Below are positions 1-39,285 of a DNA stretch of 39,285 nt, piece by piece. The DNA is taken from the IMG/VR virus record IMGVR_UViG_3300045391_002372. The stretch is one strand, 5' to 3'. Position 1 is the first letter of the stretch. Each line of letters starts with the position of its first letter. The DNA is from a virus. The notes under the pieces were generated by a model that saw only the letters and a program-made list of their open reading frames with translations, was not told where the DNA came from and made no database searches. The translations under genes were made by a program, and so were the position numbers.

Positions 1-70
1 AGCACCCCGGATTCAAGCCAGGCTTGAGAGAACAAATGCTTTGCTTGCTAATGAGCAATATGTGGCGGCG
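1..70. repeat. Terminal overlap: exact copy of 39216-39285 (circular contig closure; unique genome length 39215 bp)
   Basis: The same 70-nt string agcaccccggattcaagcc...caatatgtggcggcg is read at both window ends. Confidence 0.95.
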
Positions 71-268
71 GCATGGCTACGTAACTTAATTAAAAGCCAC
101 ACCAACACAGCGTTAAAAAAGGGCATGTGGCAGATAGAAAAGCCACAGGGCGAAGATTGGACCCACTACTCTGATGCAGTCGGTTACATGCTGTTTCAAG
201 AAACACGCGAAGAAGATTTAGGACGTTACAGTCCACCAAGAACTTACGGAACAAATTTAGGGGGATAA
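1..268 (+). CDS. terL: Terminase large subunit, C-terminal part (first full codon at 2; stop 266-268)
   Basis: The frame is continuous with 38107..39285 across the 70-nt overlap. The combined ORF is 1377 nt, about 458 aa. Confidence 0.85.
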   Translation, partial: APRIQARLERTNALLANEQYVAAAWLRNLIKSHTNTALKKGMWQIEKPQGEDWTHYSDAVGYMLFQETREEDLGRYSPPRTYGTNLGG

Positions 269-607
269 ATGACTAGGTATATACCTGATACAGATATCGT
301 TCACTCGTCAGTCGGTACGGCAATTAATAACAACACACCGATTAGCTTAATCGCTGCAGCAAGCGGGTATACGTTTTACTGCACGCAGATAACAGCCGGA
401 AACCTATCATCTTCAGTAGATACAATTCTTAGGATTCTCTCAGGTCCAGCAGAACGCCACTCTATTCCGCTCCCACGTGGTAGTGCGGTTGTAGAAAACT
501 ATGGCGATGAGGGCTTTCCGTTAGATGCTAGTCAGGCAGTGAATATTAAATCAGAAAGTGCTGCCGATTCTCGCTTCACGTTTCATGGTTATAAGAAGCG
601 GAATTAA
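269..607 (+). CDS. Hypothetical protein (112 aa) between terL and portal
   Basis: ORF track; the ATG directly abuts the terL stop (taaatg). Confidence 0.55.
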   Translation: MTRYIPDTDIVHSSVGTAINNNTPISLIAAASGYTFYCTQITAGNLSSSVDTILRILSGPAERHSIPLPRGSAVVENYGDEGFPLDASQAVNIKSESAADSRFTFHGYKKRN

Positions 608-611
608 TTAG

Positions 612-2186
612 GTGACCGAATTATTCGATCATCCGCAGTACATAGAACGCGCGCCATTTTACAGAAACTTCCGCGACCTTTACGAAGGTATCCATGCTGT
701 TTTAAGGCAGCCTGAGTATCTTTGGCCGCATGAGTTAGAGACTGGCGATACCGATGCTGCAATAAGGCTACGCGGTATTCGTGAGATGAGAACGCGCTAT
801 GATAACGAAGTTGAACCCGTCATCTCGCGCTATACTTCGATTTTCTTTAAAGACGATCCAGTAATTGGAGAAGAGACATTAAAGCTCTTTGGCGATGATT
901 TTAGAAACGTAAACGGAAGCGGTAAAACTTTCATTACCTTCTTAAAAGAAGACGTTTTATTAAATCTCCTGCTTTACGGTCGCCCAATAGTTATCACCGA
1001 TTCTTATGACTTAGGGCTTAGGAATCTAGCAGACCAGAAACAGCAAAACGCCAGGCCATACTTTGAATGTTTAAGCCCACTAGATGTTAAAGATTGGGAT
1101 TTAGATAAGGATGGCCGCTTTAATTTCTTGCGGTGTGAGTACACCATGGTTGAGCCGCGTACTGATGCGCGCTCAGCACCTAAGCTATCACTATTCTGTA
1201 AAGAGTTCGTAAAGACAGGCGCCAATTCTTATGACGCCATAATTTACAAGGGCAAAAAAAGAGATCCGCAGCGCACGGAGCAAGTAAGAGCAGATGAGGA
1301 AAAGCGCAAAGCGATGCAAGAACAGCAGAGTTTTTTAAGCGCTTGTGATTGGCAGCAAATTAACTCAGTTACAATTGAAGCGCCTTATCTTCCGATTCGC
1401 TCCATGGAGGGCCACGAATCATGGATAAAAGATACAGCGCAATTAGCCCTTAAACTTTACAACAAACAAAGCGCTCGCGATTCAATTCACTACTACCAGG
1501 GACACCAAAGAGTATTCATCAAAGGGGTACAGTCAGATGAGCAAAGAAAAGCGCTCGCAGAGTATACGATCGGATTCTTACCGGCAGATGGGGACGCTTT
1601 TACCCTTGAACCAGCTAGTACCGATTCTTTGGACGCAGATATCAGACAGATTAAAGAAGATATTCGTCGCGCTGCGTTTAACCAATCGCGGGGAGTTTCG
1701 ACGGATTCCAAGCAAGTCGAAGGTCAAGGTACGCAGCAAGAAGCTAAAGAGGGCCTTGTCTCGCTTATCAAATCGGAATTGGAAGCACTAGAGAACTTAG
1801 CGAAAGATATCGTTAGGGACTATGCATATTTTAAAACAGGCAACAAAGATTTTGAGCCTGAGATAGTTTTCAATAAAGATATCCAGACAGAAGACATTGA
1901 TAAACAGATTTCAATCTATACAGCACTACGCGGTGATATTACGCGCTGTCCTACTTGGTATCAGGAAACCTTAAAGAAGTTTGCAAACTACCAAGACCTA
2001 GAGGAGTCAGAAGAGATCGCAAAAGAAATTGAGGCATTGAAACCGATGCAACCGCAAGATATCGGCGCACGGCCTAACCCAATTGAGGCAGCATTAAATG
2101 GACGAGGAAGCCAAGTACAGAAAACACCTTCAGGTAACGGATACGCAGGTGGCGCTGTTTCGGGAGCGGCTACAAAAAACACTTAA
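612..2186 (+). CDS. Portal protein (524 aa)
   Basis: Size and position immediately after terL and before a MuF-like gene; GTG start. No motif-level proof. Confidence 0.65.
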   Translation: MTELFDHPQYIERAPFYRNFRDLYEGIHAVLRQPEYLWPHELETGDTDAAIRLRGIREMRTRYDNEVEPVISRYTSIFFKDDPVIGEETLKLFGDDFRNVNGSGKTFITFLKEDVLLNLLLYGRPIVITDSYDLGLRNLADQKQQNARPYFECLSPLDVKDWDLDKDGRFNFLRCEYTMVEPRTDARSAPKLSLFCKEFVKTGANSYDAIIYKGKKRDPQRTEQVRADEEKRKAMQEQQSFLSACDWQQINSVTIEAPYLPIRSMEGHESWIKDTAQLALKLYNKQSARDSIHYYQGHQRVFIKGVQSDEQRKALAEYTIGFLPADGDAFTLEPASTDSLDADIRQIKEDIRRAAFNQSRGVSTDSKQVEGQGTQQEAKEGLVSLIKSELEALENLAKDIVRDYAYFKTGNKDFEPEIVFNKDIQTEDIDKQISIYTALRGDITRCPTWYQETLKKFANYQDLEESEEIAKEIEALKPMQPQDIGARPNPIEAALNGRGSQVQKTPSGNGYAGGAVSGAATKNT

Positions 2187-2874
2187 GAAAACTATTGGCG
2201 AAATTGTTGATCAATTAAAAGCTGATGATTTAACGGCGTTAGAATCTGCGGCACTACTAGGTAGCTTAGATAATGCGTTAAACGAAGCTGGAATCGGTGG
2301 AGTTTTAGACGAGATTAAAACGATTTACGCAGAGCAGATTGATTACATTTCCAAGCGGTTTGCTGGACGCGGCGATATAGAGACATTTTCGGATGTCGAT
2401 AAGGACGTAATCCGCGCCTTAGTTACGTTCGATGAAAACTCTATAGCGCAGTCAGTTAACCAAGGTGTGGGCGATATAACGTCTACTTTGATGCGCTCAG
2501 TTATTACGGGCCAAGATATAGACTCTTCGATATACGACGGCGCATTAGAGAGTTTAGGCCGAAACATTGAAACAGATCTTAATACTTCAGCGCTTACGTT
2601 TGCGCGAACGGTAACAGTATCTAAAGCGATTGATTCGGGCTTAGAGCTTTTTATCTATATCGGGCCAGACGACAAAGTAACTAGGCCTTTTTGTCATGAG
2701 CTATTAGCAAAAGATCCACCGGTCTATACGCTCGATGAGATTAAAGGAATGGACAATGAGCAAGACACCGACGTTCTTACAACTTGTGGCGGGTGGAATT
2801 GCAGACATGAATGGGCCCCAATCGACCCAGAACGAGCCAAAGAATTGGGATATGACGCAGGCACCGAAGATTGA
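2098..2874 (+). CDS. Head morphogenesis protein, MuF / SPP1 gp7-like (258 aa)
   Basis: C-terminal ...RPFCHELL...TTCGGWNCRHEW resembles the conserved Cys/His motif of MuF-family minor head proteins. Position after the portal. The ATG is preceded by an in-frame TAA. Confidence 0.65.
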   Translation: MDEEAKYRKHLQVTDTQVALFRERLQKTLKKTIGEIVDQLKADDLTALESAALLGSLDNALNEAGIGGVLDEIKTIYAEQIDYISKRFAGRGDIETFSDVDKDVIRALVTFDENSIAQSVNQGVGDITSTLMRSVITGQDIDSSIYDGALESLGRNIETDLNTSALTFARTVTVSKAIDSGLELFIYIGPDDKVTRPFCHELLAKDPPVYTLDEIKGMDNEQDTDVLTTCGGWNCRHEWAPIDPERAKELGYDAGTED

Positions 2875-3058
2875 GATAGACCTCGGAGATGCAGCGAAAG
2901 CAACTTTTAGTTTTGATTTTAACCCGACACATTTAACTGAGAAATCAGCGCGTGCGTTACTAAAACTAGTAACCGCCATGCTTTTATTTGGGGAAGAGGC
3001 AGTAGAAAATGGGGATAAGTTTCAAGAGCAACTTCGACCCAAAAAAGATCCTAGCTGA
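2852..3058 (+). CDS. Hypothetical small protein (ORF 2735..3058; internal ATG 2852 preferred to limit overlap with the MuF-like gene)
   Basis: ORF track; start choice is inferential. Confidence 0.35.
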   Translation: MTQAPKIEIDLGDAAKATFSFDFNPTHLTEKSARALLKLVTAMLLFGEEAVENGDKFQEQLRPKKDPS

Positions 3059-3512
3059 TAAATTGGCCAGGGCAAGGGACGCGCTAGATGTGGCACTTCA
3101 GTATGAAGCCACTGAAATTAAGCGCAATATGAGCGCGGGTAAATCTTATGATGGCTCGGCGTTTGCTAAATATAGCAAGGGCTATGAGGACTACAAAAAA
3201 GCGATCGGTCGGAATACTCAAGTCGATCTTACTTTAACCGGCAAGCTACGCGATTCGATTCAACCAAAAGCGGCAAAGATTAATACTAACAATGTAGAGG
3301 GGGGAATCTTTATTGCAAACCTTCCCGGCACTACGCCGCCGAAACGGCCAAGTAAAAGAAAGCGCAGGGCCACAGTGGCGCAGAGGCCAGCAAATACAAT
3401 TGAAAAGGCCCATTTCATACAAGAGGGCAGAGTACCAAGAAAGTTCTTCGGATTATCGAATGATGCAATTAAACGGATAATTAAACGAGTACAAGAGGCA
3501 TTTAATAAATGA
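3009..3512 (+). CDS. Virion morphogenesis protein, Mu gpG-like (167 aa)
   Basis: C-terminal RKFFGLSNDAIKRI resembles the RPFLGLS motif I recall from Mu gpG-type proteins. Position after the MuF-like gene. GAGG lies 8 nt upstream of the ATG. Confidence 0.4.
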   Translation: MGISFKSNFDPKKILADKLARARDALDVALQYEATEIKRNMSAGKSYDGSAFAKYSKGYEDYKKAIGRNTQVDLTLTGKLRDSIQPKAAKINTNNVEGGIFIANLPGTTPPKRPSKRKRRATVAQRPANTIEKAHFIQEGRVPRKFFGLSNDAIKRIIKRVQEAFNK

Positions 3513-4231
3513 CTGAAGAGACAAAACCTGAAGTTAAAACCGTTCCCATTACTGACTTTGAAAAGGAACAGGAAAAGCGCAGGCGCTACGAAGCTGAAAA
3601 CGAAGATCTAAGACGGCAGGTAAAAGAGTTTGGCATGTCACCAAAAGAGGTGCAGGCGCTTCGCTCGCAATATGACGAGATGAAGAAAAACGATGCCGTG
3701 GGAGACCCTAAGAAATTCGAAGAAGAATTAAACCGCCGTATCGCAGATGTTCGGCAATCAGTTCAAAAAGATTTAGACAACAAACAAGAATGGCTATCAA
3801 AGGCGCAAGCGAGAATCAAAGAGCTTGAAGTTACTGACCGCGTTTTCTCGTTAGCCGCAAATAAGTTTAATGACGATACCCATGATGACGTTAAAAGCCT
3901 GATTCGTAAGTTCGGAGACCTCTCCGAAGATGGCTCGATTATATTCAAAGATGAAACAGGTAAGCCACGTTACGCGCCGGGGTCAACGACACAATTAATG
4001 AAACCTGAACAGTTTGTTGAATGGGTAAAGGAAATCAAACCTTCATGGGCTAAGCCTACAGCAATTTCCGGCAGCAAGCAGGAAGGCTCTAAGGTTAACG
4101 GCTCGGCAATGAACGGCAAAACTTACACCGCAGAAATGTTTGCAACAATGAGTCAGAGCGAGATTAATCAGATCGTTAGCTCAGACCCAGTTGCGGCGCG
4201 TGCTTATTTATCAACAGTAAAACTTTCTTAA
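3509..4231 (+). CDS. Scaffolding protein candidate (240 aa, highly charged, coiled-coil-like)
   Basis: K/E/R-rich helical sequence just upstream of the capsid gene; ATGA overlap with the previous ORF. Confidence 0.55.
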   Translation: MTEETKPEVKTVPITDFEKEQEKRRRYEAENEDLRRQVKEFGMSPKEVQALRSQYDEMKKNDAVGDPKKFEEELNRRIADVRQSVQKDLDNKQEWLSKAQARIKELEVTDRVFSLAANKFNDDTHDDVKSLIRKFGDLSEDGSIIFKDETGKPRYAPGSTTQLMKPEQFVEWVKEIKPSWAKPTAISGSKQEGSKVNGSAMNGKTYTAEMFATMSQSEINQIVSSDPVAARAYLSTVKLS

Positions 4232-4248
4232 TTTAGGAGATTTTTCAA

Positions 4249-4509
4249 ATGACACAAGAACGAGGATATTTCGAATTTAAGGCAGCATCCGGAGTAGGGG
4301 CGCACGTAATTGCGTTCGACGGTTGCTCCGTTACTAACTTCCACACGCTTTCATGCCGTGGAACTATTAACGATACCTATATGGGCCTTTCGATCAACAG
4401 CGGCGCAACCTTGCCGCCTAGCTATCAATGGAACCCGAACACAAGCTCGGCGTCTCAGACAGCGCAGGTCGTAGCCTATATTCTTATGGTGTTAGGTAAA
4501 CCCCGCTAA
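4249..4509 (+). CDS. Small virion-module protein (86 aa), possible decoration or accessory head protein
   Basis: Strong tttaggag SD at 4232-4239, and its own terminator downstream. Confidence 0.6.
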   Translation: MTQERGYFEFKAASGVGAHVIAFDGCSVTNFHTLSCRGTINDTYMGLSINSGATLPPSYQWNPNTSSASQTAQVVAYILMVLGKPR

Positions 4510-4533
4510 CTTTTACACACATAGCTTTTATCA

Positions 4534-4556
4534 AGCCGCATTACGCGGCTTTTTTA
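4534..4556 (+). terminator. Rho-independent terminator
   Basis: Stem GCCGC (4535-4539) / GCGGC (4545-4549), loop attac, then a T-run. Confidence 0.75.
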
Positions 4557-4582
4557 TTTTTTAATTTAGGAGTTTTAATTTT

Positions 4583-5452
4583 ATGGCAGTTTCAAATATT
4601 ACCGAGGTATCCAATGCGGTTACCATCGGAAACGCGCTTAGCGCGATTGCTTCTCCTGCGCTGGTTAAGTCAACTTGCATGATGAACCTCATGTACACCG
4701 AAAACTTGCCGGTCGGGACCAATGTCAAGAAGTTCATTAAGAAAGGCAGCTTGACAGCCGCTACCTTGGCAGAGTCAACAGCCGCTGCAATTGACGCAAA
4801 CGGAGAGCTGACCGATTCGTCTATCACGGCAACAGCCGCAAAGGTGTTCGTAATGTCAGGGCTTAGCTTGGAAGCTGAGACTTTCACCGGCCTTTCTGTT
4901 GCAAGACTTGGCGAGGAAGCGGGAGCCGCAATTGGGCGCGCCGTTGACGTTGATGCCTTGGGAATGTTCGACGGATTTTCAACCGTTGTGACCGCAAGTA
5001 CAGTGCTCACAATTGACGACGTAATGCTTGGACAGTTTAATATTCTGAATAGCAACTGCCCTAACCCTGAAGTTCAGCTTCAGTGTGTTGTGCATCCGAA
5101 GGCCTACTACAATATCAAAAAGGAGATGATTCAATCCGGTGCTTCCGCATGGGCTAATCAAACCTTCCTTGACGTTTTAGGCCGCAACCCTCAGCAGAAT
5201 TGCTATGCAGGCTCAATCCCTGGCTTAGCTGACTTCTATGTCACGACCGGTCAGGCAACAACTGGCGGCGATACCATCGATGGAATTTTCCATCCAATGT
5301 GGGCGCTTGCTGGAATCTTTGCTTCTGCGCCAGTTGTTTGGGTGCAAAGACAAGGGGCGGGCGGATTCTTCACTGAAGTCGCTAGCGCTTACTTGTACGA
5401 CATTATCGAATGGAATGATCTTGCCGGTGTTGAACTAGATAGCGATACGTAA
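4583..5452 (+). CDS. Major capsid protein (289 aa, HK97-fold-like)
   Basis: Strong SD tttaggag 4565-4572, followed by a strong terminator. Ala/Gly/Thr-rich composition, with size and position after the scaffold. Confidence 0.75.
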   Translation: MAVSNITEVSNAVTIGNALSAIASPALVKSTCMMNLMYTENLPVGTNVKKFIKKGSLTAATLAESTAAAIDANGELTDSSITATAAKVFVMSGLSLEAETFTGLSVARLGEEAGAAIGRAVDVDALGMFDGFSTVVTASTVLTIDDVMLGQFNILNSNCPNPEVQLQCVVHPKAYYNIKKEMIQSGASAWANQTFLDVLGRNPQQNCYAGSIPGLADFYVTTGQATTGGDTIDGIFHPMWALAGIFASAPVVWVQRQGAGGFFTEVASAYLYDIIEWNDLAGVELDSDT

Positions 5453-5491
5453 TTTGGTTTTATCTGTTTTTCGTTTCATAAACCTTCCTGG

Positions 5492-5528
5492 GGGGAGTGC
5501 AGAGGTTTTGCACTCCCCTTTTTATTTT
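5492..5528 (+). terminator. Rho-independent terminator
   Basis: 9-bp stem ggggagtgc (5492-5500) / gcactcccc (5510-5518) followed by tttttattttt. Confidence 0.85.
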
Positions 5529-5539
5529 TGAGAGACTAA

Positions 5540-6085
5540 ATGGACCCAACGAGAGCTGAGCAATTAGCGTTAGCGCGAGAAGAGCAGCGTCTAAAAAAAG
5601 AGCCGTTTAAAACCCTTATTACAGATGGACTAAGGGAAGACACGGTAAACGCATTGCGCGGCTGGGTTCCTCCACCGGGCGCTTATATTTTACTTGAGAG
5701 GCGCAAGAACTTTCTTCAACCTGATTTAAGCGTCAGGGTTGGCTATGGGCTTCAGACAATAAACGTGGAAGAGAGGCCGGAGCAGTTTGAAAGACTGCGA
5801 AGGCAGGTAAGAAAAGGTGCTCGCGTAATTCATTATGCAAACTTTCCTACCTTAAACGATCCCAATCCGTCACGAGCCGCCAAGGTACGAGGGCACAGTG
5901 GCCCTATGGGTAGAAGCCCATGGGATGCACTTGAGGCAGAAGTTAAATCACTTCTCGGCACAAATCCAAACTGGAAAGAAGAAAAGGCGAAAATAGAAGC
6001 AGAAAGAAACGCACTAGAGATGAAACTGCAGGCCGCTATAATTAAAAAGGGAAGCCAAAATGACAAAACCGATAATCGTTTATAG
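5540..6085 (+). CDS. Hypothetical protein (181 aa)
   Basis: ORF track, co-oriented in the structural module. Confidence 0.55.
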   Translation: MDPTRAEQLALAREEQRLKKEPFKTLITDGLREDTVNALRGWVPPPGAYILLERRKNFLQPDLSVRVGYGLQTINVEERPEQFERLRRQVRKGARVIHYANFPTLNDPNPSRAAKVRGHSGPMGRSPWDALEAEVKSLLGTNPNWKEEKAKIEAERNALEMKLQAAIIKKGSQNDKTDNRL

Positions 6086-6350
6086 CAAAAAAGAGTTCGA
6101 TCAAGTCGTCAGTCAGGCTAGAGAAGAATCAAAGAAGATAAAAGCAAGACTTCGCGAGACTTACGATTCACACGCCGACGTACAGCGCGCCAACATGAGG
6201 CCAAAAGATGAGATGACAGCTCGCGCGGTTGATCAGATGACAAAGAATATTAAGGATTTTTCAAACGCAACCGGAAAAGATATCTCATGCGAAAAGGCAC
6301 AAGAAAAGGCGCGAGAGATTGCAAGAAAAGCGGGCGTATCTGACGCTTGA
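6060..6350 (+). CDS. Hypothetical charged protein (96 aa)
   Basis: ORF track; aaggga SD before the ATG. Confidence 0.5.
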   Translation: MTKPIIVYSKKEFDQVVSQAREESKKIKARLRETYDSHADVQRANMRPKDEMTARAVDQMTKNIKDFSNATGKDISCEKAQEKAREIARKAGVSDA

Positions 6351-6625
6351 TATCTGAGGCTGACTACTGCGCTAAGGTGTGCGGCGCTAGGTGCTGTTAC
6401 CTAGGTAATACCGCCTGTCCTTCATTAACCAGTGAAAATAAATGCGGGATGTTTAACGTCAGGTTTGCGCCTGGGATGCCAGACCTTGTTTACATTGGAT
6501 ATCACAAGGGAAAGGTTTTTCATTGCTCTCGCATAAAAACCATCATGCACAGGTTACCAAAAGAGATAACCGATCAGTGCTGCATAGCTAAGCCAGAACT
6601 TTTAAAGAAAAATTACAATGTTTAA
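6347..6625 (+). CDS. Cysteine-cluster protein, YkgJ/UPF0153-like (92 aa)
   Basis: N-terminal CAKVCGARCC followed by ENKCGMFNVRFAPG resembles the CxxCGxCC...C.hY..RP pattern of zinc/iron-chelating YkgJ-type domains. TTG start in a TTGA overlap. Confidence 0.4.
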   Translation: MISEADYCAKVCGARCCYLGNTACPSLTSENKCGMFNVRFAPGMPDLVYIGYHKGKVFHCSRIKTIMHRLPKEITDQCCIAKPELLKKNYNV

Positions 6626-7355
6626 CTTTGGAAAAGACATAGTTCGAACCCTCATTGATTACGAGGAAGGCGAACCGTTTAATCTACCGTCACAGGTTCC
6701 AGCTATTTATTTATATAGCTCGCAGCCTTCGATGTCTGACGCTGTAAATGGTACTGGAGCAATTGGCGGGTCTTATACGCTTAACTACTGGACCGAGATA
6801 GCAAACGTTCCCTATAAGCGAAACTACACTTTCCCAGCTATCCCAGACCCAAGCCCTACAAGCGGCACTAATACGCGCGGCTATTGGGAAGTTTTAAGGT
6901 TCGTTAGAAAAACAGGCGGCCAGACTCAAACTATTATCAGACAGTTTGACGTTGAACGCGGCGCTCAAGGGGATTCTTACCCTGAAATTAACACACAAGT
7001 TTTAAAAGATATTTTTCCTGGAATTGTAAGTTACGCAACCGATGCACAGTTAGAAGGGTTTATCGATATTGCTGTAGAGGAGGTGAAACTAGACATCTTA
7101 GCCAAAGGGCATAAGTGGGAGAGGCTTTTTGAACTTGGTAAAATTAAGCTCGCAATTGCCTATCAAACTGTTGCCAATATCGCTTTAAGCCAAGTTAAAG
7201 AAGATGGCGATAGGTTTTTTCTTCGCTACAAAGAATTTCAAACGCGCTACGAGCGCATGATTAACTCGTTAGAGTTACCCGTAGATACAAACGGCGACAA
7301 TATCCCAGACGCTACCGCACAAGTTAAGCCTAGCTATGCATTTATAACTAGATGA
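6618..7355 (+). CDS. Head-tail joining or head completion protein candidate (245 aa)
   Basis: Position between the capsid and tail genes only. Confidence 0.4.
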   Translation: MFNFGKDIVRTLIDYEEGEPFNLPSQVPAIYLYSSQPSMSDAVNGTGAIGGSYTLNYWTEIANVPYKRNYTFPAIPDPSPTSGTNTRGYWEVLRFVRKTGGQTQTIIRQFDVERGAQGDSYPEINTQVLKDIFPGIVSYATDAQLEGFIDIAVEEVKLDILAKGHKWERLFELGKIKLAIAYQTVANIALSQVKEDGDRFFLRYKEFQTRYERMINSLELPVDTNGDNIPDATAQVKPSYAFITR

Positions 7356-7834
7356 CCACTGCAACAGTATCTGCAGCTTGGGACTCTGCCATATTCCAGC
7401 ATGAAGATATTTTAGCGATCACGGAAGCAATTTTCCCATACGAAGTAACGATTACCTCAGAAGCTGAAATAGCTGCAGTTAGTTTTGAGCAAAAGATAAA
7501 CTTTGTTGAGTACACAGTATCGCGTGCCATTGGAGCGCAAGAGCTAGGCGCACCTGGAAGTGCTCAATGCACCTTTGACGTTGATATCCGCTACACGCTT
7601 CAAAAGCTATTAGAGGGCGAAGCTATAGACGGCTCAGCCTATGATCAAGTAGGCGATTTTTTCGATACTTTAATATCGCTTGTCTACTCAGAACTTGGCG
7701 TTACATGGTCCGGGACGGTTGATTTTTACAATCACCAAGAAGGACCGCCACAAATTTCAGATGACACCATAGCCGGTGTCTCTTGCTGGCGCGGCGTTTA
7801 CAAGCTGACCGGCACACAGTTCACGACACTTTAA
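7352..7834 (+). CDS. Head-tail joining or tail completion protein candidate (160 aa)
   Basis: ATGA overlap with the previous ORF; position only. Confidence 0.4.
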   Translation: MTTATVSAAWDSAIFQHEDILAITEAIFPYEVTITSEAEIAAVSFEQKINFVEYTVSRAIGAQELGAPGSAQCTFDVDIRYTLQKLLEGEAIDGSAYDQVGDFFDTLISLVYSELGVTWSGTVDFYNHQEGPPQISDDTIAGVSCWRGVYKLTGTQFTTL

Positions 7835-7859
7835 ATTTTAAAATTTAGGAGTTTTTTGT

Positions 7860-8924
7860 ATGGCCATTAAAACCGGTGCGTCAACTCGTATTGGCGCAAA
7901 ACTTGGGGGTACCTTCGGAACCGAGGTAGCAGCGGGAGCGGGTAATAAGCTCGAAGTTAGGGCGCTAACTTGGGGCGAAAACGCCGCAGCGCTTAGGGAT
8001 AACCCAATTGGCGCTGGCATCGACATGGATAATGACTCCATTCGAGGCGCCACAGAACCGTCGGTTAAAATTGAAAAGGTTGCTCGCTTTAATGACGCAG
8101 GGAAAAACTTAGTCGGCCTATTTTTCGGCGCTGATTCAGTATCTGCTGGAACTTCTGCTTATACGCATTCAGTTCTTTATGAGGCAACAAGAAACCAAAA
8201 GTTTGCCACGATGGCATGGGATGCTGCAGCCGGTTCAACCATAGCACTTGCTTCCTGCACCCCAACTAAGGTTGGCTATAAGTTTGAAAAGTTTCCGAAT
8301 TATTTGCAGGAAACGATTGAGCTTTTAGGTAATGCGGTTAACTATGCTTCAAGTACTAACACAAGCTCAACCCTTGGAAACGTAACTGTAGCAAGCACGA
8401 TTCGGACGATCCCTACACCCTCTGATTCTTTTAGAATTAATCTTTTAAGCGCTGCGGCTCTGGCCTCACCGACTGACGTCTTAAACGTGACCTCAGTTGA
8501 AATTAGCTATGAGTACCCGGTTACCTTCCCCGATGAAATGAAGGGAAGCGCAGGTAACGGGCAGCCTATTGCCGACGGTGACGCGCCGCTTCAATGCACG
8601 GTTACTATTACGACCCGCGGAATGGATGACCCGCAGTTCCGAATATTTATAAATAGCCAGACATCGACTTTTTACAAGGCCGATTTAACCGTCACGAGCA
8701 GCACGAACATTGGTGCAACGTCAATTCCTTATAAACACGTGTTTAACTTCCCATGTTTGGTGCAAGTAGAGGATCCTAAATACGATCTCTCTTCAACTAA
8801 GCAAAACCCAGTGACGATTAAGTTTAAAGCGCTCGCACCTGCTTCAGCATCCACAGGTATGACGCTATCAACTTATCCGCACATGTTAATTACGAATGAC
8901 TTAAGTACCAGTTTTATTGCCTAG
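7860..8924 (+). CDS. Major tail (tube) protein candidate (354 aa)
   Basis: Strong SD tttaggag 7844-7851. It lies immediately upstream of the G/GT chaperone pair and the tape measure. Confidence 0.6.
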   Translation: MAIKTGASTRIGAKLGGTFGTEVAAGAGNKLEVRALTWGENAAALRDNPIGAGIDMDNDSIRGATEPSVKIEKVARFNDAGKNLVGLFFGADSVSAGTSAYTHSVLYEATRNQKFATMAWDAAAGSTIALASCTPTKVGYKFEKFPNYLQETIELLGNAVNYASSTNTSSTLGNVTVASTIRTIPTPSDSFRINLLSAAALASPTDVLNVTSVEISYEYPVTFPDEMKGSAGNGQPIADGDAPLQCTVTITTRGMDDPQFRIFINSQTSTFYKADLTVTSSTNIGATSIPYKHVFNFPCLVQVEDPKYDLSSTKQNPVTIKFKALAPASASTGMTLSTYPHMLITNDLSTSFIA

Positions 8925-8939
8925 TTAATTACGAGGGAC

Positions 8940-9284
8940 ATGAAAGTTAAGAGTACCTTTAAAGTTGAGATTCAAGATAACGACGGCTCAAAGGGTTCAA
9001 TTGAGTTTAGGAAACCTAAGCGCAATGAGACCCTAAAAAAAGCCGTTGCGTTATCAAGTGGTAAAACAAAAAGCGACGAGGATTTTTTAAAAGATACGGT
9101 AATCCCCGCTATTGCTGCCCTTGAAGGATTTCAAAACGAAGACGGCTCTATCATGTCCATCGATGATTTAAAGGCGTGCGAGGACGAAGCCCTAATTGCC
9201 ACAGTAATGTGGGCCTATGTTGAAGGCCGGAATCGCTTGGTTTCTAAGGAAGCCGCAGAAAAAAAATTCAGCGCGATCGTGTAG
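8940..9284 (+). CDS. Tail assembly chaperone G (114 aa)
   Basis: Position upstream of the tape measure; contains the in-phase slippery heptamer A_AAA_AAA at 9260-9266. Confidence 0.7.
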   Translation: MKVKSTFKVEIQDNDGSKGSIEFRKPKRNETLKKAVALSSGKTKSDEDFLKDTVIPAIAALEGFQNEDGSIMSIDDLKACEDEALIATVMWAYVEGRNRLVSKEAAEKKFSAIV

Positions 9285-9616
9285 TCACCCGGCTACGCTT
9301 TCGCCTGATTGATAACCCTGGGCTTAATTGCGAGACATGCGCAGCGCGATTTCAATCAGATGAAATTACGCCGCCATGTATGACCGATTTCGGCTGCGAA
9401 ATGGGCGAAGATATCGCAAGTGATCAGGGAATAAATGATTTTGTCGATCAATACCTAAACGGGGTTTACCTCCGCAATCTTACCGGCTCAAGCGAGCTTT
9501 ATTTAAACGTCATAAAAGAACTTGGGTTAACAGATGAACCTGAAACGCTTTTAGCGCTTGAGTCCGTGGTGCGTGCGGCGGCTGATTTAACAAAAACTAA
9601 GGGGAACGATGATTGA
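8940..9616 (+). CDS. Tail assembly chaperone GT fusion (about 225 aa) made by a -1 frameshift at 9260-9266
   Basis: I translated 9266..9380 in the -1 frame (IQRDRVVTRLRFRLIDNPGLNCETCAARFQSDEITPPCM...) and found no stop. This joins ORF 8940 to ORF 9380..9616. Confidence 0.65.
9260..9266 (+). promoter_or_regulatory. -1 programmed ribosomal frameshift slippery site A_AAA_AAA
   Basis: The zero-frame codons are gaa aaa aaa ttc. The -1 frame from 9266 is open, with no stop, through ATG 9380 to the stop at 9616. Confidence 0.7.
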
Positions 9617-9923
9617 ACTAGAGCAAGAAATTAGAGACAAGTTACCAGCCGATACGCTCGCTAAACTTGAGCTAATCCCCGAGATGAGTAAAGAGCGTGA
9701 GGCAATTACCGACCGATATCTAGATGATCTTAAAAAAGTCTATGATCTTTTAAACGCAGGCCAGGAAGTCGGCACAGCGCTTTTATCTCGCGCATTACTT
9801 CAGACCTATCGCGTTATAGATGAGAATTTAAGGCTTAGAAAATCGCTAGATGATTTTATTAAGGAGCAATTACTAGCCAGCATTAAGCGCGATATTCCTA
9901 ATTTCGGATTCAGGCTTAGATAA
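9609..9923 (+). CDS. Hypothetical protein (104 aa) just upstream of the tape measure
   Basis: ORF track; aagggg SD; TAATG junction with the next gene. Confidence 0.5.
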   Translation: MIELEQEIRDKLPADTLAKLELIPEMSKEREAITDRYLDDLKKVYDLLNAGQEVGTALLSRALLQTYRVIDENLRLRKSLDDFIKEQLLASIKRDIPNFGFRLR

Positions 9924-12900
9924 TGGCGATTGGATCATCCTCCGGCGGAGATGTCGCAATTATTGTTAAAGTCGACGCCGAAGGAACAGTCTCTTTTTTT
10001 GATGCACTTGGCCAAAAGCTACAAGAAGTCGAGACAAAAAGCGCTAAGGCTGGCGAGGGGTTTACCAAGGCACAAACTAAACTAGTTTCGTTTGCATCCG
10101 CTGCAGACCTAGCGCAGAAAGCCTTCGGGCTTATGGGCAGGGCCTTTGATGCGTTAGAGCACGGCTCAAACGTCGACGATATAGCAACCAGCTTTGACAA
10201 TCTTTCCAATAGGGCCGGGGTTGCTTCCGATGTTTTATTAAATAAGCTCGACAAAGCATTCGACGGTACCATAGCGAAAACTGACCTAATGAAGCAGGCA
10301 AATGAGCTGCTTTTAGGTAATCTAGATCCCGGTAAGTTTGAGGTAATCGCGCAGGCCGCAAGAAAATTTGCCGAAGTTACAGGTGGCTCGGCCAAAGATG
10401 GCATGAATGCCCTTGGTGATTCCTTGTTGCGCGGCAATGACAAAGCTCTTAAGACACTTGGTATCGTTGTTGACAACACGCGAGCCATCGAAGATTACAA
10501 AAATAAACTTAACATCCACAATCGCGTTCTTTCAGAAACAGAGCAAGTCGAAGCGCATCGCGAGGCAAATCTAAAAGCGCTTGCCGAACAGTCATCTAAG
10601 CTCGGCACCGTCACCACAGACGCAGGCGATAGAGTTAATCAATTAAAAGCGGCATTCGAAAACGAATATAATCAAACAACCCAAAACATCTCCAACAATC
10701 TTATTCTATTGCAAACCCTCGGCGATCTTGTCGCCATGCTTGGGACGTTCACCGAAATGGTGGGCGAAACTATTAATGCGCTTCAGGGGCATGATCAATC
10801 AGTAAATACTGCCGCTACCTTCCTAAAGAATTACGTCGAGCGCGTTTGGGAAGGGTATAATGCATCCGAGGCTTATACTCTAGCCATCACTGATAGCGCG
10901 GAGGCCGTTCAAAAGATGGGCGCGCAGGCGCAAACCGCTGCGCCAAAAGTTAATCAATTAGGCGAGGCTTTCGCTGAGCAAGCCAGAAAGCGACAAGAGC
11001 AATTAAAGAAAGAAGCGGACGCGCAAATACTGCAGCAAAAAGGAATCCAAGCGGCAGAAAATCTCGCCAAGGCAAATAAAGAAATCCAAGCCAGCATTGA
11101 AAAATTAACTGGTTCGGGAGGCTTCTCTGAACTCGCTCGCGGGATCGCCTATACATTTGAGCAGCTCGACGAAGGAAACATAACGGCCCAACAGGCGGGC
11201 GTTGCGCTTTCAGAAATGAAGGATCAGTTCGCAAACACTGAAGACGGCGCCAGAAGATTCGCAGGTGCTTTGCAAGATGGCAAGCGAATAGCTGATGAAT
11301 GGTTTAAGGACGGCCAAGAGGACCTAAAGAAGTACAACGAATTAATGGCTGAAGCCGGAGGGGATTCAGAGAAATTCTTAGACAAATTATTCGGTGGCAG
11401 CAAGGCCGGGGGCAGCGAGTCCTTAATGAGTGTTGGCGAAGTAATTTTGACCGGTCTCGGGGCGGCGTTTTCCTCGGATGCCGTCAAAGATGCCTGGGCA
11501 CAGTCCATAGAAGCGGCGCTTTCCGCTGCAATGCAAATTGCAATGTCTCATGGTCTTAAGGGTAATGATTATAAAAAGATTACCGATTCGCTCGCAGGCT
11601 CAATTGCCGATGCGTTCCTTCCTGGTTCGGGGCCAGTCGCTTCAGCGTTAGCCGATGGCATATTCTCGGTATTTCAAAGTCATGATTCAGGCGGCACCAA
11701 AGCCCGCAAGGCTATAGATAGATATTTCTCAGATCTATTTAACGCCGATGAATTGACGGTAGTTATCAACAACCAGCTTTCTAAAATAAAAGATCTAGAT
11801 TTTGGCGGAAAGAACTTTGGTAATGCGGGCGCTGGATTTTTTGACACGCTTCAAAGCCAAGCTGCACCGGTGCAGCAAGCCTTCCAAGGCGTTGCCGATG
11901 CGGTTACTCAAATGCTCGGCCAATCTGCAGAATATGGAACCAATTTAGCTGCAGTCTTAGCCAATAATCTAGGTGGCTCGCTTAATAACTTACAGCTTTT
12001 AGTTCAAGCCACTGGTAAATCATTTGAAGATCTCGGAAACGCCATCATTCAATCGATGATGGCAGGCGAGATATCCGTACAAGAGGCCGCAGCCGGATTG
12101 CAACAGCTTCAAAACTTAATGCAAAAAGGCATTCCCGGTGCCATTGGCGCGGTAGATCAAGCCTGGAAAAACATGCAGGCGGCGGGCGAAAAGGGCGGGC
12201 GCGCCTTACTTGATTCCGTGGGAGACGTGGCAGCCGAGGCGGCAGAACTCGGGATTAAAACCCTACCTCAGCTAGAGCAAGCCCTGATCAATACCTTTCA
12301 TGTTCCTCAAGGCGAAGCGCAGAAATTCTTTGAGGCGCTTTCTATCGCAGGAGTTAGATCCTTTGATGACCTCTTACATGCAAGCAACGCAACACTGATC
12401 GCAATTGCCGCAAACTACGAAGATCTAATCAAGGGACTTAACGCAGGCTTTGCTAGCGCTAATTCTGCCGATGAAACAACTCCAAATTTTTCAACTCCTG
12501 TGATTCCAGCCGCAAGCCATATAAGCTCAACCGGCTCAAGCTCATCCACCAAAGCAGCCGATACCGCCAAAGAAAACGCCAAAAAACAGCGCGAAGCAAT
12601 CGATCAACTCCTGCAATCATCCGCAGATTACACAACCATTTTAAAGGCGATGACAAAAGGCACTGTAAGCGAAGCCGAGGCCAATATGGAACTACTCGCC
12701 ATGCGCAATCAGGCGATTGTATTACTCAAGGCTCAGACCGCAGCGCATAAAGCGCTTGATGAGGCAGAAAGAAAACACAAAACAAATCTCGAAGATTATC
12801 TTGGGGCAGTCGCTAAGGCTGATAAGGCTGTTACTGACTTTCAAGCAGGCGCTGAGGGACTTAAGGAAGGCGTTAACGATGGGAGCTTTCTATTGCCTGC

Positions 12901-13102
12901 AGAATTTAAGGTCTCAGTCGATGCAGGGGGCTTAGATATAAGGGGAGTGGCTGACCTTGCATCTCATCTTGTCGCGTTACCGTTAACTAAGACCTTCACA
13001 CTTAAATTAAACGTAGTCGGAAGCGCAAAGGATAAAGATATAATCTCTAGAGCGGCGTCTAGTTTTGGTAGCGACGTGGGGCCAGGCCAAGGGACTAGAT
13101 GA
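9923..13102 (+). CDS. Tail tape measure protein (1059 aa)
   Basis: Longest ORF downstream of the G/GT pair; Ala/Gln/Leu-rich helical sequence. Confidence 0.8.
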   Translation: MAIGSSSGGDVAIIVKVDAEGTVSFFDALGQKLQEVETKSAKAGEGFTKAQTKLVSFASAADLAQKAFGLMGRAFDALEHGSNVDDIATSFDNLSNRAGVASDVLLNKLDKAFDGTIAKTDLMKQANELLLGNLDPGKFEVIAQAARKFAEVTGGSAKDGMNALGDSLLRGNDKALKTLGIVVDNTRAIEDYKNKLNIHNRVLSETEQVEAHREANLKALAEQSSKLGTVTTDAGDRVNQLKAAFENEYNQTTQNISNNLILLQTLGDLVAMLGTFTEMVGETINALQGHDQSVNTAATFLKNYVERVWEGYNASEAYTLAITDSAEAVQKMGAQAQTAAPKVNQLGEAFAEQARKRQEQLKKEADAQILQQKGIQAAENLAKANKEIQASIEKLTGSGGFSELARGIAYTFEQLDEGNITAQQAGVALSEMKDQFANTEDGARRFAGALQDGKRIADEWFKDGQEDLKKYNELMAEAGGDSEKFLDKLFGGSKAGGSESLMSVGEVILTGLGAAFSSDAVKDAWAQSIEAALSAAMQIAMSHGLKGNDYKKITDSLAGSIADAFLPGSGPVASALADGIFSVFQSHDSGGTKARKAIDRYFSDLFNADELTVVINNQLSKIKDLDFGGKNFGNAGAGFFDTLQSQAAPVQQAFQGVADAVTQMLGQSAEYGTNLAAVLANNLGGSLNNLQLLVQATGKSFEDLGNAIIQSMMAGEISVQEAAAGLQQLQNLMQKGIPGAIGAVDQAWKNMQAAGEKGGRALLDSVGDVAAEAAELGIKTLPQLEQALINTFHVPQGEAQKFFEALSIAGVRSFDDLLHASNATLIAIAANYEDLIKGLNAGFASANSADETTPNFSTPVIPAASHISSTGSSSSTKAADTAKENAKKQREAIDQLLQSSADYTTILKAMTKGTVSEAEANMELLAMRNQAIVLLKAQTAAHKALDEAERKHKTNLEDYLGAVAKADKAVTDFQAGAEGLKEGVNDGSFLLPAEFKVSVDAGGLDIRGVADLASHLVALPLTKTFTLKLNVVGSAKDKDIISRAASSFGSDVGPGQGTR

Positions 13103-13917
13103 CGAGCACGCTTTTAATCTCGGCGTTTGATATCCCGGCAGCCTCTTTATATATATCGCCAGCCGCTGCAGCGGACGAGGATTTAAACGAATGGAATTTA
13201 CAAGCACCGAATCGTTATAGCTTGTTTCAATTTAACGCAGCAGCGGCGAGTAATTCGATTCGACATGACCTCGGAAGCGCTGTTACTAAGTCAGTGGATC
13301 ATCTGATTATCGCGCGCGCAGACATGCTTAAAACGGCTGGCGTTACCTCGATAACTTTATCCGGCGGTTCAGATGGCGCGACTTTTGGAACTACAGCCCA
13401 TACCAATGCTTCATTTGCATCGGCAACGCTATATGGGCCGCGCTCGAATGATTATGTTACTGAGATCGCCACTACCTCGGCATTGCGCTGGTGGAAAATG
13501 GCGTATGTAGCGACGTCTACAAAGTTTCCGCATTCAAAATTATCTTTCGGTAGCTTTTTTGATTTTGGCTGCGATGTCGGGAGCTACTCTATAGATCGCA
13601 TTCCAGCGAAGGAAGCGCGGTTTTATACCGACGCAGGCTCGCAATATCAATCAAGAGTCTCAGAAGAGATTTATAAATTCACGATGACCTGGAACAAGGT
13701 GACGGTGGCAAAGATGACAACTTTCATGTCAACGATTGCCCGCTATGCTCATCGGTTGCCAGTGTTTCTTTACACCACTACGGCAGGGAATAGACACGAG
13801 CTATTAGATTCTCAGCGGCTAATACATGCGCGGATAGTTCCTGAAAGCATTCAGAGAAAAGATGCACACTACGACCGACAGCAAATTACAATTGAATTTC
13901 AAGAGCTACTTGGTTAA
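13099..13917 (+). CDS. Tail tip protein (272 aa), paralog A
   Basis: ATGA overlap with the tape measure. It aligns with the next ORF (RWWKMAY/RYWRFRY, SKLSFGSFFDFG/SKLYFGTLFDMG, FTMTWNK/FTLKWEG). Confidence 0.6.
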   Translation: MTSTLLISAFDIPAASLYISPAAAADEDLNEWNLQAPNRYSLFQFNAAAASNSIRHDLGSAVTKSVDHLIIARADMLKTAGVTSITLSGGSDGATFGTTAHTNASFASATLYGPRSNDYVTEIATTSALRWWKMAYVATSTKFPHSKLSFGSFFDFGCDVGSYSIDRIPAKEARFYTDAGSQYQSRVSEEIYKFTMTWNKVTVAKMTTFMSTIARYAHRLPVFLYTTTAGNRHELLDSQRLIHARIVPESIQRKDAHYDRQQITIEFQELLG

Positions 13918-14717
13918 TGACAACAAACTTACTAATTGGCTATCCCGATATTCCATTTCGGGCCAGCGCTCCAACGCTTGTTTCTGGTACTGAAGACTCG
14001 ACATTGCCAGCAACTAACGCAATCTCAGGCGGGCGCGCGCAATGCTTTACTCTATCCAGCGCTGCAGGCGTAACTGATTTTAAATGCGATCTTGGGGCTG
14101 CAACAACTGCTGCGATTAACTTTTTGTATGTCGCGCGCGGCTTAGTATTAAAGAAGCAAGGATCTACGGCGGCGCTACTTAGTAGCAGCACTGACGATAT
14201 TACATATACCCCGCGTATTGGAACGACCTCAGCGCTACAGACTCGGACTTTTACCGGGCCGCAGGGCGACGATCTGTTTTTTGCGTCAGGCTTTAATGAT
14301 GACGTTGCAGGAACACTGCCTACTTCAGCTTTTCGTTACTGGCGCTTTCGCTACGGCGTTTCAAGTCCAACAAAAAAATGGTTTTTCTCTAAACTTTATT
14401 TCGGCACTCTTTTTGATATGGGGCGCGATCCGGTAATTGAATCAATGAACTTAAGTTGTTCAGTTAGAGAAAACGGCAATCGCGAACCACGAATGAATTT
14501 TACCCTTAAATGGGAAGGGATAACGAACACTATCCGCAATTCGTTTATTTCGAATATTTACCGCTGGCGCGAAGTAAACCCGGTAGTTTTATATGACACG
14601 AATAACTATATATTTAACGGCGCTAAAACTATTCATTGCTCAATTCTAAAAGCTGAAATTTCAAATCGAACGGCGGCGTCAAGCGACCTCACTGCAGAGT
14701 TTGAGGAACAAGTATAA
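13917..14717 (+). CDS. Tail tip protein (266 aa), paralog B
   Basis: Similar to 13099..13917 across its full length; TAATG junctions on both sides. Confidence 0.6.
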   Translation: MTTNLLIGYPDIPFRASAPTLVSGTEDSTLPATNAISGGRAQCFTLSSAAGVTDFKCDLGAATTAAINFLYVARGLVLKKQGSTAALLSSSTDDITYTPRIGTTSALQTRTFTGPQGDDLFFASGFNDDVAGTLPTSAFRYWRFRYGVSSPTKKWFFSKLYFGTLFDMGRDPVIESMNLSCSVRENGNREPRMNFTLKWEGITNTIRNSFISNIYRWREVNPVVLYDTNNYIFNGAKTIHCSILKAEISNRTAASSDLTAEFEEQV

Positions 14718-17080
14718 TGTCGTCACCAAAGATAGAGGGCTGGTACTATGTAAGTATCACGCTTAAAAGTCTTATTGATGGCTCAACTACAAAAACAGTT
14801 AAGTTATCTAATCGGCCAATTATTGAAGAGGCTGACGGCTCAACGATTTATTTCCCAATCCTAAAAGCGATTGAAAATATCGGCGGCGAAGTAGGGGATT
14901 TTGTCCCGGCAGCGCATAACGGATCTATAACACTCGACAACTCGCCGCATAGTTTAGGGTTCGCTCGAAAATTTTCTGATCTACTTGAGCGCTACACATT
15001 AGCGGGGCAACCGATAGCGATTTATTCAGCGCAAACAACGCTGGATGATGTAACTATTAATGCTGAGTTTTCTCTTGATTGGACCACGACCGGATTAACA
15101 TGGGAAATTGACGGAGACGATCTAAGGATTGATGTAGCGGAGCAGGCGTTAAGCAATAAAGTAATCACTAAGGTAATTGATACCGTTACCTTCACCACTG
15201 CGCCCGCAAATTCGGTGGGTAAGTATCTGCCGATAATTTTCGGTGATTCTGTTCCCGTTAAGCCAGTTTTGATTATTAACGGAACCGGCATCGTCTTAGA
15301 TCTACACCGTAGAGCTTATGCGACTAATTTTGGAACGAATTTTATAAACGGCGGCGCCGTAACGATTTACGTTAAAAGTAATTCAGGCGCCACAAATGGA
15401 ACTAATAGCACCTATTCGTCCGTTAGTAGCCCGTCGTCAGTAACGACGGCTTTTTTTGCGCCAAGCGGTGCCGCGACTGGCGCTGTTTCTCTTACGTCAT
15501 CTTATGCCTTTAACATTGAAGGCAGCGGCGCTCTTTTGTTGGGCCATGAGTGTTTAATAACTGGCGGGGACTTTGAAATACAAGGCAATAATACTGCAGG
15601 CACGCCAGCGGGCATTGTAACGATAGAGCTTTTAGAGTCTTTCACTGTTACCGGAGGAGGAGCCAGCCCGCCAAATGAGGGCAATGTAATAGCTACGGCC
15701 AAGGTTAATAAGTCCAGCTATACAACTCAGTGGCAAGCGACGGCGGCAACAACTTCTGTAATTCCTTTCGGCTTTGATAAACCTGCAAAGTTAGTAGGCT
15801 CGAATACCTATTGGCTTGCATTTAAAGGAAGTAACGAAACTGGCGCATCTCGAACGGATATGAAAATTACCGGCTCGGGAACGACTTACATAAAGGCTTC
15901 TACCGACGCTACATTTTACCTAAGCAACGCAGCGGCGGGAGCTAGAACAAACCTATATGCAGCAAAGTTTACGGATGTTCCAGACGCGGGAACGACCGAC
16001 GCTAACGGGCTTGGCTATTCATATATAGAGATTAGTCAAAATGGCGGCCTCGGAACCGCCCCGTCATTGCAGAATTTAGATATCGTAGTGATAGCCAATG
16101 GAATCACTGACGACGGATCGGGAACGCTTACGGGATCGGCATCTGCTAGGGTTAGAGCACCGCATCATGTAATTAAAGCGCTAGACCTTCAATGGACCGG
16201 CTCAGCCTGGACTACAACCGGGGCGAAGATAGATCAATCACATTTTTCATCGTCACTTTCTAACCATGGCGAGACGGGTACAGGAGTAAGCACTTTAGCC
16301 TTACCAAGACAGATTGGCGGCTATTCTGAGGGGAGAAAAACAGCTGCGGATTTAATGGCCGAAATTTGCCGTAACTCGGCAATGAAAATAAGCCGCTACA
16401 ATGGAAGTTCACAGCAATTCACTTTGTATGCTTGGGGCGACACTCGAACGACAGTTACAACAATAACGGATGAGGACGCAAAACTTCTTTCGGTAAAGGC
16501 GCTAGGCGCTGAAACAATAATCAACCGCGTAGCAATGAACTACTGGAAAGATATCACCTTTGATGACTTATTAGGTGCGGCGGGGAAGAGAGTCGATAGC
16601 TATAAGTACTCCACGATCTACGATATTGCCACCTCAACATTGGCGGCGACTCTTTCTACAACCTCTGTGAACTTATTCGGGCGAAATGAATTAGCGGAAG
16701 AGAATTTTAATTTTATCTCGAACAATCAGACGACCTATGCGCAATCGGTTGCTGAATATTTCTTGCGAACCTTTGCGTTCCCATTCGTCTACGTCGAACT
16801 AGAAGTACCGCTATTTAAGTACAAAACACTTATCGAGATGCTAGACGTTATCGAAATAGTGCATCCGGGCTTACCTGCTTATTTCGGCTCAGACTCTAAC
16901 GCTGATTTTCCATACTACTCCGGCGCTGTAACTGAATTAACTTCCGGCCAGTACTGGAAACGTGGCAAGCGCTACAGGGCGCAGATAGAAGGCAAAGTTT
17001 TAAATTATAACTTGGGACAATTCCCAACGATGAGACTTAGTGCACGGTTACTTTTAAATACCGGCGCCGATCCTACTTAA
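14717..17080 (+). CDS. Large tail tip / host-specificity-type protein (787 aa)
   Basis: Size and position after the tape measure and tip proteins. Confidence 0.55.
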   Translation: MSSPKIEGWYYVSITLKSLIDGSTTKTVKLSNRPIIEEADGSTIYFPILKAIENIGGEVGDFVPAAHNGSITLDNSPHSLGFARKFSDLLERYTLAGQPIAIYSAQTTLDDVTINAEFSLDWTTTGLTWEIDGDDLRIDVAEQALSNKVITKVIDTVTFTTAPANSVGKYLPIIFGDSVPVKPVLIINGTGIVLDLHRRAYATNFGTNFINGGAVTIYVKSNSGATNGTNSTYSSVSSPSSVTTAFFAPSGAATGAVSLTSSYAFNIEGSGALLLGHECLITGGDFEIQGNNTAGTPAGIVTIELLESFTVTGGGASPPNEGNVIATAKVNKSSYTTQWQATAATTSVIPFGFDKPAKLVGSNTYWLAFKGSNETGASRTDMKITGSGTTYIKASTDATFYLSNAAAGARTNLYAAKFTDVPDAGTTDANGLGYSYIEISQNGGLGTAPSLQNLDIVVIANGITDDGSGTLTGSASARVRAPHHVIKALDLQWTGSAWTTTGAKIDQSHFSSSLSNHGETGTGVSTLALPRQIGGYSEGRKTAADLMAEICRNSAMKISRYNGSSQQFTLYAWGDTRTTVTTITDEDAKLLSVKALGAETIINRVAMNYWKDITFDDLLGAAGKRVDSYKYSTIYDIATSTLAATLSTTSVNLFGRNELAEENFNFISNNQTTYAQSVAEYFLRTFAFPFVYVELEVPLFKYKTLIEMLDVIEIVHPGLPAYFGSDSNADFPYYSGAVTELTSGQYWKRGKRYRAQIEGKVLNYNLGQFPTMRLSARLLLNTGADPT

Positions 17081-17105
17081 TTAATTTTTACATGGAGTTT
17101 TAACT

Positions 17106-17813
17106 GTGGCTACAAATTGGGCCGATCCGCTGAGATCTAACACGGCATTAATGGACGATGTCGCAAATTACATCGATACCGGTGGTTTTATTTATGTCGG
17201 TACAAGTTCAGGCACGAACACTGTCACCTGGACACCTTCGCCAGTACTTCAGGCATATGTAGCCGGTCAAAAATTCATCGGTGTTTTAGGTGGAACAAAT
17301 ACAGCTTCAGCAACTTTTAACATCAGTTCACTAGGGGCGAAGACCGTCGTTATTACCGCTGGCTCAACTGCATTGTCGGGGGGCGAGTTAGCTTCTGGGA
17401 ATGTCGTTGTTTTTATATACGACGGCACGAATATGAGACTAATCGTTCCCGACACGCCTAACTGGAACTCATGGACGCCGACGCTGACAGCGGGCGGATC
17501 TATGACCTATACAAGTACTTCCATTAGTTATGCGAAGTATATAAAGCGCGGGAAACAGGTATTTTTTCAGGCATCTATTACCGGAACGACCGGAGTTTCG
17601 GCGCATCCGGATCTTATTATGTCCCTTCCATTCACTACCGCCGGGTCATCCGTTTGCGGGGGTGCCTGCTTGGTGCATGACAGTTCCAATGTTGCCGGGA
17701 CATTCACGCTCTCGACCAGTACGACCATTACCATTAATCGATACGATGCGGCCAATTGGGGGCTCGGCGCTAGTCGCGGCTACACGGTTCAGGGCTTTTT
17801 TGAGTCCACATAA
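17106..17813 (+). CDS. Tail fibre-like protein (235 aa)
   Basis: GTG start with ggag SD at 17094-17097; Gly/Thr/Ser-rich beta-type sequence. Confidence 0.45.
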   Translation: MATNWADPLRSNTALMDDVANYIDTGGFIYVGTSSGTNTVTWTPSPVLQAYVAGQKFIGVLGGTNTASATFNISSLGAKTVVITAGSTALSGGELASGNVVVFIYDGTNMRLIVPDTPNWNSWTPTLTAGGSMTYTSTSISYAKYIKRGKQVFFQASITGTTGVSAHPDLIMSLPFTTAGSSVCGGACLVHDSSNVAGTFTLSTSTTITINRYDAANWGLGASRGYTVQGFFEST

Positions 17814-17831
17814 TTTCTAGGAGTTTTTCAA

Positions 17832-18098
17832 ATGGAACCATTTCAAGTTGAATTTAATGGCGATGAATCAGACGAAAGCCACGGGGGAAACGCTAATTTA
17901 GAATTGTTAATTAAGATCTCAATTATTCTTTTTAGCTCAATACTTGCAATAGCCGTAACACTTGGCTGGAAAGTCGTAGATCACGGCGAGCAGATCTCAG
18001 GCATGAAAGCAACAATAGCTGGAATGGCCGATAGTCTTAATCGCATTGATAGAAATGTAGATAGGCTTGTAAGGCATAAGGATAGCTTTGAACCTTAA
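17832..18098 (+). CDS. Single-TMD membrane protein (88 aa), holin/antiholin-like
   Basis: Strong SD ctaggag 17817-17823. Acidic N-terminus, TMD LLIKISIILFSSILAIAVTLGW, charged C-terminus. Confidence 0.5.
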   Translation: MEPFQVEFNGDESDESHGGNANLELLIKISIILFSSILAIAVTLGWKVVDHGEQISGMKATIAGMADSLNRIDRNVDRLVRHKDSFEP

Positions 18099-18477
18099 CT
18101 TAAAACGAATAGCAAGTTTACCCGATGCCATGCTTGGGATCTTGCTGTTTGATGGAAGGCCGCATTTTACAACGCTTGAATTACCTTGGAAGAATAACGA
18201 GCATAATGTCTCATGCATTCCGGCTGGTAACTATGACATTCAACGAATCAGATCGCCTAAGTTTGGAGAGACTTTTGAGGTTGTAAGCGTACCGGGACGC
18301 TCGGGCATATTATTCCATTGTGGAAATTCGGCCACGGACTCAACGGGCTGCATACTTTTGGGCATGCAATTTTCATTTCTACCCGGACGGCCTGAGATTC
18401 TTTACAGCAAAAACGCCCACGATTGGACCATGCGGTACTTGTTCGGCACAGATAGGGCAACGCTAAAGATTGAATAA
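18088..18477 (+). CDS. DUF5675-like protein with a YkuD-type H...S-x-G-C motif (129 aa; the alternative start ATG 18130 is plausible)
   Basis: TTLELPWKNNEHNVSCIPAGNY...ILFHCGNSATDSTGCILLG matches my recollection of DUF5675. It also matches the HxG...SxGC(I/V) catalytic signature of L,D-transpeptidase-fold enzymes. Confidence 0.5.
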   Translation: MNLNLKRIASLPDAMLGILLFDGRPHFTTLELPWKNNEHNVSCIPAGNYDIQRIRSPKFGETFEVVSVPGRSGILFHCGNSATDSTGCILLGMQFSFLPGRPEILYSKNAHDWTMRYLFGTDRATLKIE

Positions 18478-19360
18478 ATGGATACTCGCGCTCTTTGCGC
18501 TTGTATTTATAGCGGCACCATTAAAAGCACAGCCGGTTTGCGTTTCTTACTTTGCATCGGAAGCTTTTAGTACTTCGCAATGCAAAGAAGCACTGAAGGT
18601 ATTTGATGGCGTGCGTCATCCCTGCATGGCGACATTGTGGGGAACGTTTGGCAGGCACGGGCCAGATGGTTGTACGGCGCATTTTCTGCGCAAGTTTGGC
18701 GGGCGCAAACATACATTAGAGATTCAATTTGAAAACTGGTCAGGCCGTAGGCGTCATGCATTAAAACAGGGCGAATTATTCCCGACGTTCGGTGTCAGTC
18801 AGTACGTTAGAAAAATAGAGCTTAAAGATACGTTAGTCATTGCTCGCATACGTGCACGCGCAGAAGCTATCGCTAAATTCCTAAGCGAACAGGCAAGCGA
18901 GAACGCAGAGATCATAGTTACTACAGGGCTTGAAGATAATCTTTCTAATCGAGCCTATCGAATTGTTTTAGCAGAACTAAAAAAAACTTTACCGGCCAAC
19001 GTGTTGTTAGCCAGGAACCCTGAGGGCGCAGATGAGAAAAATCATAGTTTTGATGGTGCTGACTTTGCAGAGCTGCATACCGTATCCGCCAAATTTAACC
19101 AGCCCGGAAAATGTATTGTCAGTCTCGACGGACAGGACATCGATTTTACAAACAGCCGACGGGAAGACAACCGTAACGTACGATATGCCAGTTTGTTTAA
19201 TCAAATCCGCAGATACAGAGCGCGTCACTGTTACTTCATCCTCTGGTGGGCAGCCGTCCAAGGCAAGCAGTCTATTAACCCTCGCAGCCGGTCTTTTAGC
19301 TTTAGTAGTAAAAATATTTCTTTAATTAATTTATTGCTTAGGAGATTTTCACATGAGTGA
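18470..19360 (+). CDS. Secreted or membrane-anchored protein (296 aa), function unknown; possible exported hydrolase
   Basis: N-terminal MNKWILALFALVFIAAPLKA-QP signal-like segment; TTG start overlapping the previous stop. The last ~100 codons overlap an ORF in another frame. Confidence 0.5.
   Translation: MNKWILALFALVFIAAPLKAQPVCVSYFASEAFSTSQCKEALKVFDGVRHPCMATLWGTFGRHGPDGCTAHFLRKFGGRKHTLEIQFENWSGRRRHALKQGELFPTFGVSQYVRKIELKDTLVIARIRARAEAIAKFLSEQASENAEIIVTTGLEDNLSNRAYRIVLAELKKTLPANVLLARNPEGADEKNHSFDGADFAELHTVSAKFNQPGKCIVSLDGQDIDFTNSRREDNRNVRYASLFNQIRRYRARHCYFILWWAAVQGKQSINPRSRSFSFSSKNISLINLLLRRFSHE
19032..19325 (+). CDS. Embedded lipoprotein with a C-terminal TMD (97 aa), unimolecular-spanin-like architecture
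   Basis: GAGGG SD 5 nt before ATG 19032. MRKIIVLMVLTLQSC fits the lipobox pattern, and the C-terminal LLTLAAGLLALVVKIFL is hydrophobic up to the stop. It lies entirely in the +1 frame of 18470..19360. Confidence 0.5.
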   Translation: MRKIIVLMVLTLQSCIPYPPNLTSPENVLSVSTDRTSILQTADGKTTVTYDMPVCLIKSADTERVTVTSSSGGQPSKASSLLTLAAGLLALVVKIFL

Positions 19361-19604
19361 CATTAAAGATTTAGTAATCAATTGGATTTTCACGAAGATT
19401 CCGCTGCTTAGTTTGCTCGATGGTTATAAGACAAAGATAGGCGAGCTACTGGCGTTTCTTTCAGCACTCGATCTTTTATTGCTGCATTACTTCCCTACGT
19501 TGCCATATGTAAACCAAATTGACGGCTGGGTAGTTTTACTATCCGGGCTTGCAGTTCGTTACCTTGGGATCGCCCATGCTGATGCTAAGGAGAATTTAAA
19601 GTGA
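19353..19604 (+). CDS. Two-TMD small membrane protein (83 aa), class II holin-like
   Basis: Strong SD cttaggag 19337-19344. Hydrophobic segments ELLAFLSALDLLLLHYF and GWVVLLSGLAVRYLGI, with a charged C-terminus. Confidence 0.5.
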   Translation: MSDIKDLVINWIFTKIPLLSLLDGYKTKIGELLAFLSALDLLLLHYFPTLPYVNQIDGWVVLLSGLAVRYLGIAHADAKENLK

Positions 19605-19960
19605 CGTTACCGGGTAAATACGACCTCTATTTGTATGAGGCCACAGACGAAACGCGGACTATTACTATTAAAGATAGTAGTGGTACCGCGTTAAATCTTT
19701 CTTCGGGCTACACAGCAAAATTACAGGTTAGAGAAAAGGTTGCAGATACTACTGCGAAAGTATCGCTCACCGAATCAAGCGGGATCACATTAGGCAATGG
19801 TACGGGAAACGTAGTCATTACCTTCACCGATACTCAGGTGAACACACTAGGCGCTAAATTTAAAGGCGTTTATTCCTTAGTGATAACCCAGACAAGCGGA
19901 AGTATCTCTACTGCTTGGCTTGCTGGCGATGTCTACGTAACCCCGAACCCAACTAGATGA
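19601..19960 (+). CDS. Ig-like / BppU-N-like small tail protein (119 aa)
   Basis: GTGA overlap. An all-beta pattern (YDLYLYEATDETRTITIKDSSGTALNLSSGYTAKLQV...) is typical of Ig-like fibre adaptor domains. Confidence 0.4.
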   Translation: MTLPGKYDLYLYEATDETRTITIKDSSGTALNLSSGYTAKLQVREKVADTTAKVSLTESSGITLGNGTGNVVITFTDTQVNTLGAKFKGVYSLVITQTSGSISTAWLAGDVYVTPNPTR

Positions 19961-22900
19961 CCGTTGAAGTAAGCGCGCCTCCTACAGTTGTCATTTCAGC
20001 CGCGCCGCAGGTGGTAGTCTCGGACTCTGGCAAAATCGTAGAAGTTACCGCACCGGCAACTATTGCAGTTATACAGCCGGAAGAAATCATTATCGATGTT
20101 AGCTCGGCGGTTCTTTCGACAGGTGGGGCCGAGACGGATCCGCTTTCCATCCATATTGATGGCACGAGTACGACGACCGCACAAATCCCGTTTGCATATG
20201 GCTTATCGGCTTCATATCCAAACAATTTAATCGTAACGACCGACCCCGCTGGCCCATTACTTTCAAACCCCACTGGTACGCAATACGGACTACAGGTGCA
20301 TGAGGGACACCGCACCGGCTACGATAATGGATCTGCTAACAGCCTAAATTATATTGGGCTAGAAAATTACGGGAAAATTGTAACTGAGATCGCATCCGGC
20401 ACCACGGTTGCAGCCCCCGGATGGACCGGGCTTTATACCTATCTGGAGCCTTTTTGTGTAAACACTTCCCGCATAACCGGCGGTTCGTCGATTACCGGGC
20501 ACTATATAAACGTCCGATCACAATTCGGTATAGGCTCTGAGGCCAATTCAGTTACAACGGGGCTTCAAATCGCCGTACGCTCGAATCATGTTTTTGATTC
20601 GATTTATGCGCTGAAAATCGACGAGGTAAACGGCGGCAACTTTGGTACCGACCGATGGGCTATCTATGATGCAAGTACGGCAGACTGGTGGCTAAAGGGA
20701 AATACTAAGCGGATATATTTCGGCGCTTCAAAACAAGCGGCGATTTATTTCGACGGCACCAATGCTCAATTTACCTCAACCGGCGGCATTGCTCTAAACA
20801 CACTAACGACCGGCGGCGTAGTTAAATCAACTGCAGCAACGGGCGTGATAGCGAACGCTTCTGTAAGCGACATCCTTTCCGGCCTTGGCCTAACAATATC
20901 CCAAGGCGATCTAATTTATGGCTCAGCGGCAAGTACGGTTGCCACGCTTACTAAGAACACAACCGCCACAAGATATCTTTCCAATACTGGAAGCTCGAAT
21001 AATCCCGCATGGGCGCAAGTCAATTTATCAAATGGCGTAACCGGAACGCTAGCGAGTTCTTCTGTCGGAGCAGCCGGTTCTAATACTTATGTTCAGTATA
21101 ATAATTCAGGAGTTTTAGGCGCCGAAGCTGCATTCACTTACGATGCATCCACCGATACGCTCGCCGTAGTTAATCAAGCTCTTACCGGCACATCATCCTA
21201 TACGACCACAACGAGCGCTATTGAAGTTGTAAGCCCCATAACGGGAGATTCGACGTCGCTAAAACTTTCGCGCACCGGTTCTGCGATGCCCTTTCCATTT
21301 ACTTGGAACGTTACGATTGGAAAACCCGGTTCATATGATGCTTATTTAAAAATCTGGCGCAGCCGCGATCCAGTGACGGGGACCGTAAGAACAGAAAACG
21401 ATTTTGATTTTGCACTGGCGCAAGATGGCACGCCATTAATCTTCAATCATAATTTAGGATTATCGGATAATTATACTTTCGGATCGTATTCTGTTGGCGC
21501 TCTTGCTTATTATCTACCCTACTCGGGCGGAGCCGCACCGAGGGCGCAGCTTTGGTTTACAACTGAAAGCGGCTCGCCATATCGCGGAACGTTTGAGTTT
21601 GGCGGGTACTCTTATAATGGCGGGCTGCATAACGTAAATTTTTGGACTGCAAGCCATCAAACAACAACGTTACCGGCCTATATTGCTTATTTTGTTCCGC
21701 AGACTTTAGCGGCGGGAACAACGACCACAAACACAGCGCCCTTAAAATGGGTAAGTGGGCCTCTCAATACTAGTCCAAGCGCCGGCAGTCAGGAATTTCT
21801 TACGGATAAATGGTACGGGGTAATCACAACCGGCACAGCTAGAAAAGAATTTGCTTTAGTAGATGCTTCAGGCGGCTTAACTTCCGGACGGTTCCCATAC
21901 GTAACAACTAATGGCCGATTAACCGATTCCGCGCGCGGCTTTTTTGATGGCACTAATTTCATATTAGGCAACGGCTCATCTACTGCAACTTTTACTCTTG
22001 ATATGAAAGGTGGGGTCGGCACTTCGGCGTTTCGCCTAATAAATGATAAGGGCGATACGGATATCCTTGCAATAAAGGAGCGCGGCGGGCTTTACTATAA
22101 CAACTGGTCAAACTCTGCCGCATTTACGATCCAAAACAATGACAACAGCGCCAGCAGCACTAGTGCGCAGGTTCTAACCCTAATCGGCGCATCTGGACAA
22201 AGTGGTGATTATTTTCATATCTACGATGTTGGGTTCAACGACCTAGCCTCAATTAACTCTTCCGGCTATCTCGCAGTTCGCAGAGAAACAATAACTGATA
22301 CCGGAAACTCTAACTCGACCCCCTGGATTGTTAAAAACGATTCCTTTACCTCCGCAAGCTATACCCTTAAGGGCTTGCAGATTTCACTGAATACGGTAGG
22401 CCGTCCAACGCTTGACGGTTTAACGGTAGGCGGCTCAACTAGAACCGGCCTAGAATTTCGCGGACCGTCCTCTGGCACCGGAATGGATCTGTTTTTCAAT
22501 ACCGCCTCAACTACTTGGTACAACAATTCAGCAATCGGAATGTTGGGTAATGTGTTTGCTGCGACAGTGCCGATGATGAACATGACCACAGCAGACGTTG
22601 CTGAATTTGGGCCAAACTACGATGCTAACTCAGGCGGTTGGCGTACGTTTCCAGTCAAATTCTATTATGGCGAAAATCTTTCAGACGCTACAATAGATGG
22701 CGGATATTTTTCCTGGGTTAGAAAAGATAACGGTGGCACCGAAACTGAGGTAGGACGCTGGACCGGCACAGGGCGATTCGGTGTTAGAACTTCAGCGCCA
22801 GATAGGGCAGTCGAGATCAACGACGCAAGCGGGAATACATTGCGGCTTACCTATAACGATTCAAACGGTTCAGCGGCAAATTATACCGATCTATTAGTCA

Positions 22901-23076
22901 CAAGCGGCGGCAACCTTACGATTACACCATCCGGGGGCACTATTAACGCTGACGGATATATAGCGCCGAAATCCTCAACCGATGCCGCAGCGCCCAACAA
23001 CTCAATTTATTATTCAACGACGCAATCCAAACTTGTTTATAAGGATTCCGGTGGTGTCTCTAATGCACTTTATTGA
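19957..23076 (+). CDS. Large tail fibre / tailspike protein (1039 aa)
   Basis: ATGA overlap; Gly/Ser/Thr/Asn-rich, beta-rich sequence; size. Confidence 0.65.
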   Translation: MTVEVSAPPTVVISAAPQVVVSDSGKIVEVTAPATIAVIQPEEIIIDVSSAVLSTGGAETDPLSIHIDGTSTTTAQIPFAYGLSASYPNNLIVTTDPAGPLLSNPTGTQYGLQVHEGHRTGYDNGSANSLNYIGLENYGKIVTEIASGTTVAAPGWTGLYTYLEPFCVNTSRITGGSSITGHYINVRSQFGIGSEANSVTTGLQIAVRSNHVFDSIYALKIDEVNGGNFGTDRWAIYDASTADWWLKGNTKRIYFGASKQAAIYFDGTNAQFTSTGGIALNTLTTGGVVKSTAATGVIANASVSDILSGLGLTISQGDLIYGSAASTVATLTKNTTATRYLSNTGSSNNPAWAQVNLSNGVTGTLASSSVGAAGSNTYVQYNNSGVLGAEAAFTYDASTDTLAVVNQALTGTSSYTTTTSAIEVVSPITGDSTSLKLSRTGSAMPFPFTWNVTIGKPGSYDAYLKIWRSRDPVTGTVRTENDFDFALAQDGTPLIFNHNLGLSDNYTFGSYSVGALAYYLPYSGGAAPRAQLWFTTESGSPYRGTFEFGGYSYNGGLHNVNFWTASHQTTTLPAYIAYFVPQTLAAGTTTTNTAPLKWVSGPLNTSPSAGSQEFLTDKWYGVITTGTARKEFALVDASGGLTSGRFPYVTTNGRLTDSARGFFDGTNFILGNGSSTATFTLDMKGGVGTSAFRLINDKGDTDILAIKERGGLYYNNWSNSAAFTIQNNDNSASSTSAQVLTLIGASGQSGDYFHIYDVGFNDLASINSSGYLAVRRETITDTGNSNSTPWIVKNDSFTSASYTLKGLQISLNTVGRPTLDGLTVGGSTRTGLEFRGPSSGTGMDLFFNTASTTWYNNSAIGMLGNVFAATVPMMNMTTADVAEFGPNYDANSGGWRTFPVKFYYGENLSDATIDGGYFSWVRKDNGGTETEVGRWTGTGRFGVRTSAPDRAVEINDASGNTLRLTYNDSNGSAANYTDLLVTSGGNLTITPSGGTINADGYIAPKSSTDAAAPNNSIYYSTTQSKLVYKDSGGVSNALY

Positions 23077-23084
23077 GGATAGCT

Positions 23085-23330
23085 ATGGATGAAAATATAT
23101 TGAGGGTTAGCGTATTATCGCGCGGAGGGTTTGCAAAATATCTCGCGGATTATATTACGGCCAATCCCAAGATCTTAAACGACTTTGAAGCAGTCGAGAT
23201 TGATTTAAATATCGCGACATTAGAAGCGCAGAAGGCCGATCTTGATGTCCGTTTAACTGCCCTGCAGGCTACGAAAGCTGACAAAGAAGCATCTATAGAA
23301 GCACAACCCCTTGAGGAACCAACCCCATGA
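23085..23330 (+). CDS. Small coiled-coil protein (81 aa from ATG 23085; track start 23073 is TTG)
   Basis: gagga SD before ATG 23085. Confidence 0.45.
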   Translation: MDENILRVSVLSRGGFAKYLADYITANPKILNDFEAVEIDLNIATLEAQKADLDVRLTALQATKADKEASIEAQPLEEPTP

Positions 23331-23530
23331 CCGTACCCCAGCAAGCCACCAAGACAATCGAAAACGCAACAATTCCGGAGCTATTCGCAGCCTATAAGCA
23401 GCGCTTATTGGCATTGCCGGTCATCCAAGCTGAACTAGTTGAGATTGAAAAGAAGATCCAAGAAAGGACCGCAAACGATCCAGCGCTAGCCGAAGAGGAT
23501 CGCAAGGCTCAAGAAAGGATTGCTGATTGA
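23327..23530 (+). CDS. Hypothetical protein (67 aa)
   Basis: ATGA overlap. Confidence 0.45.
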   Translation: MTVPQQATKTIENATIPELFAAYKQRLLALPVIQAELVEIEKKIQERTANDPALAEEDRKAQERIAD

Positions 23531-23718
23531 AGCCGCTAGAATCATTCACCATAGTTGAGGCTGACCTAAGTGAAGCCAATATGCCCGATCTCTCTCAGAT
23601 TCTAATCTGTAACAAAGGAGATGTTTTAGTCCTCGCTCAAGATGGCGACCTATTAACCTTTGATAAAGCAGCCGCTAAGGTTGCGGCGGCGGCAATAGCT
23701 AAATTCCTTGAATCCTGA
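23527..23718 (+). CDS. Hypothetical protein (63 aa)
   Basis: TTGA overlap; TTG start. Confidence 0.4.
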   Translation: MKPLESFTIVEADLSEANMPDLSQILICNKGDVLVLAQDGDLLTFDKAAAKVAAAAIAKFLES

Positions 23719-24238
23719 ACAGCAACCCAAACAAGAAGACTCGCTAGAGTCGCTAAAATTTCCCTCACATAACCTAACGCCGCTACGGTTTCACTCCAAA
23801 TCAGAAGCCGTAATAGCTCAACTATTCGAGCGCTATATTCCCGGCTGGCGCGCAACCATGGGCGATACAATTCAAATTCCAATCGGCAAAAAGTCAGTTG
23901 ATTTTCTGATCGGTGACTGCTTCATTGAATACCATCCAATCACGATAAAACACGATCTTAAATCTTGGCGGGCATCTGAGATATTTAGCCGCATGTATCG
24001 AGAGCTTAAGGGACATAAGCGCGACACGTTTGTGGAGATGCTCACAGAAGAATTAGGCGCTCAATACTTTCACCGTAGGCGGCAATTGATTGACTCATCC
24101 CCTGAGTTTAAAGGACACGATCTATTACTTTGCTGCAATTCGTTTGATGTTTATAAGATGGCCATAAAACGCTTCTCAGATACGCCGCCTAGATGGGCTA
24201 CGTTTAGGGCTGAATGGGAGGAGTTGCAGAGGAGTTAG
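23708..24238 (+). CDS. PD-(D/E)xK nuclease-like protein (176 aa)
   Basis: FHSKSEAVIAQLF...KKSVDFLIGDCFIEYHP fits the S-x-x-E ... (P)DF ... (I/V)E-x-(K/H) layout of restriction-endonuclease-fold proteins. TTG start. Confidence 0.4.
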   Translation: MNPEQQPKQEDSLESLKFPSHNLTPLRFHSKSEAVIAQLFERYIPGWRATMGDTIQIPIGKKSVDFLIGDCFIEYHPITIKHDLKSWRASEIFSRMYRELKGHKRDTFVEMLTEELGAQYFHRRRQLIDSSPEFKGHDLLLCCNSFDVYKMAIKRFSDTPPRWATFRAEWEELQRS

Positions 24239-24645
24239 GCTTTCTCTGGCTTATCCTCGAACGGTCCGTGCAATACCTCGTATTGAATCCCATTCGTATC
24301 AGCGCCCAATATTCTTAATCGTAGCTTACGAAATGAAATCTCTTTTGACGCGGCTATATCGTAAGTTAAATCTTGATTGAAGGCAGGTCGCGCCATTGAA
24401 TAGCTACCCCCCGCAGAGCTGCTTCCATACTCCCTATATTGAATCCTAACGACCGATCCGGTCATGCCCGAATATACCAATTCGTGATCCATGCTTGTGG
24501 CTACTAAAACTTGATAGCTGCTTTCGTGCCAATTAATTAATGGCTCGCCAATATTCGCATGCAATGGCGCATTCAGCGCATATTCGAACTTCTGCGAGGT
24601 GCAGCCAGCCAGCGCGATCAAAATCGCTAATATTAGTTTCTTCAT
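24235..24645 (-). CDS. Lipoprotein (136 aa), candidate lysogenic-conversion or superinfection-exclusion factor
   Basis: MKKLILAILIALAGC is a canonical lipobox. It is co-oriented with and directly downstream of the repressor gene. Confidence 0.7.
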   Translation of the reverse strand: MKKLILAILIALAGCTSQKFEYALNAPLHANIGEPLINWHESSYQVLVATSMDHELVYSGMTGSVVRIQYREYGSSSAGGSYSMARPAFNQDLTYDIAASKEISFRKLRLRILGADTNGIQYEVLHGPFEDKPEKA

Positions 24646-24653
24646 ATTGCTTC

Positions 24654-24920
24654 CTATTTTATTTCGTCGATACGTCTTTTAATTCTCTTTTTCCTTTCCG
24701 TCTCAGCTTCAACCTTTAATCGACTCCAAAACTCACTAACGCTCAAACCCGATAACTCCTGAAGTCTCACAAGCATTAATTCGCGCGTTGATATTGGCAA
24801 TTTCTCGTAGTGCGCTAATTGCGTCGGTGTAATTCCAAGCTCAGCGGCCATCTTGTAGCTAGTCCAACCTAGCGATTTCTTTATTGATTTTATAATTTCC
24901 ACATTTACATTAGAGGCCAT
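24654..24920 (-). CDS. XRE-family HTH repressor (88 aa from ATG at 24920; track start 24935 is TTG)
   Basis: SLGWTSYKMAAELGITPTQLAHYEK is an XRE/Cro-CI type helix-turn-helix. It is divergent from the early operon. Confidence 0.7.
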   Translation of the reverse strand: MASNVNVEIIKSIKKSLGWTSYKMAAELGITPTQLAHYEKLPISTRELMLVRLQELSGLSVSEFWSRLKVEAETERKKRIKRRIDEIK

Positions 24921-24962
24921 ATTTCTATTTCTCAAAATAATACATTTTCTGCATTAAAGTTC

Positions 24963-25011
24963 TTGCAACCCTATACCGAATATTATAATCTCAGACATAC
25001 AGAGATTGCAA
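24963..25011. promoter_or_regulatory. Overlapping divergent sigma70-like promoters sharing a palindromic -10 (TTGCAA-N13-ATTATAAT-N16-TTGCAA)
   Basis: Plus strand: TTGCAA 24963-68 and TATAAT 24984-89. Minus strand: TTGCAA (complement of 25006-11) and TATAAT (complement of 24982-87). The spacers, 15 and 18 nt, are non-optimal. Confidence 0.4.
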
Positions 25012-25042
25012 TACAATCCCTGCAAGGTAGAATGGAGACGAA

Positions 25043-25378
25043 ATGACAACCAAACAACCAATAGTCCTAAACGAACGCGCCCTAGAAATTATCTCGCGTC
25101 AAAGAGACTTGATGCACGAGATCGCAAACACAATTGAGAAGATCCCCGGCACCGATAACCGCAGACACGCGGAAGAAATACGCCAGATCGCAGACAATGA
25201 AGGGCTTGGATACTTCGATTGCTTCTACTGCGTGGAATGCGAAGAGGTGCACCATGACTGTCACAAACATAGGGATTCTGGCTTCTGTAGAGCTTGTACG
25301 CGCAAGTTAGATAAGGAAGCCGAGGAAAGCGTTAAGTCACTAGAGCAAGATTACCAGTGGGCGAAAGGGGGGCGGTAA
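25043..25378 (+). CDS. Cys/His-rich early protein (111 aa), zinc-binding-like
   Basis: ggaga SD; CFYCVECEEVHHDCHKHRDSGFCRAC cluster. Confidence 0.55.
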   Translation: MTTKQPIVLNERALEIISRQRDLMHEIANTIEKIPGTDNRRHAEEIRQIADNEGLGYFDCFYCVECEEVHHDCHKHRDSGFCRACTRKLDKEAEESVKSLEQDYQWAKGGR

Positions 25379-25379
25379 G

Positions 25380-26159
25380 ATGACTAAGGAGCTAATAACC
25401 ACAAACGGCGCAGGTTTGGACTTCACATCGAAGGAGGTGATCCAAACGCTTAAGGCAACAGTGGCGCAGGGCCTTAATGACCCTGAATTTGCGCTGTTTG
25501 CAGAGCACTGCAAGGCGACGGGACTAAACCCGTTTAAAAAGGAAGTATGGGCAATCAAGGCAGGGGGGCGGCTGCAGATCATGACCGGGCTAAATGGTTA
25601 CCTTTCAATTGCAAACTCACACCCTCAATTCGACGGTATGGAAATTGAAGTCGATAACGACGACAAGCCAACCAAGGCCACATGCCGCGTATACCGCAAG
25701 GACCGCAAATATCCGGCTGTTGGGGTGGCGCTCCTTAAAGAGTACGGCAAATCAACGCCCATATGGCAGCAAATGCCGCGTGTGATGCTAACCAAGGTAG
25801 CTAAATCTATCGCGCTGCGTGAGGCATTCCCGCAAGAGTTAAACGGCACCTATACAGCAGAAGAAATGCCGCCTGAGTATTCAGAACCAAAAGCGCAACG
25901 GCCAACGGTAACAACAGCCGATCAGCTTCCGGCCTCTGTCGCTAACGACCCGCTCCCTAAATTCGAAGACGAGGATCAAACCCCGGTAGAAATCCCGGCT
26001 TATCCTTACGATCTCTCCGAAGCGTCACCGGAAGAGAAGCCAAAATATGAACGGATGCTGCAGAAGGTAGGCGCTACCTGGGACGACGATCAATTGGTTT
26101 GGTTGTCGCCTAAGAGAGTTTCAAATCTGAAAGCGTTTTTGGTGGAGATGCCAGCATGA
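25380..26159 (+). CDS. recT: RecT-family single-strand annealing recombinase (259 aa)
   Basis: GLNPFKKEVWAIK...LNGYLSIANSHPQFDG...MPRVMLTKVAKSIALREAFPQELNG matches conserved RecT blocks. Confidence 0.75.
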   Translation: MTKELITTNGAGLDFTSKEVIQTLKATVAQGLNDPEFALFAEHCKATGLNPFKKEVWAIKAGGRLQIMTGLNGYLSIANSHPQFDGMEIEVDNDDKPTKATCRVYRKDRKYPAVGVALLKEYGKSTPIWQQMPRVMLTKVAKSIALREAFPQELNGTYTAEEMPPEYSEPKAQRPTVTTADQLPASVANDPLPKFEDEDQTPVEIPAYPYDLSEASPEEKPKYERMLQKVGATWDDDQLVWLSPKRVSNLKAFLVEMPA

Positions 26160-26632
26160 ATCTTTACGAGCTAAACAAGGCGCGTTTTGCGCTACTAGCG
26201 GAGCTTCAAGACTTAGAAGGGGAGCTATCACCGGAACTTGAAGCCAGACTGACAGCGCTCGACGCTGCACTAGATGACAAATTAGAGGCGTGCTGCGCAG
26301 TCCTTAAAAACATGCATGGCATGGCAGAACTACACGATGCTGAGATTAAGCGGCTAAAGGAACGGCGGGACGCAATCGAAGCACGCGCCGAACGGCTTAG
26401 GGAATGGGTCGGCTCATTTTTAGGCGCGGAAGGGTGGGAAAGGGGATTGCATCGGCTTAGCTGGCGCAATTCTGAGGCCGTTGAATGCGAGCTTGAAAAG
26501 CTGCCTGATCAATACCGGGTCGCAAAGGTAGTTGAATCAGCAGATAAGAAGCTACTTCTTACGGCGCTTAAGACGGGGGCACAGATACCGGGGGCACAGT
26601 TAGTTAAACGTAAACACTTGCAATTGAAATAG
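26156..26632 (+). CDS. Siphovirus Gp157-like protein (158 aa)
   Basis: MNLYELNKARFALLAELQD...AEIKRLKERRDAIEARAERLREWV matches the Gp157-family helical pattern as I recall it; ATGA overlap with recT. Confidence 0.5.
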   Translation: MNLYELNKARFALLAELQDLEGELSPELEARLTALDAALDDKLEACCAVLKNMHGMAELHDAEIKRLKERRDAIEARAERLREWVGSFLGAEGWERGLHRLSWRNSEAVECELEKLPDQYRVAKVVESADKKLLLTALKTGAQIPGAQLVKRKHLQLK

Positions 26633-26640
26633 GGGGAGAC

Positions 26641-26832
26641 ATGAAAAACGCAAAACTCGAATGGCTAAAATCAAGGATCGAATCAGGCCGATATCAGCCG
26701 CCTTTAGACCTAGTTGCTGAATCGCTGGAAGATAAAATCATGCGCTACCGGCTTAGAATTAAGCGCGAGGTTCGGCGCACGAAGGCAAATGAGCGGCACG
26801 AGAAGCGGATACAGGAAGCATTGCGCCAATAG
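26641..26832 (+). CDS. Hypothetical basic protein (63 aa)
   Basis: gggggag SD. Confidence 0.5.
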   Translation: MKNAKLEWLKSRIESGRYQPPLDLVAESLEDKIMRYRLRIKREVRRTKANERHEKRIQEALRQ

Positions 26833-26840
26833 AGGTTAAG

Positions 26841-27044
26841 CGGCTCTGAATGAATTGTCTAAAGACGGTTGATTCAGGGCCGACTCGAAATCGGCTGGGT
26901 TGCTGACAGGCGGGTGCGAAGGGGTTCGGGTTCGATTCCCGATGATTTGCAGGTTTGGGGGAGATCCTCAAACTAACCTTGGAGGTAGAGCACCGGACTT
27001 GCCCACCGGTTAAAGCATCGGTTAACCCCGATGTGAAGGGCTGC
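26841..27044 (+). ncRNA. ORF-free structured region with tRNA-like modules (not a complete tRNA)
   Basis: Hairpins read by eye: 26841-26882 (11 bp plus a 5-bp extension), 26879-26895 (5-bp stem, 7-nt loop CTCGAAA), 26926-26942 (TCGGG TTCGATT CCCGA, a canonical T-arm), 26953-26973 (8 bp), 26992-27010, and 27016-27033 (6 bp). Confidence 0.3.
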
Positions 27045-27117
27045 GGTTCCTTAGCTCAGTTAGTTAGAGCGCCCGCCTGAAGAGCGGGAGATCCTGGGGC
27101 GGAACCAGGGGGAACCA
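27045..27117 (+). tRNA. tRNA-Phe(GAA)-like gene with non-canonical D-loop and T-loop; no encoded CCA
   Basis: Manual cloverleaf. Acceptor GGTTCCT/GGGAACC (7 bp, one G-U), U8 A9, D-arm GCTC-AGTTAGTTA-GAGC. Anticodon arm CCCGC-CTGAAGA-GCGGG, variable AGAT, T-arm CCTGG-GGCGGAA-CCAGG, discriminator A. Confidence 0.6.
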
Positions 27118-27150
27118 AAATTTAGGTTAACATTTAGAAAGGTTGAACAT

Positions 27151-27438
27151 ATGGAAATGATAAAGAAGGTTCCGGGCTACGATCGTTTCGAATCAGTGAT
27201 GCTGTGGGTAGTGCTAACGGTGGCAGGGTTTGCCATTAGCGCAGCGCTAACCGGCTGTCTTGGTCCTGCAGTATTAGGACTTAAAAGCTACACGGGATCG
27301 GATGGTAGCAGAATGGATTTTATTACCGGTGCAGATTTTAATATCGGCGCTAACGGAGTTGATAGAGTTGAGAACCAGCGCGGTATTCAGCCAAGTCAAA
27401 ACGGCGGGATGATTCGGGCTTCAAGAAAGGGTGAATAA
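27151..27438 (+). CDS. Putative lipoprotein or membrane protein (95 aa)
   Basis: Hydrophobic VMLWVVLTVAGFAISAALTGC with an LTGC lipobox-like motif. Confidence 0.5.
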   Translation: MEMIKKVPGYDRFESVMLWVVLTVAGFAISAALTGCLGPAVLGLKSYTGSDGSRMDFITGADFNIGANGVDRVENQRGIQPSQNGGMIRASRKGE

Positions 27439-27439
27439 T

Positions 27440-27661
27440 ATGAAAGGGTACTTATTAGGCTTTATACTTGGCCATATGCTCGTTACTTCTGCGCTGTTTT
27501 ACTGGAATATGTACAGCTATGACACGCAGGGAAAAGTGCTGCATATTGGCTGGATTGAGCATCATGAGCTATCGGACCTCGATATTGTGCATCAGGTGGC
27601 TATGGTTATGAACGGATTGGACGAACATGATCCGCGATTAACTGCGCCGCTTAGGAAATGA
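27440..27661 (+). CDS. Small N-terminal-TMD protein (73 aa from ATG 27440; track start 27431 is GTG)
   Basis: YLLGFILGHMLVTSALFYW is hydrophobic; aaggg SD before 27440. Confidence 0.45.
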   Translation: MKGYLLGFILGHMLVTSALFYWNMYSYDTQGKVLHIGWIEHHELSDLDIVHQVAMVMNGLDEHDPRLTAPLRK

Positions 27662-27667
27662 TTTTAT

Positions 27668-27767
27668 GGCGCGGCATGGCCTTGTCGAAATCGTAGCTCA
27701 GAGGCAGAGCTGCCAGTGGTCGGCGAGTCAGATAAGTCCGAGACAAGAAACCTAACTGGCCCGCGCC
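27668..27767 (+). ncRNA. Possible structured RNA element containing a tRNA 5'-half-like segment
   Basis: Outer helix GGCGCGG (27668-74) / CCGCGCC (27761-67). Stacked helix GCCAG (27712-16) / CTGGC (27756-60). D-arm-like hairpin TA-GCTC-AGAGGCA-GAGC (27694-27710). Confidence 0.25.
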
Positions 27768-27776
27768 TACTTTTGA

Positions 27777-28046
27777 ATGAGGGATATGGAAAAACAAAAA
27801 GACGCTGCGGCTGAAGTACTGGCCGATGCTGCCGTAACATGGGGAGACAATACCCACACAACGGCGAAGCGCGCATACCTGATAGGTCGCCGCGATCAAG
27901 AGGAATCGACAGCGCAAGAGATCGTGGCCCTTATTTGGTGCGCCATGCATAACGATCCGATCGGAATGATGGAATTGAACGCGAACCAATGGTGCGATCA
28001 TATGATTGCGATATGGAGGGAGCGGAAGACTTCGCCGGTTTCATAA
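27777..28046 (+). CDS. Hypothetical protein (89 aa)
   Basis: ORF track; preferred over the antisense ORF 27651..28001, which has junk-like composition. Confidence 0.45.
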   Translation: MRDMEKQKDAAAEVLADAAVTWGDNTHTTAKRAYLIGRRDQEESTAQEIVALIWCAMHNDPIGMMELNANQWCDHMIAIWRERKTSPVS

Positions 28047-28148
28047 ATTGATCTTCTGAGTTTTTCTCTGTCGGTTATTTTAAAAATCTATGGTTGTTCT
28101 GAGATCCTAGCAGTCGTTTGAACAGTCGTTAACTTTTGGGGTAACCAC

Positions 28149-28547
28149 ATGGGTATTGGCAAAAAGCCGGTTAAGTTTAGCCGGAATCAAATTGGACATT
28201 TAGCACAGGGTCTCGACGATTTTGTCGGGTTTCTAGAAGCTCTAAGCGGTAATTGCGGGCTTCTCCGCGATGGCCTACGAGAGCTTAGCCGCTACAGAGA
28301 ATCAGCAGCGGAGCATAGGAAGGCTTTAGACTACGAAACGTTCCTGATTCATCTGCGGCAGAAAAACGGACCACTGGCAGAGCTACTAGAATCAGCCGAG
28401 TTGAAACGCTTTGACGTTGGCCGGTTAGATCTTAGCTTTGATGATTCTATAGCAAAGGTTCAGGCCGAATTGGCTAAAGCTGAAATCTCTTCGGAACTCT
28501 CCGAGGTTTACGGGGCAGATTTTAGGGTTCAGCTTCAGGCTGCTTGA
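28149..28547 (+). CDS. Hypothetical protein (132 aa)
   Basis: ORF track; followed by a terminator. Confidence 0.55.
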   Translation: MGIGKKPVKFSRNQIGHLAQGLDDFVGFLEALSGNCGLLRDGLRELSRYRESAAEHRKALDYETFLIHLRQKNGPLAELLESAELKRFDVGRLDLSFDDSIAKVQAELAKAEISSELSEVYGADFRVQLQAA

Positions 28548-28555
28548 ATCATGCC

Positions 28556-28590
28556 GATCCGGTCGCTTGTATGGGGCCGGATCTTTTTTT
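28556..28590 (+). terminator. Rho-independent terminator
   Basis: Stem gatccgg (28556-62) / ccggatc (28577-83) followed by seven T. Confidence 0.65.
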
Positions 28591-28961
28591 GCTCAATTAA
28601 AATATTTTGTCTTCCAAGAATGTCAGATCAGGAGTACAACCCCTTTGTAACCGCTGCGATACCAGAATAATTTTCTAGCTTCCGACTAAGTTAGATCACT
28701 AGAATTATCGCGGCACCTGAAAGCAAAAAACCCCGCATTTCTGCAGGGTTTCCGCTGACAGCTCAAACTTGCGTGACCAAGTTTTATGCCGCCTCAAAAA
28801 TCATACGACAACAAGCCCAAACTTAAAATCATTTCTTCAAGAAAAGATGTCCTAAGGCATTGCGAATCAGCCGCTGAATACGACTGGTTTTTGATGGTCG
28901 CTTATTTTCTCTCAAAGTTCAGATGGAAAGGCGCCCTGGTTGACCTAAAGGAGCCTTTGGA

Positions 28962-29276
28962 ATGAGCAAGCAATTATCAATCTTTGAGCCTTACCCAAAT
29001 TCGCCGGGCTTCAAACGGCGCGACACAAGCAAAAAGGCAGCGGTTAAAATCCGCCGGCGAGCTTTTACGATTCAGGATCAACTAAAGGCTCTATTCGCAG
29101 CCGGGAACAAATACACAGCTGATGAGGCCGGGGCAATTTTAGGCATCTCTCCGTTCTCCTGCCGCCCACGGTGCACAGAATTGGCAGAGCAGGGGCTAAT
29201 TAGAGATTCGGGCCATAGGCGGCTTAATGCTTCAGGGGTTTCAGCAATCGTTTGGGTAGGTACAGGATTCGAATGA
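28962..29276 (+). CDS. Winged-helix DNA-binding protein (104 aa)
   Basis: AAGGAG SD. KYTADEAGAILGISPFSCRPRCTELAEQGLIRDSG is a MarR/winged-helix-like recognition segment. Confidence 0.55.
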   Translation: MSKQLSIFEPYPNSPGFKRRDTSKKAAVKIRRRAFTIQDQLKALFAAGNKYTADEAGAILGISPFSCRPRCTELAEQGLIRDSGHRRLNASGVSAIVWVGTGFE

Positions 29277-29461
29277 GCTTAGCAAAGATTTTGAAAATGC
29301 GGCGGCGCTTAGATCGCCTAGTCGAATGGGGTGCGCTTTCTAGGCCGACACGGCGCGAGAGAAAGCGGATTATTCAAATCTCGCAATTTATAGAAGCATT
29401 TCAATGGCGCGGAACTCTCCTTGATTTTAGGGATTCTGATAGGTGGAGGTTTCGCGGATGA
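29273..29461 (+). CDS. Hypothetical basic protein (62 aa from ATG 29273, ATGA overlap)
   Basis: ORF track 29252..29461; start chosen by ATGA coupling. Confidence 0.4.
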   Translation: MSLAKILKMRRRLDRLVEWGALSRPTRRERKRIIQISQFIEAFQWRGTLLDFRDSDRWRFRG

Positions 29462-30237
29462 CAAAAAAGAGACGGGCGCAGCTAAAGCACGGGCTTTTCG
29501 ATACTGACTACCCCGAAAAAGACAAAATAGCGCAGCTCGAAGAGAAATACGGTGGCGATGGTTGCTGGTACTACACCTGCTTACAGCTTGCCATGTCTAA
29601 GGCAACAGATGCGCAAATTTCGCCCGCAAAAGCGCTTCGCATAGGAGATGCGCGGCGGTTTGATAGAAAGCGCACAGAAGAGATTTTGGGGTTTCTATTA
29701 GACCGCGACATGCTCGTTCGCGAAGGGGAGATGTTATCCGCGCCACGAGTGATCGAGGATCAAGAAGCGTTAGCGGTTAGTCAGGACAAATGGAAGGAAG
29801 CGAAGAGGAGACAGAGAGGACAAGAGGGTGGACAAAGAGAGGACAAAGATAGGACAGACGGGTTGCCGTCTGAAGAAAGTGAAGAAAGTGAAGAAATAAA
29901 AGAAACTGTCTCGCCAAATTTCGCAGCCTGGGATTTCCCGCCAACGCTGGACACGCCCGGAATCCGCAAGGCGCTCGAACTTTTCGCGGCAAAAATGCAG
30001 CAGCGCCACCGGCCTTTGGATGAAATTTGGTTCTCTGCGATGGCTTGCCAGTACGCATCTAGGCCAAAAGAATTTGAGGAAAATCTGATTTATTCCGCAG
30101 GGCTCACCAAGGTTTCAAACCTTATCGAAAAACCTCGGGGCAACGATCCCAACGGCTCAAGACCTTCGCGTTACCCCGTTCAAGAACCACCAAAACCGCC
30201 AAGCAAACCACCGAAAGCGCCAGGATCCCAGATATGA
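29458..30237 (+). CDS. Replication initiation-type protein, DUF4373/DnaD-like N-terminal domain (259 aa from ATG 29458)
   Basis: LKHGLFDTDYPEKDKIAQLEEKYGGDGCWYYTCLQLAMSKA resembles the DUF4373 N-terminal pattern of phage replication proteins. ATGA overlaps on both sides. Confidence 0.5.
   Translation: MTKKRRAQLKHGLFDTDYPEKDKIAQLEEKYGGDGCWYYTCLQLAMSKATDAQISPAKALRIGDARRFDRKRTEEILGFLLDRDMLVREGEMLSAPRVIEDQEALAVSQDKWKEAKRRQRGQEGGQREDKDRTDGLPSEESEESEEIKETVSPNFAAWDFPPTLDTPGIRKALELFAAKMQQRHRPLDEIWFSAMACQYASRPKEFEENLIYSAGLTKVSNLIEKPRGNDPNGSRPSRYPVQEPPKPPSKPPKAPGSQI
29817..29861 (+). repeat. Four iteron-like direct repeats (A)GGACA(A)AGA at 11-12 bp spacing inside the initiator gene
   Basis: GGACA at 29818, 29830, 29841 and 29852, plus one more at 29784. 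They are followed by the purine-rich stretch gaagaaagtgaagaaagtgaagaaataaaagaaa. Confidence 0.5.
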
Positions 30238-30593
30238 AAACACTCACCGATGACAACGGGCGACACCATTTCGCAGCTACCGAAAAGGAAAGCTTTTACT
30301 ATGAAAAATCCATGATCGAGCAAGGGTTGGGGCGCTGCATCGGGATGAGCACGCACGGGCGGGTAATTGAATATTACGACCGGCTAGAAAAGCTCACGCC
30401 GATCGCATGGAAACGCTACGAGTGGATCGAGCCAGACGGTGAGCGCAAGGGCGGGAAGATTGCAACGTTTGGGCGCATTGACGACATCGACGATGCGAGG
30501 AGAGCACTTCAGTTTTATAAAGATCGCGGCCAATTTTACGGCGGGAATTTCTTACCCGAAACGGCAGCGCATTTTCAGGATGGGGAGTTGTGA
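30234..30593 (+). CDS. Hypothetical protein (119 aa), translationally coupled to the ligase gene
   Basis: ATGA overlap upstream and GTGA overlap downstream. Confidence 0.55.
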   Translation: MKTLTDDNGRHHFAATEKESFYYEKSMIEQGLGRCIGMSTHGRVIEYYDRLEKLTPIAWKRYEWIEPDGERKGGKIATFGRIDDIDDARRALQFYKDRGQFYGGNFLPETAAHFQDGEL

Positions 30594-31531
30594 GCGAAGA
30601 ATTACCGATAACTACCAGTTGGCACAGCTACCCGAAGCTCTTTGCGCTTGGGCAATCGATCATAGCTAAAATCTTTATGGATCCCGTGACGGTCGAAGAA
30701 AAGATCGATGGCTCACAATTTTCATGGGGCATTTTTGGCGGCGAGCTTAAATGCCGATCTAAAGGCGCTGTTTTAAATATTCTAGCACCTGAAAAAATGT
30801 TTATGGCTGCGGTCGATACAGCGAAGCGATTAGCCGAAGCCGGTTCATTAAAAGAGGGCTGGACCTACCGCGCGGAATATTTAGCGAAGCCAAAGCACAA
30901 CACGCTGGCCTATGAACGAATCCCGCGACAGCACTTAATCGGCTTTGATATCAATACGGGTCATGAACATTACATGAGCCATGAAGAAAAGGCTGCGGAG
31001 TTTGACCGCCTCGGCCTTGATTGTGTCCCGCTGCTTCATTTTGGAGTGGTCGAATCGCACGCGATGTTTAGATCCTTTCTAGATAAGATCTCAATTCTTG
31101 GCGCCCAAAAAATCGAAGGTGTTGTAGTGAAAAACTATTCACGCTTCGGGCCTGACGGTAAAGCCATGATGGGCAAATTTGTCTCGGAGGAATTTAAAGA
31201 AGTTCACGGAGCGGACTGGAAAGAACGCAATCCGGAACAAAACGACATAATCCTTAAAATCGTAAACGAATATAAAACGCCCGCTAGATGGCGCAAGGCA
31301 ATTCAACACGCGAAGGAAGCCGGAAAACTTGAAAATTCCCCACGTGATATTTCATTACTGCTTAAAGAGATTGGCATTGATACACACGCGGAATGCGCGG
31401 GGGAAATAAAAGACAAAATATTTTCTTGGGCATGGCCGAAGATTGCTCGCGGAATAAGCATGGGTTTTCCTGAGTGGTACAAAGAGGAGCTTTTAAAGAG
31501 CGCATTCAATGACGAAGCAAGAGGAGAGTAG
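30590..31531 (+). CDS. ATP-dependent ligase of the covalent nucleotidyltransferase superfamily, RNA-ligase-like (313 aa)
   Basis: Motif I EEKIDGSQ (KxDG), motif III-like YRAEYL, motif IV EGVVVKN, motif V-like GKFVSEEF, in the correct order and spacing. Confidence 0.6.
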   Translation: MSEELPITTSWHSYPKLFALGQSIIAKIFMDPVTVEEKIDGSQFSWGIFGGELKCRSKGAVLNILAPEKMFMAAVDTAKRLAEAGSLKEGWTYRAEYLAKPKHNTLAYERIPRQHLIGFDINTGHEHYMSHEEKAAEFDRLGLDCVPLLHFGVVESHAMFRSFLDKISILGAQKIEGVVVKNYSRFGPDGKAMMGKFVSEEFKEVHGADWKERNPEQNDIILKIVNEYKTPARWRKAIQHAKEAGKLENSPRDISLLLKEIGIDTHAECAGEIKDKIFSWAWPKIARGISMGFPEWYKEELLKSAFNDEARGE

Positions 31532-31670
31532 GCAAGCCGCCCTCGCCGACTACATAGCCGATCTTCTTTTGGAGAATCAATTTGTGATGTTTATACGGAT
31601 ACCGAAAAAGAAGAGTGAGAAGCCGAAGGGCAAAATACTAATTGAGCATCCGCAGAGGCCGAAACAATGA
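31509..31670 (+). CDS. Small ORF (53 aa) not in the track
   Basis: My translation is MTKQEESRQAALADYIADLLLENQFVMFIRIPKKKSEKPKGKILIEHPQRPKQ. It ends in an ATGA overlap with ORF 31667. Confidence 0.35.
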   Translation: MTKQEESRQAALADYIADLLLENQFVMFIRIPKKKSEKPKGKILIEHPQRPKQ

Positions 31671-31990
31671 CATGTGAGAGATGCCAAAAGCGAGAGAAAG
31701 GATGGCGGGGAGATCCGCCACGATGCGCTTTTACTGATGGCATATTCGATAGTGATAATTGGAATTGTGCAACCATGGATGTCTTACGCCGCAAGGCCGA
31801 AGCACAAATGAAAATATCGCTTGCCGAAGATCAAAGAGCAGCGCTAATCGCGCATTCTGAATATTCTATATTTTTATTACTTGGCTGGTACAAGGAAAGA
31901 GGGCGCACGGAATTGTGTTGCATAGTCGATGAAGATCTTATTCGGGCCGCAACACTAAAAGAGATCGAGGAATTTTTATGCGCGGCCTAA
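31667..31990 (+). CDS. Cys-containing hypothetical protein (107 aa)
   Basis: ORF track. Confidence 0.5.
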   Translation: MTCERCQKREKGWRGDPPRCAFTDGIFDSDNWNCATMDVLRRKAEAQMKISLAEDQRAALIAHSEYSIFLLLGWYKERGRTELCCIVDEDLIRAATLKEIEEFLCAA

Positions 31991-32055
31991 TCTTCGCATT
32001 GATTTTTGAGTTGATAGCAATGGCAATGATTATTTTGGTTTGGGTGAGGGTATGA
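31978..32055 (+). CDS. Micro-ORF encoding a 25-aa hydrophobic peptide MRGLIFALIFELIAMAMIILVWVRV
   Basis: GAGG lies 7 nt upstream of the ATG; the stop forms an ATGA overlap with ATG 32052. Confidence 0.35.
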   Translation: MRGLIFALIFELIAMAMIILVWVRV

Positions 32056-32294
32056 AATATTTATTTAAAGGGCCGGACGGGAGTGAGTGGCAAACCGTCT
32101 CGGATTCCCCTCTTTCATATGAGGGTACTTGGGCTTGCTATATCGAGCGTGTCGCTCCGAAAAATAATCGGGGAATAGCTAAAGAACTTGGCGGTTATTT
32201 CTGGGGCGAACCTGGACGCGCTAGCGTTGGATTCGAAAAACTTCTCGATATCATCGACGACAAGATAGGCACAGCACTAAAGGGGAAAATATGA
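32052..32294 (+). CDS. Hypothetical protein (80 aa from ATG 32052)
   Basis: gaggg SD; track start 32040 is TTG. Confidence 0.5.
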   Translation: MKYLFKGPDGSEWQTVSDSPLSYEGTWACYIERVAPKNNRGIAKELGGYFWGEPGRASVGFEKLLDIIDDKIGTALKGKI

Positions 32295-32479
32295 AAAAGA
32301 AACGCAACATGCAGGATGCTACGCTTTTGAATATCAGGGCGCTTAAGAATCGAGTAACTCACCTAGAGATTAGATTTGACCTCCAACGTATGCTGCTTAA
32401 CGCTCTTTGCGAACGATTGAATATTAAGGGCATCGCCTACGCGGTTGAGCAACCCAAGCGCCGGAGCAAAAAGAAATGA
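32291..32479 (+). CDS. Hypothetical protein (62 aa)
   Basis: ATGA overlap. Confidence 0.45.
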   Translation: MKKKRNMQDATLLNIRALKNRVTHLEIRFDLQRMLLNALCERLNIKGIAYAVEQPKRRSKKK

Positions 32480-32754
32480 AGCGGAAAGAGGCGCGAGCAG
32501 GCTCACTGGAAGCTATACAGCGAAATACTTTTGACAAGATGAAAGCCGAAATTGAGCGGCTGAGAGACGAGCTTAGCATCTTGAAGGTTAATCAGATTGC
32601 AGAGATTGCCGCAGCGGAGGAGCGGGGCGCCGAATCAATGGCACGTTTAATTATTGAAGATGAGGCTATGGGCGTCAGTAGGCCTTTTGTCGAGGTCGAT
32701 AAACCTATTCAGAATTGGATTGATAAATGGCGCTCACAGCGGGGGGCAAAGTGA
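32476..32754 (+). CDS. Hypothetical coiled-coil protein (92 aa)
   Basis: ATGA overlap. Confidence 0.45.
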   Translation: MKRKEARAGSLEAIQRNTFDKMKAEIERLRDELSILKVNQIAEIAAAEERGAESMARLIIEDEAMGVSRPFVEVDKPIQNWIDKWRSQRGAK

Positions 32755-33044
32755 AAGAGGGACCGCGACCAATATCCATACGGCTTGACCATTGGAAGCT
32801 GCTTGATTCTGAGCAGTTCATAGAGACAACGGTCGATAATGGTCACTCATTATTCGGCCCACACCCAGCAGCAAATCTATGGGCTTTTACTGAATCCCAA
32901 CTCCGCGCCCATGAGGAGAGGATCTGGAAGGCTGCCAGACAACGAGATGATTGCCCTGGTGAGCATTACTACGACGGAATGACTTACTTAACGATTAACG
33001 ACTACTGGAAACAACGTGCAGCGGAAGGGAAGGAGGGGGAGTGA
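32727..33044 (+). CDS. Hypothetical protein (105 aa; GTG 32751 in a GTGA overlap is an alternative start)
   Basis: ORF track. Confidence 0.45.
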   Translation: MALTAGGKVKEGPRPISIRLDHWKLLDSEQFIETTVDNGHSLFGPHPAANLWAFTESQLRAHEERIWKAARQRDDCPGEHYYDGMTYLTINDYWKQRAAEGKEGE

Positions 33045-33220
33045 GTGATTGGCATTTAGCTGGGGTTATCATGTGGCATCCCCTAGTAGGAAAATATTCA
33101 GTCCCTATAGAAGCGGAATATTGGATAGTGGAAAAGGGGCCTTCGTCATGGTCGTTACCTTCTCACGCAGTCGTAACGGTCACACATTGGTTAGCAGAAT
33201 TTAGTTATCACGGAGCATAA
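33041..33220 (+). CDS. Small Trp/His-rich ORF (59 aa) not in the track
   Basis: GTG start preceded by AGGAGG (33031-36). I translated it with no internal stop: VSDWHLAGVIMWHPLVGKYSVPIEAEYWIVEKGPSSWSLPSHAVVTVTHWLAEFSYHGA. Confidence 0.4.
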   Translation: MSDWHLAGVIMWHPLVGKYSVPIEAEYWIVEKGPSSWSLPSHAVVTVTHWLAEFSYHGA

Positions 33221-33223
33221 ACC

Positions 33224-33412
33224 ATGACCGAGCAAGGTAAAAGCGCGGAGGAGAAGCGGACACAAATTGAAAGTTATGCAATTCAACTTACCAATGGCTA
33301 CCGTTTGGAGGGTAAAAAGGATGGCGATTACATCACTGTGATTCGTCCTAACTTTCCAACTGTAACTATTCACATTGAGGAATTTATAGAGTGGCTAACG
33401 AAGGCACCATGA
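33224..33412 (+). CDS. Hypothetical protein (62 aa)
   Basis: ORF track. Confidence 0.45.
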   Translation: MTEQGKSAEEKRTQIESYAIQLTNGYRLEGKKDGDYITVIRPNFPTVTIHIEEFIEWLTKAP

Positions 33413-33657
33413 CCAAACAGAGCGCGGAGGAGGCGGCAATCGAGAATGCACGGCTCAACGTACGGAAAAAAGATCGCATTCCTGTTGCGTACGAAGCTTT
33501 CCTCGCTGGCGCTAAATGGGGCGACACCAACGGCTATCGGAGAGCAATAATAGAAATTTCAAAATGGATAGACGAAAATCATCACGGTGACGAATGGGGG
33601 GATCGCGTAATTATTCAAAGTGATTTCAAAGCCTACATCGAGGACAAGCTGAAATGA
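33409..33657 (+). CDS. Hypothetical protein (82 aa from ATG 33409, ATGA overlap)
   Basis: gaagg SD; track start 33391 is GTG. Confidence 0.45.
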   Translation: MTKQSAEEAAIENARLNVRKKDRIPVAYEAFLAGAKWGDTNGYRRAIIEISKWIDENHHGDEWGDRVIIQSDFKAYIEDKLK

Positions 33658-33863
33658 GCGACGATCCAACAATTGCCGCACCGGGGAACAGAGTTACTAA
33701 CCCAGCGCCCATTACCTTTTATGGAGATAAAATCCTGATCGAAGTCCGTTCGGATTATAACGCTGGCTATGAAGTCGAATATACCGAATATTTTACCCGC
33801 GAAGATCTAAAGCTCGCATTCACAGCGCTGAGAAAATTTTTGGATGAGGTGAAGTTGAAATGA
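33654..33863 (+). CDS. Hypothetical protein (69 aa)
   Basis: ATGA overlap. Confidence 0.45.
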   Translation: MSDDPTIAAPGNRVTNPAPITFYGDKILIEVRSDYNAGYEVEYTEYFTREDLKLAFTALRKFLDEVKLK

Positions 33864-34234
33864 GCTGGCTCAAACGAATATTTAAAAAAATCTTTGGATA
33901 TAGGCGACTTCATTATGTCGGAGTCTTTGATTTAATGAATCTCGTGACTATAGAAGGAGAGGCAACCCGAAACTTTATAAGGAAATTAATCATGACAGTT
34001 AACGATGATATAGCAGCGGTAACGGCTGAATTGGTACAGGCTAAGGGCGTTCTTGTGGATGTGGGGACAGGAGTTACTACCTTAAAGCAGCAAGTACTTA
34101 ACCTACAGGAGCAATTGGCGGCAGCACTCACTGCGGGGCAGTTAGATCCAACGCTTGGCGCAGCTTTAAAAACTGCGGCTGATGATATTTTGGAAACAAC
34201 TATCAATATCAAAACTCAAGAGACTACTGCCTAG
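33860..34234 (+). CDS. Hypothetical coiled-coil protein (124 aa)
   Basis: ATGA overlap; followed by a terminator. Confidence 0.5.
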   Translation: MSWLKRIFKKIFGYRRLHYVGVFDLMNLVTIEGEATRNFIRKLIMTVNDDIAAVTAELVQAKGVLVDVGTGVTTLKQQVLNLQEQLAAALTAGQLDPTLGAALKTAADDILETTINIKTQETTA

Positions 34235-34240
34235 AACCCC

Positions 34241-34266
34241 AGGCCCGGTGAGAGCGGGCTTTTTAT
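34241..34266 (+). terminator. Rho-independent terminator
   Basis: Stem GCCCG (34243-47) / CGGGC (34255-59), 7-nt loop, then ttttta. Confidence 0.65.
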
Positions 34267-34275
34267 TAAGGACTT

Positions 34276-34521
34276 ATGGAAAGACAGAAATTCCCCGCAG
34301 AGGATTTAAAGAAATTCAAACTTCGAGTTGTAGGCGATGGAACTTTCAACGGCTCAAAAATTGAGAATGCCGAGACGGGCGAGATTCTGGGAGACGTACA
34401 TAAATGCATTATAAAATTCGATCCAGATAAGATGTGCTGTGAAACGACGCTTGTAATTCGGCACAACGAAGTGATTTTAGATCTTAGGGATCCGCCTAAA
34501 TTGGAGTGGCTTGGCATATGA
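34276..34521 (+). CDS. Hypothetical protein (81 aa)
   Basis: aagga SD. Confidence 0.5.
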   Translation: MERQKFPAEDLKKFKLRVVGDGTFNGSKIENAETGEILGDVHKCIIKFDPDKMCCETTLVIRHNEVILDLRDPPKLEWLGI

Positions 34522-34748
34522 CGAGCGCACGACGAAAGAAGATTAAGCAGATGACATGGATCTTGAAAGATCCCGATAGGCGAATGGGGCATCTTTATCG
34601 CTGGTTTGCTGCGCCGAGGATAATGAAGGTCGTGGAGAAAATCCCGATCCCGCCTTTAGGTTCGCTGACTTTCCGAACTCCTTCTATGCCCGATTTTCGC
34701 AAGGCTGGAGATACGACGGCCAGCGAAATATTCATAGATATTACATGA
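34518..34748 (+). CDS. Hypothetical protein (76 aa from ATG 34518, ATGA overlap)
   Basis: Track start 34506 is GTG. Confidence 0.45.
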   Translation: MTSARRKKIKQMTWILKDPDRRMGHLYRWFAAPRIMKVVEKIPIPPLGSLTFRTPSMPDFRKAGDTTASEIFIDIT

Positions 34749-34831
34749 TCCTAATCCTCAGCATTGCCGCAGCCTTTGCAATTGCCCTGGGTGGCTTAAT
34801 GGCTGCAATTTTATTTACGGACCCAGATTGA
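34745..34831 (+). CDS. Micro-ORF encoding a 28-aa hydrophobic peptide MILILSIAAAFAIALGGLMAAILFTDPD
   Basis: ATGA overlap at its start and a TGATG junction at its end. It fills an otherwise unexplained 80-nt gap. Confidence 0.35.
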   Translation: MILILSIAAAFAIALGGLMAAILFTDPD

Positions 34832-35058
34832 TGATTCCAAGCATAACCGAAAGAATCCTTGCGCCAGTCATTACGGGCACGAGAACCATTCAAATCTATT
34901 CAATGCTTGACGATGCCACGGGCCTGTACTGGTGGGTATTGCAATGGTGCGAGTTTACCGCAAAGAACCCCTCATTATATCAATGCTTCGATGAACTCGC
35001 CGCATGGTACGTTCGCGAAATCGAGGACTGCTTAGAAGCTGCTAATGATGATCTGTAG
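34831..35058 (+). CDS. Hypothetical protein (75 aa from ATG 34831)
   Basis: ORF track 34828..35058. Confidence 0.45.
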   Translation: MIPSITERILAPVITGTRTIQIYSMLDDATGLYWWVLQWCEFTAKNPSLYQCFDELAAWYVREIEDCLEAANDDL

Positions 35059-35491
35059 TTGCGGCCGTCCCATGTATTTCGCAGATAATTTCTACTACTG
35101 CCTTTACTGCATCCCTCTTAAATATCCTGAACTTATAGGCGATCATTTATGCGGTTGGGTTGCCATGGGTCTAACGTCACAAATGATTAAGGAATTAAAC
35201 GATGAAAAGGACAAGGAACTTCGCGCGCTGGGGCACGGAGCGAATGCTAATGAAGAGAGCGGGCGACATATTAGCAGACTCACCGATAGACAACATTCCA
35301 GTACAGCCAGATTACTCACTGCTCAGGCGCGCCCGTTCCGCGATACCATCGGACATACCGGAGATAGAGAAATACCTAAACCATCCCAAGTGCCCGCCGA
35401 GATCTCGAAAGCGGCTAACAGCGATCCTTGGGAGACTGAACAAAGGGCAAGATTTTCGTGGTTCGGATTACCAATACTACCAAGGCGTTAA
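35045..35491 (+). CDS. Zn-ribbon-like ORF (148 aa); only the N-terminal ~55 aa look protein-like
   Basis: The N-terminus is CSCGRPMYFADNFYYCLYC. Downstream it overlaps ORF 35202 out of frame for 290 nt, with R/S/T/P-rich composition. Confidence 0.3.
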   Translation: MMICSCGRPMYFADNFYYCLYCIPLKYPELIGDHLCGWVAMGLTSQMIKELNDEKDKELRALGHGANANEESGRHISRLTDRQHSSTARLLTAQARPFRDTIGHTGDREIPKPSQVPAEISKAANSDPWETEQRARFSWFGLPILPRR

Positions 35492-35888
35492 AATGGTGCT
35501 TTACGCTAAAACACCTACGTTAGAAGACATCATTTTTGAGATCCGAAAGTACCTAATTGAAACCAAGTGTAACGTTACTGAAACAGCTGCCCGGATGTGC
35601 TGGAAGCGCCCTGACGTATGGTCAATCATCGAAGAAAACGCGCATGCATTTGGTGACCTTTTAGAAACAGTTAGAATTGATACAAACCTAATGAAGCGAA
35701 TGGAAGCGGCCTCACGTAAGGAAACAATCGAGAGGGCGTTAAAAATTGCAAACGGTCGCGTAAGTATTGCCGCAGGAATTTTAGGGATCAAACGTTCGAC
35801 ACTACAGGAGCGTATCGCAGAACTTATGATATCATGTCATAGAGAGTCGTTAGATGATGCAAGCGCTCGCAGCGCCGATAACAACTGA
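35202..35888 (+). CDS. DNA-binding protein with a C-terminal Fis-type HTH (228 aa)
   Basis: AAGGA lies 8 nt upstream of the ATG. ALKIANGRVSIAAGILGIKRSTLQERIAEL is a Fis/NtrC-type HTH. Confidence 0.55.
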   Translation: MKRTRNFARWGTERMLMKRAGDILADSPIDNIPVQPDYSLLRRARSAIPSDIPEIEKYLNHPKCPPRSRKRLTAILGRLNKGQDFRGSDYQYYQGVKMVLYAKTPTLEDIIFEIRKYLIETKCNVTETAARMCWKRPDVWSIIEENAHAFGDLLETVRIDTNLMKRMEAASRKETIERALKIANGRVSIAAGILGIKRSTLQERIAELMISCHRESLDDASARSADNN

Positions 35889-36453
35889 AGAGCCTGAAAA
35901 CGCCTGTAAAGTACAGGCTTTCTATAAGCATTCTCAATTACGCGGTCTTTGGATAGAACTCACCGGAAAATTAAGATTCCCAAGCAAGAACAAAAAGCCC
36001 GTTTTTAGAAACGCTTTCACCGGTAAGCGCTTCATGCCCAAAAATACATCCTGGACCATAGACCGGGACGCAATCACCGTGCTGTACCGCAATGCGTGCG
36101 CAGGGAAGCTACCTACATTCAATGACGAGCTAGTAAAGCTAACGGCAATTTTGCCAGCACCTACACGCGGTAGAGATGATTCCCATAATCGAGGTGAATC
36201 AATTGCAGACTGGCTGCAACATATCGGAGTTGTAGCGGACGACTCCCAAGTTGAGATGCATTGCATCAAAAGAAACGAGTACGCCAGGTTTTCCCCTTTT
36301 TTGTTGCAAGACGGTTGTCCGCCCATATCGGATGACCGTAATTGCACTACGCTGATTTTACTTCGTAAAGACGAGCAGATTGAGCGGATTATCCAAGCAC
36401 ATATCCTCGAACTCGTTAGAATTTCAGCAGGACGGACAGTCCTCATCGGTTAG
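35854..36453 (+). CDS. rusA: RusA-like Holliday junction resolvase (199 aa)
   Basis: RGRDDSHNRGESIADWLQHIGVVADDSQVEMHC fits the RusA D-x-D-N...D-x-L...DD-x-x-V motif, and the N-terminal LTGKLRFPSKNKKP fits the RusA N-terminus. Confidence 0.5.
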   Translation: MMQALAAPITTEEPENACKVQAFYKHSQLRGLWIELTGKLRFPSKNKKPVFRNAFTGKRFMPKNTSWTIDRDAITVLYRNACAGKLPTFNDELVKLTAILPAPTRGRDDSHNRGESIADWLQHIGVVADDSQVEMHCIKRNEYARFSPFLLQDGCPPISDDRNCTTLILLRKDEQIERIIQAHILELVRISAGRTVLIG

Positions 36454-36784
36454 AGGCGAAAGAAACCTAGCTCTATCGATAATCACTCGCTCAGTTATTG
36501 ATTACGTTCAAAACGAAGAACACCGAAACAACCTCTATTGGGAAGCAGCGCTTTTCTTAGCTGAGCCATGGAAGCCGTTAAAACGGGCTGAACCATTTAC
36601 CGTGCAATGGATCTTAGAGCATTGCGTATTTGATCCTGAGGGTGCGTACCTTAAAATTCTAGCGCTTTGTGGTTGTCCTAATGCTGCAATACGGATTCGC
36701 CCATTAACTTTCACAGCGATTACACCTAGAGGCGGGAACAATCGACCGCGCGCGCCTGGTGGTGGGAGGAAAAAACGCGCGTGA
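36380..36784 (+). CDS. Hypothetical protein (134 aa, TTG start uncertain, 74-nt overlap with the rusA-like gene)
   Basis: ORF track; no in-frame ATG. Confidence 0.35.
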   Translation: MSGLSKHISSNSLEFQQDGQSSSVRGERNLALSIITRSVIDYVQNEEHRNNLYWEAALFLAEPWKPLKRAEPFTVQWILEHCVFDPEGAYLKILALCGCPNAAIRIRPLTFTAITPRGGNNRPRAPGGGRKKRA

Positions 36785-37329
36785 TGGTTGCGGATGTCAC
36801 AGATTACAGTCACAATAGGCAGCATGGGAGAAGTGAAGCTACTCCCTTCTCAACGCTTCACGAGGCGGTTAATTTTTGTTACCGCAATATCCCAGGCCGC
36901 CAAAAATACCCAAATTTCTTTGAATTAGAACGCGGCACTAGACCATATCTTGCTGACTTTGACCCTAATCACGTTGAACGCATATGGGCGCGCGTGCTTA
37001 GAGGTATGCAACGGGTGCTATTAACGCACCGAAGAGATGCCCGTAGAGCTTGGATGCTTTGCAATTTAGGGGATCGCGCTGAGGTGTATTCTAAAAGCGG
37101 TAATCCCCACGAAGAAAAGCGCATGAAAGAATATGCGATAAGGCGCGGCGAACGAATCAGAATGCATCCTGATGATGCAGCGAAGTATCTGGATGTGAGC
37201 AAACGAACGATTTTTAGATGGCTTGAAAAGATTAATGCTGATCTTGAAAGTGAATTTCAACGTAGGAGATTGATACCAAGGCCGGACGATGGCAGGCGGG
37301 AAGGAAAGCGAGAGGAAGAAACGCGCTAA
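36781..37329 (+). CDS. HTH regulator (182 aa), candidate late-gene activator
   Basis: The C-terminal DDAAKYLDVSKRTIFRWLEK is an excisionase/sigma-region-4-like HTH. It is the last regulator before the packaging genes. Confidence 0.45.
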   Translation: MMVADVTDYSHNRQHGRSEATPFSTLHEAVNFCYRNIPGRQKYPNFFELERGTRPYLADFDPNHVERIWARVLRGMQRVLLTHRRDARRAWMLCNLGDRAEVYSKSGNPHEEKRMKEYAIRRGERIRMHPDDAAKYLDVSKRTIFRWLEKINADLESEFQRRRLIPRPDDGRREGKREEETR

Positions 37330-37792
37330 GCAAGACGAATGGATCACTCGCTTTATAGCTAACGGCTGCAATATAGAGGGCGCTTCCCGCGATGTTGGGA
37401 TAAGCAAAAAGACGGCGTACCTCTGGAAACGGTCAGACACGGATTTTATTGCGCGTCTTGAGGAGCGTTTAAACGCACGCCAGCAAGTACTTGATAGTCA
37501 GCCCGATGAAGTAAAAGAGTTCGTAGCGCTCGCCAAAGAAAAGCTGAAACGAGCGCTTGCAAGTCCCTTCACAGACGAAAAGGCAGCGCTTGCAATTCTA
37601 GAAGCCTATGAGCCTGAAATTTACGATCCTCGCATTCGATTTAAGATCTGGGAACAGCGCCAACTATTGCAAGTAGAGCAATCAGAGCCGGTAACCGTAT
37701 TTAGGCGCTCAAAAGAGCCATTAAGATTGGAGCTAGTTAAGCCTGAGAAGGCGGCGACGGGCACTGATGGCCAAGATCGGGATCAATCGTAG
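37289..37792 (+). CDS. terS: Terminase small subunit candidate (167 aa)
   Basis: Basic N-terminus followed by the HTH NIEGASRDVGISKKTAYLWKRSD; nearest + strand gene upstream of terL. Confidence 0.45.
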   Translation: MAGGKESERKKRAKQDEWITRFIANGCNIEGASRDVGISKKTAYLWKRSDTDFIARLEERLNARQQVLDSQPDEVKEFVALAKEKLKRALASPFTDEKAALAILEAYEPEIYDPRIRFKIWEQRQLLQVEQSEPVTVFRRSKEPLRLELVKPEKAATGTDGQDRDQS

Positions 37793-37919
37793 CGCCACAG
37801 TGAGCGCAGAAAATCACCTTTACGCCCATGAATGTCATGACGATCCAGTCGCGAGACTCAGTTTCAGGCAATGGCTTAGGCGGCTTTGGCTTTCGTTTGA
37901 ACTTTAGGACTTTAGCCAT
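37737..37919 (-). CDS. Small basic Cys/His protein (60 aa), second gene of an antisense pair
   Basis: MAKVLKFKRKPKPPKP... then CAHCGATIDPDLGHQC. ATGGCTAA overlap with the upstream minus ORF. The + frames here are full of stops. Confidence 0.45.
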   Translation of the reverse strand: MAKVLKFKRKPKPPKPLPETESRDWIVMTFMGVKVIFCAHCGATIDPDLGHQCPSPPSQA

Positions 37920-38100
37920 GCTCGGAGCAGAGATTGAGAAGAAACTCTAGATCCTCAAGAGATATTTCGCCCGACTGCCATTGGCTGATGAGCGTGTCTC
38001 TAAAACGACTAAGATCCTCTTTGAATGATGGGCCATCACTAATTAGCCGGAGCATGTCCATGACTAAAGCGAAGTCGGCGCGTACGGCTTCCCGGTCCAT
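37912..38100 (-). CDS. Small acidic helical protein (62 aa), first gene of an antisense pair
   Basis: ORF track. Its ATG is 6 nt from the terL ATG on the opposite strand. Confidence 0.45.
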   Translation of the reverse strand: MDREAVRADFALVMDMLRLISDGPSFKEDLSRFRDTLISQWQSGEISLEDLEFLLNLCSEHG

Positions 38101-38106
38101 TGCGTG

Positions 38107-39285
38107 ATGCTACCACAACGAATCGAACATGAAACAGAGATCCCGTGGTGGGTATACGATTCACTAGAAGACAATACAGATGATTTAGTTACCTGGGTAA
38201 CGGGCGGGCTAGGTTCAGGTAAAACTTACGGTTCAGCTTTATGGCATCTGCAACGCTGCAGGAATAATTATAAAAGCCCTTTTAGCTGGGTAATTGCACC
38301 AACTCACGCCAAGGTAAACAGCATTGTTATACCAGCGCTAGTTGAAACCGCTTCCACTCACTTAGGTTGGACGGAAGGAAAAGATCTAACAGTTCATTCA
38401 GGTGCACCGGCTAGGATTTATCTTAAGCGAACCGGACAAACGATATACGGCCACAGTGCTAATAAATGGCGGCTAATGGTGGGAGAAAATATCTCTCACT
38501 TTACCGCTACTGAGGTTGGTTATTACCAATCCCGCGATTGGTTAGATAAGTGCCAATCTCGCGCACGGTGTCCTAAGGCAAAACTAATACAGGGCTTAGG
38601 CGAAGGCACGCCGGAAGGGACTGAGAATTGGTATGCTGAGTGCGCAGACATTGAAGAAAACGTTATCCATGCTGAAACACTCTTTAAACGCATTAGACTT
38701 GAGACGGGCGACAATCCGCACTTAAGACCAGGATACATTGAAAAGCTAAAGCGTCAGTTTAGCCATGACGCAGGAAAGCTAGAGAGCTATCTTTACGGAC
38801 GCTTTGTTCCGTTTACTCGCGGCACAGCTTATTGGGAGTTTTTCCATTCTCGCAATGTTGTTTTAGACGTTGCAGCGAGTAGGCAATTACCGCTTTTATT
38901 TTGTTGGGATTTTAATAAGTCACCACTTGCCTGGGTAGTACTGCAGAAGCAACCGCATGAGACAAAATCTGGTTATAGATTTCACCGATACGTTGCTCTT
39001 GCTGAAAGTTCTGGAGAGTCCAGAGGAATCATGGACGCCTGTGTTGAGTTCATGGCCGAATATCCTTCGAGCCAATGGGCTGACGTACCTATTCGAGTCT
39101 ACGGCGATCCCTCAGGTTATTTTGGATCTCATCTCTCGGCTTCGGACTCTTTCGACCAGATCTATCAATATTTACGCACACGCTATAGACGGGTCGAGAT
39201 GGTTGCCGATAAGGCAGCACCCCGGATTCAAGCCAGGCTTGAGAGAACAAATGCTTTGCTTGCTAATGAGCAATATGTGGCGGCG
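38107..39285 (+). CDS. terL: Terminase large subunit, N-terminal and central part (open to window end, continues at 71..268 after removing the overlap)
   Basis: My translation from ATG 38107 (GTG 38104 is also in frame) gives MLPQRIEHETEIPWWVYDSLEDNTDDLVTWVTGGLGSGKTYGSALW. This contains a Walker A GxGSGKT motif, with IRVYGDPSGYF nuclease-type motif later. There is no stop before 39285, and the phase matches ORF 41..268. Confidence 0.85.
   Translation, partial: MLPQRIEHETEIPWWVYDSLEDNTDDLVTWVTGGLGSGKTYGSALWHLQRCRNNYKSPFSWVIAPTHAKVNSIVIPALVETASTHLGWTEGKDLTVHSGAPARIYLKRTGQTIYGHSANKWRLMVGENISHFTATEVGYYQSRDWLDKCQSRARCPKAKLIQGLGEGTPEGTENWYAECADIEENVIHAETLFKRIRLETGDNPHLRPGYIEKLKRQFSHDAGKLESYLYGRFVPFTRGTAYWEFFHSRNVVLDVAASRQLPLLFCWDFNKSPLAWVVLQKQPHETKSGYRFHRYVALAESSGESRGIMDACVEFMAEYPSSQWADVPIRVYGDPSGYFGSHLSASDSFDQIYQYLRTRYRRVEMVADKAAPRIQARLERTNALLANEQYVAA
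39216..39285. repeat. Terminal overlap, second copy of 1-70
   Basis: Exact identity to 1-70 by direct reading. Confidence 0.95.

Follow-up and report, generated by a model that had tools for sequence, protein, structure and literature searches.

A conserved gene for a predicted lipoprotein with u-spanin-like features, embedded in the gene of a predicted secreted TIM-barrel protein in a phage lysis cassette

We analyzed a 39,285-nucleotide stretch of viral DNA (IMG/VR record IMGVR_UViG_3300045391_002372; hereafter the window) that holds a predicted lysis cassette with a fully embedded ORF (Table 1). The cassette is located between tail and tail-fibre genes. Searches by blastn and tblastn in 50,697 INPHARED phages gave no match for the region, for the outer protein or for one large ORF. 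The DUF5675 family has been placed together with the C82 peptidases among candidate lysins (bioRxiv 10.64898/2026.04.11.717860), and the DUF5675 gene overlaps the start of the outer gene by 8 nt. In 7 of the 13 loci that carry the embedded ORF, a Phage_lysozyme (or T4-lysozyme-like) gene stands at this place. A predicted endolysin is always found directly upstream of the outer gene, being either DUF5675 or Phage_lysozyme, and the two are exchanged between lineages.

Further upstream, the position of the 88-aa protein is occupied in related loci by one-TMD proteins whose topologies differ. On the other side, the gene for the 83-aa protein begins 8 nt before the end of the outer gene; its counterpart in locus L029 is 40% identical, and that in L006 has a weak Phage_holin_10 match. 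A small protein with one or two TMDs is encoded directly 3' of the outer gene wherever the contig reaches past it. We considered the 83-aa protein as an i-spanin and rejected it as too short. Two lipobox-containing ORFs were also rejected as real spanins: 24235-24645 (minus strand) neighbours an HTH repressor-like gene and resembles a moron of a lysogeny module, and 27151-27438 (plus strand) is outside the lysis cassette.

Table 1. Coordinates of the genes and features at the embedded-ORF locus (positions in the window)
Feature	Position	Strand	Evidence
One-TMD protein of 88 aa, helical in its C-terminal region; holin candidate, less likely an i-spanin-like partner	17832..18098	+	
DUF5675 protein, candidate endolysin, C82-like peptidase fold	18088..18477	+	Pfam PF18925, E 3e-27
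Outer gene, TTG start: predicted secreted protein of 296 aa with a cleavable signal peptide and a TIM-barrel glycoside-hydrolase-like fold	18470..19360	+	
Shine-Dalgarno-like GAGGG	19022..19026	+	5 nt upstream of the inner ATG 19032, read from the sequence
Embedded +1-frame gene: predicted lipoprotein precursor of 97 aa, u-spanin-like, whose C-terminal helix is hydrophobic	19032..19325	+	ORF list, homologous ORFs, selection tests
Predicted lipoprotein signal peptide MRKIIVLMVLTLQS and lipobox Cys15 (codon 19074-19076)	19032..19076	+	PS51257 rule
Codon of the invariant, predicted periplasmic Cys55 of the inner protein	19194..19196	+	Alignment of 13 loci
C-terminal hydrophobic helix LLTLAAGLLALVVKIFL and stop; candidate inner-membrane anchor or membrane-inserting segment	19272..19325	+	
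83-aa hydrophobic protein, holin candidate, directly downstream	19353..19604	+	

The outer protein has no match in Pfam, PHROG or PDB sequence searches. Its homologues possess an AXA-type cleavable signal peptide, and its AF2 model is a TIM barrel (pTM 0.81). The best Foldseek matches in PDB are the glycoside hydrolase families GH29, GH26, GH5 and GH20 (TM about 0.5, E 1e-5 to 1e-3), and pyruvate kinase and epimerase barrels also match. The invariant residues E155/D156, E201 and D220 are placed at strand ends of the predicted barrel. The family comprises 1087 clusters at 50% identity and takes in bacterial MAG copies and SGNH-esterase fusions. By its predicted fold, the outer protein appears to belong to a conserved, unannotated secreted family that resembles glycoside hydrolases and is probably enzyme-like.

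An initial reading of the sequence alone (the sequence-only reading) had described the outer ORF as turning junk-like exactly over the overlap. This description does not hold: the C-terminal third of the outer protein aligns among homologues with invariant residues (E201, H203, D220, G221, W259, Q264, G265, P271, R274), and the overlap region encodes strands and helices that complete the predicted barrel. The same impression would fit a sequencing or programmed frameshift, the real product being the outer N-terminal part fused to the inner frame, but this explanation, to which we give practically no credence, is refuted by full-length conservation of both frames: besides the conserved outer C-terminal third, the two-frame layout recurs in 13 independent assemblies, and every lineage has a start codon and a signal peptide that belong to the inner frame.

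The inner ORF lies wholly within the outer gene (18470-19360), over its 3' third and in the +1 frame ((19032 - 18470) mod 3 = 1), with the outer stop 35 nt beyond its end. In this respect the sequence-only reading was accurate, as it was for the inner ATG with GAGGG at a 5-nt spacing and for both ends of the 97-aa product, which starts with MRKIIVLMVLTLQSC and runs to the stop with LLTLAAGLLALVVKIFL. Most homologues have SD-like purine runs upstream of the inner start. The N-terminus, described in that reading as lipobox-compatible, agrees with the PROSITE PS51257 rule (Cys15, K/R in the n-region, LQSC). A protein search in 5.8 billion predicted proteins found no called homologue of the inner protein, and Pfam, PHROG and PDB sequence searches gave no match.

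A stop-free +1 ORF is found at the homologous place in 13 loci, the window and 12 further metagenomic phage loci. In all 13, the inner ORF encodes two invariant Cys residues, one of them in the lipobox, and its hydrophobic C-terminal helix ends at the stop. Outer-protein identity among these loci falls as low as ~27%, and between the compared lineages it is 0.26-0.53 over the overlap region, thus the carrier loci are not near-identical copies. No internal +1 stop occurs in the 13 carriers, versus 2-6 in each of nine more distant homologues of the outer gene that lack the inner ORF. The distribution of the two frames is that of an overprinted gene: the outer frame, taken as the older one, is spread more widely, and the inner protein has no relatives elsewhere among the called proteins.

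An alternative is that the inner ORF is no gene but stays open by chance, or as a consequence of outer composition and codon usage, and several of its traits are compatible with such an origin. The inner S-G-G is forced by the outer L-W-W codons, GAG-CTG-CAY, coding for the invariant E-L-H, can yield the lipobox S-C, and such a protein has so far escaped every gene caller. As a null, the outer gene was recoded synonymously in 8 of the 13 loci (5000 recodings each). The probability of a stop-free inner frame under recoding was 0-0.13 in these loci, the window having the highest value (0.13); however, the inner features occurred jointly in none of the 5000 recodings at any of the eight.

Two comparisons among pairs of the main clade also argue against a chance frame. 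Inner-frame identity is 0.27-0.48, about double the 0.14-0.23 expected from outer-frame constraint alone; the observed value was reached by none of 300 simulations in 35 of 36 pairs and by one of 300 in the remaining pair. Divergence at outer third codon positions is 0.59-0.77 outside the overlap versus 0.33-0.55 inside it, and this drop, which is confined to the overlap, has a Fisher p < 0.05 in 35 of 36 pairs. The clade of L019, L021 and L033 has the same features in the same register, with inner sequence similarity not above the outer-imposed null. The chance explanation, which we consider very improbable, is essentially refuted by the recoding null, the excess inner identity and the stops in non-carriers. 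We conclude with near certainty that 19032-19325 is a genuine gene and that both frames are under purifying selection. Three checks named in the sequence-only reading thus came out in favor of the gene: synonymous variation is suppressed in the overlap, the Cys and the C-terminal segment are kept across the 13 loci, and the inner frame is open in all 13 of them.

The lipobox Cys is invariant in the alignment of inner proteins (13/13 loci). The PS51257 core pattern is present in all 13 loci, and the full rule is satisfied from a start codon in 12 of them. The Cys15 codon is made from the outer frame's invariant E201-L202-H203 codons, and the probability of Cys at this position under synonymous recoding of the outer gene is 0.07-0.48. 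The residue at position +2 after the lipid-bearing Cys is I, T, A or S in the 13 loci and never Asp. At the bases of Cys55, the outer residues vary (L/M/V, then F/P/D/S/H/L).

The C-terminal tail is more hydrophobic than expected from the synonymous-recoding null in every lineage (P 0-0.036). The hydrophobic segment has at most 17 residues and runs to the stop without a basic cytoplasmic tail, and in some lineages it contains an Asp or Asn. Its KD17 is 1.3-2.5, versus 3.16 for the TMD of T1 gp11, and a crude Hessa sum gives -1.1 to +6.7 kcal/mol, versus -5.6 for the same TMD. The sequence-only reading had called this segment a C-terminal TMD; a conserved hydrophobic segment is indeed present, but by its sequence it would be a short and only marginally hydrophobic TMD. 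A low-confidence single-sequence AF2 model of the inner protein (pLDDT 51.6) has terminal helices and a few short strands, with residues 13-77 free of helix and the tail helix at residues 78-96. The sequence-only reading had called the segment between the two ends beta-rich, of which this model shows no more than these few strands; in u-spanins the periplasmic domain is expected to be mainly beta or extended. The predicted periplasmic part has ~64 residues. Members of the L019/L021/L033 clade keep both termini and the Cys but have a divergent linker rich in S, T and P in the middle of the protein, which suits a tether better than a folded binding domain.

With modest confidence, we favor the reading that the inner gene encodes a u-spanin-like outer-membrane disruptor overprinted on an enzyme-like gene. 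[quoted passage not shown] 2018, PMC6139136), and the architecture predicted for the inner protein matches this definition, with a tail that is marginal as a TMD. The position of the inner gene after the endolysin in the lysis cassette, with a small TMD protein encoded downstream, is also in favor of the u-spanin-like reading. Translation would be driven by the gene's own SD and ATG, and the product would be exported, lipid-modified at Cys15 and sorted to the outer membrane, since the +2 residue is Ile and not Asp. This sorting is read by the E. coli +2 rule, which may not be the rule of the presumably diderm host. The ~64-residue periplasmic segment, with its one invariant Cys, could form a disulphide-linked dimer, and the 17-residue C-terminal helix would stay in, or later insert into, the inner membrane. 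After the endolysin strips the peptidoglycan, the inner protein would join both membranes and break the outer membrane. Lipoprotein processing, two-membrane topology and the role in lysis are thus all conditional parts of this reading.

Several properties do not sit easily with a u-spanin. The tail is short and marginally hydrophobic, with Asp or Asn inside it in some lineages, and ~64 periplasmic residues would have to be stretched out almost completely to span the periplasm. An invariant Cys in the periplasmic part is found in none of the 58 u-spanins catalogued (PMC6139136). Among the 13 u-spanin families the individual comparison was with T1 gp11, with which the inner protein shares no sequence similarity. 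For the nested u-spanin proposed in the sequence-only reading, a nested and conserved lipoprotein-plus-tail gene stands, whereas the marginal tail and the Cys are atypical of the class. The other proposal of that reading, an atypical embedded spanin pair, is not supported: the outer protein has a cleavable AXA-type signal peptide and a predicted enzyme-like barrel in place of an N-terminal anchor and a coiled coil.

A different pairing would make the inner protein the o-spanin of a two-component spanin, with the one-TMD protein at 17832-18098 as i-spanin and the C-terminal helix as a subunit interface, not an anchor. In the 88-aa protein a TMD near the N-terminus precedes ~40 helical residues, and this small version of a type II arrangement is also found in L001 and L002. 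Two-component spanins, unlike u-spanins, typically have an invariant periplasmic Cys, and the marginal hydrophobicity of the tail is likewise in line with an interface. However, the upstream proteins do not form a single family: those of L006 and L029-L032 have the opposite layout, with the TMD at the C-terminus, and the inner tail is nevertheless conserved across these loci (LLSLAAGILGFILKTFL). Moreover, a periplasmic part of ~40 residues is very short for an i-spanin, and the place upstream of the endolysin is the usual position of a holin. We consider this pairing improbable.

Less easily set aside, though still unlikely in our judgment, is a role of the inner outer-membrane lipoprotein in the service of its host enzyme (to anchor, inhibit, localise or keep it latent), or a function unconnected with lysis, for example superinfection exclusion. 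Being embedded, the gene would always be inherited and expressed together with that of the enzyme; the inner gene is linked strictly to the outer gene, and its cassette position follows from that linkage. A Sec-exported hydrolase made before holin triggering would plausibly have to be restrained, and the hydrophobicity of the tail is too weak for a confident TMD. For exclusion, the placement of the cassette between tail and tail-fibre genes can be cited, as exclusion lipoproteins are presumably encoded near such genes in some phages (Llp of T5). On the other hand, many TIM-barrel homologues, two of them phage-borne (L011, L012/13), have no inner ORF, hence the enzyme does not need the inner protein. 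The degeneration of the periplasmic part to an S/T/P-rich linker with kept termini in the L019 clade is unlike a folded inhibitor, and a strongly selected hydrophobic C-terminal helix has no obvious role in one. No separate spanin gene was found beside the outer homologues without the embedded ORF in L011 and L012, therefore no argument from complementary distribution is possible.

We also tentatively propose a broader form of the u-spanin-like reading, which is rather unlikely to hold in all its parts. The locus would be a two-in-one module against the outer envelope, in which a secreted hydrolase and an overprinted de novo lipoprotein, acting as a minimal spanin that fuses or inserts into membranes, may cooperate; the tail would insert only after removal of the peptidoglycan, and the L019/L021/L033 clade might represent a second, convergent birth. 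In such a module the invariant E-L-H strand of the enzyme underlies the lipobox, and the tail would not be a pre-anchored TMD.

The closest known counterpart of a u-spanin-like inner protein is the prototype of the class, T1 gp11 (Kongari et al. 2018, PMC6139136; T1 record AY216660, CPTT1_069). Both are single polypeptides that begin with a predicted or established signal for outer-membrane lipoproteins (a lipobox and a residue other than Asp at +2) and carry a hydrophobic helix at the C-terminus; both genes lie directly 3' of the endolysin in the lysis cassette, and the inner periplasmic part, like that of gp11, is perhaps not a coiled coil. The T1 gene is free-standing, whereas the inner gene uses the +1 frame of an unrelated, enzyme-like gene and lies wholly inside it. 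The T1 protein has 133 aa versus 97 aa, and its strongly hydrophobic TMD is followed by RKHEKKEA, while the marginal inner tail of at most 17 residues ends at the stop. The invariant periplasmic Cys, found in 0/58 known u-spanins, further separates the inner protein from the class.

With lambda Rz/Rz1 the locus shares a lipoprotein gene that has its own start, uses the +1 frame of a second lysis-cassette gene and is wholly contained in it; such a gene is routinely missed by gene callers, and its product has a periplasmic Cys. It differs in that the outer gene is not an i-spanin gene but encodes a cleavable signal peptide and a predicted TIM barrel, and in that Rz1 lacks the hydrophobic C-terminal helix of the inner protein. 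Overprinted lysis genes include E of phiX174, inside D, and L of the MS2-like ssRNA coliphages. As in those cases, a lysis-related membrane protein would be overprinted here on an older unrelated gene, the older frame being spread more widely. However, E and L are single-gene lysis systems of tiny genomes and are not lipoproteins, whereas the ~39-kb tailed-phage genome studied here already has a full predicted holin/endolysin cassette.

We found no u-spanin in the literature whose gene overprints, or is embedded in, a second gene. With the embedded ORF, a phage group gains a conserved coding gene that no caller had annotated. If the u-spanin-like reading is right, spanin-type lipoprotein genes can nest in genes other than that of the i-spanin partner, which would be a new spanin layout. 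Roughly 13% of phages are classed as spanin-less (Kongari et al. 2018), and some of these may hide spanins inside enzyme genes, where annotation pipelines would miss them. A functional protein of 97 aa, with ~64 periplasmic residues and a marginal 17-residue tail, would narrow the minimum required for outer-membrane disruption. The locus also provides a well-dated case in which overprinting on an enzyme gene gave rise to a new gene, and ancestor-like homologues without the new frame are available for comparison.

Finally, the large secreted TIM-barrel family (~1,100 clusters) is flagged by these loci as a regular member of phage lysis cassettes. Third-enzyme lysis systems are known, for example LysB of mycobacteriophages (cited in PMC6139136), and the outer gene likewise encodes an additional secreted hydrolase-like protein besides the endolysin, perhaps directed against an outer envelope layer. 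In contrast to the LysB esterases, to which it is unrelated, the outer TIM-barrel protein is known here from its sequence and predicted fold.

The embedded ORF lies in the +1 frame relative to the outer gene, and the features first described for it from the sequence (GAGGG, ATG 19032, 97 aa, both termini and +1 embedding) match the window on re-reading. Its N-terminus satisfies the PROSITE PS51257 lipoprotein rule. Homologues of the outer protein were found in metagenomes and their DNA was recovered by several routes, which gave a DNA-level sample of 22 outer-family lineages among roughly 1,100. A stop-free +1 ORF occupies the homologous position in 13 loci (the window, L001, L002, L006, L009, L017, L019, L021 and L029-L033; L003-5, L007, L010 and L018 are additional copies of L002, L006 and L009). 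The outer-protein identity of these carriers to the window ranges from 57% down to about 27%. In all 13 carrier ORFs the start codon leads into a hydrophobic signal region, and each ORF has a lipobox (LQSC, LSSC, MSSC, FTGC, TVSC or IVSC) in which the +2 residue after the Cys is never Asp, an invariant second Cys (Cys55 in the window; alignment A5 of the inner proteins), and a hydrophobic helix ending 0-2 residues before the stop (consensus LLSLAAGILGFILKTFL). The lipobox Cys and the C-terminal helix, whose conservation in relatives the sequence-only reading had proposed to examine, are thus both retained. No homologue of the inner protein was found among 5.8 billion predicted proteins, and no gene caller reports the ORF. 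The region is also overlapped by a featureless 84-aa antisense ORF, which is probably a chance ORF.

Coordinates of features in the window and in related loci (L numbers)
Feature	Position	Strand	Details
Inner ORF	window 19032-19325	+	ATG start, 97 aa; N-terminus MRKIIVLMVLTLQSC; C-terminus LLTLAAGLLALVVKIFL at stop
SD-like GAGGG	window 19022-19026	+	5-nt spacer to ATG 19032
Outer gene	window 18470-19360	+	296 aa, TTG start; 8-nt overlaps with end of upstream gene and start of downstream gene
Antisense ORF	window 19007-19261	-	84 aa
Second-group inner ORFs	L019 1943-2251; L021 1954-2271; L033 4009-4317
DUF5675 gene directly upstream of TIM-barrel gene	window 18088-18477
T4-type Phage_lysozyme in same slot	L006 4414-4860; L029 3091-3504; L030 786-1217; L031 2011-2415; L032 3052-3504
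Upstream one-TMD protein slot	window 17832-18098; L006 4190-4417; L029 2728-3054; L030 484-786; L031 1679-1984; L032 2781-3065
Distant TIM-barrel homologue	L023 3851-4870		lipoprotein signal
Lipoprotein	window 24235-24645	-	136 aa, MKKLILAILIALAGC…
HTH, Xre-like protein	window 24654-24935	-
RecT	window 25380-26159
ORF with lipobox-like LTGC	window 27151-27438	+	95 aa; Cys36 numbered from ATG 27151
Protein with N-terminal TMD	window 27431-27661	+	76 aa
RNA ligase	window 30590-31531

Four tests asked whether the inner frame is itself under selection or its features are a by-product of the outer one. In a synonymous recoding null, the outer gene was recoded with each locus's own codon usage at 8 of the 13 loci (5000 recodings each); the null suits this case, since the second position of every inner codon coincides with the wobble position of an outer codon, so that the inner hydrophobicity is set almost wholly by 'silent' sites of the outer gene. 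The inner frame stayed open in 0-13% of recodings and the lipobox Cys was present in 7-48%, N- and C-terminal hydrophobicity was seldom matched, and all inner features jointly were recovered in none of the 5000 recodings at any of the 8 loci. In pairwise codon alignments within the main clade, outer third-position divergence was 0.33-0.55 inside the overlap versus 0.59-0.77 outside it (Fisher p < 0.05 in 35 of 36 pairs; lowest 1e-8), so the suppression of synonymous variation suggested earlier as a check is indeed observed. Inner-frame identity between lineages was 0.27-0.48, compared with 0.14-0.23 expected under outer-protein constraint only; the observed values were reached by 0/300 simulations in 35 of 36 pairs and by 1/300 in the remaining pair, and inner identity often equals or exceeds outer identity across the same bases. 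Finally, the +1 frame contains 2-6 stops over the homologous stretch in nine more distant outer homologues (L008, L011, L012, L014-16, L020, L022 and L023) and none in the 13 carriers. Some inner residues follow from the outer protein: the inner S-G-G is dictated by outer L-W-W codons, and the lipobox S-C can be read from the GAG-CTG-CAY of invariant outer E201-L202-H203. Cys55 is kept despite variable outer residues at the same bases. Judging from these sequence comparisons, the inner ORF is almost certainly a genuine gene on which purifying selection acts.

The outer family is broad, with some members lacking the inner frame, and the inner protein has no relatives elsewhere; this pattern marks a gene overprinted on an older one. 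In a neighbor-joining tree, whose topology is weak at such divergence, the ten main-clade carriers group together and the remaining three (L019, L021 and L033, the second group) lie nearer to non-carriers. The second-group ORFs share the register of the main clade, with a lipobox (TVSC or IVSC) on E-L-H, one periplasmic Cys and the same tail position; their middle part is an S/T/P-rich linker, and the tail (…NLAVDLFLFLLPS) ends in LFLFLLPS. Between the two groups, no inner-protein similarity above the outer-imposed null and no significant third-position suppression were detected; nor was suppression seen within the second group for the L019-L021 pair. The second group could reflect either fast divergence or an independent, convergent second origin.

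The outer frame had been described as junk-like over the overlap. This description does not hold: the overlap, the C-terminal third of the protein, aligns with residues invariant across homologues (E201, H203, D220, G221, W259, Q264, G265, P271 and R274) and encodes modelled strands 199-203 (ELH), 214-218, 223-225 and 254-259 (ILWW) and the last helix (280-294). The AlphaFold2 model, built on a 7-sequence alignment, is a (beta/alpha) barrel with pTM 0.81. The top of the Foldseek ranking is taken by glycoside hydrolases (GH29 fucosidases, GH26 and GH5 mannanases/glucanases, GH20, GH71, GH140), interspersed with other TIM barrels; the likeness is modest (TM about 0.5, E 1e-5 to 1e-3). In BFVD, uncharacterised proteins from uncultured Caudovirales match best, and searches against Pfam, PHROG and PDB sequences gave no match. 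The family comprises 1087 clusters at 50% identity (E <= 1e-3; 326 at E <= 1e-30) and has no Pfam model. Some members from Bdellovibrionota MAGs (L014, L022; P0156, P0158) carry an SGNH/GDSL esterase domain (PF13472) N-terminal to the barrel, a hint that the substrate may be an acetylated glycan. The homologues start with typical cleavable signal peptides whose last residues are LKA, ARA, ASA, AHA or VRA. Given the signal peptide and the barrel fold, the outer protein is predicted to be a secreted enzyme-like barrel and not an i-spanin; it lacks the defining feature of the latter, and on this point the atypical embedded spanin pair offered earlier as an alternative is not supported. In the distant homologue of L023, the TIM-barrel protein itself starts with a lipoprotein signal (…LVSLAAC) and contains no embedded ORF; this enzyme would be tethered to the membrane directly.

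The gene order is constant in the window and related phage loci: tail/tail-fibre genes, a small one-TMD protein, the endolysin, and the TIM-barrel gene with the inner ORF, which thus occupies the post-endolysin place. A small 1-2-TMD protein directly follows wherever the contig reaches that far; one such downstream protein has a weak Phage_holin_10 match. The endolysin slot holds DUF5675 in the window, L001, L002, L019, L021 and L033, and a Phage_lysozyme or T4-lysozyme-like gene in L006 and L029-L032 (Pfam match) and in L009 and L017 (sequence resemblance). That non-homologous muralytic genes replace one another in this slot identifies a lysis cassette, and indirectly supports an endolysin function for DUF5675 in the window. 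A 2026 preprint (bioRxiv 10.64898/2026.04.11.717860) places DUF5675 in a structural group with the C82 peptidases, as a lysin candidate.

A role resembling that of the unimolecular spanins (u-spanins; prototype T1 gp11) appears moderately probable for the inner protein. The product would be exported, lipid-modified at Cys15 and sorted to the outer membrane, leaving about 64 periplasmic residues in which the invariant Cys could give a covalent dimer, in the way that Cys residues of two-component spanins do; the C-terminal helix would reside in the inner membrane or insert there later. Once the endolysin clears the peptidoglycan, the protein would draw the membranes together and break the outer membrane, the same membrane-joining, outer-membrane-disrupting model that has been proposed for u-spanins (PMC6139136).

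The tail is the weak point of the u-spanin reading. Of the C-terminal TMD claimed earlier, the hydrophobic helix stands, being kept and selected, but as a TMD it is marginal and far less hydrophobic than that of gp11: the tail has at most 17 residues up to the stop codon with one Lys four residues before the end, some lineages have Asp or Asn inside it, and across inner-ORF lineages its KD17 is 1.3-2.5 versus 3.16 for the gp11 TMD and its crude Hessa sum -1.1 to +6.7 versus -5.6 kcal/mol. Structure prediction of the inner protein was of poor quality. A conserved outer motif, PRxRxFxI..DI..VN..LR, overlaps the tail; it limits the attainable hydrophobicity, yet selection clearly raises it. The tail might serve as a marginal stop-transfer anchor, as a segment resembling a fusion peptide, or as a helix for oligomerisation (AAGxLG motif).

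Alternatively, the inner lipoprotein might regulate, anchor or inhibit the outer enzyme, or exclude superinfection, which we consider possible although rather unlikely. It is more doubtful that the inner protein is an o-spanin partnered by the upstream one-TMD protein: in the window, L001 and L002 the latter has an N-proximal TMD and a helical C-terminal region, in other lineages an N-terminal soluble part followed by a C-terminal TMD, and this heterogeneity of families and topologies contrasts with the conserved tail. A chance ORF is very improbable and a frameshift artefact even more so.

The inner protein is similar to u-spanins in architecture and in gene position, T1 gene 11 likewise directly following the endolysin gene, but it differs in having no similarity to T1 gp11 or to a Pfam or PHROG family, a marginal candidate TMD and an unusual periplasmic Cys; on a strict definition it is a candidate member of this class. 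The layout is that of Rz1 within Rz, except that the host gene encodes an enzyme-like protein and not the partner spanin. None of the 58 u-spanins catalogued by Kongari et al. was described as embedded (PMC6139136), and our full-text literature searches turned up no description of a u-spanin that lies within another gene or is overprinted on one.

Protein P0001 is recorded on a contig of 39,285 bp, and the window is that contig in full. The regions tried against 50,697 INPHARED phages gave no nucleotide or protein match, Pfam matches are few (RecT, RNA ligase and DUF5675), and the phage belongs to a very poorly charted lineage. Outside the lysis cassette, a clear 136-aa lipoprotein adjoins the Xre-like protein and looks like a lysogeny-module moron, e.g., a superinfection-exclusion candidate. 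In the early/recombination region, also outside the cassette, the ORF with the lipobox-like LTGC shares 8 nt with the gene of the 76-aa protein with an N-terminal TMD, and the two possibly form a separate two-component spanin-like pair.

Follow-up and report, generated by a model that had tools for sequence, protein, structure and literature searches.

The question raised by this locus is whether a viral gene that folds like a tRNA for phenylalanine, and in which several of the most conserved tRNA residues are replaced, encodes a working tRNA. G18, T54, Psi55 and A58 are textbook invariants of tRNA. An earlier note on this DNA had drawn a cloverleaf by hand, and had allowed that the gene could be a decaying pseudogene, a functional tRNA with a remodelled elbow and anticodon loop, or a tRNA mimic. 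We analyzed the gene in the context of the entire 39,285-bp stretch of viral DNA in which it lies (the window), and compared it to sequences from viral and cellular collections. Comparison of sequences argues that the gene probably encodes a functional elongator tRNA-Phe(GAA), one of a recurrent class of tRNAs that have an alternative elbow and are carried mostly by phages. We give this reading a probability of about 0.7.

ARAGORN identified one tRNA in the entire window, a tRNA-Phe(GAA) at positions 27045-27117 on the plus strand. A search of the window with Infernal gave a match to the full Rfam model RF00005 (positions 1-71) of 49.8 bits, compared to a gathering score of 29 (E = 7.2e-08), and this was the only Rfam match above threshold in the window. 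The cloverleaf was exactly the minimum-energy and centroid structure predicted by RNAfold (-32.3 kcal/mol, z = -2.4). The cloverleaf drawn by hand was thus upheld by ARAGORN, Infernal and RNAfold. The gene and its three loops are as follows:

27045..27117, plus strand: tRNA-Phe(GAA) gene of 73 nt, without an encoded CCA (ARAGORN, Rfam, predicted fold, and in-register alignment with 35 variant-elbow phage tRNAs)

27058..27066, plus strand: D loop AGUUAGUUA, with A18 (27062) in place of the near-universal G18, and G19 (27063) retained (sequence and covariance-model alignment)

27077..27083, plus strand: anticodon loop CUGAAGA, with the anticodon GAA at 27079-27081 and G37 at 27082 (sequence, ARAGORN and covariance model)

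27098..27104, plus strand: T loop GGCGGAA (G54 G55 C56 G57 G58 A59 A60) in place of UUCRANY, with C56 retained (sequence and covariance model)

The tRNA reads GGUUCCU-UA-GCUC-AGUUAGUUA-GAGC-G-CCCGC-CUGAAGA-GCGGG-AGAU-CCUGG-GGCGGAA-CCAGG-GGGAACC-A. All of its stem pairs (21/21) are intact, in the acceptor stem (GGUUCCU/GGGAACC, the 5' strand of which is followed by U8 and A9), the D stem (GCUC/GAGC), the anticodon stem (CCCGC/GCGGG) and the T stem (CCUGG/CCAGG). Pair 7 of the acceptor stem is a U7-G66 wobble. The variable loop has four nucleotides (AGAU), resulting in G15:U48 rather than the usual G15:C48. The discriminator is A73 (27117), and the sequence that follows is a 3' trailer, AAAUUU, with no encoded CCA.

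The canonical elbow set of G18, U54, U55 and A58 is replaced in this tRNA by A18, G54, G55 and G58 (numbering of the D loop: A14 G15 U16 U17 A18 G19 U20 U20a A21). The earlier note had described the T loop as GGCGGAA instead of TTCRANY, the D loop as having AG where GG (G18 G19) is expected, and position 37 as G instead of A; all three are present in the sequence, the last of them at 27082. A37 is usual in bacterial tRNA-Phe and is the substrate for i6A/ms2i6A modification, and the window tRNA has G37. In contrast to these changes, the set of residues that identifies a tRNA to phenylalanyl-tRNA synthetase (PheRS), consisting of the anticodon GAA, A73 and U20, is entirely present. U20 is a PheRS identity element in E. 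coli. The gene also has the features that characterize the class described below: a GGCGGAA loop closed by G53:C61, A18-G19, G19:C56, and GAA combined with A73. Compared to that class, the window copy is odd in lacking CCA and in having G15:U48, a four-nucleotide variable loop and the U7-G66 wobble. A Logan contig (L234, from run SRR8549365), which was assembled independently, was identical to the window at 1,910 of 1,910 bases, including the tRNA. Because of this match, the tRNA sequence is not an artefact of assembly.

The two ends of the window repeat each other and a large-terminase ORF spans both ends, indicating that the window is a complete, circularly assembled genome of approximately 39.2 kb. 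Among its genes are those for portal, scaffold and neck proteins and for the small terminase. The early module contains a leftward HTH repressor-like gene and divergent sigma-70-like promoters near position 25,000, followed by ORF111, RecT, a Gp157/Gam-like gene and ORF63. A 212-nt ORF-free spacer separates ORF63 from the tRNA, and the tRNA is followed by ORF95 and further small ORFs. Two features of this region bear on how the tRNA might be made and where it came from:

25006..25033, plus strand: sigma-70-like promoter TTGCAA-16-TAGAAT, divergent from the promoter on the repressor side (consensus scan only)

26833..27044, plus strand: ORF-free structured spacer with isolated tRNA-like modules (fold z = -3.3)

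The promoter is likely the start of an early rightward operon that contains ORF111, RecT, Gp157, ORF63, the spacer, the tRNA, and ORF95 onward. There was no terminator-like site between the promoter and the tRNA, and the tRNA would therefore most simply be a processed piece of the early transcript. The location of the gene inside an operon, between ORFs and with no promoter or terminator of its own detected, would also fit a tRNA-like RNA that does not decode. Such an RNA might be a processing signal, at which cuts by RNase P and at the 3' end would split the early-operon messages. Alternatively, some factor of the host or the phage might bind it as a decoy or ligand, and the altered elbow would then bar it from the normal tRNA pathways. 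We consider this unlikely. The anticodon loop of the window tRNA conforms perfectly to a Phe loop (U33 is present and position 37 is a purine), and additional evidence against this alternative comes from the larger class of phage tRNAs (below).

The spacer upstream of the tRNA contains isolated tRNA modules that no longer form cloverleaves. These include an anticodon-type hairpin (GCCGA-CUCGAAA-UCGGC), a canonical T arm (UCGGG-UUCGAUU-CCCGA), and a 16-mer (GGUAGAGCACCGGACU) that is identical to the D/anticodon arm of the canonical tRNA-Phe of phage BcepSauron. There was also a weak tRNA-Sec-like match (18.3 bits) at 26850-26950. The modules are probably relics of additional tRNA genes, and because the window tRNA adjoins them, it appears that the local tRNA array has been decaying. 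The window tRNA might then itself be a decaying pseudogene, the final survivor of a small tRNA cluster and less damaged than the other copies. Its G15:U48, short variable loop and missing CCA would be consistent with this, and no relatives were found that could show purifying selection at the locus. However, the stems are completely intact, the score of 49.8 bits is well above the gathering score, and the cloverleaf is the minimum-energy fold. Furthermore, the supposed defects are shared, covarying features of at least 35 other tRNAs, and random decay would not yield both GGCGGAA and A18. We regard a pseudogene as very unlikely.

The HTH repressor-like gene and the divergent promoters suggest a temperate lifestyle, and the tRNA could in principle be a remnant of phage integration, either an attP site or a fragment taken from a host tRNA gene. 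But the window tRNA is full length, and not a 3' fragment, and no integrase was found among the window ORFs tested with PHROGs or Pfam. Both findings argue against an attP relic. In addition, the same elbow is found in many unrelated phage tRNA arrays. Any remnant of integration is extremely improbable.

One other gene in the window had been considered as a possible functional partner of the tRNA:

30590..31531, plus strand: RNA-ligase-like gene, listed as context only (phrog_548, 6.8e-24; PF09414, 1.5e-11)

The earlier note had connected this gene to the escape of phage tRNAs from host nucleases. The gene is 3.5 kb downstream of the tRNA, a Pnkp-like partner was not detected in the window, and the ligase homologues in two phage loci (L200 and L201) adjoin tRNA-Met genes with a canonical elbow. 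A link between RNA ligase or tRNA repair and the window tRNA was rejected on the basis of these findings.

We searched several collections for relatives of this phage. Blastn and megablast searches of the 25-29 kb region against 50,697 phage records matched only the 5' half of the tRNA, to canonical tRNA-Asn genes of two Aeromonas phages, and a tblastn search with the portal protein found no match in the same number of phage records. Searches with RecT in metagenome and viral contigs yielded 52 loci that had RecT alone in common with the window. The tRNA region was absent from all 52, and in one distant RecT group there was a canonical tRNA-Asn after RecT. The RNA ligase was similarly the only gene in common with three loci found in viral contigs. 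No Gp157 was found in viral contigs, and among 5.8 billion proteins the nearest to Gp157 was 44% identical and was located on the end of a non-syntenic contig. Look-ups of exact proteins recovered one identical contig of 1.9 kb, and the exact D-arm 23-mer of the window tRNA had no match in viral contigs. There was no syntenic relative in the collections searched, and the window phage is an isolated siphovirus-like lineage.

In contrast to the phage, the elbow of its tRNA is recurrent. The exact T arm (CCTGGGGCGGAACCAGG) was present in two other viral contigs (L005 and L003), in tRNA-shaped genes that ARAGORN misses. Using the pattern TAGCTCAG-N30-60-GGGGCGGAACC, we found 22 viral loci containing approximately 19 tRNAs (Phe, Asn, Ile, Val, Lys, Pro, Ala and Met/CAU). 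A second pattern, CTGAAGA-N12-14-GGGGCGGAACC, identified 30 further viral loci, of which about 25 were tRNA-Phe(GAA) genes with G37. These approximately 25 genes form a clade with A8, A13-A22 and C15. We excluded chance matches to coding sequence (L002, L004, L006, L011, L016-like coding hits, L022, L216, L221, L224, L225 and L228). After duplicates were also removed, there were 36 distinct sequences, including the window tRNA, that aligned in register over 74 columns (alignment A1). The GGCGGAA T loop was thus present in at least 35 distinct phage tRNA genes besides that of the window, with ten anticodons. An identical T loop was found in more than 100 cellular loci, and the D-arm/T-loop pattern was common to more than 120 cellular records.

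A18 and G19 were each more than 90% conserved in the alignment, although neither had been selected: the second search pattern left the D arm entirely free, and the first fixed nothing in it beyond positions 8-15. G19:C56 was retained in 33 of the 36 members, and most of the members encode CCA. The class was gathered by a search with the T loop and the loci are parts of contigs, so statements about its prevalence and about the slots it fills in arrays carry an ascertainment bias. ARAGORN misses the whole G37/A8 Phe clade and also L003, L005, L009, L010, L013-L015, L018 and L023. Because so many members are missed, phage tRNA repertoires and analyses of codon supplementation have been undercounted. 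In blastn searches of cultured phages with two members of the class, we detected either canonical-elbow tRNA-Phe genes only or nothing.

The stems of the class have been maintained by compensatory changes. We evaluated the cloverleaf pairs together with G19:C56 and 15:48 in the alignment. Stem cells were paired in 95.9% of cases compared to 61.3% in column shuffles (0 of 500 shuffles were as high), and when the partners were slid by 1-3 columns, 30-43% were paired. There were 267 cells with double-sided changes compared to 76 in shuffles, and the covariation score was 0.843 compared to 0.167. Each of the seven pairs of the acceptor stem and the five of the anticodon stem had double-sided changes, as did the three T-stem pairs that had not been selected by the search. 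The earlier note had proposed that a decaying region would drift freely without compensatory changes in the stems. When this was applied to the entire variant-elbow class, compensatory changes were found instead.

The identity elements of the class follow the anticodons, as judged from the genes themselves. Both of the Ala tRNAs (anticodons CGC and GGC) have G3:U70, both of the Asn tRNAs have G73, and every Phe, Val, Ile, Lys, Pro and CAU member has A73. The D loop and T loop are also coupled to each other. Among all 109 tRNAs detected by ARAGORN in the first set of viral loci, those with U55 had GG 80 times and AG once, and those with G55 had AG 15 times and GG twice (Fisher p = 1.2e-14 for the association between positions 18 and 55). 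A18 accompanied other T loops with G55 as well (UGCGAGU, UGCAAUU, AGCGCUA and others), indicating that the core covariation is a change of 18:55 from G:U to A:G, and that GGCGGAA is its commonest form.

Many of these genes are in large arrays. In arrays of 10-22 tRNA genes from the larger set of viral loci, there were 288 canonical, 55 variant and 28 other elbows. In the loci that had been chosen for a variant tRNA-Phe, there was no canonical tRNA-Phe within the contig stretch examined; over that stretch, the Phe slot is occupied by the variant gene. G37 is recurrent as well, occurring in the approximately 25 variant-elbow tRNA-Phe genes and in a canonical-elbow tRNA-Phe of Klebsiella phage KpS8.

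The agreement of anticodon, discriminator and G3:U70 in the phage class, and the occupation of the Phe slot by the variant gene, argue against a non-decoding RNA. Taken together, these comparative findings make a decaying pseudogene untenable for the class, and ordinary decoding is the best reading. The interpretation in the earlier note therefore held up in part. Its proposal of a functional tRNA with a remodelled elbow and anticodon loop is favored by the comparative evidence. Its suggestion of a pseudogene was not supported, given the intact stems and the changes at positions 18, 54, 55 and 58 that recur, with compensatory stem changes, in at least 35 phage tRNAs, and its RNA-ligase connection was likewise not borne out. 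Its third reading, a tRNA mimic, is less probable than a decoding tRNA.

The same elbow also occurs in a family of tRNA-like genes in actinomycetes. We found 93 copies in 86 loci, all on one scaffold, with the acceptor strand CGRCGUG, A18-G19, the anticodon stem CCGGG, the variable loop AGGGC, U33 and a GGCGGAA T loop. G73 is present in 90 of the 93 and there is no CCA. There are 26 anticodon triplets, including UCA and CUA, and entropy is 1.4-1.6 bits at positions 34-36 compared to 0.15-0.26 at positions 32-33. One downstream ORF is common to 84 of the 86 loci. Of 58 complete cases, 50 have only 1-3 nt between the discriminator and the ATG of this ORF. No codon column of this ORF tracks the anticodon (at most 14 of 58). 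The product is an orphan helical protein of approximately 770 amino acids with no synthetase domain; it had no match in Pfam, NCBIfam, PADLOC, PDB sequences or PDB profiles, and although its AF2 model was confident, the best Foldseek match in the PDB had E = 0.58.

The actinomycete family looks non-decoding from its sequence, which implies that the elbow can also serve functions outside translation. The combination of this elbow with a hypervariable anticodon, found in tRNA-like genes at 84 or more actinomycete loci, would fit a role in processing or as a leader, also for the window gene. However, the anticodon, A73 and U20 of the window tRNA are mutually consistent. The layout is also different, because the ORF that follows the window tRNA is preceded by a separate leader of 33 nt that contains a Shine-Dalgarno-like AAAGG.

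The actinomycete family resembles tRNAProX, which is associated with ProRSx in Streptomyces and Kitasatospora (PMC10404621), in that both combine a C1:G72 acceptor with anticodons that disagree with the tRNA body. The two differ in other respects. tRNAProX has A33/A34, A15:A48 and A73, and its partner is a paralogue of ProRS (PMC10404621), whereas the actinomycete family has U33, G73 and GGCGGAA and adjoins the orphan helical ORF.

If the window gene is an elongator tRNA, as we favor, a simple path to its function can be proposed. The tRNA would probably be transcribed within the early rightward operon. Its excision by RNase P and 3'-end processing, and the subsequent addition of CCA by the CCA-adding enzyme, would be carried out by the host. 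Host PheRS could then charge the tRNA, given the presence of GAA, A73 and U20, and the charged tRNA would decode UUY codons. Phenylalanine accounts for 4.4% of codons in the structural genes, and the Phe codons of the window are 66% UUU and 34% UUC. Taken alone, these values are uninformative.

In this elbow, the outer stacking pair G19:C56 is retained. We infer that A18 contacts G55 in place of the G18-Psi55 interaction, and that the intraloop reverse-Hoogsteen T54-A58 pair is replaced by a pair between G54 and G58. The flat outer face of G19:C56 is a stacking platform for RNase P, the CCA-adding enzyme, the ribosome and T-box leaders (review, PMC4810234). In saturation mutagenesis of the yeast suppressor tRNA SUP4oc, no single mutation was tolerated at G18-U55, G19-C56 or U54-A58 (PMC4117946). 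Because single changes in the elbow are not tolerated there, the concerted change would represent a distinct structural solution and not drift.

Some consequences for modification follow directly from the sequence. G54, G55 and G58 make m5U54, Psi55 and m1A58 impossible in the window tRNA, and A36-G37 makes the i6A37-type modification of bacterial tRNA-Phe impossible. Based on the specificities of MiaA and TrmD, G37 after A36 is a substrate for neither, and it is expected that neither enzyme would modify G37 of the window tRNA in its host. The design may make the tRNA independent of host modification in the T loop and at position 37, and a poor substrate for nucleases or toxins that read the usual signatures. 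We prefer this rationale, but only tentatively. If it is correct, decoding of Phe codons could continue while host tRNA-Phe is under attack. About equally possible is a neutral alternative fold that was spread by the exchange of phage tRNA genes.

The host-type tRNA-Phe for Klebsiella phage KpS8 has A37. The tRNA-Phe encoded by KpS8 itself has G37, like that of the window, with the loop UUGAAGA and a canonical elbow. Phage tRNAs are known to escape anticodon nucleases by means of substitutions in the anticodon loop (PMC10264068, PMC11555353), and to rescue infection from PARIS and retron effectors (PMC10264068, PMC11555353, PMC12409363). The toxin CdiA-CT E479 is a tRNase that cleaves within the T loop, between its conserved T and Psi residues (PMC9086364). 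Escape through the anticodon loop, the target of CdiA-CT E479, and the G37 of KpS8 together make a rationale based on evasion or modification-independence plausible.

The window tRNA shares properties with several known groups of tRNAs. Like canonical phage tRNAs (the T4 and T5 clusters, and tRNA-Phe of KpS8 and BcepSauron), it is phage-borne and has a normal cloverleaf, A73 and GAA. The tRNA-Phe genes of KpS8 and BcepSauron keep G18-G19 and a T loop of the UUCGAGU type, whereas in the window positions 18, 54, 55 and 58 are replaced. Phage tRNAs that escape through the anticodon loop (van den Berg et al. 2023, PMC10264068; Azam et al. 2024, PMC11555353) likewise deviate at conserved loop positions, and G37 in a Phe tRNA fits this theme. 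But the published cases involve the anticodon loop only, and neither the T loop nor the elbow comes up in the text of PMC10264068.

tRNAPyl and many metazoan mitochondrial tRNAs function without the canonical contacts between D loop and T loop, but these have shrunken or missing loops and have lost G19:C56 (PMC7609411). The class of the window tRNA, in contrast, has loops of normal size, retains G19:C56, and has A18, G54, G55 and G58 fixed across many identities. Most members of the class are located on mobile or viral DNA, where 10-22 tRNA genes form a dense array, as are the tRNAs in a 2021 paper on L-arrays (PMC8421152). The window differs from those arrays in having a single tRNA, and the main text of that paper makes no mention of deviations at G18 or in the T loop.

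There was no description of A18/G55 or of a GGCGGAA elbow in a review of T-loop modification (PMC7912444) or in PMC7609411, PMC10264068 or PMC8421152. The GGCGGAA in PMC4928997 is the acceptor end of human tRNA-Val, and not this elbow. Full-text literature searches, which did not reach most subscription journals, likewise returned no description of it. The window gene is thus a tRNA with an elbow that is undescribed in the literature searched. A broader proposal, which we regard as rather doubtful, is that phage elongator tRNAs have an undescribed elbow, free of the standard T-loop modifications, with which they evade host modification enzymes and signature readers, and that actinomycetes co-opted the same fold as a non-decoding leader. 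If this were true, phage tRNAs of many identities would be invisible to host or competitor factors that read G18, T54, Psi55 or A58, and cleavage of the actinomycete leader would free a leaderless mRNA that encodes the orphan protein.

For the window itself the result is modest, adding one further member of the class from an isolated lineage. The significance of the class is greater. A class of tRNAs that swaps all four invariants, yet keeps the stems, the anticodon loops and the identity elements, would be a second natural solution to the corner of tRNA. It provides a system for testing the need for a canonical elbow by TrmA, TruB, TrmI, RNase P, the CCA-adding enzyme and EF-Tu, and the same question extends to the ribosomal L1 stalk, L5, T-box leaders and defence tRNases. 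It also allows one to ask whether phages exploit the difference in the elbow.

Among the loci analyzed (L numbers, which cover other viral contigs, cellular contigs and cultured phages), about 25 phage genes for tRNA-Phe(GAA) form a clade (L203-L231) in which the GGCGGAA T loop is combined with G37 and A8 replaces U8. These genes also have an A13-A22 mismatch and C15, the latter often together with G48, which amounts to a reversed Levitt pair. Examples are:

L204, 2289-2361: clade tRNA-Phe(GAA)
L212, minus strand: clade tRNA-Phe(GAA)
L223, minus strand: clade tRNA-Phe(GAA)

None of the approximately 25 genes was called by ARAGORN, and large phage tRNA arrays therefore seem to be without a tRNA-Phe. 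The annotated tRNA-Phe of the cultured Klebsiella phage KpS8 (MT178275.1; L233, 1496-1571) has the anticodon loop UUGAAGA (G37) together with a fully canonical elbow. G37 in phage tRNA-Phe is therefore not bound to the variant elbow.

The surroundings of the window tRNA were analyzed as well. The spacer on its 5' side (26833-27044) is free of ORFs and has a stable predicted fold (z = -3.3). It contains the following elements:

26841-26882: long hairpin
within 26833-27044: anticodon-type hairpin with loop CUCGAAA
within 26833-27044: canonical T arm, UCGGG-UUCGAUU-CCCGA

The 16-mer GGUAGAGCACCGGACU in this spacer exactly matches the D/anticodon arm of the BcepSauron tRNA-Phe, and the sole Rfam signal was tRNA-Sec-like, at 18 bits. 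These tRNA-like modules are probably relics of two more tRNA genes. Homologues of the RNA ligase encoded downstream of the window tRNA were found in two viral contigs of approximately 33 kb (L200 and L201), with 53-56% identity. About 460 nt after each homologue lies a canonical-elbow tRNA-Met:

L200, 4525-4598: tRNA-Met
L201, 9353-9426: tRNA-Met

Besides the ligase, these two contigs have no genes in common with the window.

Another viral contig, L003, has a tRNA-shaped element (4431-4541, plus strand) whose T arm is identical to that of the window tRNA at 17 of 17 positions and whose D-stem halves are also the same. The main anticodon loop is CGAUUAA, and the D loop holds an insert of about 40 nt that is itself a hairpin with an Ile-type loop, CUGAUAA. 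ARAGORN called no tRNA here. This arrangement may reflect an intron-like insertion or nested tRNA pieces, or the element may be a pseudogene.

Variant elbows were not confined to tRNA-Phe. Among ARAGORN-called tRNAs in viral loci collected by T-loop pattern, the share with a variant elbow was 6/12 for Cys, 6/19 each for Met and Asn, 4/11 for Tyr and 4/14 for His, and there were none among 34 Arg, 11 Ser and 14 Pro tRNAs. This uneven share, counted in loci biased by their collection, may indicate an identity bias. ARAGORN also called CUA-anticodon ('Pyl', amber-reading) tRNAs within three phage tRNA arrays (L020, L023, L231), which may be suppressor tRNAs. Several variant-elbow phage tRNAs carry C33 instead of the near-universal U33, with the loops CCGAUAA, GCCAUAU and UCGACAA:

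L005, about 7273, minus strand: C33 tRNA
L015, 5660: C33 tRNA
L017, 1242: C33 tRNA
L018, minus strand: C33 tRNA
L024, minus strand: C33 tRNA

In cellular MAGs, the GGCGGAA T loop and a D loop of the AG type were found together in tRNA-Pro(GGG)-like genes (L057, L062, L066, L080, L105 and L132, from CPR/Patescibacteria and 'Gammaproteobacteria' contigs). Single variant-elbow tRNAs were present in a Phycisphaerae MAG (L076; Thr-UGU) and in Polyangiales tRNA arrays (L051, L145).

In actinomycetes (Streptomyces, Actinomadura, Nocardiopsis, Micromonospora and others, among loci L028-L147), a tRNA-like gene that carries the GGCGGAA T loop, A18-G19 and G73 and does not encode CCA is followed in 84 of 86 loci by one conserved ORF of about 770 aa. 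Two examples are:

L028: tRNA-like gene 5487-5561 (minus strand), ORF 3088-5487
L036: tRNA-like stretch 2622-2933, ORF 2935-5307

At some loci the tRNA-like gene occurs in 2-4 tandem copies. Its scaffold is almost invariant, whereas the anticodon is hypervariable: across 93 copies it takes 26 forms, UCA and CUA among them. No codon column of the ORF follows the anticodon. Searches of Pfam, NCBIfam, PADLOC and PDB gave no match to the protein. Its AF2 model is confident and all-helical (pLDDT 86.5), and Foldseek found no structural neighbour for it (best E 0.58). The ATG lies 1-3 nt past the tRNA-like discriminator in 50 of 58 complete cases, and a 3' cut would therefore yield a leaderless mRNA of the ORF. 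This module is distinct from tRNAProX/ProRSx, the Streptomyces/Kitasatospora tRNA family and its ProRS paralogue.
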